A DNA stretch of 63,992 bases, counting the filler, from Malassezia furfur (lineage: Eukaryota), in the NCBI GenBank assembly GCA_052055015.1. It is 23 parts of 23 records of this genome, joined end to end, with 100 filler letters (N's around TTAATTAATTAA, not from the genome) between each part and the next. Parts side by side here need not be neighbours in the genome. Positions count along the whole stretch, not along the records: positions 39,921 to 42,628 come from JBQJIT010000859.1; 22 more parts are not named here. One strand, 5' to 3'. A program made the position numbers and the translations under genes. Within the stretch, counting starts at the first letter, position 1; each line of letters begins with the position of its first letter. Shown here piece by piece: positions 1 to 63,992 of this stretch. The notes under the pieces were generated by a model. It was given only the letters and a program-made list of their open reading frames with translations, was not told the DNA's origin and ran no database searches.

Positions 1-89
1 GGAATGACTAAATGGTGCACGGATCGACTCTACAGACGCGGCCCCCCGCGCCGTCTCCCGGCGCGGCCTCCACTTCCCCGCACGCACGC

Positions 90-1751
90 TCACAGCTGGC
101 CGCTCGGCGCGAGCGGCACCTCCATCAAATCCACGCCGCGCATAAGCTCGCTCAGACGCGGCATCTTGCCTGAACGCATCAGCGCAAGCGCCTGAGCCAT
201 GACCGGATCCCGCCGCATCGTTGCAACGGCAATCACCCGGTCGTCCTTAGCATAGTAGGCGACAAACTCTTCCTCGTCCGGCTCGCCGTCCACGTGCACG
301 GCATTAAACCCAGCACCGTGCCCGACGTACCGCATCGTCGTACCAAGACCCGACCAAAACACGGGGATGTGCGTGTAGGTGCGGACGTGGCCGGTCGCGA
401 GAGTGCGGCCAATCTCCCGGCCGTGGTTGCTCGCAACGTTCCAGTGCTCGATGCGCGTCAGCCCATGGCCCGTGGGATAGCTCGCGATGTCTCCACCCGC
501 GTATACATTGTTTACTCCAACCACACGCAGTGCCGAGTCCACTTCCACGGAGCCATCCGGGCGCAGCGTCGGGAACGTCGGCGAGTTGCGCAAAAACTGC
601 GTCGCTGGCATTGCACCCGTCGACATGAGCACGATGTCTGCGGGCAGGTATACCTCTGCAGAACCTTTCGCGCGTGGTTGCACCACCACGCCAGCCACAT
701 GCCCGTTTGCTCCCGACTCGATCCGCACGACGTCCACCGCATTGAGAAAGCGCAGAGGGCGCTCGTTGACGATGGCCGTCTGCAGGCCATAGCCAACTTG
801 CCGTCCCAGTGGCCCTTCGAGAGGAACATGCGTCTGCCCGATCAGTGTCACTTTGGCACGCCGCGCAAAAGCGATGCCCATTTCCAGTCCAATAAAGCCC
901 GTGCCGATGATCACCAGATCCTGCTGGCTGCGCCGCTCTAGTGCATCGCTGATCTTTTGGGCATCACTGAGGGAGCGTAGCGTGTATACGCCATCCAACT
1001 TCGCACCCTCAATGGGCAAACGTCGCGAAAGGGACCCAGTTGCCAGCACAAGGTTGTCGTATGGCACAATGTCGTCGCCGCGCACCAACACGCGCTGCGT
1101 GCTAACATCCACGGCGTAAGCATAGCACGACGTGCGCAGATCGACGTCCAAGCGCTCCCGCCAGTACTTTTCGTCGCGAAGCAACAGCTGCTCGAGTTTG
1201 GGAGCCTGGCCCTTGCTGAGCTTGGGCCGGTCGATCGTGGGGTGCGGCTCAGCCGTCAATACGGTAATGGCGCCTTTGTAGCCGCGCCTCCGCATTTCTT
1301 GCACCGCATTCAGGGCCACGGGACCGCCGCCCACAAAGACCGTATGAGGCTTTCCTTTGGCCTGTTCTTTACGCACAGGGTCGGTCGGCTTCTTCAGTGC
1401 ATCGATGTCCACATTCAGGTAGACTTCGTCGCCATCAATTTCCACAGGAATCTTTTTCAGCGGATCGAGGCCTGGTGCATCTTCAATATCACCGGTCGCC
1501 ATACGGAAGCATGCACCATGGAAGGGGCAGTAAACCCGCCCGTCGGAGGTCAGAACGCCCTTGGCGAGCGGCATGCCGTAGTGCGTACACCGCGACGTTG
1601 TCGCGACAATAGTTCCGCGCACATTGGCCACCAGGGCATTCACGGCAAGGTCGCCGGTGTCCAGCGGCACTTCTTGCATCTCGCCCTCGGGAATCGACCC
1701 GACTGGGCCGACATACACGCGCTCCGTCTTCGCCGAACCCGACGCGCTCAT
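90..1751 (-). CDS. AIF-like flavoprotein: Rieske [2Fe-2S] domain plus pyridine nucleotide-disulfide oxidoreductase (AIFM3/Aif1-like)
   Basis: 553-aa ORF with Rieske motifs CTHYG...CPFHG, dinucleotide-binding VGGGPVA and IGTGFIGLE, LVLATG, VYAGGD, RIEHWNVA, PVFWS. Confidence 0.9.
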   Translation of the reverse strand: MSASGSAKTERVYVGPVGSIPEGEMQEVPLDTGDLAVNALVANVRGTIVATTSRCTHYGMPLAKGVLTSDGRVYCPFHGACFRMATGDIEDAPGLDPLKKIPVEIDGDEVYLNVDIDALKKPTDPVRKEQAKGKPHTVFVGGGPVALNAVQEMRRRGYKGAITVLTAEPHPTIDRPKLSKGQAPKLEQLLLRDEKYWRERLDVDLRTSCYAYAVDVSTQRVLVRGDDIVPYDNLVLATGSLSRRLPIEGAKLDGVYTLRSLSDAQKISDALERRSQQDLVIIGTGFIGLEMGIAFARRAKVTLIGQTHVPLEGPLGRQVGYGLQTAIVNERPLRFLNAVDVVRIESGANGHVAGVVVQPRAKGSAEVYLPADIVLMSTGAMPATQFLRNSPTFPTLRPDGSVEVDSALRVVGVNNVYAGGDIASYPTGHGLTRIEHWNVASNHGREIGRTLATGHVRTYTHIPVFWSGLGTTMRYVGHGAGFNAVHVDGEPDEEEFVAYYAKDDRVIAVATMRRDPVMAQALALMRSGKMPRLSELMRGVDLMEVPLAPSGQL

Positions 1752-1906
1752 CGTGTTGCTACCGAGGCGCTACCCCACCTCGCCGGCTCACCGGCCAATG
1801 TGCGCGGCCGCATTTGTGTTGCTGAGTCAGCGGCCACCGCGACCGCTGGTGGCCTTGGCGCGGGCGTTCCAGGCACAGGAGAATCAGGACGAGTCTATGT
1901 CTTTTC

Positions 1907-2799
1907 CTAGGCATCCATCTCCATCCCCTCGGGCCGCTGTACGGTGTCAAGGTCGATCACGTCTGAGGTCAGTTGGTAGAAACGTACTCTCCTGGACAAT
2001 CATGTCGTAAATCTGCTCCTTCGTCCACGCCGTGGTCCCCCGCGGGAACTTGTAGTCCTTCTCTTTGTGCACACGCTCGTTTGGCTTGCGGTAGTTTCGC
2101 AGCATCTGCGTCGTCTTTTCGCGGATCACACACACGTCCACGTTCGAGCCCGAGCCCAAGTCATTGAAGATACCTGACTCAATCGCATCCACGACTAGCT
2201 CAATGGCATCGGTTTCCTGCATGGTGAGTCATTACACATACCTCCATGTTGGGACGCCAGCGGCTCTCGAACACAGACATGGCCGCAAGCGAACCAGAGC
2301 CCATCGTGACGTAGGGCAGCTTGTCCGTCGAGCCGTGCGGGGCAATCGTGAAGAGCTGCGGCCCGGTCGTGTCGTAGCCACCCAGGACCAGCGCGGCACC
2401 AATGTGGCCCTGGTACTGGAACAGCCGCTGTTTCAGCAGCGTCATCGCTGTCACCACACGTGCGCGCTTGCGGGTGTTGAGTTCGTGGAGCTGGATGTTG
2501 CTCGAAATCAGGTTCGTGACGAATTCTGTGTCCGCCGCAGTACCTGCACCACAGCAGCGGATATGGTCCGAGATATAGTGGATCTTCTCACAGTTCTTGT
2601 CAGCCACAATGGGGCCTTCAGTCGCGCGAGTGTCCGCGCCGAGCACTACACCATCTTTGTAGATCAGGCCGACGATCGTCGTACCCGTGCTGGTTGCGCG
2701 TGGCACTACATGCCCCTTGGCTGCAAGTGCCGCATTGCGCGTATGATTCGAGAAATCGAAGCCGCTCTTGCGCTGCTCCTCGAGCTGCACACTGGCCAT
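1907..2799 (-). CDS. PUP1: 20S proteasome subunit beta-2
   Basis: Propeptide then [35 protein letters not shown]. Two 25-nt GT-AG introns (2217-2241, 1963-1987) restore the frame to ...[19 protein letters not shown]. Confidence 0.95.
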
Positions 2800-2813
2800 G
2801 TCGTCGATCGGAG

Positions 2814-2913
2814 NNNNNNNNNNNNNNNNNNNNNNNNNNNNNNNNNNNNNNNNNNNNTTAATTAATTAANNNNNNNNNNNNNNNNNNNNNNNNNNNNNNN
2901 NNNNNNNNNNNNN
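2814..2913. other. Artificial contig linker (Ns + TTAATTAATTAA six-frame stop + Ns); 22 copies in the window
   Basis: Same 100-nt spacer starts at 2814, 5717, 8590, 11456, 14316, 17173, 20028, 22875, 25704, 28533, 31361, 34183, 37004, 39821, 42629, 45429, 48224, 51019, 53789, 56553, 59317 and 62068; contig lengths decrease along the window. Confidence 0.99.
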
Positions 2914-3569
2914 TCATCGCGGCCTTGGCGCCGACCGAGTGCGTCTGCGTGGTGCCGTACATGACGAGCTTGGGCAGCATCGCCGCACGCCACCCGACCG
3001 GGTCCGCACCGCTCTCGCCGTGCTGATCAGCGAGCGCACGCAAGGCGCGTTCGCGCGCGCTGATCGCGATCGTGAGCGTTGCCTCGCTCGCGCCGCCGAG
3101 GATCACGCCGCCGCCGCCGTGGCTAAGGTCGTTCGAGTAGAATGCGCTGCTCAGCCCCATCATCTTGGCGAGCCAGTCGAGCACGATGAACTCAAGCTCG
3201 GTGACGGCGGGCGAGGCGTTCCAGTTGAAGCCTGGATTGGTGAGCGCGGAAGTGTACATGTCCGCAATGATCCCCTCGTACGTCGCGTTCGACGGGAAGA
3301 AGCCAAAGAACATGGGATGCTGCCAGTGCGTCATGCCTGGGAGGATGTGCTGTTCGAAATCGCGCTCGATCTGCTCCCACGCCTCGCCGTCGGCGGGCGC
3401 AGCGTCGGGCAGCGCGCGCGCGAGGTAGCCGCGCTCGACCTGCGCAGCAACGGGAAGCTGCTCGATCGTCGCATAGTAGTCACAAATTCGGTCGACGGCG
3501 GCGTGCGCCGCGCGCCGGAAGCTGCGGGTGAGCAGGCGCGCGGCCGCGCACGTACGTGGAGAGGTCCAT
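2914..3569 (-). CDS. Aromatic-L-amino-acid decarboxylase (group II PLP-dependent), 3'-partial
   Basis: MDLST|FRRAAHAAVDRICDYY after a 34-nt intron (3522-3555); PGMTHWQHPMFFGFFP, GFNWNASPAVTELE, GGGGVI, QTHS. Confidence 0.9.
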
Positions 3570-3633
3570 GGTGGGCGAACACTCGGCCGAGTCACGTGGT
3601 GTTGCCCGCGCGCCGACGCTCACGCACGTCTCC

Positions 3634-5716
3634 ATGGCGGCCGGCGCAAAGGAGCTTGCCGTGTTCGAGCCGGGGCGCTTCGAGGCGCTCTATGCCGTCC
3701 TACAGGCGGTCGCCGAGGCCGCGCCGCATGGCGGCACCGGCGCGAGCGACTGGTACATCCAGCTCGAGCGCAGCCGCGCCGTCCTGGCCAACCTCGGCCA
3801 GGTGTGTGGAAAACGCGACACGGAGCGTCGCGAAATGTCCCAGGGCAAGATTGTGCTCGAGGGGCACACGCAGACACTGAACGCCGACTTTGTCGCGCAG
3901 TCGCTCTTGCTGTCGGACGCGCTGAACGTGTCCGAGGTGTATGCCGCATCGCTTCTCCAAGAAGGCATCCACGCCAGTGCGCGCTGGGCGCGGCCGCCGA
4001 CCGACGTCGCGGTGCTGCTGCACTACCGCGAGAAGCTCGCGCTGCTCGCGTGTCTCAAGGAGCTCACGGGGTATGCCTACACGCTGTGCCTCAGCGACGA
4101 CGCCGACACGCTGCGCACCGGCGTGCGCATCGGCCGCTTTGTTGATGCGCTGGCGCCGGATGCCGAGCTGGTGCACCGCATCGTGCGCGAGTGGGACGCG
4201 CTGCATGACGAGCGCGCGGGTGTGCAGCGTGCGCTGCAGAGTGCGCCCGCGGGCCCTGCGCGCCTCAGCGACGAGATCCAGCTCGAGCGCCTCGCGTGGA
4301 TTGCGCAGGCCGAGCAGGAGCTGGGGCACGTTGTGTACATGCTTGCGCTGTCGCGGCGCCTCGCACCCGCTGCGATCGAGGCGCTGCTGGCGTATGCGGC
4401 GCGTCTGGACGTCGGCAAGGCGACGAGCGCCGTGCCGGTGTACGTCCTGACGGCGCTCCTCGCCGCGCTGGATACGACGCCCGACGCCGCCGCCGAATGG
4501 CTTGCGCGGCACGCGGCCGGTACGCTGTACCCCGTCGAGGCGCTGTGCGAGGACGCCGCGTTCCTCAGCGGTGTGCACAAGCGCGTTACCGGGTCGTGGG
4601 CGTCGCAGGGGATGCGCCACGTCGTGCTGCTGAGTTATGCCCTCCTTTTGCTGCACGCGATCCAGCGGTCGCCGAGCATCGCGACGCAGGTGCACGTGTC
4701 CGCGGATGCGGCGCACGCGCTCGTGGCCGAGGCGATTGCGCCCGAGGCCGAGGCGTCCGAGAGCGCGCTGCTGTTCCTTCTGCTGCGTGCGCTACTCTTT
4801 CAGCACCGCGCGGGCGATGCGCTGGACGAGGAGGCGGCGTCTGCACGTGCGCTGCGCGACGTCGATGTGGCGTTCCAGGAGCACACGCTGCAGCAGGTCG
4901 AGCACCTCGTGCTGCAGCTCACGGCGACGCAGCTGCCGCTCCTGCGCAAGCTGCAGCGTGCCGAGGAGGATGCGGGATTTGCGGCGCTGCGCGGCGCGCG
5001 CCCCGGTGCGCCGCCGCCCACGCGGCGGTACGACATCGAGGCGCTGCTGGATTTGATTGCGCTGCTGTGCAAGGACCGCCCCGACGCCGGTGTGCCGTTC
5101 TGGCTCGGCACCGATCGGCGCATGTCGCGCTTCCTGCACTGGGCGCTCGACATGCGCGAGCCGGGACAGCAGCGCGCGCTGCTCGACATGCTCGCGGCGC
5201 TCGCGACGGGCGAGCAGTGTGCGGGCCATGCGCATGCGATGCTCGAGGCCGACGCGGCGACGCATGGCGGCGAGCGGCGCTTGGCGACGTGGGCGCGCCT
5301 GTTTGACTGGATTGCCCACTACGTCGAGCTCTTCCGCACGCGCGGCGGTTCGATGCCGCCCGAAGAGATGGTGCTGCTGCGCGCCTTTCTGCAGCTGCTC
5401 GCGACCGTGGTGCAGTGGAGCGCCGCGGCGCGCGACTCGCTCTATCTGAACAGCGCATACATGCCGCTCGCGCGGCTCTTCGCGCTCTACGCGTGCCCCG
5501 TGCCGGTGGACCTCAAGGCCGCACTGCTGCACGCACTCGGCGCATTTGCGGCGCCGGTCGCGCACGTCGGCACCTCGCCGCGCATCCTTGCCGAGCTGTG
5601 GGACCGGCTGCAGCAGAGCGGTGTGCTACAGCGCCCCAAGACGGGCGGCGCGGCCCCCGCGGTGCTCGAGCTGGAGCACACCGAGGCGACGCACTTCCGG
5701 TACCCCGGGAGCACGG
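3634..5716 (+). CDS. NUP192: Nucleoporin Nup192/Nup205, N-terminal part (3'-partial)
   Basis: Long helical ORF; LNADFVAQSLLLSDALNVSE and PVPVDLKAALLHAL resemble the Nup192/Nup205 N-terminus. Confidence 0.75.
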
Positions 5717-5816
5717 NNNNNNNNNNNNNNNNNNNNNNNNNNNNNNNNNNNNNNNNNNNNTTAATTAATTAANNNNNNNNNNNNNNNNNNNNNNNNNNNN
5801 NNNNNNNNNNNNNNNN

Positions 5817-7023
5817 TCACGTGCGGCGAGGCGGAGGTACGGCGCGTCGGACGCCGCCGCCACGTCGCACACGACGCCATCGGGCAGCGGCACACGCCCC
5901 GCCTCGAGCGGCGCACGCACCTCGTTGGCGGCGACGCGCGATGCCTGCGCGGCACACGCCCGAGCTTCCTCCTGCGTACACCCGAGGTACGCCGCGACGG
6001 CCTCGAGCGGCACGCACGCGTACACCCGCGCGAGCGCCTCGAGCCAGCGCTGCGGCTGCTGTGCGACGCACCGCTCCACGAGGCCCAGGTTGGCGTCTGC
6101 GATGAACTGGTCGCGGTGCGCGGCGACGAGCGTGCGCACCTGCTCGGCCTCTGCCCGACGGCCGTAGCTGCGTGCGAGCGCGAGGTATGGCTGTGCTTGC
6201 CGCACATATTGGGGCCGCAGCGACGCACCGAGGCCACGGAGGAGGGCATCGGCGTCCACCGCATCGGGGCGCAGCAGCCGCACGAGGATCAGCTTGCGGA
6301 ACGCGTCGAGCTGGATATGGCTGAGGGCCTCGGTCGGGAGTGCCAAGCACTGCGTCAGTCGTGCACGTACCATGTCCCACGCCTCGATCGCCGCCGCGAG
6401 GTCATCGCGCCGCGCATGCACGAGACCCGCATAGTACAGAAATGCCAGCACGGCGACGTACGGTAGCCCGGTGAGGTCGCGCGCGCCCCAGTCCGTGCGC
6501 GCGACCAGGGCTGCTGCTTCGTCCCAGAGGCCGCTGACGAGGTATTGCTGGGTAAGAGCAGTAGCGTACGTAGAGAAGGGCCGTATGGGCGCCCGACATG
6601 CCCGGGGTCGCCTGCGCGGCATGCTCGAGGAAGGGCGTGGCATAGGTGGCCTGCGTGAGCGGCCGACGTACCGACACGAGGCGGCCCTTGTCGCTCAGTG
6701 CCTCGGCCCAGGCGTGGAGTGGCGCGTGTGGGAACGCCTGTGTGATGACGGCGTTGCCCGTCTCGAGGGAGAGCACCTCGTCGGTGGTGCGCGCGGCACG
6801 TAGCTCCGCGGCGCTGCGTGAGTAGGGCCACGTACAGGCACAGCAGCTTCGCGAGCGGTGCCTCGACGCGCGTCCAGGGCGGAGCGGCGCGGTCGCCGAG
6901 GAACACGTCGTCCGGCACGTTTTGCGTCCAGAACGGCGCAAGGAGCTCGGCGGCGCGCGCCGGCTCGCGCGCGGCCAGCGCCGCGGCGTCGAGCAGCTGG
7001 GCCGTCGAGCACGCGGGGGTCAT
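5817..7023 (-). CDS. CSN3: COP9 signalosome subunit 3 (PCI domain), 3'-partial
   Basis: FLYYAGL...CLALPTEALSHIQLDAFRKLILVRLL and DANLGLV motifs; four predicted introns of 22/21/22/21 nt (6814-6835, 6651-6671, 6548-6569, 6350-6370). Confidence 0.8.
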
Positions 7024-7048
7024 GGTGCTGAGTCAGCCGCGGCGGACC

Positions 7049-8589
7049 ATGAAGGTCCGGGGTCGCGACGCGCCGCGGCGCACGCTGCTCGAGTGCATGC
7101 CGCGGCACACGGTGTTTGCGATGCTCGCGCACCTCTCGATGCCGGACGTGCTGAGTCTGCTGTGTGCGGACCGGCGGCTGCGCCCGTTTGTGAACGCAGC
7201 GCACTTTGCGCCCTGGCGCAAGCGCTGGCACAAGTGGGCGCACGCCGAGGCCGCGTACGAGCGTGGCGTGCGTACGGGGGACGAGGTGCCGGGCGCCGAG
7301 GCCGCGCTGGTCCAGCATTATACTGAGGCGCTCGCGGCGCTGCACTTTGCGCGCCCGCCGCTGCAGCTGCACGAGCTGCTGCCCTGTGCGGCGCGGCAGA
7401 CGATCGTCGACGCGGGCGCCGCGCAGGGCTTCCTGGGCGCGCTGCTCCTCGGCCGCACCGATGCGAGCGACGCGTTTGCGCGCTTCGACGCGCCCAGCGC
7501 CGTCGAGCTGCTGTGCTACGCGCGCGTCTTTTTTGCGGTGCTGCGCGTGTCGCGGCACTTTGCGAGCGGCGCCGCGCAGCGGCCCTACCACCAGACGGTG
7601 CACGCGCTCGACGCTGCGTGCGCCGCGGCGCTCGACGCGTTCTTTGCGCCGCGCCGCGCCCCGATACCCCCCGGCGCACTCACCGAGGAGCAGGCGCAGC
7701 TCGTGGCGCACCCGCTGCAGCGCGACGACCTCGTGTGTGTGCAGGCCTATGCCGGCGTACGTCCTCCCCTCGCTGACGCAGACCGGCAAAACGCGGTGCC
7801 TGCTCGCGTTTGCGCAGCGGCGGCCGACCTCACGCTTCCTGTACATCACCTTTAACGCGGCCACGGCGCGCTCGGCACGCGCGCAGTTCCCGGCGAACGT
7901 CGAGTGCCGCACGATGCATGCCGTGGCGCTGCGTCAGGTCCAGCTGCCTGAGGGCCAGGCGCTCGGCACGCTGCGTCCGCGCGACGTGGTGCACCTGCTT
8001 CGCGGCCAACTGCCCGAGGGCCGCCGCCTCCGTGAGGACGCGCGGCCGGACAAGCTGGCACCGACGTCCGTCGCGACCTATGTGCTACGTACGCTCGATC
8101 GCTTCCTGCAGTCTGCCGACACGCACCTGCGCGCCGAGAAGCATGTGCCACGGCAGCTGCAGCAGTACACCGACCTGCGGCCCAGCGACGTCGCGGCGTG
8201 TGCCGCCGCGCTGTGGGACATGATCTGTGCCGGCCGCACGCCGCGCGGCGCGCCGGTCGCCTGCCCCCACGACGCGTACGTCAAGCTGCTGCAGCTGCAC
8301 GGCACGGGCCACGCGTTCGCCGAGTACGCCGCGCTGCTCCTCGACGAGGCGCAGGATTTGTCGGCGTGCCAGACGGCGATTCTGCTGCGCGCGCGCGGCG
8401 CGTGCGCCATTGTGGTCGTGGGCGACGTGCACCAAAAAATCTACGGCTTCCGTGGGGGCAGTGCGGCGGCCTTCCATCCGCGCGTGTATCCGCCGAGCGC
8501 GCACTACCAGCTCACACAGAGCTTCCGCTTCGGGCCGCAGGTCGCGAGCGTCGCGACGGCGATCCTCGACATCAAGACGCCGCCGCCGT
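7049..8589 (+). CDS. FBH1: F-box DNA helicase 1-like (UvrD/SF1 helicase with N-terminal F-box), 3'-partial
   Basis: F-box-like LLECMPRHTVFAMLAHLSMPDVLSL; Q motif LTEEQ; Walker A AYAG|TGKT split by a 25-nt intron (7757-7781); LLDEAQD, VGDVHQKIYGFRG, LTQSFRFG. Confidence 0.85.
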
Positions 8590-8689
8590 NNNNNNNNNNN
8601 NNNNNNNNNNNNNNNNNNNNNNNNNNNNNNNNNTTAATTAATTAANNNNNNNNNNNNNNNNNNNNNNNNNNNNNNNNNNNNNNNNNNNN

Positions 8690-10117
8690 CGGCGCCGCGC
8701 CGAGCTCGTCGACCAGCACACGCAGGCGGTCGTCGCGCGCGGGCGCAAGCGTGTCGAGGTGCTTGACGAGGAGCGCATGCATGCCGTACAGCTCGCTGAG
8801 CGCGATGTGGATCGCGGGCGGCTTGCGCGACAGCGCCACGTACTGGTCGAGGTCGAGCGTGTCGTAAAAGTCGCCGACGTTGCACAGGTCGCGCAGAAAG
8901 GCGCGCGCTTGCGCGCGGTGCGTGTCCAGGAACGCACGGAACGGCGCAAGCGCCGGCTCCTTGTGCGCCGCCGGCTCGTTCACGAGGCTCTGCAACGCCT
9001 TGGCGAGCAGCGTCAGCGCGCGCCGTACATGCCCCGTCGGCGCCTGCTCCGCGAGGCGGCACGTGTGCGGCGCAACGATCGCCGGGTTCACAAAGCGCAA
9101 ATAGAACACGGTGCCGAGCAGTGGGCACGCCTCGGCGTCGCTGCACGCAGGGTCGCGCCGGCGGAGCGCCGCGCGCACCTGCTTGGCGATCCACCGCATC
9201 CCGTAGGGGACGTGCGCCAGCGACGCGACCAGACTCGCCTGCACGTCGCCCGCCAAGCGGCACAGCGCCGCGCCGCGCGCACGCACCACCGCCTGCACGG
9301 CGGGCAGCGCAGCGACCGCGTCGGGCGGCACATCGGACGGCGCGCGCCCCTCGGCTACCAACTCGTCGTACACACGGTGCGCGTCTGTCTCCCAGCAGCG
9401 CTCCGGCGCCGCGTACAGCGCCTGGATGTGCGGGCGCAGGACGTGTGCAAGGTAGGTCTGGGCGGGTGAGCGCCGCACATAGGTGGTGAGCATGCGCGAC
9501 GCCGGCGAATTGGCGCGCAGCAGCGCAGCCGCATCGGGCTCCTGGTCGAGGTGCGTCGAGAGCACAAGCTGCATCAGCACGGCGCGGCACACGTACCTGG
9601 AACACGGCGAGGAGCAGGTGCTCCTCGCGCGCCTCGTACTGCCGCCCCAACAGCGTGAACATGACCGTCTGGAGCAGCAGGTCGCGCTCGGCGTCGTCGA
9701 GCGCCGTGCTGCGGCACAGGCTCGCGACGTACGGCGGCTCGCTCTGCAGCAGAAAGAACAGGTGCGAGTAGGTGCGCATGCGCCGGTCGTGCGGCGCATG
9801 CCGGTGCGGCACGTCGACGGTCCATGCAGCCGCATCGGCGGCGCACGGCGCGTCGAGCGCCTTGCGGTTGGCGATGAGCAGGCCGATGCGCGTGTCGAGG
9901 TAGCGCACGTCGCGCTCCAGCATAAAGTTGCGCTTCGACTGCTCCGAGATGCGTGCCTTGGTATCGTACAGCGCGGCATGCACTGCGTTAGGGGAGCTGG
10001 TGGGGACGTACGCTGTGCGAGGCGGTCGCCGACCTCAGTATCATCTTGCATGGTGCGCAGGTACAGCTGCTGCTGCGACGCACGGCGCGACGCTGGCGCC
10101 TGCTCCTCCGTCTCCAT
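8690..10117 (-). CDS. Ras GTPase-activating protein (S. pombe Gap1/Sar1-like), 3'-partial
   Basis: RNFMLERDVRYLDTRIGLLI, LLRANSPASRM, PYGMRWIAK, FYLRFVNPAIVAP; introns 9983-10011 and 9569-9596. Confidence 0.88.
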
Positions 10118-10271
10118 ACCGGCGCGCGCGAGCACAAAGAAAGGTGCGCCGCCTGCCCCACGCACCGCAACAAAGCACTGCGGCGGCCCTAGCGCGAACA
10201 AATATCACGTGGCTATGTGCTGGGGTGACGCCGTGGGCGCACGGCGCACACGACACCCCCCCCGGCGCGGG

Positions 10272-11455
10272 CTACGACGAGGCGGACGTCGAGTCGGCTG
10301 GCTTGCGCTGCGTCGGCGGGCTCGCGACGCGCTCGGTATGTGCGTCCACGCCGCGGCGCGACTCGCTGCCGAGCCAGCCCGACGCGCCGAGCAGGAAGCG
10401 GTGGCGCAAGAGCTCGGCGGCGGTCGGGCGCTGCTCGGGATCGAGCTGCAGGCACTGCACGATAAGGTCGAGCGCGTGCCGCAGATCCCCCCCGCCGTCG
10501 CTCGCGGCGGCCTCTGCGGGTGGGGATGCGTGCGCGCCGTCGGACGGCGGCGCGGCGTGCTGCTCGAGGCAAAAATGGCGCAGCACCTGCATCGGGCGCG
10601 AATCGGGCGCGAGGCCCTGCACGACCTCTTGCGCGTGCCGGAACGGGCACTCGCCGCACACGAGCACGTAGGCCATCACGCCAAACGCCCACACGTCCTG
10701 CGGCGGGCCCGTGTACTTCTCGCCCTGGATGATCTCGGCAGCCGCATAGTCCATCGTGCCCGAGAACGTGTCAAACGTGCGGTTCGCACGGAGGCGCGCG
10801 GCGCTCCCAAAGTCGATCAGCTGCGTCATCTTGTAGCGGTCCAGGATCACGTTCTCGTCCTTGATGTCGCGGTGCACGATGTTGTTCGCGTGCATGTACG
10901 CAATCACGTCGCACACCTGCCCCAGAAAGTTGCGCATGTCCGCGGGGTCGAGGCCGTACGTCGACGACTCGACGTACTCAAACAGGTCCTGGCCGTCGCC
11001 GAACCGCGGCATGACCAGGTAGTAGTACTCCTCGTCCTCGAAAAAGTCGAGCAGCTTGCAGATCCCGGGGTGGCCCGTGACCTCGCCGCGCTGCTGCGCG
11101 GCCAGCAGCGTCTGGCGCACCTGCATCCAATGCGCCTTGTCCTTGATGTACGCGGGCGGCACCGGCGGCGGGATGTACGGCGTCTGCTGCAGCTGCAGCA
11201 GCACAAAGATCTCCGCGGGGATCGTGCCGTACGCGCGGTGCCGCCGCCACGAGTCCGCCAGGATGCAGCTCTTGACGATGTACTTGATCACCACATCCTC
11301 CGCGCCGGGCGGGTCGCCGAGCAGCCGCGCACGGCGCACAAAGCCGTACGCACCGCTGCCCATGTCCTCGCCAATGTCGTAGTCGTCGATCGTGTGCGTG
11401 CGCGGCAGCGCCTCGGCCTCGGCCCCGAGCGCCACGCCGAGCGCCGGCGCCGCCA
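10272..11455 (-). CDS. Ser/Thr protein kinase, PAS-kinase (PSK/PASK)-like catalytic domain, 5'-partial
   Basis: GSGAYGFV, VVIKYIVKSCILADSW, DLFEYVE, HRDIKDEN, DFGSA, DVWAFG. Confidence 0.9.
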
Positions 11456-11555
11456 NNNNNNNNNNNNNNNNNNNNNNNNNNNNNNNNNNNNNNNNNNNNT
11501 TAATTAATTAANNNNNNNNNNNNNNNNNNNNNNNNNNNNNNNNNNNNNNNNNNNN

Positions 11556-12109
11556 TGCGCATGGCGCGCGCGCCGCACGCGCTCGCGCACGGTTCGGTGC
11601 TTGCGCCGCTCGTGCGCAGCGCCGCACCGATCACGGCGGCCGCCGACAAGTGTGCGCTGCAGTGCGCCGCGGCGCCGCACGACGCGTGGCGCGCGCTGGA
11701 CGTGCCCGTGTCGACGCTGTACGTCGGCAAGCTGCCGTACGCGAGCCGCGCGTTCATGCCGTTCCCGTACGCGTCGCCGGACGACGGCATGCTCGACGTC
11801 ACGCTGCAGAACCAGGCGACGTCGATCCACACGAAGCTCGCGTCGATGCAGGAGAGCGTGCACGGCGACCACATCCACGCGCCGGGCATGCACTACCTCA
11901 AGGCGGAGGCGGTGCGCGTCACGCCGCGGCACACGGCGCCCGGCACGCACTTTGTGAGCGTCGACGGCGAGTCGCTTCCCTACGGACCGCTGCAGATCGA
12001 AGTCGCGCCGCTCGCCGCGCACTTCCTCGCCCTCCGCGACGCACACTGGCAGCCGCCCGCGCTCGCGCGCCCGGCGGTCGCGCGCCACACCGCTAGCCAC
12101 GGTTCATAG
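11556..12109 (+). CDS. Sphingoid long-chain base kinase (LCB4/5-like), C-terminal part
   Basis: YVGKLPY...PFPYASPDDGMLDV...YLKAEAVRVTP...VSVDGESLPY match the DAGK/SphK C-terminal motifs. Confidence 0.8.
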
Positions 12110-12245
12110 TGTTGCCTGCACCGCGCTTGTGTGACTCGGCGTACGCGTCCCAGTGGATGGCCTCCTGCCGCGCGGCCTCCTCGGCGTCCTCGGCGGCGCG
12201 CGTGCCGTCCATCTCGGCCTGCTCGGCGCGCTGCTCGCGCGGCGT
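12093..12245 (-). CDS. TAP42: Isolated C-terminal fragment of TAP42/alpha4 (PP2A regulator)
   Basis: EAARQEAIHWDAYAESHKRGAGNTMNRG* matches the conserved TAP42/IGBP1 C-terminus; there is no room for the rest of the gene. Confidence 0.7.
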   Translation of the reverse strand, partial: TPREQRAEQAEMDGTRAAEDAEEAARQEAIHWDAYAESHKRGAGNTMNRG

Positions 12246-12405
12246 CGCGGTACGGCACGACGCGCCGCGCGAGCAGCGCCTGCACGAACGCCGCGCGCAC
12301 CACCATGGACGCGCGCAACGTCCCTCGGCCGAGACGCGGAGGACACGTGGGCGTGCGAAGATGCGGCGGCGCGCGCGGCTCGGCGGCCGGCATCCGACGA
12401 CGGCC

Positions 12406-14280
12406 ATGGCGGACGTGAGCAGCAAGAGTAGGTTGCACGCACGCGCTGACGCAGTCACCACGAAGCTCGAGCGGGCCAAGGCCGAGGGGCGCACCTGGTG
12501 GAGCTTTGAGTACTTCCCGCCGCGCACACCGCAGGGCATGCAGAATTTGTACGACCGCATCGAGCGCATGGCGCAGCTCGGCCCCGAGTTTGTTGACATC
12601 ACCTGGAACGCCGGCGGGCGCACGTCGGACATGACGGTGTCGCTCGTGCGCACCGTGCACGCGTACTTCGGCCTCGAGACGTGCATGCACATCACCTGCA
12701 CCAACATGCCGCGCTCCAAGATCGACGTCGCGCTGCGCGAGGCCAAGGCGTACGGGTGCCGCAACCTGCTGGCGCTGCGCGGCGACCCGCCCGCGAACGG
12801 CTCGGCGTGGGAGCCGACCGCCGCGGGCTTCTCGCACGCGTACGAGCTGGTGCAGTACATCCGCGCGCACTACGGCGACTACTTCACGATCGCGGTCGCC
12901 GGCTTCCCCGAGGGCCACCCCGAGGAGGTCGACGGCGACGTGGTCGAGATCCAGCGGCTCAAGGCCAAGGTCGAGGCGGGCGCCGACTTTATCTTTACGC
13001 AGATGTTCTACGACTTTGACATCTTTGCCGACTGGGTGCGCCGCGTGCGCCAGGCCGGCATCACGGTGCCGATCGTGCCCGGGGTGATGCCCGTGCAGAA
13101 CTACGGCGGGTTCACGCGCGCCATTGCGCGCTTCCGCACGCGTGTGCCGCAGTATTTCCACGACGCGCTCGACCCGGTGAAGGAGGACGACGAGGCGGTT
13201 CGTGCGATCGGCACGCGCCTCGTCGGCGACATGTGCCGCAAGATCCTCGACACGCCCGAGCTGGACATCCACGGTTTGCACATCTACACGATGAACTTGG
13301 AGCGTGGCTCGCGCATGCTGCTCGAGTACCTGGGCCTGACGCCCACGACGAACCCGCCGCTGCCGTGGAAGCCGTCGCTGACGCCCAAGCGCCGCGACGA
13401 GGGCATCCGCCCGATCTTTTGGGCGAACCGCGCCAAGTCCTACGTGAACCGCACCGAGAACTGGGACGAGTTCCCCAACGGGCGCTGGGGCGACGCGCGC
13501 AGCCCGGCGTACGGCGAGGTCGACACGCACGGCGCGCAGCTGCGGTTCACGCCGGACGATGCGCTGGCGCTGTGGGGCACGCCGGAGACGATCGACGACG
13601 TGCGCCAGCTGTTTGCGCGCTTCTGTGCCGGGGAGCTGGCGTCCCTGCCGTGGAGCGACGCGCCGGTCGCCAAGGAGACCAAGGTGATCGACCGGCTCCT
13701 CGTGCAGCTCAACCAGCGCGGCTTCCTCACCATCAACTCGCAGCCGCCCGTCGACGGCGCCCGCAGCGACGACCCCGTGCACGGCTGGGGGCCCAAGAAC
13801 GGCTACGTGTACCAAAAGGCGTACCTCGAGTTCTTTGTCTCGCCGGAGCAGCTCGACGAGCTGCTCGTGCGCATCGAAAAGCACCCGCAGATCACCTACC
13901 ACGCGGTCAACGCGCAGGGCGACATGCGCACCAACACCACCTCGGACGCGCCCAACGCCGTGACGTGGGGCTGCTTCCCGCACTGCGAGATCGTGCAGCC
14001 GACCATCGTCGAGAGCATCTCGTTCCTCGCGTGGAAGGACGAGGCGTACGAGATCGGGCGCAACTGGGCGAACCTGTACGCGCCCGAGAGCAAGACGCGC
14101 GCGCTGCTCCACGACGTGTTCGATACCTACTTCCTGGTGAACGTCGTGCACAACGACTTCAAGCAGGACCATGCGATCTTTGAGCCGTTCCTCACCACCG
14201 ACCTGCCGGCCATCGAGCGGCTGCAGGTCGGCGAGGCGCCGCACGTGAATGGGACGGCGCCGGCCGCGCCGGCCGCCTAG
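12406..14280 (+). CDS. MET13: Methylenetetrahydrofolate reductase (eukaryotic two-domain type)
   Basis: SFEYFPP, DITWNAGG, CMHITC, LALRGDPP, FTQMFYD, RPIFWANR, WDEFPNGRWGD, AVTWG; probable 27-nt in-frame intron 12428-12454. MET12 versus MET13 is not certain. Confidence 0.93.
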   Translation: MADVSSKSRLHARADAVTTKLERAKAEGRTWWSFEYFPPRTPQGMQNLYDRIERMAQLGPEFVDITWNAGGRTSDMTVSLVRTVHAYFGLETCMHITCTNMPRSKIDVALREAKAYGCRNLLALRGDPPANGSAWEPTAAGFSHAYELVQYIRAHYGDYFTIAVAGFPEGHPEEVDGDVVEIQRLKAKVEAGADFIFTQMFYDFDIFADWVRRVRQAGITVPIVPGVMPVQNYGGFTRAIARFRTRVPQYFHDALDPVKEDDEAVRAIGTRLVGDMCRKILDTPELDIHGLHIYTMNLERGSRMLLEYLGLTPTTNPPLPWKPSLTPKRRDEGIRPIFWANRAKSYVNRTENWDEFPNGRWGDARSPAYGEVDTHGAQLRFTPDDALALWGTPETIDDVRQLFARFCAGELASLPWSDAPVAKETKVIDRLLVQLNQRGFLTINSQPPVDGARSDDPVHGWGPKNGYVYQKAYLEFFVSPEQLDELLVRIEKHPQITYHAVNAQGDMRTNTTSDAPNAVTWGCFPHCEIVQPTIVESISFLAWKDEAYEIGRNWANLYAPESKTRALLHDVFDTYFLVNVVHNDFKQDHAIFEPFLTTDLPAIERLQVGEAPHVNGTAPAAPAA

Positions 14281-14415
14281 GCGGCGGCGTGGGCCTCCCC
14301 CTGTGTATGTCCCTCNNNNNNNNNNNNNNNNNNNNNNNNNNNNNNNNNNNNNNNNNNNNTTAATTAATTAANNNNNNNNNNNNNNNNNNNNNNNNNNNNN
14401 NNNNNNNNNNNNNNN

Positions 14416-16412
14416 TCACGGACGGTGCTGCCCCTGCCCCTAATGCTGCGGCGCCGCCCGCTGCGGCCGCGCCAAGCGACGAGGCGTCGCTGACGCACCA
14501 GGAGATGGCGCTGCCGCATGTAAAATACGCCCAAAACACGATCCGCTCGCTCAAGTCGCGGCGCGAGGCCGCGGCGTTTTTGCAGCCGGTGGATCCGATT
14601 GCGCTGAATGTCCCCCACTATACCCAGGTGATCCGCCACCCCATGGACCTCGGCACGATCGACCAGAAGCTGGCGCTCACGGCGTACCACCTCAAGGGGG
14701 GCGCGAGTGCGCCGCAGAACCGCATGTCGGACAAGCTGAAGCACGCGATCGACGCGGGCCGCGTGGACGCCGAGCGCGACTGGTACCGCCGGGTGGACGC
14801 GTTTGAGCGCGACGTGTTCCTCGTGTTCGACAACTGCCGCACGTTCAACGGCCCCGACCACATCTTTACGAAAAACGCCGAGGTGCTGCGCGGCGTGTTT
14901 GAGAAGCAGCGCAAGGGCCTCGCGACTGCGCTCGAGGTTGCGAACGAGCAGAGCGCGAGCGAGGCGCGGCGGCGCAGCTCCGGCGCGCTGCCGACCATCC
15001 GGCGCTCGACGAACGGCGGGCGGCCGAAGCGCGAGATCCACCCGCCGGCGAACCGCGACCTGCCGTGGTCCGAGGAGCACCTGCACCCCGCGTCGAAGCG
15101 CGCGATCCTCAGCCGCCACGGCAAGAACGGGCACATGTCGCAGCGCGAGCAGGCGTACTGGTCAAAGGTGATCAACGACGAGCTCAAGTTCTGCGTGCGC
15201 GTCGTCGACGACCTGCTGAAGCCCGCGCACCAGGACCTCGCGTGGGTGTTCTACGACCTGCCCGCGAAGGACTTTGACTGGGCGCCCGCGTACTATGCGA
15301 CGATCAAGAAGCCGATCGCGCTCACGCCGATCCAGAAGAAGCTCAAGACGGGCGGGTACGCGGACCTCGCGGCGTTTGACGCGGACATGCAGCTCATGTT
15401 CCGCAACTGCTTCACGTTCAACCCGCCCGACTCGGACGTGTACGTGATGGGCGCGAAGCTCAAGGAGGTGTACGAGGGCAAGATGCAGAAGAAGCCCGTC
15501 CCGCCGCCGCTCGAGCCCGAGGAGGAGATGGACGTCGACGACGACGAGGACGACGACGAGGTGGACCCCGACGACGCGAACGCGGTGCTGGTGCAGCAGC
15601 TGCAGCGGCAGATCGCGGAGCTCGAGGGGACGCTCGAGACGCTCGAGAGCTCCAAGTCGAAGAACCCCGTGCTGATCACCTCGACGCGCGTCGCGCTCAA
15701 CTCGGTGCAGGCGGCGCTGGCCGGCGCGATGAGCGTGAGCGGCATGATGGGCAAGAAGGGCAAGAAGCGCGCGTCGGCCGACGCGACGGGCGCCGCGAAG
15801 AAGAAGAGCAAGGGCGACGCCAAGAAGGCGGCGCCCGCCAAGCCCAAGAAGCCGTCGTCGCCCGCGCCGCGCAAGCGCTCGGCGGGCAGCGACGAGGAGG
15901 ACGTGCGCACGGTCACCTTTGACCAGAAGGAGGAGCTCGCGGCGAAGATCACCGAGCTCACCGACGAGCGCCTCGAGGGCGCGATCCGCATCCTCAACGA
16001 GGACAAGCCGCCGGGGCAGCAGGGCGGCGAGGACGACGAGATCGAGCTCGACATCGACGAGCTGTCGCCGCAGACGCTGTACAAGCTGTACAAGTACGTC
16101 GTGCGCCCCAAGAAGAAGAGCACGCAGCCGGAGCTCGGGCCGAACGGCAAGCCGATCCCCGCGTCGCAGCCGATCGACGGGCGCAAGCGCGGCACGGGCG
16201 GGCTCAAGAAGAAGAACCTCGACGAGACCGAGGAGGCGGAGCGCATCGCGCGGCTGCAGCAGCAGCTGCAGCAGTTCAACGACCCCGACCACATCCCGAA
16301 GCCCGCGACGCCCGGCCAGGACGCCGAGGCGAGCGGCAAGCACGACGACCTCGTCGCCTCCGAGTCGTCCTCGGGCGAGGACGAGAGCGAGAGCGAGAGC
16401 GACATGGACTAG
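14416..16412 (+). CDS. BDF1: BET-family double-bromodomain protein with ET domain, 5'-partial
   Basis: FLQPVDPIALNVPHY...PMDLGTI...NCRTFNG; GRPKREIHPP; second bromodomain LMFRNCFTFNPP; ET domain VTFDQKEELAAKI...IELDIDEL. Confidence 0.93.
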
Positions 16413-16430
16413 GTAGCGACGTAACTATGG

Positions 16431-17172
16431 CTAGCTCGCGACGCGCACGTGGAAGGCGCCTGCGGTCAGCGGGGGGGACGTACACTGCGGCGCATGCGCC
16501 GCGTCGGCGTGCACGCTGGCGGCGACGCCGAGGCGCTGCAGCGCGCCCTGGACGACGCCGGTGGCGAACGCGAGTTGCTGCGTGAGCGCGCGCACGTACC
16601 TCGGCGACGTAGCCCGGCGCGGCGTGCGCGTGGCGCAGCGGGCGGAACGCGGCGTCCTGCAAGACAAACACGCCCTGCGTCGGTCAGTGCGCGCGCGGCG
16701 ACGTACGCGGTGGTTCGTGCGCAGGTTGTCGACCTGCTTCTCCCACAGCGCCATCCACAGCTCCTTGCACACGAACTTGACGCGCTCGAGCGTCTGTGCG
16801 GTGCGCACGCGCTCCGGCACGAGCCTGGGCGTCAGCGGGACCGGCGCGCGACGTACCGCTCCATGAGCGCGCCGCCGACGTGCGCGCCGACGGCCTCCAT
16901 GCGCGAGTTGGCCATCTCGGCCTCGTCCGCACCCGAGAGCGCCGGCGGGATGCGCGCGTGCGCGTCGTCGACGTGCAGCTGCGCGACCATGTCGTTCGCG
17001 CGGCGCGTCTTGTACGCGGCGCTCGCCGCGAGCGTCGCGGCCATCTCGATGTGCAGCAGCTCGACACACGTGCGGTCGATGAGCGCGTCGTGCGGCGCGT
17101 CCGCGAGCTGCCGCGCCGCCGCAGATACGAGCGGCGCGGCGCGCGCGCGCGAGCCCACCACCGTGCTCGGCA
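16431..17172 (-). CDS. TRS33: TRAPP complex subunit Trs33, 5'-partial or nearly complete
   Basis: MEAVGAHVG, VKFVCKELW...QVDNLRTNHR|GVFVLQD, LAFATGVVQGAL; introns 16825-16856, 16675-16706, 16578-16599 (22 nt), 16460-16483 (24 nt). Confidence 0.9.
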
Positions 17173-17272
17173 NNNNNNNNNNNNNNNNNNNNNNNNNNNN
17201 NNNNNNNNNNNNNNNNTTAATTAATTAANNNNNNNNNNNNNNNNNNNNNNNNNNNNNNNNNNNNNNNNNNNN

Positions 17273-17436
<164 letters not shown>

Positions 17437-17447
17437 ATACAATAGGG

Positions 17448-18923
17448 TTAGTCTTCGTCCAGCAGCTCGGCCAGCTCGGCCTCCTCCTCGGCCGTGAGCG
17501 CAACGCCGCCCGCCGCAGGCGCAGGCGCCGCGCCCGCACCGGACCCGTTGGCCTCGCCGGCGCCCCCGGCCGCACTCCCGCCCTGTAGCACCTCGCGCAG
17601 CGCCCACCGCCGCACCGTGCCGTCCAGCGACGCCGTCACGAGCCACACGGCGCCGTCCGCACGCCGCCACGCACCGACATAGCTCACCTCGTGCCAGTGC
17701 CCCTCGAGCCGGCACACGACACGCGCAGCGCCCTCGGTGTCCCACACGACCACATCGCCGTCGGCCATACCAACCACCACGAGGTCCTGCAGCGCGTCGT
17801 CGACGGCCCCCAGCGGAAGCACACTCCGTGGCACGCCACGCACGCGCACCACCGCATCACCACGCACCGGCGGCGCACGCCCCAGCGGCGCGCCTGCACG
17901 CGACACGCGCCCGGGCGCCGTGCCGCGGCGGTGGGCTTCGGCGAGCGGGAAGCGCCGCACGCACTCGTCCGCCGACGCACACCACAGGTCCGCGACCCAG
18001 TGCGTGTCGTCCGCACCGAGCCGCCACACGGGCGCGAGGCCGTACACGCTCGTCTCGGGCCCATCGAGCTCGCGCACCACGTCGCAGCGCACGCCGGACG
18101 CGGTGCGCTCGACGTGCGTCTCGACGACGCGCCCCATCGAGTCCGCAGAAAAGACACACAGACCCGTGTACATGTCCGCGGCGACCGGCATGCCGGGCGG
18201 CGCACGCGGCACCGACGCCAGCGCCAGCACCGGGCGCGTATGCACCCGCACGACGCCCAGGACCGTCGGCGTGGGCGCCGGCGCGTCAAGGTTCCCGCTC
18301 GCGCGCGCCTCGCACCACGCTACAAGCCCACTTAGGTCCCAGAAGCGCACCGCGCGGTCGCTCCCACTACTCACGAGGCACGCGTGCTCGGCATCGGCGT
18401 GCAATGCCTTGATGAAATCGGTCGCGGCGTCGGGCACTACCACAAGCGGCGTCGGACGCGCATCGTCGCCCGCAAGCCACACACGCAGACTCTTGTCCCA
18501 CGATGCACTAAACACCAGCGTCACGCCTCGCACCACAAGCGACGCGAGCGCCGACACGGGCCCCGTGTGCCCACGCAGCTGCTGCGCCGTCGTGCCCGAC
18601 TCGAGGTCCGTCGCACGCGCCACACGCCCACTCTCGGCAGTCCATACGTGCGCACTCGTTGGATGGGCCATGTGCGCGGTGATCACCTTGACGAGCCCGC
18701 CGTCGGCGCCGGCCGCACGGCTCGCAAGCGCCGCAACGTCGACGTCGGGCGCCGCAGCCGCCTCGTTGGCACCGGACGGCAGCGGGCTCGCATGCTTGCC
18801 GAGCCAGATTGGGTGGCCATACGCCGCCCCATGCGCAGTACGTTGCGCTTTTTCGGCACGCGCCTGCCCTACTGCGAGCGACGCGTCCGACTGGAAGAGT
18901 TGGGTCGCGTGCGCGGCCTGCAT
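17448..18923 (-). CDS. WD40-repeat protein
   Basis: 491-aa ORF with LRGHTGPV...SASWDKSLRVW, SSGSDRAVRFWD, LEGHWHEV...TASLDGTVRRW. Confidence 0.85.
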   Translation of the reverse strand: MQAAHATQLFQSDASLAVGQARAEKAQRTAHGAAYGHPIWLGKHASPLPSGANEAAAAPDVDVAALASRAAGADGGLVKVITAHMAHPTSAHVWTAESGRVARATDLESGTTAQQLRGHTGPVSALASLVVRGVTLVFSASWDKSLRVWLAGDDARPTPLVVVPDAATDFIKALHADAEHACLVSSGSDRAVRFWDLSGLVAWCEARASGNLDAPAPTPTVLGVVRVHTRPVLALASVPRAPPGMPVAADMYTGLCVFSADSMGRVVETHVERTASGVRCDVVRELDGPETSVYGLAPVWRLGADDTHWVADLWCASADECVRRFPLAEAHRRGTAPGRVSRAGAPLGRAPPVRGDAVVRVRGVPRSVLPLGAVDDALQDLVVVGMADGDVVVWDTEGAARVVCRLEGHWHEVSYVGAWRRADGAVWLVTASLDGTVRRWALREVLQGGSAAGGAGEANGSGAGAAPAPAAGGVALTAEEEAELAELLDED

Positions 18924-18950
18924 CGTGGTCGGTGCACACCCACCTCCACA

Positions 18951-19430
18951 TCACCGTTCCCAAAGGGCGGCGCGGTAAAAGGCCTCCCACGACGCGTCGT
19001 CGCACGCCGCGCCGTGGTGCACGCCCGCGTGCTGAGCGTCGGCGTCGCGCAGAAGCGGCGTAATGGGCTTGAGCGAGTCGAGCTGAACGAGGCCTGAGCG
19101 CCGCGTGAATCGCGACGCCTGTGCGGGGGCATGCAGCGCAGCGTGCAGGCCTTGCAGCTGCGCTGCACACGCTAGCGGCTCGATCGCTCGCAACTCACAC
19201 GTGTGCCAGGGCAGACGCTTGATGCGCCGCACGTACTCGGCCACATTCGTGCGTCCGTCCATCGCGCGGTCGGCGACCAGCACGACGCCAGGCCACCCAA
19301 TTTTAAGGATGCCCTGTAGCTTTAGCTCGTGTGCCCACGCATGCAGCGTGCTGATCTTCTTACTCGACCGGATGTGATGAAAGGCCATTAGCGCCCGCTG
19401 TGCCGTGTCATGGCCCCGGCGCGGCCCCAT
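18951..19430 (-). CDS. Small DUF1115 (RWDD2 C-terminal-like) protein
   Basis: RALMAFHHIRSSKK...WAHELKLQGILKIGWPGVVLV...YVRRIKRLPW pattern. Confidence 0.65.
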   Translation of the reverse strand: MGPRRGHDTAQRALMAFHHIRSSKKISTLHAWAHELKLQGILKIGWPGVVLVADRAMDGRTNVAEYVRRIKRLPWHTCELRAIEPLACAAQLQGLHAALHAPAQASRFTRRSGLVQLDSLKPITPLLRDADAQHAGVHHGAACDDASWEAFYRAALWER

Positions 19431-19483
19431 GGTGTGATGTGGAATTAAGAAGACGCCGACCTCCACGTAGACCAGTGCTACGA

Positions 19484-20027
19484 ATGGCCTACGCTTCGTC
19501 TTTGCCCATGCCGCTACTTCGCCGTACCTTGACTGGGGCCGCGCGCATGCATGTGCCGGCGCCTCGGCCTGCTGCGCAGAGCGCACGCGCCCTGTCCACG
19601 TCGCCTTTCCGTCCCACGACGCCGATGCTCCTGCGTGCGACGCAGCCGCAGGCGGTGGCGACGCCTGTCGTTGTCGGCGCTTCGCTCATAGCCGCGTACG
19701 TGTCCTGCATGCTAACCTCAGGGGCCTCGTTACTCGCATGATGATGAAGCCCTCGTCGTCGTCCGGAAAGTGGGTCAAGGGCGGCTTCCAGAGCAAGATG
19801 GACCGGAAAGAGGCCGCTCAGATCCTCGGGTTGCGGTAGGTACCGACGACTGACACCAGCGAGTCGAGTGTGACGCGCAACCGCATCAAGGAGGCCCACC
19901 GCCGCATGATGATTGCCAACCATCCCGACCGTGGGGGTTCGCCGTACTTGGCTAGCAGTACGTCGCTACCAGCTCACGCAGAAATCAACGAGGCCAAGGA
20001 CTTGTTGGAGCGCAACACTTCGCGTTA
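19484..20027 (+). CDS. PAM18: Mitochondrial import motor J-protein Pam18/Tim14
   Basis: [51 protein letters not shown]; introns 19696-19721, 19836-19859, 19958-19981; stop codon falls at the contig edge. Confidence 0.93.
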
Positions 20028-20127
20028 NNNNNNNNNNNNNNNNNNNNNNNNNNNNNNNNNNNNNNNNNNNNTTAATTAATTAANNNNNNNNNNNNNNNNN
20101 NNNNNNNNNNNNNNNNNNNNNNNNNNN

Positions 20128-22218
20128 TGGGCGCCGCGGGCGCCTCGCTGCCCGCCTCGGGGTGCTCAAACAGCCACGCGACCGCCGCCTCCGCGTCGCC
20201 GCCCGTGGCGCGCAGCGCGGCGGCCGCCTGCGCCGCAGTGAAGCCCATCTCCTCGAGCGCCGACGTGTCCGGCGCGCCGCCGCCCGCTGCGTCGTCGAGC
20301 GGCGCGTCGAGCGACGCGTCGTCCATGCGCTCAAACAGCCAGTTGGCGGCCGCCTCGGCGTCGGCGCCCGTCGCACGCAGCGCGCGCGTCGCGCGCGGCT
20401 CCGAGAAGCCCATCGCGGTGAGCGCCGTGAGCGCCTCGGCGTCGACCGCGGGCTCGGCCGCGGCCGGCTCGGGGGCGTCGTCCGGGAGCACCGTCTCGTC
20501 CGGCTGCAGGCCGCGGCCCTGGAACGCATGCACGTCCAGCGGCGTGTCGAGCGGGACGACGAACGGCACATTCACCTTCTGTGGCACCCAGTTGACCACC
20601 TGGAAGCGCTGCGCCTGCACGACGAGCACGCGCGGGAACGTCTTGAAGCGCGTGCACCGCTCCGCGTCGACCTCGGCGGCGCACGCGGGGCAGCGGTACG
20701 GCACGCGCTCCGGCGCCGTGAGCTCGGCGAGGCTCACGTCGAGCGACACCGGCTCGTACAGCCGCCCGCTCGCGGCGTCCGCGTGGCGGTCGGTCGTGGG
20801 GCGCTCCGCGACGCGCACCGGCACGCCGAGCCCGACGTCGCGCACCTCGTCCGTGTAGCGCACGCCGCCGCAGCGCGTGCACTGCAGGCGGTGCTCGAGC
20901 ACGAACGCGAGCGGCGCCGTGGGGTCGGCGAGCGGCGCGTGCGGCTGCCGGTGCACCTGCTCGACAAAGAACTGCAGGAACTCGTCCGCGTCCTGCTGCC
21001 GCATCGTCGCAAACTCGGCGTGCCCGCGGCCCAGGAGCGCCTTGAGCATCGCGGGGCGGATGCCCGCCTGGAACGCGGGCGCCTCGGCGCCGGGCGCGGG
21101 CACCGCGTACCGCCCGGAGAGCAGCCCGTCGCCGAGCTTCCCGAGCTGGCACGCGAGGCACGACGCGGGCGCGGCGGTGCATGCGGCGACGTGTGCGGCG
21201 TGCGTGTCGGTGTTGTAGCGCGCGCGGAACGACGGCAGGGCATACAGCGCCTGCACGACCGAGGCAAGGTAGCAGCTGTTGCCCAGGTTGCGCAGGCCCG
21301 TGCGCCCCGGGCCGTACAGCGGCGTGAGCGCGCGGCCGTCGTCGGTGGTCATCGCAAAGTCGAAGCGCGCATTCTGCTCGAGCTGCAGCTCGGTCATGCT
21401 CTTCTCCGTCTTTTGCAGCTGCGCGACGTGCATGCCGAACTGCGCGAGGTGCTCGGCGAGCGCAGGGTCGATGCGCGCGTCGTCGCACGCGTAGCAGTAC
21501 ACGTCGCCCTCGCCCTCGGCGGTGATGGTGCCCTGCTTGACGCTGCACGGGTGCCCGGACGCCTCGTAGTGCGCGAGGCCGTGGCTGTGCCCGGGCGCGC
21601 CGCCCAGCTGCGCACGCCCGCACCCGAGGTGCCCGCAGGTGAGGCACAGCCAGAGGTTGCCCGTCAGCTCGCACTCGGCACACGTCGCGCCGCGCAGGTC
21701 GAGCGGCTGCGCGGCGGGCGCCAGCGCGCGCGTGTGCGCACACGGCACGAGCTCCTCCTCCCACGCACGCACCTCGGCGGCGTGCGACGAGGAGCGCGCG
21801 TGCAGCACGCCGAGCGTGACGCGCTCCAGCTCGTCGGTCAGCGGCAGCACGCGACCGCCCGCGGGATCGCACGCGACACATCGCACCGTGCGGGTGTAGT
21901 CGTACGCGTCCTCCTCGGGCGCCTCGACGACCTGCACCTTGGTGAGCGGCGCACGCGGCTTGGGCGTGCGCGTGAGCGTCACAAATAGCGCGTGGCCCGT
22001 CTTGGCATGGTGCAGCGCCGCGTGCCGCTGCTCGCCAAAGCACGCCGAGGCAAAACACGTCAGACACACACTCACGCCCGTCGGCACATCCTGCATCAGC
22101 ACGCGGCACGCACCGCCGTGTCAAAACACAAAAGACACTCGTCCTTCCACACCTCCTGCGTGCTCGTCGGCGCGGCCAGCGCCGCCGCCGCCGCCGTGTA
22201 GTGCGCACAGACGTCCAT
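20128..22218 (-). CDS. UBP14: Ubiquitin C-terminal hydrolase Ubp14/USP5 (ZnF-UBP, USP, two UBA), 3'-partial
   Basis: VWKDECLLCFD, NLWLCLTCGHLGCGR, GLRNLGNSCYL, RQQDADEF, two MGF UBA motifs; 23-nt intron 22091-22113. Confidence 0.95.
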
Positions 22219-22247
22219 GGTCGTAGTGGAGGTGGGTGCTATGGAAC

Positions 22248-22820
22248 CTACCCGACGTGCTGCACCACCTTGGTCGTGCACGACGCCGCCGCGCCCTGCC
22301 GCCCGAACGTGTGCATGAGCTGCTCGGGCAGCGCAAGCTCCTCGTACTCGCCAGGCACACCGGGCACGGGCACACTCACGTTCAGCGCACTGCTCTTCGA
22401 CGTCACCACCTCGACGCCGAGCCCCTCTTCCGACAGGTAGATCTGCCCGCCGTCCGTGTTGTCCACGAGGATCGTCGGCGTGCGGCCCAGCACCTGCGCG
22501 GTAAACGACTGGCACCGCGTCACCTCCAGCGACGACACCAGCGTGTCGAGCAGCACCGACGTCTTCTTGCACCCCACTGCGCGTCAGCCCACGCCACGTA
22601 CCGAGCGACACCGCATTCACCTTGCCCTTCACTTCCACCACACACCCGTCGCAGTGGAAGATGCTCACCGTGTGGTTCAGCTCGGTGGGCTCCACGACGA
22701 TCTGCTCCTGCACATAGTTCTCCTGCCGTCAGCCTCGCCGCACGCACAATCGTCCACTTGTTCCCGTCGAGCTTCTTGGACGCGGGACGCTTCGCCACGG
22801 GCGCCGCCGCACCGCCCGCC
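22248..22820 (-). CDS. SRV2: Adenylyl cyclase-associated protein, C-terminal CARP domain
   Basis: KKLDGNKWTI|ENY, VKGKVNAVSL, PTILVDNTDGGQIYLS, TSKSSALNV, ELALPEQL; two 25-nt introns. Confidence 0.92.
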
Positions 22821-22974
22821 GCCGCCGCGCCCTGCCGCCCGAACGTGTGCATGAGCTGCTCGGGCAGCGCAAGCNNNNNNNNNNNNNNNNNNNNNNNNNN
22901 NNNNNNNNNNNNNNNNNNTTAATTAATTAANNNNNNNNNNNNNNNNNNNNNNNNNNNNNNNNNNNNNNNNNNNN

Positions 22975-25703
22975 GTGCCTGCGCCTGCGCCGGCGCCGGC
23001 GCCTGCGCCCGTGTCGGCGCGTGGCGCGCGTGCGCGTGCGCACCAGGACGCGCCCGTCGTGATGCCGGGTGGCCCTGCGTCGCTCGACCGTCTCGGTGTG
23101 CAGTTCGGCACGCTCAACTTTATGGCCGGTGACGAGGCGCAGCAGCCCCTTGCCGGTGCGGACGAGTCGAGCGCCGCGCGTGCGGGCTTTGCGGACGTTG
23201 ACGCGAAGCGCGACGCGCCCGCGGATGCCGCGTCGTTCCCGCAGCAGGGTCTTGATGCGTTCAAGAGCCACGGGTTCGGCAATGCGACGCACAACACGTA
23301 CGGTCTTGCGTCTGGCAACACCAACGCGCGCCCTGCCTTTGAGCAGGCCGACGAGTCGCTGCACGCCAACGCGCCGAGCGGCACGACGCCGGCCGCGGGC
23401 GGTGCGCCGGCCGCGGGCACGAACGCGGCGGGCTTCACCGGTGCGCCCTCGTCGATCTACAACACGCCGCTCGACTCGCAGCGCAATGCGCTGTACTACG
23501 GCGCGCACCACAATGCGACGACGCCCATGTCGTCGCTGCGCGGCGACGAGCGTGCGTCGCCGGCGGCGCATGCCGTGCCGACGCCCGTGGTACCCGAGAC
23601 GCCCGCGGTGGATCACGGGGTGCCCATCGTGACGCCGGCCGCGGCATTGAGCCCTCCGCCAACGACAGCGGGCATCGAAAGCCCCGCACCGCCGGCAGCG
23701 GCCGTACTGAGCCCGGTGCAGGCGACCGCGGCCGATTCCAAGCCCGCGCAGGCCACGCCGGCGGTGCCGAGCTCGGCCCCTGTTCCGCCTGCGGTGCCAA
23801 GCAAGTCGCCGAACATGGTGCCTCCGTCGCCGGCCGTTCCCGACAAGCCGGCACGCGAAGCAGCGGCGGCGTCCGTCGTGTCGCCGTCGCCGGCGGTGCC
23901 GCCCAAGCCCGCAGCGACACATGCACTGCCGGCCGTGCCGCTCGATGCGCCGGCGCACGAGCCGCCGGCCGACCGCACGGCATCCACGCCGCGTGCGGCG
24001 TCGTCGGTCACCAGCACCCCGTATGTGGGGGACGGCACGCCGTCGATTGCGAGCTCGACGCCCTATGTCGGCGGCGGCACGCCGTCGATTGCGAGTTCGA
24101 CACCCTATGTCGGTGGCGGGACGCCGTCCCTTGCCAGCTCGACACCGTACGTGGGCGGCGGCACGCCGTCGCTGCCGAGCTCGACACCCTACATGGGCGG
24201 CGGCGCACCATCGCTGCCGAGCTCGACCCCCTACGTAGGCGGCGGCACACCATCGCTGCCCAGCGCGACGCCACGTGTTGACGGCACGCCGTCGCTGCCC
24301 AGTTCCACCCCGTACGTCGCCGGCACGCCGTCGGTGGTGAGTGAGACGCCGTATGTCGACGGCACGCCGTCGCTACCGAGCTCGACGCCGCGGTTGCCGA
24401 CGCAGGCGCCGGCGCAGGACTACTCGGCGCTTGGCCTGCACCTCACGGTCGACGACGCACAGGGCGGTGCGCTGCGCAAATCGGAGTCGTCGTCGTCGAT
24501 GGTCTCGTCGCAGTCCGCCTACTCGGACTCGGGCGAGAGCGAGCACAGCGTCGCGGCGCCGGATACGACGGTGCAGCGCGACGTGCCCGAACACAGCACG
24601 CCGTACCTTGCGCAGGCCGAGACGCCGGCCCATCCGCTGCCGCCAGCCGGCGCCGCCGAACTGCCCAGCTCGCGGAGCACGTCGGGAGCGTCGGAGTACA
24701 CGAGTCCGCTGCAGGGCCTGTCGGACACGTTTGCCTCGGCGATGGCCGACCTGGGCCTGGACGACGACGCGCCGCCCGTGTCCGGCCTCGCAGACATTGC
24801 GGTGGCGTACCGGGAGCCGACGACCGATGCCGCCGGCATGCTGCGGTCGACGTCGACGCTCGCGTCGCTCCTTCCGCCGCCGGAGGCGCGCGCATCGCCG
24901 TCGCAGGCGCAGGCGCTTGCGTCGCTCGCGCCGCGCGCCGAGGAGCGCAACGTGCGCATGGCGTCGACGGCCAAGACGTCGCCCGCACCGGCGCCGGCGC
25001 CGAGCGATGCCGAGCGCAGCACGTCGTCGCCGGCGGCGCCCAAAATCGAGGTGTATGGATACACGATTTGGTGGCCTACGAGCTTTGATGCATCGAGCAA
25101 CGTCAACTGGGACTCGACGTCCTCGACGCAGCGGTGCAATCTGTTTGCGCGCGCGGCCAGCGACCTGACCGAGCGCGACACCAACCTCACGCGATGGATG
25201 ATGCAGATGCGGCAGGTGCAGCCACGTGCGCCCGAGGCCATGCATGAGCAGATCATCCAGGCGCAGCTCGCGCAGCACGAGGCGGCCATCATCGAGGCCG
25301 ACGGGGACACCTCGGTGCACTCGCACATCACGGCGAGCACGGCGCAGTCTGCCGCGTCGGAGCTGCCGCTGCCGGTCAACATTCCGTACCCGCTGCTCGC
25401 GCGCTCGACCAAGGAGCACCTGCACCACCCCGAGGCCGCAACGCCGCACCTGCACCACTCGCACAGTGCTGCGTCGCTGCACACGCCACACTCGGCGCGT
25501 CTCGACCCGCATGCAGCGATGCGCGGCGCAGCAGGTGCGGCGGGCGCAGGCTGGCAGCGCCTGCAGGGCGCCATGCCGCGCGTGCCGAGCTCGACGTCCT
25601 TCCTGGGCACGCTCGGCCGGCGCAACAGCCGCAAGCTGCGCGACACACCGATGGTGCGTCCGCCGGCGTCGCCGTCGCCGGCCCTGGTGGGGCGCGCGGT
25701 GCT
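22975..25703 (+). CDS. Long low-complexity Ser/Pro/Ala-rich ORF, open at both ends; 5' part Def1/UBAP2-like
   Basis: More than 900 codons open; VVMPGGPASLDRLGVQFGTLNF resembles a motif of fungal Def1/UBAP2-like proteins; internal tandem repeat. Confidence 0.55.
24010..24393 (+). repeat. Coding tandem repeat, about 9-10 units of 42 nt (14 aa, SSTPYVGGGTPSL[P/A]), decaying to 39-nt units
   Basis: Visible directly in DNA and protein; units differ at synonymous positions. Confidence 0.95.
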
Positions 25704-25803
25704 NNNNNNNNNNNNNNNNNNNNNNNNNNNNNNNNNNNNNNNNNNNNTTAATTAATTAANNNNNNNNNNNNNNNNNNNNNNNNNNNNNNNNNNNNNNNNN
25801 NNN

Positions 25804-26941
25804 TCGGCTCGGTGCCGTGCTGCGCAGCAAGCGTCTCGCGCTGCACCGCGGGCAGAATCGACCAGACGCCGTCGAGCAGCGCCTTGCGCCGCTGCCGCAG
25901 GCGCGCCGCCTCGGCTGTGTGGTGGAAAGCGTGCGTCCGCTCGCGCTGCGCCGCGCGGCGGTCGAGGTGGAGGGCCTCGACGTAGCGCCCCTCGTGCACC
26001 CACTTGAGCAGCAGCGTGTCGACCACGACGGCCGCGTCGCGCGGCGACGTGTGCCCGGGTGCCAGTGCATACGCCTGGATGCGCGCTTCTTCGTCGGCGT
26101 GCAGCGGCAGGGCCAGCAGCGCCTGGATCGCCGCGCGGTTCGGCGGCGCGAAGCAGTGCTGCAGCAAAACGCCGTAGAGGGTGTCGTGCATGAACGTCGC
26201 GTCTGGCTGCGCCGCGATCCATGCACGGCACGCGTGCCAGGCCGCGCCGAGGCCACGGACGTGCGCAAGCGCCTCGACGATCAGGCGCAGCTGCACGAGC
26301 GCCGTGTCGGTCGGCGCGGCTCCGGCCGAGGCGGGCAGCGCCCCCTGCACATCGTACAGCTCGAGCAGGAGCGATGCATGCTGCTTGTCCTTCCCCAGCA
26401 TCTCGGCAACGATGGGCAGCAGGGTCGCGTTGCGCAGCTGGCAGACGGCCGACGCAAACGCGCCGTGGTCCGCGGCCCAGTACCCGTCCATCTCGGTGCG
26501 CAATTGGGGCGCGACGGGAAGCGCGTCCGCAAGCGCCTCGGCGCGTGCGCCGCGCGCCGCGGCGACGTCGTCGGCCTGGGACGCGCGCGCCGCAACATGG
26601 TCGAACTCGAGCGCAAGGTAGTAGATCAGCGCGTGCTGCTGCGGCGCATCGAGCGTCGACGTGAGGATGGCGACAAGAAGGACATAGGCCTCCGATGGGG
26701 CAGCGGGGGGAAAGAGCGTGCCTGCGTGAGTACGCGACCTACGTTCGATCCCGGCCTCGATCAACAGCCGGTCAAACAACAGCTTGCGGTCGACGCCGCG
26801 CGTGCGCCGCTGCGCGACGTCGGCGGCATATGCCTCGCTCCACACGGCAGGGTCCGTGTCGGTCGCAGGCGAGAGGTACGTCTGCAACAGCACGTCCGCA
26901 TACGCTTCGGGCGACCACGGCGCCGGTTGCAGTGCGGCCAT
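25804..26941 (-). CDS. ELYS-like nuclear pore assembly protein (fungal Ely5 type), 3'-partial
   Basis: LLFDRLL...LFPP...ALIYYLALE...MDGYWAADH pattern; candidate 21-nt intron 26722-26742. Confidence 0.7.
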
Positions 26942-27059
26942 GGTGGACGACCTCACGTGGTGACCCAGCCTCCACACGCCCAGGGCGCCGACCGGGGGGG
27001 GAAGAAAGGGAGGGTGGGACGAGGAACTACCGGTGCGGGCGGCCCTGGCCGGCTACGCG

Positions 27060-28532
27060 CTACGTGCTCCGCGGTGTGTCGATGGGTGTGTCGGCCGGCG
27101 TCTCGGACGGGGTGTCCGCCGGCGAGCCGCCGCGCCCATTGAGGATCGGCGTCGCGATGAGCGGCGTCATCGTGGGCAAGAACTGCGGCGCATCGAGGCG
27201 CCCCGGCGTCGTGGTGCCCGGCGTGGCGGGCGCGCTGCGGTTGTGCTTCATGTGCGCCTGGATCAGGTGGCCCGCGGCCAGCGCGCTCATCAGGCTCAGC
27301 TCGCCGGCCATGACCGCCGCGGCGATGATGCGCGCAAGCCGCTGGGCGTTGGCGCCCGGCGTGTCGGGGTGCGCGCCGCGCACCCCTAGCACGTCGAGCA
27401 TCGCGCGCTGCGGCGGGAGCACGGTGCCGCCGCCGACCGTTCCGACCTCGATCGAGGGCATGCTGACGCTCACAAGCAGGTCGCGACCGTCGTTGACGGC
27501 CTCCATGATGGTCATGCAGTTGCTGCTCTCGACGTTCTGCGCGGGGTCCTGGCCCGTGGCAAGGTACATGGCGGTGAGGATGTTGGATGCGTGCGCATTG
27601 AACCCGCCGACGCTCGCGGCCATCGCGCTGCCGATCAGGTTCTTTTTCAGGTTGAGGCGCACCAGGTCCGCGACGGTGCACTTGAGCACCGAGCGCACCA
27701 CGTCGCCGGGCACGGTGGCCTCGGCGACGACGCTCTTGCCGCGCCCCTCGATCCAGTTGATCGCCGCGGGCTTCTTGTCCGTGCAGTAGTTGCCCGAGAG
27801 CGACAGCAGCTCCATCTCGGGGAAGTGCTTCTCGCTCATCATCTTGAGCGCGGCCTCGACGCCTTTGCTGATCATGTTCATGCCCATCGCGTCGCCGGTC
27901 GAGGTGGCAAAGCGCACGTACAGCGTGCGCCCGGCCAGCACACAGTGCAGCGACGCGAGGCGCGCAAAGCGCGACGTGCCGTCGAACGCCGCCTTGACCT
28001 CCTTGGCGCCGGCGCTCGAGTCGAGCCACCGCTTCGCCTTGGCCGCGCTCGTGATCGAGGGGAACTCGATCGCGGGGCCGCGCGTCATGGCGTCCTGTGT
28101 CAGGACGGTGGTGACACCCCCGCCGGCGTTGAGCGCCTTGCACCCGCGCGACGTGGACGCCACCAGCGTGCCTTCGGTCGTGGCCATCGGCAGCGGCATC
28201 AGCTGCCCGTCGACACGCAGCGGGCCGGCAATCCCGACGGGGATCGGCATGTAGCCCACGACGTTCTCGCAGCACGCGCCAAACACGGGCGCATAGTCGT
28301 AGTGCTGGTACGGCAGCTGACTCGACTCGAGCGTGTGCGTCGACGAGGCACGCGACAGCAGCGCACGGCGCACCACCACGGCGCGCTCAAAGTCTTGCAG
28401 CTTCTTCTCGAGCGCGTACGGCGCAATCACACCGCGCTGCGCGAGCAGAATCACCTCTTCGTCGTTCAGCGACGAAACGCCGGCGCCGTCCGCGTACACG
28501 GCGCGCACCGTGTCGAAGTCACGCGGCGGCGC
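27060..28532 (-). CDS. HMG1: HMG-CoA reductase catalytic domain (3' part)
   Basis: [56 protein letters not shown], catalytic His in AHMKHNRS. Confidence 0.97.
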
Positions 28533-28632
28533 NNNNNNNNNNNNNNNNNNNNNNNNNNNNNNNNNNNNNNNNNNNNTTAATTAATTAANNNNNNNNNNNN
28601 NNNNNNNNNNNNNNNNNNNNNNNNNNNNNNNN

Positions 28633-29520
28633 CGCTGCCTCGGCCTGCTTGCGCTTCTGCGCCTCGGCCTGCGGCTTGACGTGCTTCTCAAAGTGCTTCT
28701 GCCGCTCCTTCTCCAGGTCCGCATTCTTCGCCTGAATCTTTTTCTTGCGCGTCTCGCTCTTGCCGCCGCCACCAGCCGTCAGCTCGACATTGATCTGCCG
28801 GCCGTGGAACATGGAATGGTGGAAGCGCAGCCCTTTCTGCAGCGCGACAGGTGTCGAAAACTCGACAAACGCACACCCTCGCGACACGGGCGCCGACGGA
28901 TCACGCGCCTTGCCCTTGGCAATCGACTTCTTCTTGGAGTTCGACAGGCCTTCGAGCGCACGGGGGTCCGCGCGCTTCGTCAACAGGCGCACCTGCGGCG
29001 TCTCGCCGCACGTCTCGGCAAAATGCTTCGCCAGCATCTCGGCCGTCACATCAAACGCCATGTTGCCTGTCGTCAGCGGCCGAGCGGCATACGCACCAAC
29101 AAACACAATGTATTTCTGCCCAGGCTTGCTTGGTGCCTCTGTAGTCGGCGGCGCGGCCGCAACCGTCACCTCCTCAGCCTCGCCTTCGTCGTTAAAGACC
29201 GTACGTGTCGGCGCACCCTCGCCGCCAGGGACGGGCAGCGCCTCACTCTTGCGTTTCTTCGACTTCTTTTTCGTGGCAGTGGGCTGGGGGGACTCGTGCT
29301 CCGTAGATGCAGGCACCTCGTCCGCATCACCGCTCGCTGCATCCGATGCCTTGCGCACCGTTGCCTCGGTAGGCGTCGCTTCCTTCACTTCCTCGTCCAC
29401 CACAGCCTCCGGCGCAGCATCCTCGGGCGCATCTGGTGCATCCAGCACCTGTGCATCGACGCCCGCCTTCCGCGCACGGAATTTGGCCGCCTTCTTCTCG
29501 CGTTTCGTCGTGCCGGCCAT
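28633..29520 (-). CDS. NOP6: Nucleolar RRM protein Nop6-like, 3'-partial
   Basis: RNP2 IVFVG|NM, RNP1 RGCAFVEF, HHSMFHGRQINVELTAGGGGKS; 30-nt intron 29067-29096. Confidence 0.8.
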
Positions 29521-29721
29521 GCTCCTGCGCACCTACGAAAACGACGGTCGGGTGGAGGCTGCAAAAATTTGGCGCAATTTCACGCACCTGGGCCAAGGAG
29601 CGCGCACGGGACTTCGAGCCTGAGCCTTGGTTCCGTACACCCCACTGTACAGGGCGTTTGCAATCTATGGGTATTCTTTTGTTGTAGCATACAAGGCTAG
29701 AGACACCGCTGCTGCGTACTT

Positions 29722-30269
29722 TTACCACACACGGCTCTGTGCCAAAAGGGACAGGACGGTCGCAAGCTTCGCTTGCTCCGCTTCCATATCGAGCATCTCG
29801 TCGTCCGTCGACGTCCGCCGGAGCGCCAGACCCACGACCACCGGCTTGATCGAGCCCAGCATCGACTCAGCTGTGTGCAAGTCGGCGCAGATTCGCGCGG
29901 CAATTTGGGTCGCATACAACGCGTACAAATCCGCCAGACCGCTCGGCGGTGTGCCAAAGAGCGGCACCAGTGTCACCGTGGGGACTACCATCGCATCGCG
30001 GTGCTTGGACTGCAAAAACTCGGCCGTCTGCTCGCCAGGGTTGACCAGCGCTTGCACCTGCGTAAGTATGCATGCACGCGTCGTGCTCAGCGTACCAGGT
30101 AGCCGACCTTTTCCAGCTGCGTCACCAGGACGAGCGTGCGGTCATCGTACTCCTGGCAGAACACGGTCAGGTCCTGTCCACCCGACGTCCCCGTACTCTG
30201 TGCTGTGCGCAGCACATTGTGCGCCAACGGCTCGACATGCACGCCCGCCGACGGAGCAGGGGCGATCAT
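29722..30269 (-). CDS. Proteasome assembly chaperone 3 (PAC3/PSMG3)-like
   Basis: TVFCQEYDDRTLVLVTQLEKVGYL|VQA...LFG...PVVVGLAL; 38-nt intron 30058-30095; start codon uncertain. Confidence 0.65.
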
Positions 30270-30344
30270 GGACGTGGAGGCGAGGTCGAACACGCGCCCA
30301 TACTCCTCAAATGAGCAAAGGTGGACATTTTTCCATGAAAGTAT

Positions 30345-30451
30345 GGTAGGATGGCCGAGTGGTCTAAGGCGCTTGATTCAAGTATTGTTGAATATTTCAA
30401 CGCAAGGTCGTTGCTCCCAAGTTATCCTGGGTTCGAATCCCAGTTCTACCA
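30345..30451 (+). tRNA. tRNA-Leu(CAA), intron-containing, atypical 3' half
   Basis: Acceptor stem GGTAGGA/TTCTACC with A73, A box TGGCCGAGTGG, anticodon CAA at 30379-30381, T arm CTGGG-TTCGAAT-CCCAG, downstream oligo-T Pol III terminator. Confidence 0.88.
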
Positions 30452-30553
30452 CATTTCTTTTTTTTGCCCCGGTACTTGCCACGTGGGGTGGGGCACGCCC
30501 TGAAATCGAGCAAGCACGCACGAGATCCGTTCTGCAGTCTTTCTATTCCCGTC

Positions 30554-31360
30554 ATGACGGAAAATCGCCAGATCGTTATCGTGGGCGGTGGTATCATTGG
30601 CTCGAGCATCGCGTACTTCTTGAGCCGCGCAAAGAACTGCCCTGCCGTCACGCTCTTGGAGTCGAGCAAGGCGGTGGCCCCGGGCGCCTCGGGCAAGGCT
30701 GGCGGGTTTTTGGCCTTGGACTGGCACGGCACTTCCACGGCGAGCCTCGCGGCGCTGAGCTACGAGCTGCACCGCAAATTGGCCAAGGAACATAACGGCG
30801 CAGAGCGCTGGGGTTATCGCCAGGTCGATGTACGTATCTCGTCGCACTGACCCAAGACGCACAACCTGCGCCTCGACACCTCGCGCAAGCCGCGCACCAA
30901 GCCGAAAGTCTCGTGGATGAACCCCAACGTGTTCACCACCACCAGCCCGATGGGCGGCGGCGGCTCCACTGCGCAGGTCACGCCCGGCGAGCTCACCAAG
31001 TTCCTCGTGGAGCAGTCGCAGGCCGAGGGTGTGCAGGTGCGCCTGCAGACCAAGGCCGTGGGCATCGAGATGGACGACAACAAGGTCAAGGGTGTCAAGG
31101 TGGAGTGCAACGGCAAGGAGGAGACGCTGCCCGCGACCGATGTCGTGCTGGCGACGGGGTACGTTGCCTCCGACTGGACTAACGCAGCCCGTGGACCGGC
31201 AAGGTGCTCAACCAGTGGTTCACCCCCGAGACGCTCCCGCCCTTCCTGCGCACGGCGGCAATGATCGACGGAAGCCGCGCGCACAGCATCGTGATCCAGG
31301 CGGCCAAGAACCACCAGTTGTCGGCCGACTGCTTCTTCTCGGAGATGAGCTACGGCAACT
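30554..31360 (+). CDS. FAD-dependent oxidoreductase, DAO family (Tda3-like), 3'-partial
   Basis: IVIVGGGIIG, GASGKAGGFLALDW, TAQVTP, VVLATG|PW; introns 30830-30856 (ends AAG) and 31159-31187. Confidence 0.85.
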
Positions 31361-31460
31361 NNNNNNNNNNNNNNNNNNNNNNNNNNNNNNNNNNNNNNNN
31401 NNNNTTAATTAATTAANNNNNNNNNNNNNNNNNNNNNNNNNNNNNNNNNNNNNNNNNNNN

Positions 31461-34145
31461 CGCCGGCGTCGCGCGGCTCGGCGGCGGGGAGGATGGTCAA
31501 CAAGATGCGCGCCACAAGGAGCGGCGCGGAAGAGGTCGCAGCGTCGGGGCGCTCATGGCCCGCGTCCTGCAGCAGCTGGTGCCCGCGCTCGAGCAGGATG
31601 TGGATCGGGAGCTGCATCGGCAGGCGGTGCTCCTGCGCAAACGACGGGGGCACGGTCCCGGTGAGCTCCTGCGTCTGTGCATCCCACGCGAGCCACGCGA
31701 GCCACGACGGCCACTTTTCGTGCAGGTCGGGACGCGACGGCGCAAACAGCTGCGGGATGTACCGCGCGCCGGAGGCAGGGCCCGCGTTCTCCTCGAGCAG
31801 GTGCTGAGGGAACGACACTTGGCTGCTCATCAGCGGCAAGGAGATCGCCTCGTCGGGACGGCAGCTCATCAGCTGCAGGCGTGGCGGCTTGGCCGGCGTA
31901 AAGTTGACCGAGCGCGACTGCGCCATCTGGATCGAGTGCATCGTCGACGACGACGGCAGCGCGGGCGCAGGCGTGGGCACGGGCGACGAGCGCTTCGCAG
32001 GCAGAATGGTGTCCTGCGACCGCTCGGCGACCTCGGGCATGCGCGGCGTCGCCTCGGCGTCACCGGTGTCGGCGTCAGCGCCGGCCTCCGTCTCTGCCTC
32101 CGCGTCGGGCTCCTGGATCGCGGGCGGCACACGCGCCGCGGCGCTCACCGATGACGCGGTGCTGCTCCGCTTGCTCGCAACGTCGCTCGAGCTGCTCAGC
32201 ATGCCCTGGGCGAGTGCGCCCTCGGTCGTGTTGAACTCGTCGACGTTGGTCGCGCCCGATCCCTCCGAGAACTGCTGCGACGCGGGGCGCGCGCCGGGCG
32301 CACGGCCCAGGACCGTGCCGTAGGGGTATTGGTTCTCGGCAAAGGGATCGGCCGGGTCATTGTCCGCATCGTCAAAGATGCCCGCAGCCTCTTGGGGCTC
32401 GACGACCTGGCTGCTGGGGCGCGGCACCGACGACGGCTCCTCGAGCTGCGCGTGGTGCTGCGGCACCGTACGCGGCTCGGCGTCCATCGGCATCGTCGGC
32501 GAGGCAGCGAGGCGCGGGGTGCTGAGCGACAGCATACTGAACCGCGCGCTGTTGCCCAGCGGCGACATCGTACCGACGAGCGGCGACAGCTGCGGCGTCT
32601 CGGCGCGCGTCAGCGGACCGATGCGGCCCGCGCGCGGCACGGGCGCGAGCTGCGGCGCAGTCGCACTGCTCAGCAGGCCGCGCGACGCAGGCTCGGCATC
32701 GTTCAGCTTCGGCGAGAACAGGCCGTACTGCCACGGCGCAAACTGCTCGAGTGCCGCATCGGGCGGCGAGCGGACGTAGGCGTCCGCGGCACTGATGGGC
32801 GCCGACGACGACGGCACGGGGCTGCGCACGGGGCTCAGCGGCACGTCCTGTGCGCCCGTGTCCCACTCGGGCTCGAGCGGCGATGCAGACAGCGGCTCCG
32901 CACTGTACTCGTCCGCCTCCTCGGCGACGGTCGGCAGCGGCGGACCTGGCGAAAGTGCACGCAAGGGCTGCGACTCGGGCTCCGGCACGGGCTCGGGCGC
33001 CACGGGCACGACCCGCGTCACCGTCTGCGATGCAGGAAGCGGTGCCGTCACCGGCGACGCGGCGCGCGGCTCCTCCTCGGCCGCCACAGGTGCGTCGGCA
33101 GGCGCCGCCTCCACAGGGGCAGGGGCCTCGGGCGCTTCCGGTGCTTGGGCCTCCTCGCTCGCCGTCGGGACGTCGGCCACGTCCGCCACGTCGGCGGCCT
33201 CGGTAGCCTCGCCACGTTCGGCGGCCTCGTTGGTTTCTGTAGGCTCGCTCGCAGGCACCTCCGCGGGCGCCTTGGCCGTGTCGTCGGCCATGTACGAGTC
33301 GTCCACAGGGCCCAGACACGAGATCGACGTGTCCTCGTCGAGCTGCACCCAGTTCTGCGACATGACGCGCGGCGCCGGGCCGTCGGCACGCGCCGGCGTT
33401 CCGATGCCGAGGCCCGTCACGTTCGAGCGGCTCGCACGCGACGGCGCGCGCGACACTTCGCGGACCGTCGCGTCGGCGACCGACGCCGCCTTCGACTCGG
33501 AGTGCGGCGGGAGCGTCGACTGCGACACGGGGCGGATCTGCGCCTCTTGCACGGGACCCGACGCCTGGCGCAGGCGCGGCGCCTCCTCGCTCGCAGGGAT
33601 CTCGCTGCGCACGCTTGTCTCGTCGCGCTTGCCGTACCACAGCCCCTCTTCCCAGCTTGCGTGCTCCGAGGGGAGCGTCGGCATCGGCGCACTCGTGCGC
33701 TTCGACCGCTTGGATGACGCACGCGTCGGCGACGTGATCGTCGCCTCCTCATCCGCCGCTTTGCCCTTGCTAAACAGCTTCGTGAGGATGGTGGGCTGCG
33801 GTACCTCGGGCTCAGACGCGTCGCTGCTCGCGGCGTCCTCGTCGTTGACGTCGCGCGCGTCCTCGGCGGCGACAGCCTCGGCAGGCGCCGCCTCGGGCGC
33901 AGCGGCGGGCTCCGAAGCCGCCTCCTTCTTCCGCAGGCCCAGACCCGTGAGACCCGTCGCAGACGCCAGGCCCCCAAACAGGCCCGCCATCGTAGACGAC
34001 CCACGCTTCTCGGGCATGATCGCTCCCGGCGCATCCGCGGCCTCGGTCACGGGCTCCTCCGCGTCGGGCACGGGCGATCCGATCGCGATCGACGTATGCG
34101 GCTCGTGCGTCAGCGCACGCATCGGCGCCCCGCGTCGGCGCCACG
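31461..34145 (-). CDS. Acidic, Pro/Ser-rich protein with C-terminal cadherin-like (CADG/He_PIG-type) segment; possibly the tail of an Axl2-like protein; partial at both ends
   Basis: About 900-aa ORF; WPSWLAWLAWDAQTQELTGTVP resembles the LPSWL.FD.....GTP motif; frame stays open up to the rDNA junction. Confidence 0.5.
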
Positions 34146-34182
34146 GCCTCTAGTTGATAGAATAATGTGGATAAGGGAAGTC
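34146..34182 (+). rRNA. 37-nt fragment of nuclear LSU (25S/28S) rRNA at the contig end (chimeric tail)
   Basis: GCCTCTAGTTGATAGAATAATGTGGATAAGGGAAGTC matches the conserved fungal 25S segment GCCTCTAGTTGATAGAATAATGTAGATAAGGGAAGTC as recalled, with one difference; AT-rich against its flank. Confidence 0.8.
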
Positions 34183-34307
34183 NNNNNNNNNNNNNNNNNN
34201 NNNNNNNNNNNNNNNNNNNNNNNNNNTTAATTAATTAANNNNNNNNNNNNNNNNNNNNNNNNNNNNNNNNNNNNNNNNNNNNGCCACGTGCCGATCGGGC
34301 TACGACC

Positions 34308-34985
34308 ATGTCGCTGTTCAAGAAGATGGACGCGAAGACGGACGTCGGCACACCGACGTCCCTCAAGTCGTCCGTGCAGCGTGGGATCCGCACCAAGCTA
34401 CTGGAGCAGTACGCTGATACGCTCGGCGCGAATGACGGCGAGCTGCTCGAGCAGATCTTGCCGAAGAAGGAGCCGCTGACCGTCGTCAAGTTCAAGTAGG
34501 TGGCCCCACTGACTGACGCAGGCGCGAACATGTGCAGATTCTGCTGCTCAAGGGCGTCCCCCTCTTCTTCCAGCACTACGACGGGCCGTGGCTGCCGACG
34601 CTCCATGTGCTCCACCAATGTACGCCGCCCATACTCACCCACCAGACCCGACGCTCCTGCCCTGGATCCAGGTGGACCGCGGCGCGATCAAGTTTCTGCT
34701 GTCCGGCGCCAATGTCATGGCGCCTGGTCTGACCTCTGCGGGCGGGCATCTGCCCGATCCGGCGCAGGGCGAGAAGCCGCTCGCCAAGGGTACGCCCGTC
34801 GCGATTCGGTCGCAGGGCAAGACATACGAAGTCGCCATCGGCTCGCTGCTCGCCGACACGGAAGAGATCCGGTCGCAGGGCAAGGGCAACGTCGTGGACA
34901 ACGTGCACTACATCGGCGGTACGTGTCTCTACGCTCACCCACAGACGATCTCTGGGCCGTGTGCAGCAAGGGCGGCTTTGTCTAG
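34308..34985 (+). CDS. TMA20: Translation machinery-associated protein 20 / MCT-1 (PUA domain)
   Basis: LKSSVQRGIR, WLPTLHVLHQYP, QVDRGAIKFLLSGANVMAPGLTS, HYIGDDLW; three 26-nt introns (34496-34521, 34620-34645, 34919-34944). Confidence 0.95.
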
Positions 34986-37003
34986 TTACAGCGCCGAGCT
35001 GGGACGCAACTCCAGGCCGAGCGTACGCGCGACAATCGCAAATTCTGGGTTAGTAGCACCGCACGTACTCTCGCTCGCCTCGTCGATTCGTTTCTGTGTG
35101 CTCTTCCCCGCGCCGTGGCCCGCCTGGAGCTCGACGCGGAGGAGCAGGGGGTTGGGGTTGTCCTTGCGTTGGTGCTGCAGCTCCGCAGCGAGCTTGAACG
35201 AATGCGCGGGCACGACTCGGTCGTCATGGTCCGCACATGCGAGTACCATCGTGGGGTAGGTTTTGGTCGCAGACACGTTGTGCAGCGGCGAGTACGCATA
35301 GTTGTAGTCGAACGCCGCGCCGTCCTCCTGCGGGTTGCCATAGTCGGCACACCACGCCTTGCCGATCGTCCAAAGCGGAAACTTGAGCATATCGTGCACA
35401 CCGACGTCGGCGATCGCCGCACCAATACCGTGCTGCTCCTCGCACTGGTTCGCGACGGCCGCGACGCCGAGGCCACCGTTGGAGCCGCCCATAATGGTGA
35501 TCTTGCCCTTGGCCGCGTAGCGCTCCTCGTGCAGGTACTGCGTCGCGGCCATCACGTCATCAAACACATTCTGCTTGTGGAAGAGCATGCCGGCCTCATG
35601 CCACTTGTCGCCGTACTCACCCCCGCCGCGCGCATTGACGAACGCGAGCGTCCCGCCATAGGAAGCGACCCATGTCATCATCGACGGCGAAAAGGTCGGG
35701 TTCAGCGGGATGTTGAAGCCACCATAGAAGTACACCAGCGCAGGCGCCGTGCCGTCGCGCGGCATCGACGTGGGGTGCGTCAGGAACATGGGGATCTGCG
35801 TGCCATCCTTGCTGGTGACAAACACCTGCGTGCTGATGTAGTCGTCTGGTCGGATGCCCGCGACGTGCGTCGTAGAGTACACCGAGACCGTGGGCGGCAC
35901 CACCTCGGCCTGCGGCGTGCCCTCCCACGACAGGCGGTGCACCGTGCCGGGGTTCGCAAACGACACGCTCAGTACGAACGCCTCGCGGTCCGTGCGCAGT
36001 CCGGCGAGCTGGCCAATCGTACCGACCAATTCAGGCAGGAGGCGCTCGACGCGCGTGCCATCGAGCGTGTAGAGCCACAGCTCATCCTTGACGTCACGCG
36101 AGCAGAGCACAAGCAGCTTGTTCTGGTCGACGAGCTTGGCCGCCGTCAGAATCGCCTTGGGGTCCTCGGGGATCACGTCGCGGAAGTCGTCGTGGCGTCC
36201 GCGCAGCGTCGCGACGTGGGCGGTCTGTTGTGCGTTTCGCGCGTCCACATCGAGCGTCACGACACGGTAGTTGGGTGCATCTTTGTTCGTAGTGAAGTAG
36301 AAGCGGTTGCCTTCGTTGCCGATGTAGCTCAGCGTGTACGCAAACTCGGTCACGATTGGGATCCAGGCGAGTTGGTCGAGCGGCTTCCCCTCAAGTTGCG
36401 CGAGGTAGAAGCGCTGCTTGGTGTCGGTGTCCTTGGAGTTCTCCAGGAGCACCCAGCGCCCGTCGTCGGTCACGGTCGGATGCCACATGGAACTCGGCAG
36501 GTCGGTGTCCTTGCCGACGACGCACACATCCTCCGACTGCGGCGTGCCGAGGCGGTGGTAGTACAGTTCGGCGTCTTTGTTTGCATCCGTCTCCGTGCCG
36601 CGGTCCGCGTGGGCCACGGGGGGGTAGCGCTGGTAGAAGAAGCCTTGGTCGTCGTGCGTCCACTCGGCGGTAGAGAACTTGACATTTTCGAGCACGTCCG
36701 GAAGGCGTCCTGCACCGCCCTCGGTGCCGTCGTTCGAGGTAAGCGGCGCATCCGTCGAGCGCACATACAATTTCACCCAGTCCGAGCCGCTCACCGACAG
36801 GCCGTACGCGACGTACTTCCCCGTGTGCGAAAAGGCAGTGAGCGATAGGGCGACGGTGCCGTCGGAGGACAGCACGTTGGTGTCAAAGAACAGCTCACCC
36901 ACAGGTTCCTTGCCACCGTCGTACGCATCGATCTGTTCGCGTGTCGCGCGGTAGATCTGGCTCTGCGGCGCGAGGCCGGCGTTGTACGAGTAGTAGTACC
37001 GCC
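34986..37003 (-). CDS. Prolyl oligopeptidase (S9A), 5'-partial
   Basis: SGSDW, YYHRLGTPQSED, SKDGTQIPMF, YGGF, RGGGEYG, catalytic GGSNGG / ADHDDRV / AGHGAGK; probable 24-nt intron 35045-35068. Confidence 0.95.
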
Positions 37004-37103
37004 NNNNNNNNNNNNNNNNNNNNNNNNNNNNNNNNNNNNNNNNNNNNTTAATTAATTAANNNNNNNNNNNNNNNNNNNNNNNNNNNNNNNNNNNNNNNNN
37101 NNN

Positions 37104-39820
37104 CGCGCTCGCGCTGGTTGCGGGAGTAGTGGTGGAAGTAGGGGCCGACCTCGGCGTAGTACTCGGGGCGCAGCTCGTACATGCCGAGGTCGTGCGTGCC
37201 GTCGGGCGTGCGGAAGGTCGCGACGCGCGCGAGCTCGCGGTCGAGGCTGCCGTGGTCCGTGTACCGCTCGGGGATCTGCTTCGTGACCTCCGAGTAGGTG
37301 CCCGCGCCGAGCGCGAGGTAGTGCACCAGCTCGCGGCGCACCTGGCGCTCGATCGGCCAGTGCGCCGCGGTGCCGACCTCGCTCACGAGCACCACGAGCA
37401 GCAGCAGCAGCTCCTCGGCGACAAACGTCGTCTGCTCCGCGTCGTACACGTCGTGCGGCCCGACGCGCCCGGAGAAGTACGCGAGCAGCTCAAAGCGGTC
37501 GAGCAGCGTCAGCAGGAAGCGGTCGTGCGGCGCAAACGCCAGCGCACACTGCACGAGGAACACGTCCTGGTCGTACATGATGTCGCGCATCCACATGCTG
37601 TCGCGGTAGTGGAACGCCTGCAGCCGGATCCCGTACCCGTTGCGCACCCACACGTTGCACCGGATCTGCGCGAGCTTCACGGCGACCCGCAGCGGGTGCT
37701 CGACGAGCGCGAGCATCGCGTGCTCCGCGATCGGCGGCGCGCGCCCGTCCGCGGGCCCGAGGCTCTTGCACAGCTCGGCCAGCAGCCAGTGCATCGGGTG
37801 GTGGAACGACACGGGGTCGCTCGACACGCAAAACGCCGCCACCGGCGCCGTGGCGCGCGCCACCGCGGCGGGCGCACCCGCCTCCACCTCCGCACTCGGG
37901 AACGCCACCGTGTGCATGCGCGCGGGGACGTGCGTCGCGGGGTCGCGCGCCTCGAGCTGCGCCATGTGCTCGAGCATCGCGTGCGCGACGAACGCAAGCG
38001 CCGCGGCGCGCGCGTCGGGCGTCGCGTGCTGCGCCGCCTCGCCGAGCAGCTTCGCGAGGTGCGCGAGGTGCGAGCTGAGCAGGAACAGCTGGTGCCACAC
38101 CTCGCTCTCGAACTCGACGTGCGCGTGCGCGGCGCGCGTGTCCGGCCCGATGCCGTGGAAGAGCGCAAAGAACGCGAGCCACGGGCCGAGGAAGCGCTGC
38201 GCGTCCGCGGCGATGCGCACCTGCACGTCGTGCGGCGCGACGAGGTAGCGCGTGTCGTAGAACACGCGGTAGCACTTGGACTGGCTCAGCAGCGCCGCGC
38301 TCGGGTTCGCCTGCCCGCGCGCGGGCGGCGCTGCGGGCAGCGTGAGGTGCGTGAGGCGCGTGTCGTAGTCGCTCGCAAACAGCGCCTGCAGGACGCCGCG
38401 CAGCGTGTCGAGGAAGCCGTGCGCAAGCACGAGCTCCGCCGCGACGCTCGGCACGCTGAACAGCTGCACGGTGATGTGGTAGATCGAGTGCTCCGGCTCG
38501 CGGTCGTGCAGGATGAACGTCTCGATCAACCGGGGGTACACGTACGCAAAGCGCACCGCGAGCGCCAGCTTCGCCTCGCGGCACGCAATCACGTCCATGA
38601 TGAGCGCACGCACGTCGAGGCGCGCCGCCTTCCACATCTTGACGTCGAGCAGCAGCAGCGTGTCGAGCTGGCACACGTGCGCGGGGTCGAACAGCGCGCG
38701 CGAGATGGCGGGCGACGCCGCGGCGTCCGCGTCGTTGAGCGTCCACGGCGCGAGCAGCAGGTGCGCGAGCACCACCTTGACGGCGCGCGCGTCGGGCGTG
38801 CCGTCCGCGGTGTACACGGCGCACCGCGCGAGGTCCACGAGGAACGCGAGCACCTCGCCCGCGACCTCCTGCACATAGACGTCGAACGCGGGCGCCATCG
38901 TCACCAGCAGGCCGTGGATGTTGATGCGGCGCGCCATGATCACGAGGCGCCGCAGCTCCGGCAGGATCGCGAGCACCTCGCGCCCGTGCTGGTCGACGCG
39001 CTCGGCAAACGCACGCGCGCCCTGCACCGACATGCCGGGCTTCACCTCGAGCAGCCGGTCGGACACCTCGTTGAACGAGTGCCGCTCGTCGTTCCACAGC
39101 AGCGCCGCAAACGGCGGCGACGCGTCCGTCGCGGGCGCAAACACGCGCTCAAACGACGGCATGCGCTTCAGCTCCTCGACGAGCTCGGGGCCCAGCGCGG
39201 GCGCGCGCCGCTGCTCGGCGGCGCCCAGCACCTCGAGCACGAACGCGAGCAGCTGCGCGGCGAACGGCAGGAGTGCGTCGCGCGCGGGCGCGGGCGCCGC
39301 CGCGTACAGCTCGTCGAGCGTCACGGGCGCGCGCGCGCCGTCGTCGCCGTCGTCGTCCGCGCGTTGCTCCGCGCCGCGGGGGTGCTCGCTATGAAAGTCG
39401 CAGCGCAGGTCGCACTTCCACGCCTCGACGTCGCCGCAGTCGCAGCACGCGCCGCTCTCGTCCGCGACGCTGAACACAATGTCGTGCTGCTCCTCGGCAT
39501 GGATCGAGTGCTCAAAGCACGTACTGCACTGCACACACGTGTCGTCGTACGAGCAGTCGTGGCACCGGAAGATGGGCTCGCCCTTGCGGAACACGTGGCC
39601 GCACGCCATGCCGCGGCGCAGCGTCGAGTACTCGGGCAGCGCGAGCGGCTCGCCGTCCGCGGACGACGCGAGCGTGTCGGCGGTGCGCTGCGCGTGCGAC
39701 AGGCTGTGCCCGCTGCGCGCGAGCAGCGCACGCGCCGCGTCGACGCCGTGCCGCTCGCGCTGCTCTTCCCGGCGCGTGCGGCGCTCCGTCTCGGTCGGAC
39801 GCCCTGCCCGCGGCCTGTCT
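37104..39820 (-). CDS. UBR1: N-end rule E3 ubiquitin ligase Ubr1, N-terminal half (partial)
   Basis: UBR box CGHVFRKGE...CCDCGDVEAW, ClpS-like LWNDERHSF, DREPEHS, VQLFSVPS, VSFHHPMHW, WVRNG. Confidence 0.95.
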
Positions 39821-39920
39821 NNNNNNNNNNNNNNNNNNNNNNNNNNNNNNNNNNNNNNNNNNNNTTAATTAATTAANNNNNNNNNNNNNNNNNNNNNNNN
39901 NNNNNNNNNNNNNNNNNNNN

Positions 39921-40083
39921 CGGCGAGGCGCGCGTCCGCGTCGCGCGCGAGCGCCGCGAGCTCGGCGTGCAGCGCGCTGAGCTCCTCGATGCTCGGCAGC
40001 GCGCTCGTGGGCGCGACGTAGCGCACAAACGTCGGCGCCGCGGCGCGCAGCGCCGCGCATGCGTCGCGGCTGCCGTGCGCCAT
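39921..40083 (-). CDS. 5' end of a gene divergent from the transporter (possibly Ada3/Ngg1-like)
   Basis: MAHGSRDAC...LPSIEELSALHAEL is open to the contig edge; family assignment is weak. Confidence 0.4.
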
Positions 40084-40132
40084 GGCGTCGAAAGCCACGT
40101 GGCGCGCAGGCGGCACGTGGTGTCCCGCCACG

Positions 40133-42297
40133 ATGCTCGCTCCGTCGCAGGCGAACGCGCTGATCTACGCGACGCTGTGTGGCTTCCTGCTGATCGGCCT
40201 GTGGGCCGGCTACCACACCAAAAACAAGCGCGAGTTCATCAGCGGCGTGCGCACACAGTCGGGTACGTCGCCACTGCTCACGCAGCGCTGCCGCTCGCGC
40301 TGAACTGGATCTCGTCGAGTGCGTGTGGGAGGCCTGGGCGACTCGGTCGGCCCGCCCGGTAAGGGCGCACTCCCTCGGTCTTCGTCGTTTTCGTTTCGTC
40401 GTGTCCTGCGCGTCAGGCAGGTAGGGTCAGCAGCCACGGGTGTCCGCGCTCTCTAGGGCCTGCGCATCGCTTGCGAACGCGGGCCATGGGCGCGGGCTGA
40501 GATTACACCGTCACGTCCGCCGGACGTAACCTGAACGAGATCACGCTCGCGAAGGGAGTGCTGCTTACGCCGCGGGGCGTTGGACCTAGCGCTAGGGCCT
40601 GGTGCGTGGGGCTAACCACAGACATGTCGTCGTCGCTGCTCGAGGCGTATCCGCAGCTGGCGCTCATCCCGAACGCGGGCATCCTCGGCCTCGCCGCGTA
40701 CGCGTTCGCGACGATCGCGCCCGTGTGGGCGTTTGGCGTGTTCGGGCCGCTGATCCGCCGCATGTGCCCGGACGGCTTCACGCTGAGCGAGTTCATCCGG
40801 CGGCGCTTTGGGTGGCCGATCGGGGTATTTAGTGCGCTGGTGTTTATCGGCTTCATGTTCTGCTTCATGATCGTCGAGCTGAACACGTACGGCTCGATCC
40901 TGTACACGCTGCAGCCGAACCTCGGCAAGTCCGTGCAGTGGGTCGGGCCGCTGGTGATCGCCGTCACCACGACGCTCTACACCGCGTACGGCGGCTTCAA
41001 AGCGTCGCTGTGGACGGACAACTTTAACGCAGTGTGTGTCATGGTGATGATCATCGTCGCGGGCGTCATGATCGGCACGCGCCTCGACATCTCGCACGAC
41101 GCCGTCGAGGCGAGCGGCCTGCTCCGCCCGCAGAAGCTCGGCGGCGAGCTGTGGTACATCCTGCCCGTGTCGATCACCTTTGCGCAGATGTTCAACCAGG
41201 GCTTCTGGCAGCGCGCGTTCGCCTCCAGAAACAACCGCAGCCTCTACCTCTCGGTCGTGCTCGCGAGCATCCCCCTGTTCGCCATCTGCTTCGTCGTCGG
41301 CATGGCCGGGCCCGTGGCGCAGTGGGCCGGCCTCCAGGCGCCGCCGAACGACGAGGACGACGGGTCGTATGCGCTCTTCTACATCCTCGCCGTGATGCCC
41401 AACTGGGTCACGGGCGTGGTGCTCGTTCTTACCGGCGTGCTCTCCTCGAGCGCGTACGACACCTTCCAGTCCGCGCAGATCAGCGTGATCGAAAGCGACC
41501 TCTTCCTCGGGCGCGTCAACATCTGGTGGTGCCGCCTGATCCTCATCGCGCTCAACGTTCCGTGCGTCGTGCTCGCGGCGATCAACATCGACATCCTGCA
41601 GGTGTTCATCGTCGCGGACCTCGCGTCGCTCGCGATCGTGCCCGCCGTGTTCCTCGGCCTGATCCCCTGCCTGTACTTCTACAAGGGGATCGACGTGTTC
41701 GTCGGCGGGTGCGGCGGCTTCCTCACCGTGTTCGTGTTCGGCACCATCTTCTACGGCGACGCCAAGCAGGGCGGCGCGCTCATCGGCATGCCCGACGGCC
41801 TCTACGTCGAGGACTACAGCGTGCTCGGCGCGTTTTTCGCCGCGCCGCTCGGCGGCCTCGGCTTTGCGCTCGGCTCGTGCGCCGTGCGCATCGCCGTGTG
41901 CTACGTGTACGCGCGCGCGACCGGCACGCCGTTCACCGCGCTCGACAAGCCCGCGTACCACACCGGCGACTACGTCCTCCCCGAGGACCGCCCCGCGTCC
42001 TTCTTTGGCTTCCGCGGCTCGGGCAACCCCGAGGACGGCCGCCACCTCGAGCCGTCCACGCTCTCGGCCGACGAGGCCGAGTTCCACACCAAGCTCCACA
42101 GCACGGCGGACCCCGCGTGGATGCACTGGTGGCCGTTCACGCGGCGCGCCTCGCACACCTCGGACGGCGCGGCCGCCGACGACGCGGTCGTCGACGCGGC
42201 GGACGACAACAAGGACGCCGCGCTCGACGACCCCGCGCTCGACGACGCCGCCACCGCGTGGCCCGCCGCCCCGCAGCAGCCCACGCACACGTCATAG
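40133..42297 (+). CDS. Sodium:solute symporter-family transporter (Dur3-related, N. crassa NCU01977-like); putative thiamine or precursor transporter
   Basis: Exons 40133-40262, 40286-40318, 40622-42297 give ...RTQSALPLALNWISSNMSSSLLEAYPQLA...; many TM helices; GFTLSEFIRRRFG, YTAYGGFKASLWTD, QGFWQRAFAS. Confidence 0.9.
40429..40565 (+). ncRNA. TPP (thiamine pyrophosphate) riboswitch aptamer in intron 2 of the transporter
   Basis: P1 AGCAGC/GCTGCT, GGGTGT, long P3 (CCGCGCTC/GGGCGCGG, GGCCTGCG/CGCGGGCC), invariant CTGAGA at 40497-40502, ACACCGT, then AACCTGAA-CGAG-ATCACG-CTCG-CGAAGGGA (P4/P5). Confidence 0.93.
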
Positions 42298-42304
42298 GGT
42301 ATCG

Positions 42305-42628
42305 CTAGCGCGCCTCACTACGTACACGCTTCGCACCGCCGCCCTCGTCGGGCACCGACGTCGCGGCACTCAGCGGCGCAACGCGGTCCGCCACGCCGCC
42401 GTGCGTCTCGGGCGCCTCGGCCGTATCGAGCTCGTCGACGCGCCCCTCGGGCACGCGGTACACCGCCTCCGCGTCGCCGGGCGCCGCAAGCCCCGCGGCA
42501 CGCTGCGTCGGCGCGTCCTCGGGCGCGTCGGCGCCGCCGTGCAGAAAGGGGATCGGCGAAAAGATCGGCTCCGCCTCGGCGCTCGCCGCGCGGCTCTGCG
42601 CCCAGGGCGGGTCAAGCGCCGCATCGGA
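42305..42628 (-). CDS. 3' end of an unidentified convergent gene
   Basis: Frame ...AEAEPIFSPIPFLHGG...GGAKRVRSEAR* has typical codon usage and ends 7 nt from the transporter stop. Confidence 0.4.
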   Translation of the reverse strand, partial: SDAALDPPWAQSRAASAEAEPIFSPIPFLHGGADAPEDAPTQRAAGLAAPGDAEAVYRVPEGRVDELDTAEAPETHGGVADRVAPLSAATSVPDEGGGAKRVRSEAR

Positions 42629-42728
42629 NNNNNNNNNNNNNNNNNNNNNNNNNNNNNNNNNNNNNNNNNNNNTTAATTAATTAANNNNNNNNNNNNNNNN
42701 NNNNNNNNNNNNNNNNNNNNNNNNNNNN

Positions 42729-43655
42729 AAATACGCCGCGCGCAGCTCGAGCAGCTCGGCGTGCAGCGCGGCGTATTTGGCATGGTGCGCGGCATGCAGC
42801 GATTCAAGTAGGGACTAGGTGTCAGTCCAAAAAAAAAAAACGTACATAATCGGGAGCACGGTAGCCCAGCGCATCGGCGATCTCGGCGAGCGACTCGGTG
42901 CGCGGCGTGTGTGCGGCGGGGGAGGTGAACGCCACAAGCTGCGTATGCACCGCCGCGAGCTCGGTTGCATGCTGCGCTTCGTTCGCCTCGAGTGCCGCGA
43001 CGCGCTCGGTGGCCTTTTGCAGCGCCGCACGCGCCTCGTCGCGCTCGGCCACAAGGGCGTCACGCTCCGCCGCGGTCGGTGCATCGGCGTGTGCCTCCTG
43101 GGCACGGGCGAGGGCGGCGCGGTGCTCCTGCGCGGCCTCGTCGAGGGCCGCCTGCTTCGTCCGCGCCGCCTCTTCCAGGGCCGCCTGTTTGTCGCGAGCG
43201 GCCGCGTCGAGCGCGGACTGATGCGCCTGCACGGCCTCATCGATGGCCGCCTGCTTCTTCCGCACGGCCTCGTCGATGGCCGCCTGCTTGTCCTCCTCGT
43301 GCTGCGCCGACATCGCGACGAGCTGCTCGGCGAAGGCGCTGTGGCTCTCGGCAAATGCGCGCTGCACGTCCTCGAGCTCGGTACGCGCAGCCTCCAGCTG
43401 AGCCCGTAGGTCTTCAAGTTCGTGTGCATCGGCCTCGGTCGCGGCCGGCGCCGCGGTCGCCTCGGCCTTCCCCGCATCGTCGCGTGGGTGGGATGCCGGG
43501 CGGTGGTCGTCGTGGGTCGCCTCGGCGGGCGTCTCGCGCGTGGGCGATGGTGTGGCAGGCCCAGGTGACCCGCTTTCCGTGGGCGCTGCCGTGCCCTCGT
43601 CCGCGGCGCGCGCGGCACGCGCCGCGGCCTTGGCCTTGCGTGCGCCTTTGGCCAT
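42729..43655 (-). CDS. Coiled-coil hypothetical protein, 3'-partial
   Basis: MAKGARKAK...; 11-residue periodic KQAAIDEAV/KQAALEEAA repeats; intron GTACGT-T-run-GACTGACACCTAG near 42815-42845. Confidence 0.65.
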
Positions 43656-43748
43656 CCTCGCGGCCGCTCGAGCCAACCCACGTGGGCGCACGTGGGTTCG
43701 CGCAAACCGTCGGCGACGGACCTGCTTGCCACTGCCGCGTGTTGTGCG

Positions 43749-45251
43749 ATGTCGTGGAGAAACAATGCCCAGATCACGGGCATGAATGCACAGCCGCTCG
43801 GCAATGTGCGCCGCTGGGGCTCGGGCGGCGGCAGCGCGGGGGCGAACAGCGGCGCCCCGCCTGCCAACGACTACCCCAAGCGCCGTGCCGACGACGATGC
43901 GCCGCGCTACGGCGGCGATGGCGCGGCGCGTGCCGGCGATGGTGGCGGCTACGGTGCGCGCAAGCGGCGCTCGCGCTGGGGCGGCACTGCGGAGCGCACG
44001 GATGGTGCGCCCGCCGCCATCTCGGGCCAGGTGTCTGCGCAAGAACTCGATCGGTACGCGATCCAAGTGCGGCTGGACGAGATCAACCGCAAGCTGCGCA
44101 TCGGCGACATTGTGCCGCCCGAGCGCGAGCGGTCGCCATCGCCCCCGCCGACGTACGACCTGTACGGTCGCCGGAACAATACACGCGAGATGCGCTACCG
44201 CAAGAAGCTCGAAGAGGAGCGCATTCGGCTCGTGGAGCGGCAGATGAAGGTCGACCCCACCTTCCGCCCGCCCGCCGAGTACCAGGCGGCGAAGCGGTCG
44301 ATGCGCCCTACGGAGAAGGTGTATTTGCCCGTGCGCGAGTTCCCCGAGATCAACTTCTTTGGGCTGCTCGTCGGCCCGCGTGGGAATACGCTGAAGAAGA
44401 TGGAGAGCCAGAGCGGCGCCAAGATCCATATCCGTGGGCGCGGCAGCGTCAAGCACGGCAAGGGCGCGGGCGGCGGCGGCGCCGAGGAGGAGGACATGCA
44501 CTGCATCGTCACCGCCGACACCGAGCGCCAGGTGAAGCACTGCATCAAGCTGATCAACGAGGTGGTCTCCACCGCGGCCTCCACGCCCGAGACGCAGAAC
44601 GACCACAAGCGCAGCCAGCTGCGTGAGCTCGCCGTGCTGAACGGCACGCTGCGCGACGACGAGAACCAGATCTGCCAGAACTGCGGCGAAAAGGGCCACC
44701 GCAAGTTTGAGTGCCCCAACGACCGCTGGGGCGGCGTCGGCGGCGGCATCGTGTGCCACCGGTGCGGCGGGCACGGTCATGTTGCACGCGACTGCATCGT
44801 GACGCGCGACGCGTTCGGCATGCCGGGCCAGATCGACTCGGAGTACGCGAGCTTGATGGCCGAGCTCGGCGAGGATGCCTATGCGCCGCGCGCGGGCGGC
44901 GCCATGCCCCTGCTCAACGAGAAGGGCGAAAAGATCCCGCCGTGGCGCGACCCCAACGTGTGGAACGCGCCGAGCGGCGGCGCGGACCGCGCCGCGTACA
45001 CCGACGCCGCCGCCGACGCGGGGTGGGGCGAGCAGCCTTACGACTACGCGCAGCCGGCGGGCGAGCAGCGCGACTACTCGGCCGAGTGGGCCGCCTACTA
45101 CGCCGCGCAGGCCGCGCAGCAGGGCGGCGAGGCGCCCGGCGCCGAGGGGCAGCCGGTGCGCGACTACACCAAGGAGTGGGAAGAGTATTACCGGCAGCAG
45201 GCGCTGGCACAGGGGCAGGCGTACCCCGCGCAGGCTGCGCCGTCAGGATAG
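43749..45251 (+). CDS. MSL5: Branchpoint-binding protein / splicing factor 1
   Basis: ULM RKRRSRWG, RSPSPPPTYD, KH domain INFFGLLVGPRGNTLK, QUA2, two CCHC zinc knuckles. Confidence 0.96.
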   Translation: MSWRNNAQITGMNAQPLGNVRRWGSGGGSAGANSGAPPANDYPKRRADDDAPRYGGDGAARAGDGGGYGARKRRSRWGGTAERTDGAPAAISGQVSAQELDRYAIQVRLDEINRKLRIGDIVPPERERSPSPPPTYDLYGRRNNTREMRYRKKLEEERIRLVERQMKVDPTFRPPAEYQAAKRSMRPTEKVYLPVREFPEINFFGLLVGPRGNTLKKMESQSGAKIHIRGRGSVKHGKGAGGGGAEEEDMHCIVTADTERQVKHCIKLINEVVSTAASTPETQNDHKRSQLRELAVLNGTLRDDENQICQNCGEKGHRKFECPNDRWGGVGGGIVCHRCGGHGHVARDCIVTRDAFGMPGQIDSEYASLMAELGEDAYAPRAGGAMPLLNEKGEKIPPWRDPNVWNAPSGGADRAAYTDAAADAGWGEQPYDYAQPAGEQRDYSAEWAAYYAAQAAQQGGEAPGAEGQPVRDYTKEWEEYYRQQALAQGQAYPAQAAPSG

Positions 45252-45303
45252 TGGTACAGTAGCGCTACAAGGCCGAGACGGGGTATCTAGAGGCGCCAGG
45301 GGC

Positions 45304-45428
45304 CTACGGCGCGTCCTGGGTGCGCTTGGCGCTCGCGACGATGCGCCGCGCCTCCCAGTTCAGGTACGCATCGCGCCCGGCCTCCCACTCGCCGCGCCCG
45401 ACGCCAACAAGCAGCTGTACGAGCGCGC
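45304..45428 (-). CDS. 3' end of an unidentified convergent gene
   Basis: ...GRGEWEAGRDAYLNWEARRIVASAKRTQDAP* is open from the contig edge. Confidence 0.4.
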
Positions 45429-45528
45429 NNNNNNNNNNNNNNNNNNNNNNNNNNNNNNNNNNNNNNNNNNNNTTAATTAATTAANNNNNNNNNNNNNNNN
45501 NNNNNNNNNNNNNNNNNNNNNNNNNNNN

Positions 45529-46387
45529 GCCTCGGACGCCGCCTCCGCCCCGGCGTCGTCGGGCGCCTCGGCAGCGACGGCCTCGGCGGCGGGCGCAAAC
45601 TCCAGCGGCGCATACCACTGCACCTGGCTCTCGAGCTGCACGTCGTACACATCACGTAGCGCATGCAGCAGACGCGCGAGCGGCGCGAGCGGCGCAAGGC
45701 CAGGCGGCATAACTCCATCGCGCTGCTCGAGCGCCGCGAGCGCCTGCTGGAGGTCCCACCCGCTCGCGGCGCCCCCGCTGCTCGCGTCCTCGTTGAGCAG
45801 CGAAAAGACGATGCGGACCACCTTGGCGTACTGGATGCGCGCGAGGTCGTGCGTCGCGCGGGCGTCGACTTGGAGCGGCGCGAGCTGCGCCGCGACGGCG
45901 TCGGCCACGGCGTCATCGGAAGTGCCGTCCGGGACACACACGGAAAAGAGGGTGTCGTTGCACGCGTGCTGCGGGTACAGCTGCAGTGTGTAGGCGGCGG
46001 CCGCGTGCGACGCGCGCGGTGCGTCGGCCGCCGGTGCGTCGGCGGCACAGGCGTCTGCCTCGACGTGCCAGTCGATGCACGCGGCGTCCGCGGGGTCAAG
46101 CGCACCGAGGCGGTGCTCGAGTGCGCGGCACACATCTGCGCTAAGCGGCACGCCGTGCGGCGCAAGCGCGACGCGCACGGCAGCGCGAACGGGGCAAGCC
46201 TGCGTCAGTCATCCCGAAGACGTACAGCGCGATCCTCCCACACACGCACGGGCTGCACAGGCAGCGGCAGGCGCGTGATGTTCGTCGTGTGCCACCACAC
46301 CGGGAGCGCCGCGACGATCACCACGACGAACGACACGAGCACGGCGACGCGCGTGCGCGACGCCTGCGACGACGGCGCCTCGGCCAT
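45529..46387 (-). CDS. GPI17: GPI transamidase subunit PIG-S, 3'-partial
   Basis: N-terminal TM then LPVWWHTTNITRLPLP; YAKVVRIVFSLLNED...WD; VQLESQVQWYAPL; one 26-nt intron. Confidence 0.85.
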
Positions 46388-46454
46388 CGTAGTGCCACGT
46401 GGTCCGGCTGTCGTGCGTGCGGCCGGAGTGTGGAGGTGGTGCGACTACCCCACC

Positions 46455-48223
46455 ATGTCCGGCAAACGGTCCGACGCGCTGGGCGAGCGCAGCGCCAAGA
46501 AGTCGGTGCAGACGATGACGCTGATGGACATTATTGAGCGAGTGCCGCCGAGCATGATGCAGCTGCTGGTGGCGATGGGCCCCGCCATCGACGCCGTGCA
46601 CGCTTTCCTCGTGATTGCGACCTGGCGCGGGGGCTACCGGCAGCGGGTGCAGTCGTGGCTGCTGCTGCTCGGCTACATCCTGACGTGCTTGTACGGCTAT
46701 GAGGTGCTGCGGTACGCGCCGCAGGTCGTGATCCTCGCGTACATCGGCTACCTCTCGCTGCGCGGCTCCTTCAGCCGCGTCGCCGGCCATGCGCACTGGT
46801 TGAGCGTCCGGGGAACGTGNNNNNNNNNNCGGCCATGCGCGGTCGACCGACGACGGCGCGACGAACCGCAAGATCAAGCGGGCGATCGCGCAGCTGTGCG
46901 ACATCTCCGACTTTGTCGCGGCGGTGTGCGAGACGCTCATCTACCCGCTCCACGCGCTCTTCCAGGCGCAGGTGCACGGCGTCGGCACGCACCACCTCGT
47001 CGTCTTCCTGCTGGCGTCGTGGCCCATCTGGCTGCTCGTGATGCTCCCCCCGAGCCAGTGGCTCCTGCCGTACTACTACGTGCATACCACGCTCGGGCAC
47101 CTTGCGCGCAGCGCGCCGGTCGCCGCCGTGCACCACTACGTCGCGACGCGTGCGGCGCCGCACGCCGCGGCCTTTGTCGCGTCGCATGCGCCGCGCCTCT
47201 ACGACACGGGCGCCAAGACCGGCGCCGCGCTCTCGCAGCACGTCGTGCCGCACGCGTGTGCGCTTGTGCGCGCGCTCCACGTGCGCCAGTGGCCGCTGGC
47301 GCTGCAGGTCTTCCCGCCGTTCCCGATCGCCGCACTGAGCGTGCGCCATGTGCTGCTGGCCGTCGGGTGCGTGGCGCTGACGTGGTGCTCGCCGTGGGCG
47401 ACGCTGCTGCGCGCCGCGCTGTGGCGCAGCGCGCTCGTGCGCCGCATCGTGACGAGCGCCGTGCGCGTGCTGAGCGGGAGCGAGAACGTGAGTGCCTTCT
47501 GGCGCTCGGTGGCCCCCAAGCAGCTGCGCGGCGCCTCGACGGCGCTCGTGCAGGACACGCGCCACGCCGCGACGCACGAGACCGTGTTCCAGTTCGAGAT
47601 CTACGAGAACCAGCGGTGGTGGATCGGGCTCGACTGGACCGCCGCGCTGCTCCCCAACGAGCGGCCGAGCTGGTCCGACGGCGACAACAACGCCGTGGCG
47701 CCCCCGTCGTCGTTCACGCTGCCCGCGACGACGCGCACTCGCGTGCCGTCGTCCGCGAAGCCGGGGCGCGACGACGTGCGCACCGCCGAGTGGCACTGGG
47801 TCGACCTCGAGTGGCGCGTCGCCGGCGCGCAGTCGATCACCTCGACCGTGTACACGCCGGCGTCGGCGATGCCCGCGTCCGAGGCGCAGCGGCTCAGCAC
47901 GCGCTTCGTGGAGGAGAAGCACGTCGACGACGCCGGCGCCGTGCTGGACGCGACCGACCGGCTGAAGGCCGCGACGGACGCCGCGTCCAAGGGGCCTGCG
48001 CCCGACAAGCAGGAGGCCGCGGCGCTCCAGGGCGCGGAGCAGGAGCTGCCCGAGGAGCTTGCGTCGGTCGCGCGCCCGGCGCCGCTCGCGTCGAACGCGA
48101 CCGACGTCGACCCGGAGGGCTGGCAGTACGGCGGCAATTCGTGGGAAAAGCTGAACCGCGTGAACGGGATCGGCAAGTACACGCGCCGCCGGTGCTGGGT
48201 GCGCCGCGCGGTGCTCGTCATCA
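46455..48223 (+). CDS. Pex23/Pex30-family peroxin (reticulon-like plus dysferlin domain), 3'-partial, with internal N gap
   Basis: LTWCSPWA...R; FEIYENQRWWIGLDWTAALLPNERPSWSD; EWHWVDLEW; DPEGWQY; KYTRRRCWVR. Confidence 0.88.
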
Positions 48224-48323
48224 NNNNNNNNNNNNNNNNNNNNNNNNNNNNNNNNNNNNNNNNNNNNTTAATTAATTAANNNNNNNNNNNNNNNNNNNNN
48301 NNNNNNNNNNNNNNNNNNNNNNN

Positions 48324-51018
48324 CCGATTTCCCTGCTACGGAGAACGGGAAGTTTTCGTTTAAGAACCGTGTCGTGGTCGTCACCGGTGCTGGTGGTGGC
48401 CTCGGCAAGGCGTACGCGCTCTTCTTCGCGAAGCGCGGCGCCAAGGTGCTGGTCAACGACCTGGGCCCGGCGCCGAACGACAAGAACAAGAAGGCGGCCG
48501 ACGTCGTCGTGGAGGAGATCACCAAGAACGGCGGCGAGGCGATGGCCAACTACGACTCGAACACCGAGGGTGAGAAGATCATCAAGCAGGTGATCGACAA
48601 GTGGGGCCGCATCGACGTACGTGTGTGCGCAGCTGACGCAGGTCTTGATCAACAACGCGGGCATCCTGCGTGACAAGTCGTTCAAGTCGATGACCGACAA
48701 GGAGTGGGACGCCGTGCAGGCCGTGCACGTGTTTGGCTCGTTTGCGTGTGCGCGCGCGGCGTGGCCCTACTTCCGGAAGCAGAAGTACGGCCGGATCATC
48801 AACACGTCGTCGGCGGCCGGCCTGTACGGCAACTTTGGCCAGGCGAACTACAGCAGCGCGAAGCTTGCGCTCGTGGCCTTCTCCAAGACGCTTGCGATCG
48901 AGGGCGAAAAGTACAACATCCTCACGAACGCGATTGCGCCCGTCGCCGCGTCCAAGATGACCGAGACGGTGATGCCGCCCGAGATGCTCGAGAACCTCAA
49001 GCCCGAGTTTGTGGTGGACCTGGTCGCGTACCTCGTCTCGGCGCAGAACGAGCACGTCACCGGCGAGGTGTTTGAGTGCGGTGCGGGCTTCTACGCGATG
49101 CTGCGCCGCGAGCGCTCGCACGGCCATGTGTTCCGCACGGACGACACCTTTACGCCGGCGGCGGTGCGCGAGAAGATCGACGAGATCCTCGACTTTGAGG
49201 AGAACCCCGAGTACCCCAAGCGCATCACGGACGCCAACTACCTCGAGCTGCTCGAGCGCGCGAAGAGTGCGCCGGAGAATGCGCAGGGCGACGCGCCGGT
49301 GAGCTACAAGGACCAGACGGTGCTCATCACGGGTGCCGGCGCGGGTCTCGGCAAGGCGTACGCGGTGCTGTTTGGCCGCCTGGGCGCCAATGTCGTGGTG
49401 AACGACTTTAGCGAGAAGAACGCGAACGCGGTCGTGGACGAGATCAAGAAGAACGGCGGCAAGGCCGTCGCGAGCATCGGCTCCGTCGAGGACGGCGACA
49501 AGCTCGTGAAGGACGCGATGGACGCGTTCGGCAGCCTGCACGTCGTGGTGAACAACGCGGGCATCCTGCGCGACAAGTCGTTTGCCGGCGCGACGGCCGA
49601 GGACTGGAACGCGGTGCAGAACGTGCACCTGCGCGGCACGTACAAGGTGTGCAAGGCGGCGTGGCCCATCTTCCAGCAGCAGAAGTACGGGCGGATCATC
49701 AACACGACGTCGGCGGTCGGCATCTACGGCAACTTTGGCCAGGCGAACTACTCGACGGCGAAGTCGGGCATTCTGGGCCTCACGCAGACGCTCGGCGTCG
49801 AGGGCGCCAAGTACAACATCCTGGCGAACACCATCGCGCCGAACGCCGGCACGGCGATGACCTCGACGATCTGGCCGCAGGAGATGGTCGACGCGTTCAA
49901 GCCGGAGTACGTCGCGCCGGTGGTGGCCTACCTCGGCAGCAAGGACAACACCGAGGTGACGCGCGCGCTGTTCGAGGTGTCGGGCGGCTGGGTAGCCGCC
50001 GTGCGCTGGGAGCGTGCGGGCGGCAAGGCGTTCAAGGGCAAGGACATTGGCCCGGAGAAGATCGCCAAGAACTGGGCCAAGATCACCGACTTTGACCCCG
50101 AGCGTGCATCGTGGCCGACGTCGCCGAGCGAGTCGCTGGGCGACATTGTGGCCAACTTTGGCGCCGAGGGCGACGACGAGGACGACGACGACGCGGGCGC
50201 CGACGGCGAGAGCTTCGACGACCCCGAGGACCCGCAGCTCGTGAAGGACGCCAAGGCGCAGAAGGCCGAGGCGACCGAGTTCTCGTACGGCGAGCGCGAC
50301 GTGATCCTGTACAACCTCTCGGTCGGCGCCACCGAGAAGCAGCTCGACTTTGTGTACGAGCAGGCGGAGAACTTCCAGGCGCTGCCGACGTGGGGTGTCA
50401 TCCCGCAGTTCAGCGCGGGCACGAACCTGAGCCTCGACTTCCTGCCCAACTTTAGCCCGATGATGCTGCTGCACGGCGAGCAGTACCTCGCGATCAAGGG
50501 CCCGGTCCCGACCGAGGGCGTCGTGGTGAACCAGCCGCAGCTCATCGAGGTGCTCGACAAGGGCAAGGCGGCCGCGGTCACGACGCGCACGCTCACCACG
50601 AACAAGGAGACGGGCGAGGTGATCTACGAGAACCAGAGCACGCTCTTTATCCGTGGCTCGGGCGGCTTTGGCGGCAAGAAGACGGGCCGCGACCGCGGTG
50701 CGGCGACGGCGGCGAACGCGCCGCCGGAGCGCAAGGCCGACAAGGTGATCCGCGAAAAGACGACCGAGTCGCAGGCCGCGCTGTACCGCCTGAACGGCGA
50801 CTACAACCCGCTGCACATTGACCCGTCGTTTGCCAAGGTGGGCGGCTTCGACACGCCGATCCTGCACGGCCTGTGCTCGTTCGGTATCTCGGGCAAGCAC
50901 GTGTACGAGACGTTTGGCGCGTACAAGGACATCAAGGTGCGCTTCACCGGCCACGTGTTCCCCGGCGAGACGCTCGAGACGAGCATGTGGAAGGAGGGCA
51001 ACAAGGTGATCTTTGTCA
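48324..51018 (+). CDS. FOX2: Peroxisomal multifunctional beta-oxidation enzyme (two SDR domains plus hydratase 2), partial
   Basis: Two TGAGxGLG / NNAGILRD / [10 protein letters not shown] domains; [28 protein letters not shown]; 25-nt intron 48617-48641. Confidence 0.97.
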
Positions 51019-51118
51019 NNNNNNNNNNNNNNNNNNNNNNNNNNNNNNNNNNNNNNNNNNNNTTAATTAATTAANNNNNNNNNNNNNNNNNNNNNNNNNN
51101 NNNNNNNNNNNNNNNNNN

Positions 51119-52027
51119 GTCGCGGCGCCTGGCGCTGCGCCCGCCGAGCCGGCTGCGCCCCCCCGGCCGCTCCAAACCGTGCACGCGCTCCACCCCGCAG
51201 ACGTCGACGCACCGCTGCACGCCGCGCGGCTGCCCGACGAGGTGTGGATGAGCATCTTTCTGCACGCGCTCGCACCGACGCCCGCGCCGCCGCCCGCGCC
51301 GCGTGTCCAGGAGCACACAGTGTACCGCGCGCCGGCGCACCCCTGGCGCGCGTGGACGGGCGCCGACTACGTGACGCTCGAGGCGTGCGCGCGGGTGTGC
51401 TGGAAGTTTCGGCTGCTCACCGCGCACCCCCAGCTGTGGCGTGCGGTGGCCTACGCGACGTATGTCCCGCCGCAGATCCCGGCGACGCTGCCGCTTGCGG
51501 CGCTGCGCGAGCTGCGGCAGCAGAGCTGGCGCGACCTGTTCGTGTACGAGCCGCGCGTGCGGCAGCACGGCGCATACATCGCGAGCTGCACCTACACGCA
51601 GCAGGGCCTGAGCGAGGAGAACGTGTGGGTGCGTGTGCTGCACGTCGTGCAGTTCTACCGCTACCTGCGCTTCTTCCCCAACGGGCGGTGCCTGAGCTGG
51701 CTGACGACCGACGCGCCGCGCGACACGGTGCACCAGCTCGTGCCCGGCATGCGCGCCAAGGGCCTCGCGGCGGGGCGCTGGCACCTGCTGACCGACGCGC
51801 CGCACGGCACGGGCACGGTGGTCGTCGAGGACCTGCACGACCCGACCGTGCCGCACTACCGCTTCCAGATGACGCTGCACCTCGTGCGTGCGCCGGGGCG
51901 GTGGCACCGGCTTGAGCTGATCGAGCACGCGTCGCTCAACCTGCACACCGGCGAGGTGCTGCCGTTCCCGCGGCAGAAGCACCAGCGCCCGTTCTTCTTT
52001 TCGCGCGTGCGCGGCTATGGCGTGTAG
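51119..52027 (+). CDS. HRT3: F-box protein Hrt3/FBXO9-like, 5'-partial
   Basis: F-box RLPDEVWMSIF; PRVRQHGAYIASCTY; VQFYRYLRFFPNG; PFFFSRV. Confidence 0.85.
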   Translation, partial: VAAPGAAPAEPAAPPRPLQTVHALHPADVDAPLHAARLPDEVWMSIFLHALAPTPAPPPAPRVQEHTVYRAPAHPWRAWTGADYVTLEACARVCWKFRLLTAHPQLWRAVAYATYVPPQIPATLPLAALRELRQQSWRDLFVYEPRVRQHGAYIASCTYTQQGLSEENVWVRVLHVVQFYRYLRFFPNGRCLSWLTTDAPRDTVHQLVPGMRAKGLAAGRWHLLTDAPHGTGTVVVEDLHDPTVPHYRFQMTLHLVRAPGRWHRLELIEHASLNLHTGEVLPFPRQKHQRPFFFSRVRGYGV

Positions 52028-52079
52028 GGATTGTACATAGGGGGGTGGTGGCCAGTGGCACGCGCCGCGCCGCCGCCGC

Positions 52080-53788
52080 TCACGCATACTTGGCACACCG
52101 CTTGAGCAGCTCGGCGGCGCTCAGGTCGGGCGCCGCGGCGACGAGCACGCGGTCGGCGAGCGCGGGCTCCATGTCTTCGAGCACGACCCAGAACTCGTCC
52201 TGGCGCTCGAGCAGGTGCGCCACGACGCGGTTCGCGAGGAGCGCCTCGTGCCGCGTCGGCTCGCTGCGCGTGTACAGCAGGTTGGGGCACATGACCGTCG
52301 CGAGGTTCGGCAGGTCCATGCGGCTGCCCGTCTCCTCGTCGACGTGCGAGAAGCTCGCGACCCATTTGAGGAAGACAAACAACACCTCCATCGTGTCGCG
52401 GTGCGCCTTGGGCAGCAGCAGCGTGACGAGCTGCAGCAGGCGGTGGCGCTCGGCGTCGTCCACGTCGCACTGCTCGCACGCGAGGTAGAGGCGGTGCAGG
52501 CGCGCGGTGAGCAGCGCGTCGGGCAGCTCGCGGAAGAAGCGCTTCAGCAGCGCCGCGAGCTGCACGGGGTTGTCCTCGAGCAGGTTCACGCTGTCCTGCT
52601 CGCGGTCGACCGCCTCGGCGAGCTCCTTGAGCCGCCGCACGTTGCCGTTCTTGCGGAAGATGCCCTCCACCGACACGTCCATCTGCCGCATCGCACTCAC
52701 CACGTCGTCCACAAACGACGGGATCCGCATCGGCGTCGGCGTCGCGCCCAGCGTCGAGTCCGCGCCGTTGCGCTCGACGAGCAGCTCGAGCGACACGCCA
52801 AACACGCCCTTCTTGCGCACGTCGCGCCGCTCCTTGCCGCCCTTGAACAGCAGCCGGTTCCAGAACGTGTTGCGCCGCGCGTCCACCAGCTCCAGCACGT
52901 GCTCGCTCGTGACCAGCTCCGCGAGCGGCGACTGCTGCAGCCGCGCCAGCGCGACGTGCTTCAGCACATACAGCTCCTCGGGCGCCAGCGACGAGTAGGT
53001 GCGCCGCTCGCGCAGCTCCGTGGCGCCCTCGCCGCCCAGCTGCTCGCGGTCCTGCTCCGCCTGCAGGATCAGCGGGATGTCGGCGAGCGTGATGCCCTCC
53101 TCCGAGGGCAGGTGCGTCCCGAGCTCCGTCGGCGCACGCTCGTCGTCCGCCTCCTGCGACACGCGGCTCCGCACCGACACGATCGCCGCACTCGACGCCT
53201 CCGCGTCCCACGGGTTCAACAGCGGCACGTCGTGCTCCGCATCCGCCTCCGTCGCGTCGCCCGCCACCACACTCACGTCCGCGACGCGCGCGCGGCCCGC
53301 CGACACACTCCCGGGCACCGGCGACCGTTCGCTCCGCGGCACCGGCGAGCGGTCCCCGGCGTCGCTCGTCGCGGGCGTCGCACGGCTCGGCGTGCCGCTC
53401 CCGAGCACCGCCGAGTACCGCGGCACACGCGCCGTCGTCGACAGGTGCTGGTCGAGGTACAGCGTCTCGAGCCGCTTCACCTCGTGCGACTTGCGGTACG
53501 TGCTCGACTCGGCCGACGTCTGCTCCGCGCCCAGCTCGCTCGTGTGCGCGTCGAGCGCCCCGCCCCGCGCGGCGCCGTCGGCTTCCGCGGCGAGCAGCGA
53601 CGCGTGCTTCTTGTGCAGCAGCGTGCGCAGCCGGTTCAGCGCCACACACAGCAGGAACGCGTACTGCTCCAGGCGCGACACGGGCACGAACGAGCCGCCG
53701 CTCGCGTCGGGCGCACACTCGGCGCACACGACGCGCAGCGGCGCACCGCCCGACCCGCCGCGGCACCGCATTGCCTGCAGCGGCACGG
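52080..53788 (-). CDS. LRG1: Rho GTPase-activating protein, Lrg1/Rga1-like, 5'-partial
   Basis: VSRLEQYAFLL, ITLADIP, GVFGVSL, EGIFRKNGN, VQLAALLK, MDLPNLATV. Confidence 0.85.
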
Positions 53789-53888
53789 NNNNNNNNNNNN
53801 NNNNNNNNNNNNNNNNNNNNNNNNNNNNNNNNTTAATTAATTAANNNNNNNNNNNNNNNNNNNNNNNNNNNNNNNNNNNNNNNNNNNN

Positions 53889-56552
53889 GGGCCGGGCGAC
53901 GAGACGTGGGCGGCGCTCCCGACGCTGCCCGACGCCACGTCGGTGCCCCGCGCCGAGTCGGCGCCTGCGCACCTGCGCGACGCCGCACGCACCGTGCGCA
54001 GTCTGCACGCGCGCAACGCATCGCATCTGTTCCCGCGCGTGCACGCGACGCACCTCGCGACGGCCGTGCGCGAGCTCGGCACGGACATCCTCGAGTCTGC
54101 CGACGCGCTTGCCGCACAGACGCCTGCGCTCGCGACCGAGGCCAATGCCAAGCAGATCAAGAGCCTCGCGGCGCAGAAACGCCGTGCGTTCGCCGACCTG
54201 CTCAAGGAGCTGCGCCGTCTCGGCCTGTCGCCGCACGTGTCTGTCGAGCGCCTCGCGGCGCTGCGCGACGCCGTGCGCATGTACGGTGCGCCGGCGCTGC
54301 CGCCCAGCGACTCTCTGGCGACCGACGCCATCGAGGGCTATACGGCCGCGCTCTTGGCGCAGCTCACGCGCGTGCGTGCGGCCGTGCATGCGCCGCAGGG
54401 CGACGCAAGCCCCGCAGACTTGCAGCGTGCGCTTGGCTCGATCGAGCATGGCGCCGAAGTGGCGGCACGCGTAAGGACGCGCCTCGCGACAGCGGCGGCG
54501 CACGTCGCGGCGGCCGAGGCGGTGTGCGCGCGTCTCGCGACGCTGCACGCCGCACGCACCGTAGTGCCCGTCGAGGGGCCGGACGCGTGGGCCACCCATG
54601 CCCATGCCGTACGGGTGGCTGCCGACGTGCTCGCCGATGTGCGCGCCAAGGCACCGGCCGTCGCACAGGCGTCGCCGATCCCCGGCGACGCGTCGTGCGT
54701 GTCGCTCGCGCCGCTCCTCACCGAGGCGGCGCCGCTGGCGACGCGCCTTGCGGCGGTCGCCGACGCCGTACGCAGCACCGGCCTCAATATGTGCACGGAC
54801 GAGGAAGCGACCCTGCTCGAGACGAGTGCGGCGCTCGTGCGTGCGTGTGGCGCGGCGCTGGCGTCGCTCGAGAGCGAGGCGCCCGCACTGGCGGCGCTAA
54901 CGGCGCCGGCCCAGGCGTACCTCGCGACGCTGGCGCTCCCGGCGGCGCCCGGTGCGACGCCGGCGCCCGCCGAGGCCAGCGACGTCGACGACGTGTGCAA
55001 TGCCGTGCTGGTCGTTGCCCAAGAGCTGCATGCGCTCCCGCCGCCGCCTGCCGAGCTCGTCGACCGTGTTTTGGTCGACGAAATGGCGCGGCTTGCGGAC
55101 GTCGAGCGCGTGCTGCGACCTGCGCACATGCTCGCGCGCTTCCGGACGGTGCCAGACACGCATGTGTGTGTGCAGGCTGCCTATCCGTTTGTGGCCGCGT
55201 ACACACGCTGGGTGTTTGCGCATGCGCATCACCTCTCGCAGCTGTATCGTGCGCTGGCGCGTCTCGAGCTCGTTCTGTGTACGATCGTGACGACGCTCGC
55301 CACCCGTGGCTTCTGCACGCCGCCCGAAGAGGACGAGCAGAAGAACGAGGCCGACGAAAACGGCGAGCAGCTCGAGGGCGGCACCGGACTGGGCGACGGG
55401 TCGGGTGCAAAGGACATCAGTGACACACTGCAGGACGACGAGCAGATGGAGGAGCTGCAGCAGGAGCCGGGCGCCGAGCCGGACGACGGCGGTGCCGAGG
55501 GCGAGGACCATGCGCGCGAAACTGACCAGCTCGACCATGGCGACGCCCACAGCGTCGACGGCGACCAAGACGACAATGCAGACGACGGCGAGGAGGGCGA
55601 GGAGCAGGACATCGAAGACGAGGTCGGCGATGTCGACCCGCTCGACCCCGACGCCGTCGACGAGAAGATGTGGGGCAACGACGATGCGCCGGAAGAGACA
55701 CAGGGCGAGAGCGAGGCGCAGGGCGGCGCACAGGACGACCGCGAGCATGCCGCCGAGCGTGCCGAGGGCCGTGACGAGAAGGCCGGATCGGACGCACAGC
55801 ACAACGAGGAGGGCGAAGACGCCGAGCCCGAGCACGAGCCCGAGATGCAAGAAATGCCCGAGAAGCAGCAAGGCCTTGGGCGCGAGATGGACGAGGAGGC
55901 CAACGAGCAGGAGATGCAGCTCGATGACCTCGACATGGACGATGGGGAGCAAGACGAGGGGAGCGGGAGCGACGGCGATGACGGCGACGATGGCAAGGAC
56001 GGAGACGACGGCGACGACGGCGACGACCGGCGGAACGCGTCTGGGGACGAGCACGATGCCATGGACGAGATCGAGACGGACCAAAAGGCAGAGCATGGCG
56101 GCGAGGCAGCGCCGGAGACGGACGAGCCTGCCGAGCCTGCCGAGATCAGTGGCGACGCCAAGGAGGGCGAGCCGGACGACGCACAGAGCGAGCGTGGCGA
56201 GGGTGACGAGGAGGATGAGCAAGACGGCGCGGACGCCGACGATGCCGACGCCGAGAACATGGAGACCGAGGCGGACTGGCAGGACGGCGCGGGCGACGAT
56301 GCCAAGGACGAGCGCGAGACCAAGCCGCACGACCCCTTCGACGCGCAGGCCACGGACCGGCCCGAGGGCGAAAACGAGCCGCAGACCGCAGAGGCGCCCG
56401 ACGCCCAGCCCAATGTGCAGCCGCGCCGCGGCGCGCCGCCTCCGCCCCGCACCGAGCAGCGCACGCTGAGCGACCTTGCCGAGATGAACACGGACGCGGA
56501 CGGCGCGGGCGACAATGCCAAGGACGAGCGCGAGACCAAGCCGCACGACCCC
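53889..56552 (+). CDS. MDN1: Midasin (AAA ribosome biogenesis ATPase), linker end plus D/E-rich region, internal fragment
   Basis: KRRAFADLLKEL, LATRGFCTP, GTGLGDGSGAKDIS, DAVDEKMW followed by an acidic tract. Confidence 0.9.
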
Positions 56553-56652
56553 NNNNNNNNNNNNNNNNNNNNNNNNNNNNNNNNNNNNNNNNNNNNTTAA
56601 TTAATTAANNNNNNNNNNNNNNNNNNNNNNNNNNNNNNNNNNNNNNNNNNNN

Positions 56653-57078
56653 GCGGCTGCACGACCGGCATCGGCGGCGCGACGCGCGCCTCGGGCGGCG
56701 GGGGCCCGGCGGGCATCACGATGTCGTCGTCCGAATCGTCGTCGGACGGCGGCCGCGGCGCGGTCGGCAAGGCGATGTCGTCGTCGCTGTCGTCTGCCGC
56801 GGGTGCCTCACTCTTGGCGGGCGGCGCAGTCTTGGCCGGCGCGTCGCTCACTGCGTACGGGTCGGGCGTGGGCGCTGGGTCAGAGACACACGTACACCGC
56901 TCTTTGTACGGCATGCCTGGCGGCGGTGCGCCGTACGGGTTCCATACCGGATCATAGTAGATGCTGCGCTTGACGTTTGCGCCCTTGGGAATCTGCGTAA
57001 GCCTCGGCGACGGACCCTTGGATCGATCGGCGCGTCGCGCGCGCGCGCGCGCGCTTTGCCCGTGCCCGTTGCGGGCAT
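56653..57078 (-). CDS. WW domain-binding protein 11 (Wbp11)-like, 3'-partial
   Basis: RSIYYDPVWNPYGAPPPGMPY; DDIVMPAGPPP; candidate introns of 23 nt (GTCCGT donor) and 21 nt (56875-56895). Confidence 0.6.
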
Positions 57079-57126
57079 CGGTCGGTGCGTCGCGGCGGGT
57101 GGAGGCCTTCTCCACGTGCGTCGTGG

Positions 57127-58611
57127 ATGGACGAGGGCGGAGCGACGGCGGTGCGCACGGCGCTCGCGCGGCTCGATCTCGTGCCGCGCGGCGGCGTGTC
57201 GCGCGCTACGCTGCGGTATGCACACGAGCTGGCGCGCAGCCCGCTCGAAGTGCTTGAGCAGCAGCCGGCGCAGCAGCAGGCCGCGCGGGCGATGCTGCAG
57301 CACCAGCTCGCCGACGTGTGCATGCGGAGCACCGGCGTGTTTGTCGCCGCGCAGGATGCAGTGGAGAGCGTGCCGACGTGTGTGGCGGCGTGTTCCGAGG
57401 CCGCGGACGCTGTCGCGATGCGGCATGCGCCGCGTGTGCGTGCGGCCGCCGACCAACTTGCGGCCACGGCGCCTGCGGCGCTGGCCGAGCGCGCGGCGCG
57501 CGTGCGCGTCGAGGAGGCGTGGGACGCGGGCGTGGGTGCGCTGGTTGCGCTGCCGCGCATGCTGGAGGCGTGTGTTGCGCGGGGCGACGACGACGAGGCG
57601 CTGCGCATTGCGCGGCACCTCCTTGCGACGTGTGCGCCGGACGATGCGGTGCGCCGTGCCTTGCTGCGCGAGGGCGACACGGCGCTGGCGGGGCTACATG
57701 CGCGCGTGCTTGCGGCGCTGTGCGCTCCCCAAGCGCCGCTGCCGCGTGTGCGACGAGCCGTACGGACTCTGGACGAGTTGGCGGACGTCGCCGCGACGCA
57801 CGGCCCGCGGGCCTGGGCGATGCAGCGCGACGCGGTGTGTGCGGCGTTCTTGGCCGCGCGGTACGTAGGCGTGGAGCGTGCGCTGCGCGTGCACGATGTC
57901 GCGCGCAGCGTCGACGCGTGGCACGATGCGGTGCACGCGGCGTGCACGTGTGCACTGTCGCTGTGGGTCGATGCGCCTGGCGTTGCGGCGGGCGGCGGCG
58001 GCGGCAGCGGCGACAGCAGCAGCCCCGACCGTGCGTCAGGTCTTGTGACAGCGGCGTTTGCGGCGCAGAGCGTCGCGGCATTGCGTGTGCACCTTGCCGC
58101 AGTGCTTGCGGCGCTTGTGCGCGATGCCGCTGGTGCGCGCGCGTGGGAGGCGTGCGGCGCGACGCTGGCGGCGGTGCACGCGCGCGTCGTCCGCGTGGGG
58201 ACGAGCTGTGCGGCGCTGGGCGTGCCGCTGGACGGCGTGGCCGAGGTGGTTGTGGCGCAGGCGCCGGCGCTCTTTTCGCATGCGCTCCGCGGGACGGCGC
58301 GGGCGGCGCAGGCGGCCGACGGCGACGACCTGGCATGGGACGCGGTGCGCCGTGGCGTGACCGCTGCGCTGAATGCGCTGCGTGTGTATGCGCCTGAGGC
58401 GGTGGCCGACGAGGTGCGTGCGCGGCTGGATGCGTTCCTTGCGGCAGGGCGCACGCGGTGGGCGGCGCGCGCCGAGGCGTGGGCGTCCTTTGAAGCGCGC
58501 GCGCGTGCGGCGCTCTCGACGATCTATGGGGACGGGGAGGATGTGCGTGCCGGCGCGGCGGACGCCGATGCCCCCCCCGTAGCTACGCGTACTGCTCGAG
58601 GTCGAGCGTGA
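57127..58611 (+). CDS. COG8: Conserved oligomeric Golgi complex subunit 8 (Dor1)-like, divergent
   Basis: LEQQP...LQHQLADVC and LVALPRMLEACVARGDDDEAL resemble the Dor1 LLELP.LM..C...Y.EAL motif. Confidence 0.65.
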   Translation: MDEGGATAVRTALARLDLVPRGGVSRATLRYAHELARSPLEVLEQQPAQQQAARAMLQHQLADVCMRSTGVFVAAQDAVESVPTCVAACSEAADAVAMRHAPRVRAAADQLAATAPAALAERAARVRVEEAWDAGVGALVALPRMLEACVARGDDDEALRIARHLLATCAPDDAVRRALLREGDTALAGLHARVLAALCAPQAPLPRVRRAVRTLDELADVAATHGPRAWAMQRDAVCAAFLAARYVGVERALRVHDVARSVDAWHDAVHAACTCALSLWVDAPGVAAGGGGGSGDSSSPDRASGLVTAAFAAQSVAALRVHLAAVLAALVRDAAGARAWEACGATLAAVHARVVRVGTSCAALGVPLDGVAEVVVAQAPALFSHALRGTARAAQAADGDDLAWDAVRRGVTAALNALRVYAPEAVADEVRARLDAFLAAGRTRWAARAEAWASFEARARAALSTIYGDGEDVRAGAADADAPPVATRTARGRA

Positions 58612-59316
58612 TGCAGGCGCTCGTGTGCCGGTCCTGGTTGCGGTACACGCCGACCAGGGCCTGGCTGCGTTCGTAGAGCGAGGCCTTGAGCGAGATCACG
58701 ATAAACTGCACCTGGTCGTGCGCGTGCTGCCGGATGTAGTCGCTGACGCGTGCGACGTTGTGGGCATCGCTGGGTGAGTCGGGGGTACGTACAGTGCCGC
58801 GTCCACCTCGTCCAGCACAAAGAACGGCGCCGGCTGGAAGGTGTGGATGGCAAACAGGAGCGCCAAGGCGGCCATGGTCTTTTCGCCGCCCGACAGCTGG
58901 TCCATGTCGCGGAAGCGCTTCATGGGCGGCATCGCGTGGTAGCGCAGGCCCGCGACGAACGGTTCGTCGGTGTCCTCGAGGGTGAGGTAGGCGACGCCGC
59001 CCGTGGGCGCCGCCTTGCTTTGCGTGAGCTCCTTGTAGATCGGGTCGATGTGCTGCGCAATGTGCTCGTACGCGCGCATGAAGCGCTCGGCGCGCTGCTG
59101 CTTGACCGCGAAGAAGGCGTCGCGCGCGTCGCGCACCTGCGCGCGCGCGGCGTCCATCTCGCGCTCGCACGCCTGGAGCTCGGTGTGCATCGCGTCGAGG
59201 CGGCTGCCGCCCTGCGCGTGCGGCGCGAGGCGCTCGATTTCCTCGCGCGCGGCGTCGATCTGCGCCTGGAGCGTGCGCTGCATCGCCGAGCCGCGGTCCG
59301 TGCGCTGCGCGTCGGT
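58583..59316 (-). CDS. SMC1: Cohesin ATPase Smc1, C-terminal head
   Basis: AMPPMKRFRDMDQLSGGEKT, PFFVLDEVDAAL|D (23-nt intron 58770-58792), QFIVISLK. Confidence 0.95.
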
Positions 59317-59416
59317 NNNNNNNNNNNNNNNNNNNNNNNNNNNNNNNNNNNNNNNNNNNNTTAATTAATTAANNNNNNNNNNNNNNNNNNNNNNNNNNNN
59401 NNNNNNNNNNNNNNNN

Positions 59417-61160
59417 TCCGCGTGAGGTACACGGGCTGCTCGAGCGTCTTGATGATGCCCGTGTCGCCCTGGGGCAGCGCGTACTTGATATGGTTCAGCG
59501 TGCTGTACAGCAGCACACCACTGCTGTCCCACGCCGCGCTCTTGATCCGGATGGTCTCGTGCAGGACGTGCGAGGTGGTAAACGTCTTGTTCGTCAGCGT
59601 GATGGTGTGCTTGCTCAGCAGCGCGGCCATCGACCCGTCCGCACTCCACACCACGTACTTCACCGCGACGCTGGGCAGCTCGGCGGTGACCGTCTGCTGC
59701 TGCGTGTCAAACAGCCCAACGTTGGTCGGCGTGCTGAACACCAGGTGCGACGGGCCACCGGGGAAGATGTCCTGCGTGTCGTCGGGGAGCGTCAGGGTCT
59801 TGACCACGTTGTTCGCCAGGTCGCGAATCTCCACCGTGTTAGTCGCCTTAAGCAGCACCGCAAAGCGGTTGCGTGCAATGAACAGCGCACTCGCGCCCTG
59901 CCCGCGCTTCCCGACCGAGCCGGACTCGGCCAGCTCACTCGGGACGTTGTGGGGGAGCGGCGCAATGTCAAACACACCCGCATCTCCGCTCGTCGACGTC
60001 GCGATGATGGAGCGCTCCGCGGGGTTGAAGCTCAACGTGCGCGGCTGCACATACTGATTGCCGAGGCGCTTGATGCTGAGCAGCGCGTGGTCCTTGCCGG
60101 TACCGTAGTCGAGCATGCGCACCTGCTTGTTGCGCACATAGTATAGCACATTGTTGTGCAGCGCAAACGGCGGGCGCTCGCGCTCCAGCTTGAACACAAT
60201 CAGGCCACTGTCGTGGCCCGCGGCAAACAGGTTCAAGCGGGGGTGCGACGTCAGCACCCAGAAGCGGTCGTGCTCACGGCGGAAGGTCTGCACCGCGGTG
60301 CGCTTGCCCATGTCCCACACGCGGATCGTCTTGTCCTCGGAGGCGGACAGAATCAGCTCCGCATGGGGGTGGAAGAGCGCCGAGGACACATTGTTGTAGT
60401 GCCCGCGGCACGTGTCGACCTCCCACGCCTTGGTCTCGGACATGCGCCACAGCTTCACCTGGCGGTCGTCGCTCGCCGAAACAATCAGCGGCAGCGCAGG
60501 GTGGAAGCTCGCCCAGTTGACGCCGCGGTCGTGGCCCTCGAGGACGTACTTCACGACCACATCCATGTTGCCAAACAGGTCCATCTGCGCACTCGTCGCA
60601 CGCGCCATCTGCTCATCGAGCGACATGGGCTGTGCCGTGGTCGACTTTTGCTTGAGCGCCGTAAAGTCCCACACGCGCACCGTTTGGTCCATGGACGCCG
60701 ACACGATGAGGTCTTCGTACGGGTGGAACTGCGCGCACATCACATAGTGGTTGTGTCCAGTGAGGATCGCAATGCATGTCCGGCTCTGCCAGTTCCAGAT
60801 TCGGATCGTCTGGTCGTCGGACGCGCTAATGATCCACGGGTGCTCGTGGTGGAAGAACACCGTGCGCACGTAGTCGAGATGGCCGTGCAGCGTAAACAGC
60901 ACCTTGCCCGTCTTGTGGTTCCACACCTTGATCTTGTAGTCATCGCTACCGCTCACCAGCAGCGGCTGCGTGGGGTGGAAGCTGACGCCGCGCACGGGTC
61001 CCTCGTGCTCCTCGAGCCGTTCGTAGATCGTCCCGGTTTGGTAGTTCCACAACTGGATCGAGCCATTGTGCAACGACGCGGCCAGCAGCGGGAGCTTCGG
61101 GTGGAATGCGATGCCTTTCACCCGGTTCGATTTCGACTCAAACTTGGTGAGCATCTGCAT
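59417..61160 (-). CDS. COP1: Coatomer subunit alpha, N-terminal WD40 propellers, 3'-partial
   Basis: [57 protein letters not shown]. Confidence 0.98.
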
Positions 61161-61267
61161 GCTGGCGACTCGACGCAACGCCCACCGTCACCGTCGTTCG
61201 CACGCCCGCGCGACGACTCGGCCGCGCTGGCGGTGACGATCACGTGACCACGTCGTCCACCCCCGGC

Positions 61268-62067
61268 ATGCTCGACGTGCAGCCGACGCTCGCCGCGCAG
61301 CATGCCGCCGAGGCGCGCGGCGAGCAGCCAGAGGGACACACGGTGAAGCTTGTGGCACTACTGCTGCATGCTTGCGTGCGGTACGCGCTGTGGGCCGCGG
61401 GTCAGGTACCAGCGTACGTCCTCTCCATCCTGTCTCACGCAGACCGCTCGACGCCGTCGTGCAGGAATTGCCCTACCTTTTGCCCGAAGGACCTCATGAT
61501 GCCCCTGAGGTTGCCCAAACTTCGTACACGCTTGAGCTCGTGCAGCCAGCTAGGCGCACGCCGCCGCGCGGGCCGCTGCGGCACGTCCTTGCGCTTGCGC
61601 AGGCGAGCGCCGATCTTGAAGCGCGGCTGTACGCGGCACTACATGCCCTGCAACACGACACACCCGATCAACTGCAGCTGGCCATTGTGCATGGGCCATC
61701 GCTGCACTTCGCGCGCGCGACCTGGTTTTGGACGGTCGACGCGGGCATTCCGCGGCCGACAGCCTCCGACGCCCATGACACGGCAGCACGCGCAGCGCAG
61801 CGCAAAAAGACGAGTGCCATGCTGGAGCGTAAGCTGATCCGGCACTGTATGATCCACGATACGTTGCAAGACCCCTCGCTTGCGCCATGCCCGACGCGTA
61901 TCTTACTCTATGCACCCCATACACTACGTGTCCCCGGCTGGACACCAAGGCCACACTACAAAGCCACGATACCCCCCCAGTCTGACCAGGAGGCCGATGC
62001 CCAGGAGGACGACGAGGCTATGGACGAGACGAGCACGTCACATGTCGCCCCTCCCCCGTCGTCCCGG
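61268..62067 (+). CDS. Hypothetical protein, probable p31comet/MAD2L1BP HORMA-like, 3'-partial
   Basis: A 29-nt intron joins ...VRYALWAAGQVPA|PLDAV; motif order matches p31comet (see findings). Confidence 0.55.
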
Positions 62068-62167
62068 NNNNNNNNNNNNNNNNNNNNNNNNNNNNNNNNN
62101 NNNNNNNNNNNTTAATTAATTAANNNNNNNNNNNNNNNNNNNNNNNNNNNNNNNNNNNNNNNNNNNN

Positions 62168-63992
62168 ACCGGCGCGCCGCGCGCGCCGCTCGCGTTCACC
62201 GCCGCCTCCAGCAGGGGGCTCGCGCGCCCCGGCGCCCCCTCGGTCTTGTCGACCAGCACCAGCACCGTCGGCGGGCTCACGATCACGCTCAGGTCCGCGT
62301 CGGCCGGCTGCGTCGCCGCGTACGCGTCGAGCAGCTGCGCCAGCGCGGGGTTCGCGAGGCTCGCGTCGCACACCGACGACGCCGCGAGCGCCTGGTCGTA
62401 CAGCGTCGGCGCACGTGACGTGTGGTGCCGCTCGAGCGTCGTGTGCAGCGTGAGCGTGGAGAGCAGGTTGAACGCGTGCAGCGACACGAGCGTCAGCAGC
62501 AGCAGCAGCTTGAGGCGCGCGAGGGGGTGCTCGATCGGGCGCAGCACACGCTCCCACCACCGCAGCGCACGGCGCGGCGGCGCGGCGTGCGTGTGCTTCG
62601 GCTCGGCGGGCGCCTCGTCGGGCGCCTCGTTCGACGCGTCCTCCACCGCGCCGGGCGCCGCCGGCGCGGCCGCGTCGGTGCGGTGCAGGCGCTGCACCTC
62701 GAACACGACACACAGCACCGCCACAAAGAACGTCGGCAGCAGGATCGCGTCGTACACGAGGATCAGCGCGGCCAGCTGGCAGAACTCGCGCAAGCCACTG
62801 ATGCCGCTGCACGCGCCGACGAGCAGGATGCTGATCTCGATCGTGTACGCACGCACCAGGCCGCCACACGTCGTGTGCAGCGCATGCGCGGCCACCTCAC
62901 TCACGGGCGTCGCGGCGACAAACGCGCCGAGCGCCTGCTCTTGCTGCACCCGCTGCGTGAGCGCCTGCACAAAGCGCTGCTCGGGCGTGATGATGTCCGA
63001 CAGCGCGTCGTTGTCGGCGTCCGCGTCGGCCGGCGCGGGCGCAGGCGCGGCCGGCTTCGCAAAGAACGCCCGCGTCAGCACGTACGGCTTCTCGAAGCCG
63101 ACCGTGATCACCAAGAACGGCAGCGCCTCGGAGAGCAGAATCGGATCCACAGGAATGCGCAGCATGTGCGCGGTGACCAGCGCAAAGAAGAAGGCAAACG
63201 TGCTCGACAGCAGCACACACGTGCCAAGCCAGAAGCCCGACGGGAACTGCCGCATCGACAGGTACAGGTGCAGGAAGGAGCCGTGCATCAGAATGTACGC
63301 GCCGAGCAGCACCGTAAAGTCGATGCGGTCCGCACTGGAAATCAGCACCCAGAGCCGCTGGAAGACGCGGCGCACAAACGACACCACAAAGCGCACGGAG
63401 AAGTAGCGCACGTCGCTCTGCTCCGTCGACGGCACCAGCGGCTGCACCCACAGCGCGCCGCTGCGCCAGCGCGCGACTTCGGCCGCGTCGTGCGTCGACA
63501 CAGGCACCACCGCCGCGAGCGCCGCATCGAGCGCCGCGTCCAACGTCGCGGGCACCAGCTTGCGGTGCACCGCCAGGCGCTCGTACGCGCTGATCCCGTG
63601 CGTGATGCACCCAATCACCTCGGCGACCGTGTCGTTGCCCGCGTCGTGCACCGGCACGGGCGCAAACGCACACTCCGACGTGCTCTGCAGCGAGCGCGCC
63701 AGCGGCGGGAGCACGGCACTGCGCCGCAGCGCACGCGCCGCCTCGGTGCCCGCGGGGCCGTCGGTGACCACAACCCACTCGAGGTACTGCGTCTGCGCAT
63801 GGTCAAAGAACGCGTGGATGTCGTCCAGCGCGCCGTCCTGCTCGACCTCGAGCAGCGGGCGCCACGTGTCGCCCGCGCGGCGCACAAACACGGGGCGCCG
63901 CGCCGCAGCGAGCACCTCGCCGGGCGACGCGGTGCCTGCGCGCTGCGCCGAGAGCGTCACGACGTCCGACAGGCTCGAGAAGAGCAGCGAGT
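62168..63992 (-). CDS. HMG1: HMG-CoA reductase N-terminal membrane / sterol-sensing domain (partial)
   Basis: AYILMH...FWL...SSTFAF, LSEALPFLVITVGFEKP, SGISGLREFCQLAA, TFFVAVL. Confidence 0.9.

Follow-up and report, generated by a model that had tools for sequence, protein, structure and literature searches.

A TPP riboswitch candidate of the NCU01977/DUR31 class in a coding-region intron of a Malassezia furfur transporter gene

The transporter gene and its 303-nt intron

The window, that is, the whole stretch of 63,992 nucleotides (filler included) joined from parts of the Malassezia furfur assembly GCA_052055015.1, carries a transporter gene on its + strand. Its exons, introns and candidate splice sites are as follows.

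40133..40262, + strand: exon 1 of the transporter, ATG at 40133, MLAPSQANALIYATLCGFLLIGLWAGYHTKNKREFISGVRTQS, translated
40263..40285, + strand: intron 1, 23 nt, GTACGT...CAG, of a size ordinary in this genome
40286..40318, + strand: microexon 2, 33 nt, A LPLALNWISS, its final base opening an N codon
40319..40621, + strand: intron 2, 303 nt, GT at 40319 and AG at 40621, the putative riboswitch carrier
40319..40324, + strand: productive donor S1, GTGCGT
40359..40364, + strand: candidate alternative donor GTAAGG, which includes the first in-frame stop
40421..40426, + strand: candidate alternative donor GTAGGG
40602..40607, + strand: possible proximal donor GTGCGT, consensus-type, 20 nt 5′ of the acceptor and sharing the branch site
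40612..40621, + strand: branch site CTAAC (40612-40616) and acceptor CAG (40619-40621)
40622..42297, + strand: exon 3, body of the SSF-family transporter, ending at the stop codon

Exon 3 matches the SSF family (Pfam PF00474, E=1.6e-6), and in a protein search the transporter shows 93% identity with an M. furfur protein and 53-80% with 'urea transporters' of Ustilaginomycotina. Two protein searches for NCU01977/DUR31 reached no Ascomycota protein; the one run with a 26-sequence profile returned Ustilaginomycotina, Glomeromycota and unnamed proteins only. NCU01977/DUR31 has been described as a thiamine transporter in Candida (PMC5997356), and by analogy with published relatives the host is likely a thiamine-transporter gene.

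We compared six lineages, namely the window (W) and the orthologous loci L001, L004, L005, L006 and L007, the fungal orthologues having come from a metagenome collection. Over the 1100 nt compared, L002 and L003 do not differ from L001, so these three were counted as one lineage; L008, at 32% identity, was dropped as an orthologue. We found exon 1, the 33-nt LNWI(A/S)S microexon and a large intron in the same order in 6/6 lineages. The N-terminus encoded by exon 1 also occurs in proteins P0001 and P0010 and in all five orthologous loci, and LNWI(A/S)S is present both in the six lineages and in the proteins annotated for M. equina, Ustilago and Sporisorium. The microexon is missing from the M. 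furfur protein model P0001, and the N-terminus from the M. yamatoensis model P0003, which begins MSSSLL.

Splicing from 40319 to 40621 yields, on translation, an uninterrupted frame of 612 aa. The intron length of 303 nt given in the original prediction agrees with the GT, CTAAC and AG found there, and its statement that the other introns measure 21-38 nt was roughly right, the consensus-donor candidates being mostly 21-32 nt in a pattern scan with a limit of ~60 nt. Among the 123 pattern matches for short-intron candidates in the window, the donor hexamer of intron 1, GTACGT, ranks first (16/123) and that of S1, GTGCGT, second (6/123); the donor context CGAGUGCGUGUGG is identical in L001. Across the 40319/40621 junction, the annotated proteins of M. 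equina, Ustilago and Sporisorium carry ...LNWIASNMSSSL. Hence, homologous proteins that span the junction support productive splicing between these two sites.

In two surveys, the riboswitches of M. furfur and M. globosa are entered as 5′UTR/type IV (PMC11683625, PMC5882874). Under this labelling the gene would start at ATG 40624 and have a single exon, with the aptamer in the 5′UTR and no splicing, and the MSSSLL start of P0003 agrees with it. However, the upstream exon 1, the LNWI(A/S)S microexon, the donor, the branch site and the acceptor are conserved in 6/6 lineages, the upstream exons are part of the annotated proteins of M. equina, Ustilago and Sporisorium, and the same microexon is seen by eye in the N. 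crassa gene as given in the supplement of PMC3597705. We consider it extremely unlikely that the published labelling is right.

The downstream donors GTAAGG and GTAGGG and the stop TAA (40360-40362) lie where the original prediction placed them, and both donors are unproductive, as it had claimed: use of 40359 (+40 nt) shifts the frame, and use of 40421 (+102 nt) keeps both the frame and the TAA, with a stop after 68 aa. The candidate donor at 40602, absent from that prediction, also retains TAA 40360 and reaches a stop after 68 aa on translation. Overall, 4/4 non-productive products translated reach a stop after 68 or 137 aa, and a retained intron meets an in-frame stop 2-56 nt past S1 in 6/6 lineages. 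GTAAGG at 40359 is without the +6 T of local consensus donors, and GTAGGG at 40421 is likewise off consensus at +6. The counterparts of the 40359 site in L001 (GGTAAG) and L005 (GGTAGA) also include the first in-frame stop, and this stop, in the motif of the window and L001 and in GGTAGA of L005, may be what conservation preserves. A reading of GGUAAG, which adjoins the strand α described below, as a conserved decoy donor was rejected as the main reading, the sites being without the local +6 T.

The TPP aptamer

The following elements were assigned to the aptamer.

40429..40565, + strand: TPP aptamer, RF00059 30.1 bits, core motifs conserved
40429-34/40560-65, + strand: P1, pair list checked
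40436-41/40507-11, + strand: P2, pair list checked
40442-40493, + strand: P3 and loop, 52 nt
40497-40502, + strand: CUGAGA, the J3/2 motif
40513-40527, + strand: extra J2/4 hairpin, inserted in the aptamer
40530-32/40553-55, + strand: P4, pair list checked
40536-39/40546-49, + strand: P5, pair list checked

A TPP aptamer had been predicted in the transporter's long intron 2, and both RF00059 and the orthologous positions bear this out. The expected RF00059 match was found by a permissive scan of 40100-40800 (701 nt), at 40426-40575 with E=7e-4, a score marginal by itself that the orthologues back; at the gathering score (54.3 bits) there were zero matches in the whole window. The shortfall fits the 52-nt P3 and a 16-nt J2/4 insertion, both misaligned by cmscan. 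Sub-threshold RF00059 matches of 31-39 bits lie at the same relative position in 6/7 orthologous loci, which represent four distinct lineages, and in L006 the model matches the 3′ half only (21.5 bits). The aptamer is at the same place in five distinct orthologous loci. The stretch 40432-40561 is letter-identical to an M. furfur entry printed in PMC11683625.

In 6/6 lineages we found P2 (ACGGGU/ACCGU), CUGAGA, P4 (CCUG/AAGG) and P5 (CGAG/CUCG) kept, with L006 deviating in P4 and P5; it has P5 CACG/CGUG and P4 GCUG/AAGU, a P4 C-G pair having become G-U. P1 differs in sequence in all six lineages and is paired in each, a tally of compensatory changes that is a motif-anchored table and not a formal covariation statistic. 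The motifs CUGAGA (J3/2) and ACCUGA...GCG-AGGGA (P4/P5), which we take to be the ligand contacts, are present in the window, L001, L004, L005 and L007, and L006 has AGCUGA/AAGUGA. The J2/4 insertion ranges from 16 to 106 nt across lineages and is unusual for a TPP aptamer.

That insertion, the sub-threshold Rfam score and the alteration of L006 in P4 and the AGGGA region are what a decaying relic might show, one that had lost TPP binding within a constitutively spliced intron. Against this, the window and 5/6 lineages have CUGAGA, ACCUGA and GCGAAGGGA intact, compensatory change maintains the helices, and the long-range partner strand co-varies with the 3′ strand of the aptamer. Since intact motifs, compensatory helices and this covariation together point to selection, we regard a relic as very unlikely. 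On sequence criteria, the aptamer is real but atypical, and it would bind TPP by analogy with published relatives.

A scan of genome contigs with the P4/P5 pattern gave 22 loci, in bacterial records, and 0/22 encode transporter motifs; the same scan of viral contigs gave 0 matches. Among the matches listed in a literature search on Malassezia riboswitches, PMC11683625 alone concerns one, most of the others being judged by their listings, PMC10084760 deals with bacterial FMN riboswitches, and a search for a TPP riboswitch in Ustilago returned 0 papers.

Long-range pairing with the aptamer and control of splicing

Three strands bear on how the aptamer could act on splicing.

40367..40375, + strand: α, GCACUCCCU, 48 nt past S1, a perfect 9-bp complement of 40553-40561
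40553..40561, + strand: α′, AGGGAGUGC, which spans the 3′ side of P4, J4/1 and the opening two bases of the 3′ side of P1
40365..40372, + strand: proposed anti-donor strand, GCGCACUC, able to pair with 40317-40324 (8 bp, one G-U)

The four strings that the original prediction set against one another stand at the sites it named: GAGTGCGT at 40317-40324, GCGCACTC at 40365-40372, GCACTCCCT at 40367-40375 and AGGGAGTGC at 40553-40561. Since α′ overlaps P4 and P1, the α-α′ helix and the folded aptamer are mutually exclusive. The predicted 9-bp pairing of 40367-40375 with 40553-40561 corresponds to the published α-α′ interaction, α′ lying 60 nt from the 3′ splice site.

The significance of this helix was assessed through the longest perfect helix that joins at most the first 120 intron nt to the 30 nt from the start of the P4 3′ strand. 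We found that the 9-bp helix of the window is matched by 2.0% of 500 dinucleotide shuffles. The longest helix is 9, 7, 8, 8, 10 and 7 bp in W, L001, L004, L005, L007 and L006, with shuffle p values, in the same order, of 0.020, 0.058, 0.052, 0.034, 0.006 and 0.102; combined by Fisher's method, p is 4.9e-5 over the six lineages and 1.7e-4 omitting L005. The helix is kept in 6/6 lineages with a different sequence in each, at an S1-α distance of 18-96 nt among the five orthologues, so the claim that a strand near the productive donor pairs over long range with the aptamer 3′ strand agrees with conservation of the complementarity as well as with the published NCU01977 mechanism. The longest-helix test replaced a long-arm RNAduplex test, which was significant in W, L004 and L005 only, borderline in L006, and gave p=0.35 for L001 and p=0.18 for L007. 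A cross-species RNAduplex matrix was noisy and partly diagonal, the cognate arm being the best partner in 3/6 rows.

In the ligand-free ensemble, we found the probability of α-α′ pairing to be 0.96 in W, 0.98 in L001, 0.97 in L007 and 0.92 in L006, and ~0 in L004 and L005 for the nominated helices. By folding, the aptamer-folded state of W costs 3.2-6.5 kcal/mol, and typical TPP binding energy exceeds this cost. The idea that α-α′ shortens the donor-branch path, and with it an 'effective intron length', was inconsistent across lineages and we make no such claim; the minimum-energy graph distance, free versus with P1 enforced, was 29 versus 56 in W, 30 versus 22 in L001, with L004 and L005 showing no change.

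The intron probably holds a TPP riboswitch of the NCU01977/DUR31 class ('type II', with long-range α-α′ pairing) that controls splicing as in Neurospora. At low TPP, α′ (40553-40561) would pair with α (40367-40375) 48 nt downstream of the productive donor and block closure of P1 and P4; the 303-nt intron would be removed from 40319 to 40621 and the 612-aa transporter produced. At high TPP, the ligand would stabilise P1-P5 and withdraw α′, and donor 40319 would be used less. The alternatives, that is, retention or use of donors 40359, 40421 or 40602, would all run into a premature stop. Hence, with every other outcome meeting a premature stop, the transporter would be off at high TPP. The aptamer motifs, their placement between conserved coding exons, the α-α′ complementarity, the overlap of the helices and the stops were computed here; the direction and size of the splicing change would be those suggested by published work on relatives.

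The original prediction went one step further, to a three-way exchange. Without TPP, α would pair with α′; with TPP, the released strand 40365-40372 would cover 40317-40324, and hiding of the donor would be the actual off-step. The 8-bp helix in question spans donor positions -2 to +6, overlaps α by 6 nt, and has an energy of -12.5 kcal/mol as an isolated duplex; such a helix is matched by 4.4% of 1000 shuffles (p=0.044). Li and Breaker write that how α-α′ boosts use of the first donor S1 'remains unclear' (PMC3597705), a gap that the model would fill. However, we found this helix in the window only. It is absent in 5/5 orthologous lineages, none of them of the M. furfur group and one of them, L001, with an identical donor context. 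In L001, L004, L005, L007 and L006 the best partner of the donor reaches 4-5 bp (shuffle p 0.75-0.99) and is always clear of α, and by eye no complement of at least 5 bp was seen between α (nt 316-332) and the donor in the published N. crassa sequence. Moreover, six of the eight pairs follow from a single hexamer, GAGUGC, common to the donor and α′.

Folding of the window bears on the same point. With the natural exon 2 present, the ensemble probability of α pairing with the donor is 0.000, ligand-free and aptamer-folded alike; the donor pairs instead with 40296-40301 (probability ~0.8), and its unpaired probability is 0.26 ligand-free versus 0.27 in the folded state. The energy penalty for the forced helix is 7.6 kcal/mol, or 3.4 kcal/mol in a construct from the ATG. 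With exon 2 trimmed to 7 nt, in contrast, the donor helix belongs to the minimum-energy structure once the aptamer is folded, and the penalty is 0.8 kcal/mol. Since the cost varies so by construct, folding alone is not decisive on the donor helix. We consider the exchange unlikely, and it is equally doubtful that α gained the productive donor as a second partner in the M. furfur lineage. A three-state device, on with α on α′ and the donor free, off with the aptamer closed and α on the donor, is improbable to the same degree; if true, it would give, at least in the M. furfur lineage, a concrete answer to Li and Breaker's question about α-α′ and the first donor.

Control could also act at a donor near the aptamer, as in the NMT1-type or Mukherjee's hypothetical 'type III' arrangement, with the aptamer mainly masking or unmasking 40421 or 40602 and α-α′ being secondary. 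The intron fits the description of 'type III' in PMC5882874 (200-400 nt, two donors, an in-frame stop between them), and a GTRNG site lies 19-24 nt 5′ of the acceptor in 3/4 Malassezia-like lineages (24 nt in L004, 19 nt in L005), a spacing typical of this genome's introns; L001, however, has none near its acceptor. Unpaired probabilities do shift between the ligand-free and folded states, from 0.45 to 0.67 at 40359, 0.38 to 0.18 at 40421 and 0.18 to 0.03 at 40602, but at 40421 and 40602 the shift runs against the model, both sites being more hidden with TPP, and neither 40359 nor 40421 fits the local consensus. What is conserved and covaries is α-α′, and regulation in N. crassa, in the results given in PMC3597705, needs no single alternative donor. 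Proximal-donor control is, in our view, quite unlikely.

Relation to known riboswitches

Returning to the long-range α-α′ reading, we found its closest parallels in NCU01977 of N. crassa (Li and Breaker 2013, PMC3597705). There, too, the host is an SSF-family transporter, and the gene, compared by eye with the published sequence, has a short intron 1, a 33-nt exon 2 of the same phase (AIPLALNFIAS) and a large intron that holds the aptamer towards its 3′ end. Shared as well are an α close to the first donor and complementary to the aptamer 3′ strand, and alternative outcomes with premature stops. In the same paper, mutants indicate that the pairing matters and not its sequence, and the S1-α and α′-acceptor distances are commonly <60 nt, compared with 48 and 60 nt in the window. 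Mukherjee et al. describe basidiomycete 'urea transporters' as using the NCU01977/DUR31 mechanism. The conserved upstream exons and the α-α′ pair place the element in the NCU01977 class, which is understood experimentally.

The two systems differ in several respects. The intron is 303 nt here versus ~600-680 nt in NCU01977, the helix is 9 bp versus at least 11 continuous bp in most ascomycetes, and α of the window, GCACUCCCU, is off the ascomycete consensus RGCGGYRRY (PMC3597705). In the window α′ sits further 5′, on the P4 3′ strand, J4/1 and the beginning of P1, whereas in the published NCU01977 structure it lies at the P1 shoulder; the register of L006 is that of the window. The extra J2/4 hairpin and a consensus donor after the aptamer also distinguish the window from NCU01977.

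In Candida parapsilosis, DUR31 belongs to a related transporter family and thiamine import was demonstrated (Donovan et al. 2018, PMC5997356). The CpDUR31 aptamer lies in a 351-bp intron, similar in size to that of the window, and splicing there is thiamine-dependent (PMC5997356). Donovan et al. judged long-range pairing unlikely in so short an intron, whereas the short intron of the window has a conserved α-α′ pair, which bears on their doubt (PMC5997356). NMT1 and THI4 ('type I') share the logic by which TPP represses through diversion to unproductive splicing. 'Type I' riboswitches, as published, sit in 5′UTR introns, involve uORFs and use P4-P5 to mask a proximal donor; in contrast, the intron of the window interrupts coding sequence and its conserved partner adjoins the distal donor.

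The published 'TPPsw-UREA' of M. furfur (PMC11683625) and the riboswitch of the M. globosa urea transporter (PMC5882874) are the same element as that of the window. Their labels read 5′UTR/type IV, non-splicing, whereas the evidence here is for a coding-region intron and a type II expression platform. The kind of switch is already known, and its location was mislabelled in the earlier surveys. The record would be corrected in that the Malassezia 'urea transporter' riboswitches move from the 5′UTR non-splicing class to the NCU01977 class. Control by α-α′ would also be extended to Ustilaginomycotina, in introns of 254-1418 nt and in a genome whose ordinary introns are ~20-30 nt. Malassezia live on skin as commensals and opportunists; antifungals aimed at TPP riboswitches have been proposed (PMC11683625), and for these the true expression platform matters. 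The overall gain is modest but concrete, and it includes the flagging of P0001 and P0003 as faulty gene models.

The transporter gene and its long second intron

We found that joining 40133-40262, 40286-40318 and 40622-42297 gives, on translation, an open frame of 612 aa. Exon 3 encodes a Pfam SSF domain, and its protein matches one from M. furfur at 93% identity and Ustilaginomycotina proteins, named urea transporters by their sources, at 53-80%. In M. equina, Sporisorium and Ustilago, the annotated proteins run ...RTQS-(A/V)xPLxLNW(I/F)AS-N-MSSSL... and include both the 33-nt microexon and the 40318/40622 junction. Hence, the microexon and this junction are confirmed. The M. furfur protein model P0001 joins exon 1 to exon 3 and omits the microexon (an in-frame omission, 601 aa on translation), and the M. 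yamatoensis model P0003 begins MSSSLL, without exons 1-2; both of these public models seem to be in error.

Searching metagenomes with a 26-protein profile gave eight loci. Three of these (L001, L002 and L003) are identical across the 1100 nt compared and were counted as one lineage, and L008 was rejected as an orthologue (32% identity), which gives five independent orthologous lineages (L001, L004, L005, L007 and L006). In 5/5 of them, exon 1 is followed by LNWIAS and a large intron (254, 454, 318, 1418 and 1180 nt).

Re-reading the window placed every sequence string of the original prediction where it had been reported and returned its length of 303 nt for intron 2.

Features of intron 2
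40317-40324, GAGTGCGT, donor-side strand of the proposed donor helix
40319 to 40621, intron 2 (303 nt): donor GTGCGT 40319 (S1), branch site CTAAC 40612-40616, acceptor CAG 40619-40621
40359, GTAAGG, alternative donor candidate
40360-40362, TAA, in-frame stop
40365-40372, GCGCACTC, proposed anti-donor strand
40367-40375, GCACTCCCT, alpha, with AGGGAGTGC as its exact reverse complement
40421, GTAGGG, alternative donor candidate
40553-40561, AGGGAGTGC, alpha'

A pattern scan of the window for short introns (limit about 60 nt) gave 123 matches with candidate lengths mostly of 21-32 nt, in keeping with the short introns described before, and intron 2 is about 10 times the usual size in this genome. 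The top intron-type donor hexamers among these matches were GTACGT (16), GTGCGT (6) and GTAGGT (3). Hence, with GTGCGT among the leading hexamers, 40319 belongs to the usual donors of this genome; neither 40359 nor 40421 has the local +6 T.

Translation agreed with the unproductive outcomes proposed for these two donors: 40359 adds 40 nt and reaches a stop after 137 aa, and 40421 stops after 68 aa at TAA 40360, as do full retention and the use of a further candidate donor at 40602. In each of the six lineages (the window's and the five orthologues), intron retention brings in an in-frame stop 2-56 nt past S1. The first such stop sits within GGTAAG adjoining alpha in the window and L001, and within GGTAGA in L005. 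Since the stop lies inside the motif, GGTAAG beside alpha may owe its conservation to the stop and not to a role as decoy donor.

The TPP aptamer in intron 2

At the Rfam gathering score, RF00059 had no match anywhere in the window. A permissive scan of 40100-40800 found it at 40426-40575 with 30.1 bits (gathering score 54.3; E=7e-4), a match that would be marginal if scaled to the whole window. In six of the seven orthologous loci, RF00059 matches of 31-39 bits lie directly upstream of exon 3, and L006 matches the 3' half (21.5 bits).

We compared the aptamers of the six lineages in a motif-anchored table and found P2 (ACGGGU/ACCGU), CUGAGA, P4 (CCUG/AAGG) and P5 (CGAG/CUCG) across all of them, with compensatory changes in L006 (CACG/CGUG for P5 and GCUG/AAGU for P4). 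No two lineages share a P1 sequence, yet P1 is paired in each. RF00059 scores low because P3 spans 52-102 nt and J2/4 carries an extra 16-106 nt that separate the P2 3' strand (ACCGU) from P4. This insertion is present in 6/6 orthologous aptamers and is distinct from the P3 region that usually varies; in the window, it takes the form of a 7-bp hairpin (40513-40527), which cmscan misaligned.

The supplement of PMC11683625 lists a TPP riboswitch of an M. furfur 'urea transporter'; compared by eye, its 130 letters equal window 40432-40561. Hence, the orthologous matches, the conserved motifs and this identical published entry make the aptamer solid despite its marginal score, and we conclude from these comparisons that the predicted aptamer is real, although it falls short of the gathering score.

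The exact P4/P5 motif of the fungal aptamer, ACCUGA-CGAG...CUCG-CGAAGGGA, is shared by 22 contigs from bacterial genome records (L009-L030; Saccharospirillum, Kofleriaceae, Bacteroidota and others), which are presumably bacterial TPP riboswitches; none of the 22 encodes the fungal transporter motifs looked for.

Predicted long-range pairing and donor choice

For N. crassa NCU01977, Li and Breaker 2013 (PMC3597705) showed that the P1 3' shoulder (alpha') pairs, when TPP is absent, with a distal alpha near the first donor and increases use of that donor, so that the open frame is made; once TPP lets P1 form, splicing moves to alternative donors or to retention with stops. The 40367-40375/40553-40561 pair of the original prediction corresponds to this alpha-alpha' interaction. 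Alpha lies 48 nt past S1 and alpha' 60 nt ahead of the acceptor. Because alpha' takes in the P4 3' strand, J4/1 and two opening bases of the P1 3' strand, alpha-alpha' pairing excludes the folded aptamer.

For each lineage, we took the longest perfect helix between the intron start and a 30-nt stretch that begins at the P4 3' strand, and compared it with 500 dinucleotide shuffles.

Longest alpha-alpha' helix by lineage
Window: 9 bp, p=0.020
L001: 7 bp, p=0.058
L004: 8 bp, p=0.052
L005: 8 bp, p=0.034
L007: 10 bp, p=0.006
L006: 7 bp, p=0.102

Fisher's combined p was 4.9e-5 for the six lineages and 1.7e-4 leaving out L005, a close relative of L004; 6/6 lineages keep a helix of this kind. The paired sequences vary from one lineage to the next and amount to covariation, broadly understood. 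A looser RNAduplex test gave less support, without significance for L001 (p=0.35) or L007 (p=0.18), and in a cross-species RNAduplex matrix the cognate arm was the top partner in just 3/6 rows. Ensemble probabilities of the pair were 0.96 (window), 0.98 (L001), 0.97 (L007) and 0.92 (L006), and about 0 for the helices nominated in L004 and L005. The aptamer-folded state of the window costs 3.2 kcal/mol with P1 alone enforced and 6.5 kcal/mol with P1, P2, P4 and P5 enforced, costs that ligand binding would be able to pay at the energies usual for TPP aptamers.

The original prediction went further and had the alpha strand, once released, hide the productive donor. The window does hold this helix (40317-24/40365-72; 8 bp including a single G-U, -12.5 kcal/mol isolated, shuffle p=0.044), but in the five orthologues the donor (-3 to +8) finds at best a 4-5-bp partner, which never overlaps alpha (shuffle p of 0.75, 0.96, 0.99, 0.93 and 0.87). 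L001 has the donor context of the window, yet its alpha is GACACAGA, and N. crassa alpha (nt 316-332) has, by eye, no complement of at least 5 bp to its donor. In the window ensemble with natural exon 2, the alpha:donor probability was 0.000 both free and aptamer-enforced, with mean unpaired probability of the donor at 0.26 vs 0.27, and its accessibility shifts by at most 0.15 between states in all six lineages. In the aptamer-folded state, the helix costs 7.6 kcal/mol (exon 2 to exon 3) or 3.4 kcal/mol (from ATG), but 0.8 kcal/mol with exon 2 trimmed to 7 nt; the modelled cost is strongly construct-dependent, and folding alone would not exclude the helix. Hence, it is chiefly the lack of conservation that disfavours the three-way exchange, which we consider improbable and, at most, specific to this lineage.

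Donor 40318-40323 is predicted to pair with exon-2 CGCGCU (40296-40301; probability about 0.8) in both aptamer states, and this exon-2 strand is constrained by LAL codons. In N. crassa, CACUCA (nt 277-282), about 25 nt past the donor, complements donor +2 to +7 UGAGUG (nt 247-252) by eye; it is not part of alpha (316-332) and falls on the margin of the 279-331 region, critical by deletions (PMC3597705), and this six-bp match could be chance.

A consensus donor unnoticed in the original prediction precedes the acceptor, with a GTRNG site at 19-24 nt in 3/4 Malassezia-like lineages; the GTRNG search found none near the acceptor of L001.

Proximal donor sites
Window, 40602: GTGCGT, 20 nt before the acceptor (40621)
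L004: GTGAGT, 24 nt before the acceptor
L005: GTGCGG, 19 nt before the acceptor

Such a donor would define a normal-sized mini-intron nested at the 3' end and sharing the CTAAC branch site, and transcripts spliced from it would keep the aptamer. The predicted accessibility of 40602 drops from 0.18 to 0.03 with the aptamer folded, so its activation by TPP is unsupported. Shortening of the donor-to-branch path by alpha-alpha' fits the window (29 vs 56) but not L001 (30 vs 22).

Published labels and other features of the window

NCU01977 likewise has a 33-nt exon 2 in the same phase (AIPLALNFIAS; PMC3597705 supplement, by eye). Hence, the intron position is common to two phyla. The overall layout is also the same, with alpha near S1 and alpha' near the acceptor, whereas alpha' lies at P4/J4-1 in the window and at the P1 shoulder in NCU01977. 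Two protein searches from the window transporter reached no ascomycete sequence, and the putative orthology to NCU01977/DUR31, shown in Candida to be a thiamine transporter (PMC5997356), rests on exon/intron architecture and literature statements. On sequence grounds, we assign the window locus as a genuine riboswitch locus of the NCU01977/DUR31 class.

The M. furfur element (PMC11683625) and an M. globosa counterpart (PMC5882874 supplement) are already in print; both sources label the elements 5'UTR/'type IV', that is, without splicing control. According to a general statement in PMC5882874, urea-type transporters of basidiomycetes rely on long-distance pairing, and its hypothetical 'type III' scheme resembles the proposal that the TPP-bound state blocks S1. 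Our reading corrects the 5'UTR/'type IV' labelling of the Malassezia copies. In a limited set of literature on Malassezia riboswitches and Ustilago TPP riboswitches, the following points were not found: the placement of the Malassezia copies in a coding-region intron that follows a conserved microexon, their covarying alpha-alpha' pair, the predicted alpha-alpha' control in introns down to 254-454 nt, and the ability of alpha' to occupy P4/J4-1 instead of the P1 shoulder.

Blocks of 44 N, TTAATTAATTAA and 44 N recur every ~2.8-2.9 kb from 2814 to 62167 (e.g. 39821-39920 and 42629-42728), and none overlaps the riboswitch finding. A minus-strand ORF upstream of the transporter continues through 39821-39920; hence, the blocks look like masking or linkers over continuous sequence. 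A single run of 10 N lies at 46820-46829. The sole gathering-level Rfam match in the window is a tRNA gene (30345-30451) with a 37-nt insertion in its anticodon arm, presumably an intron.
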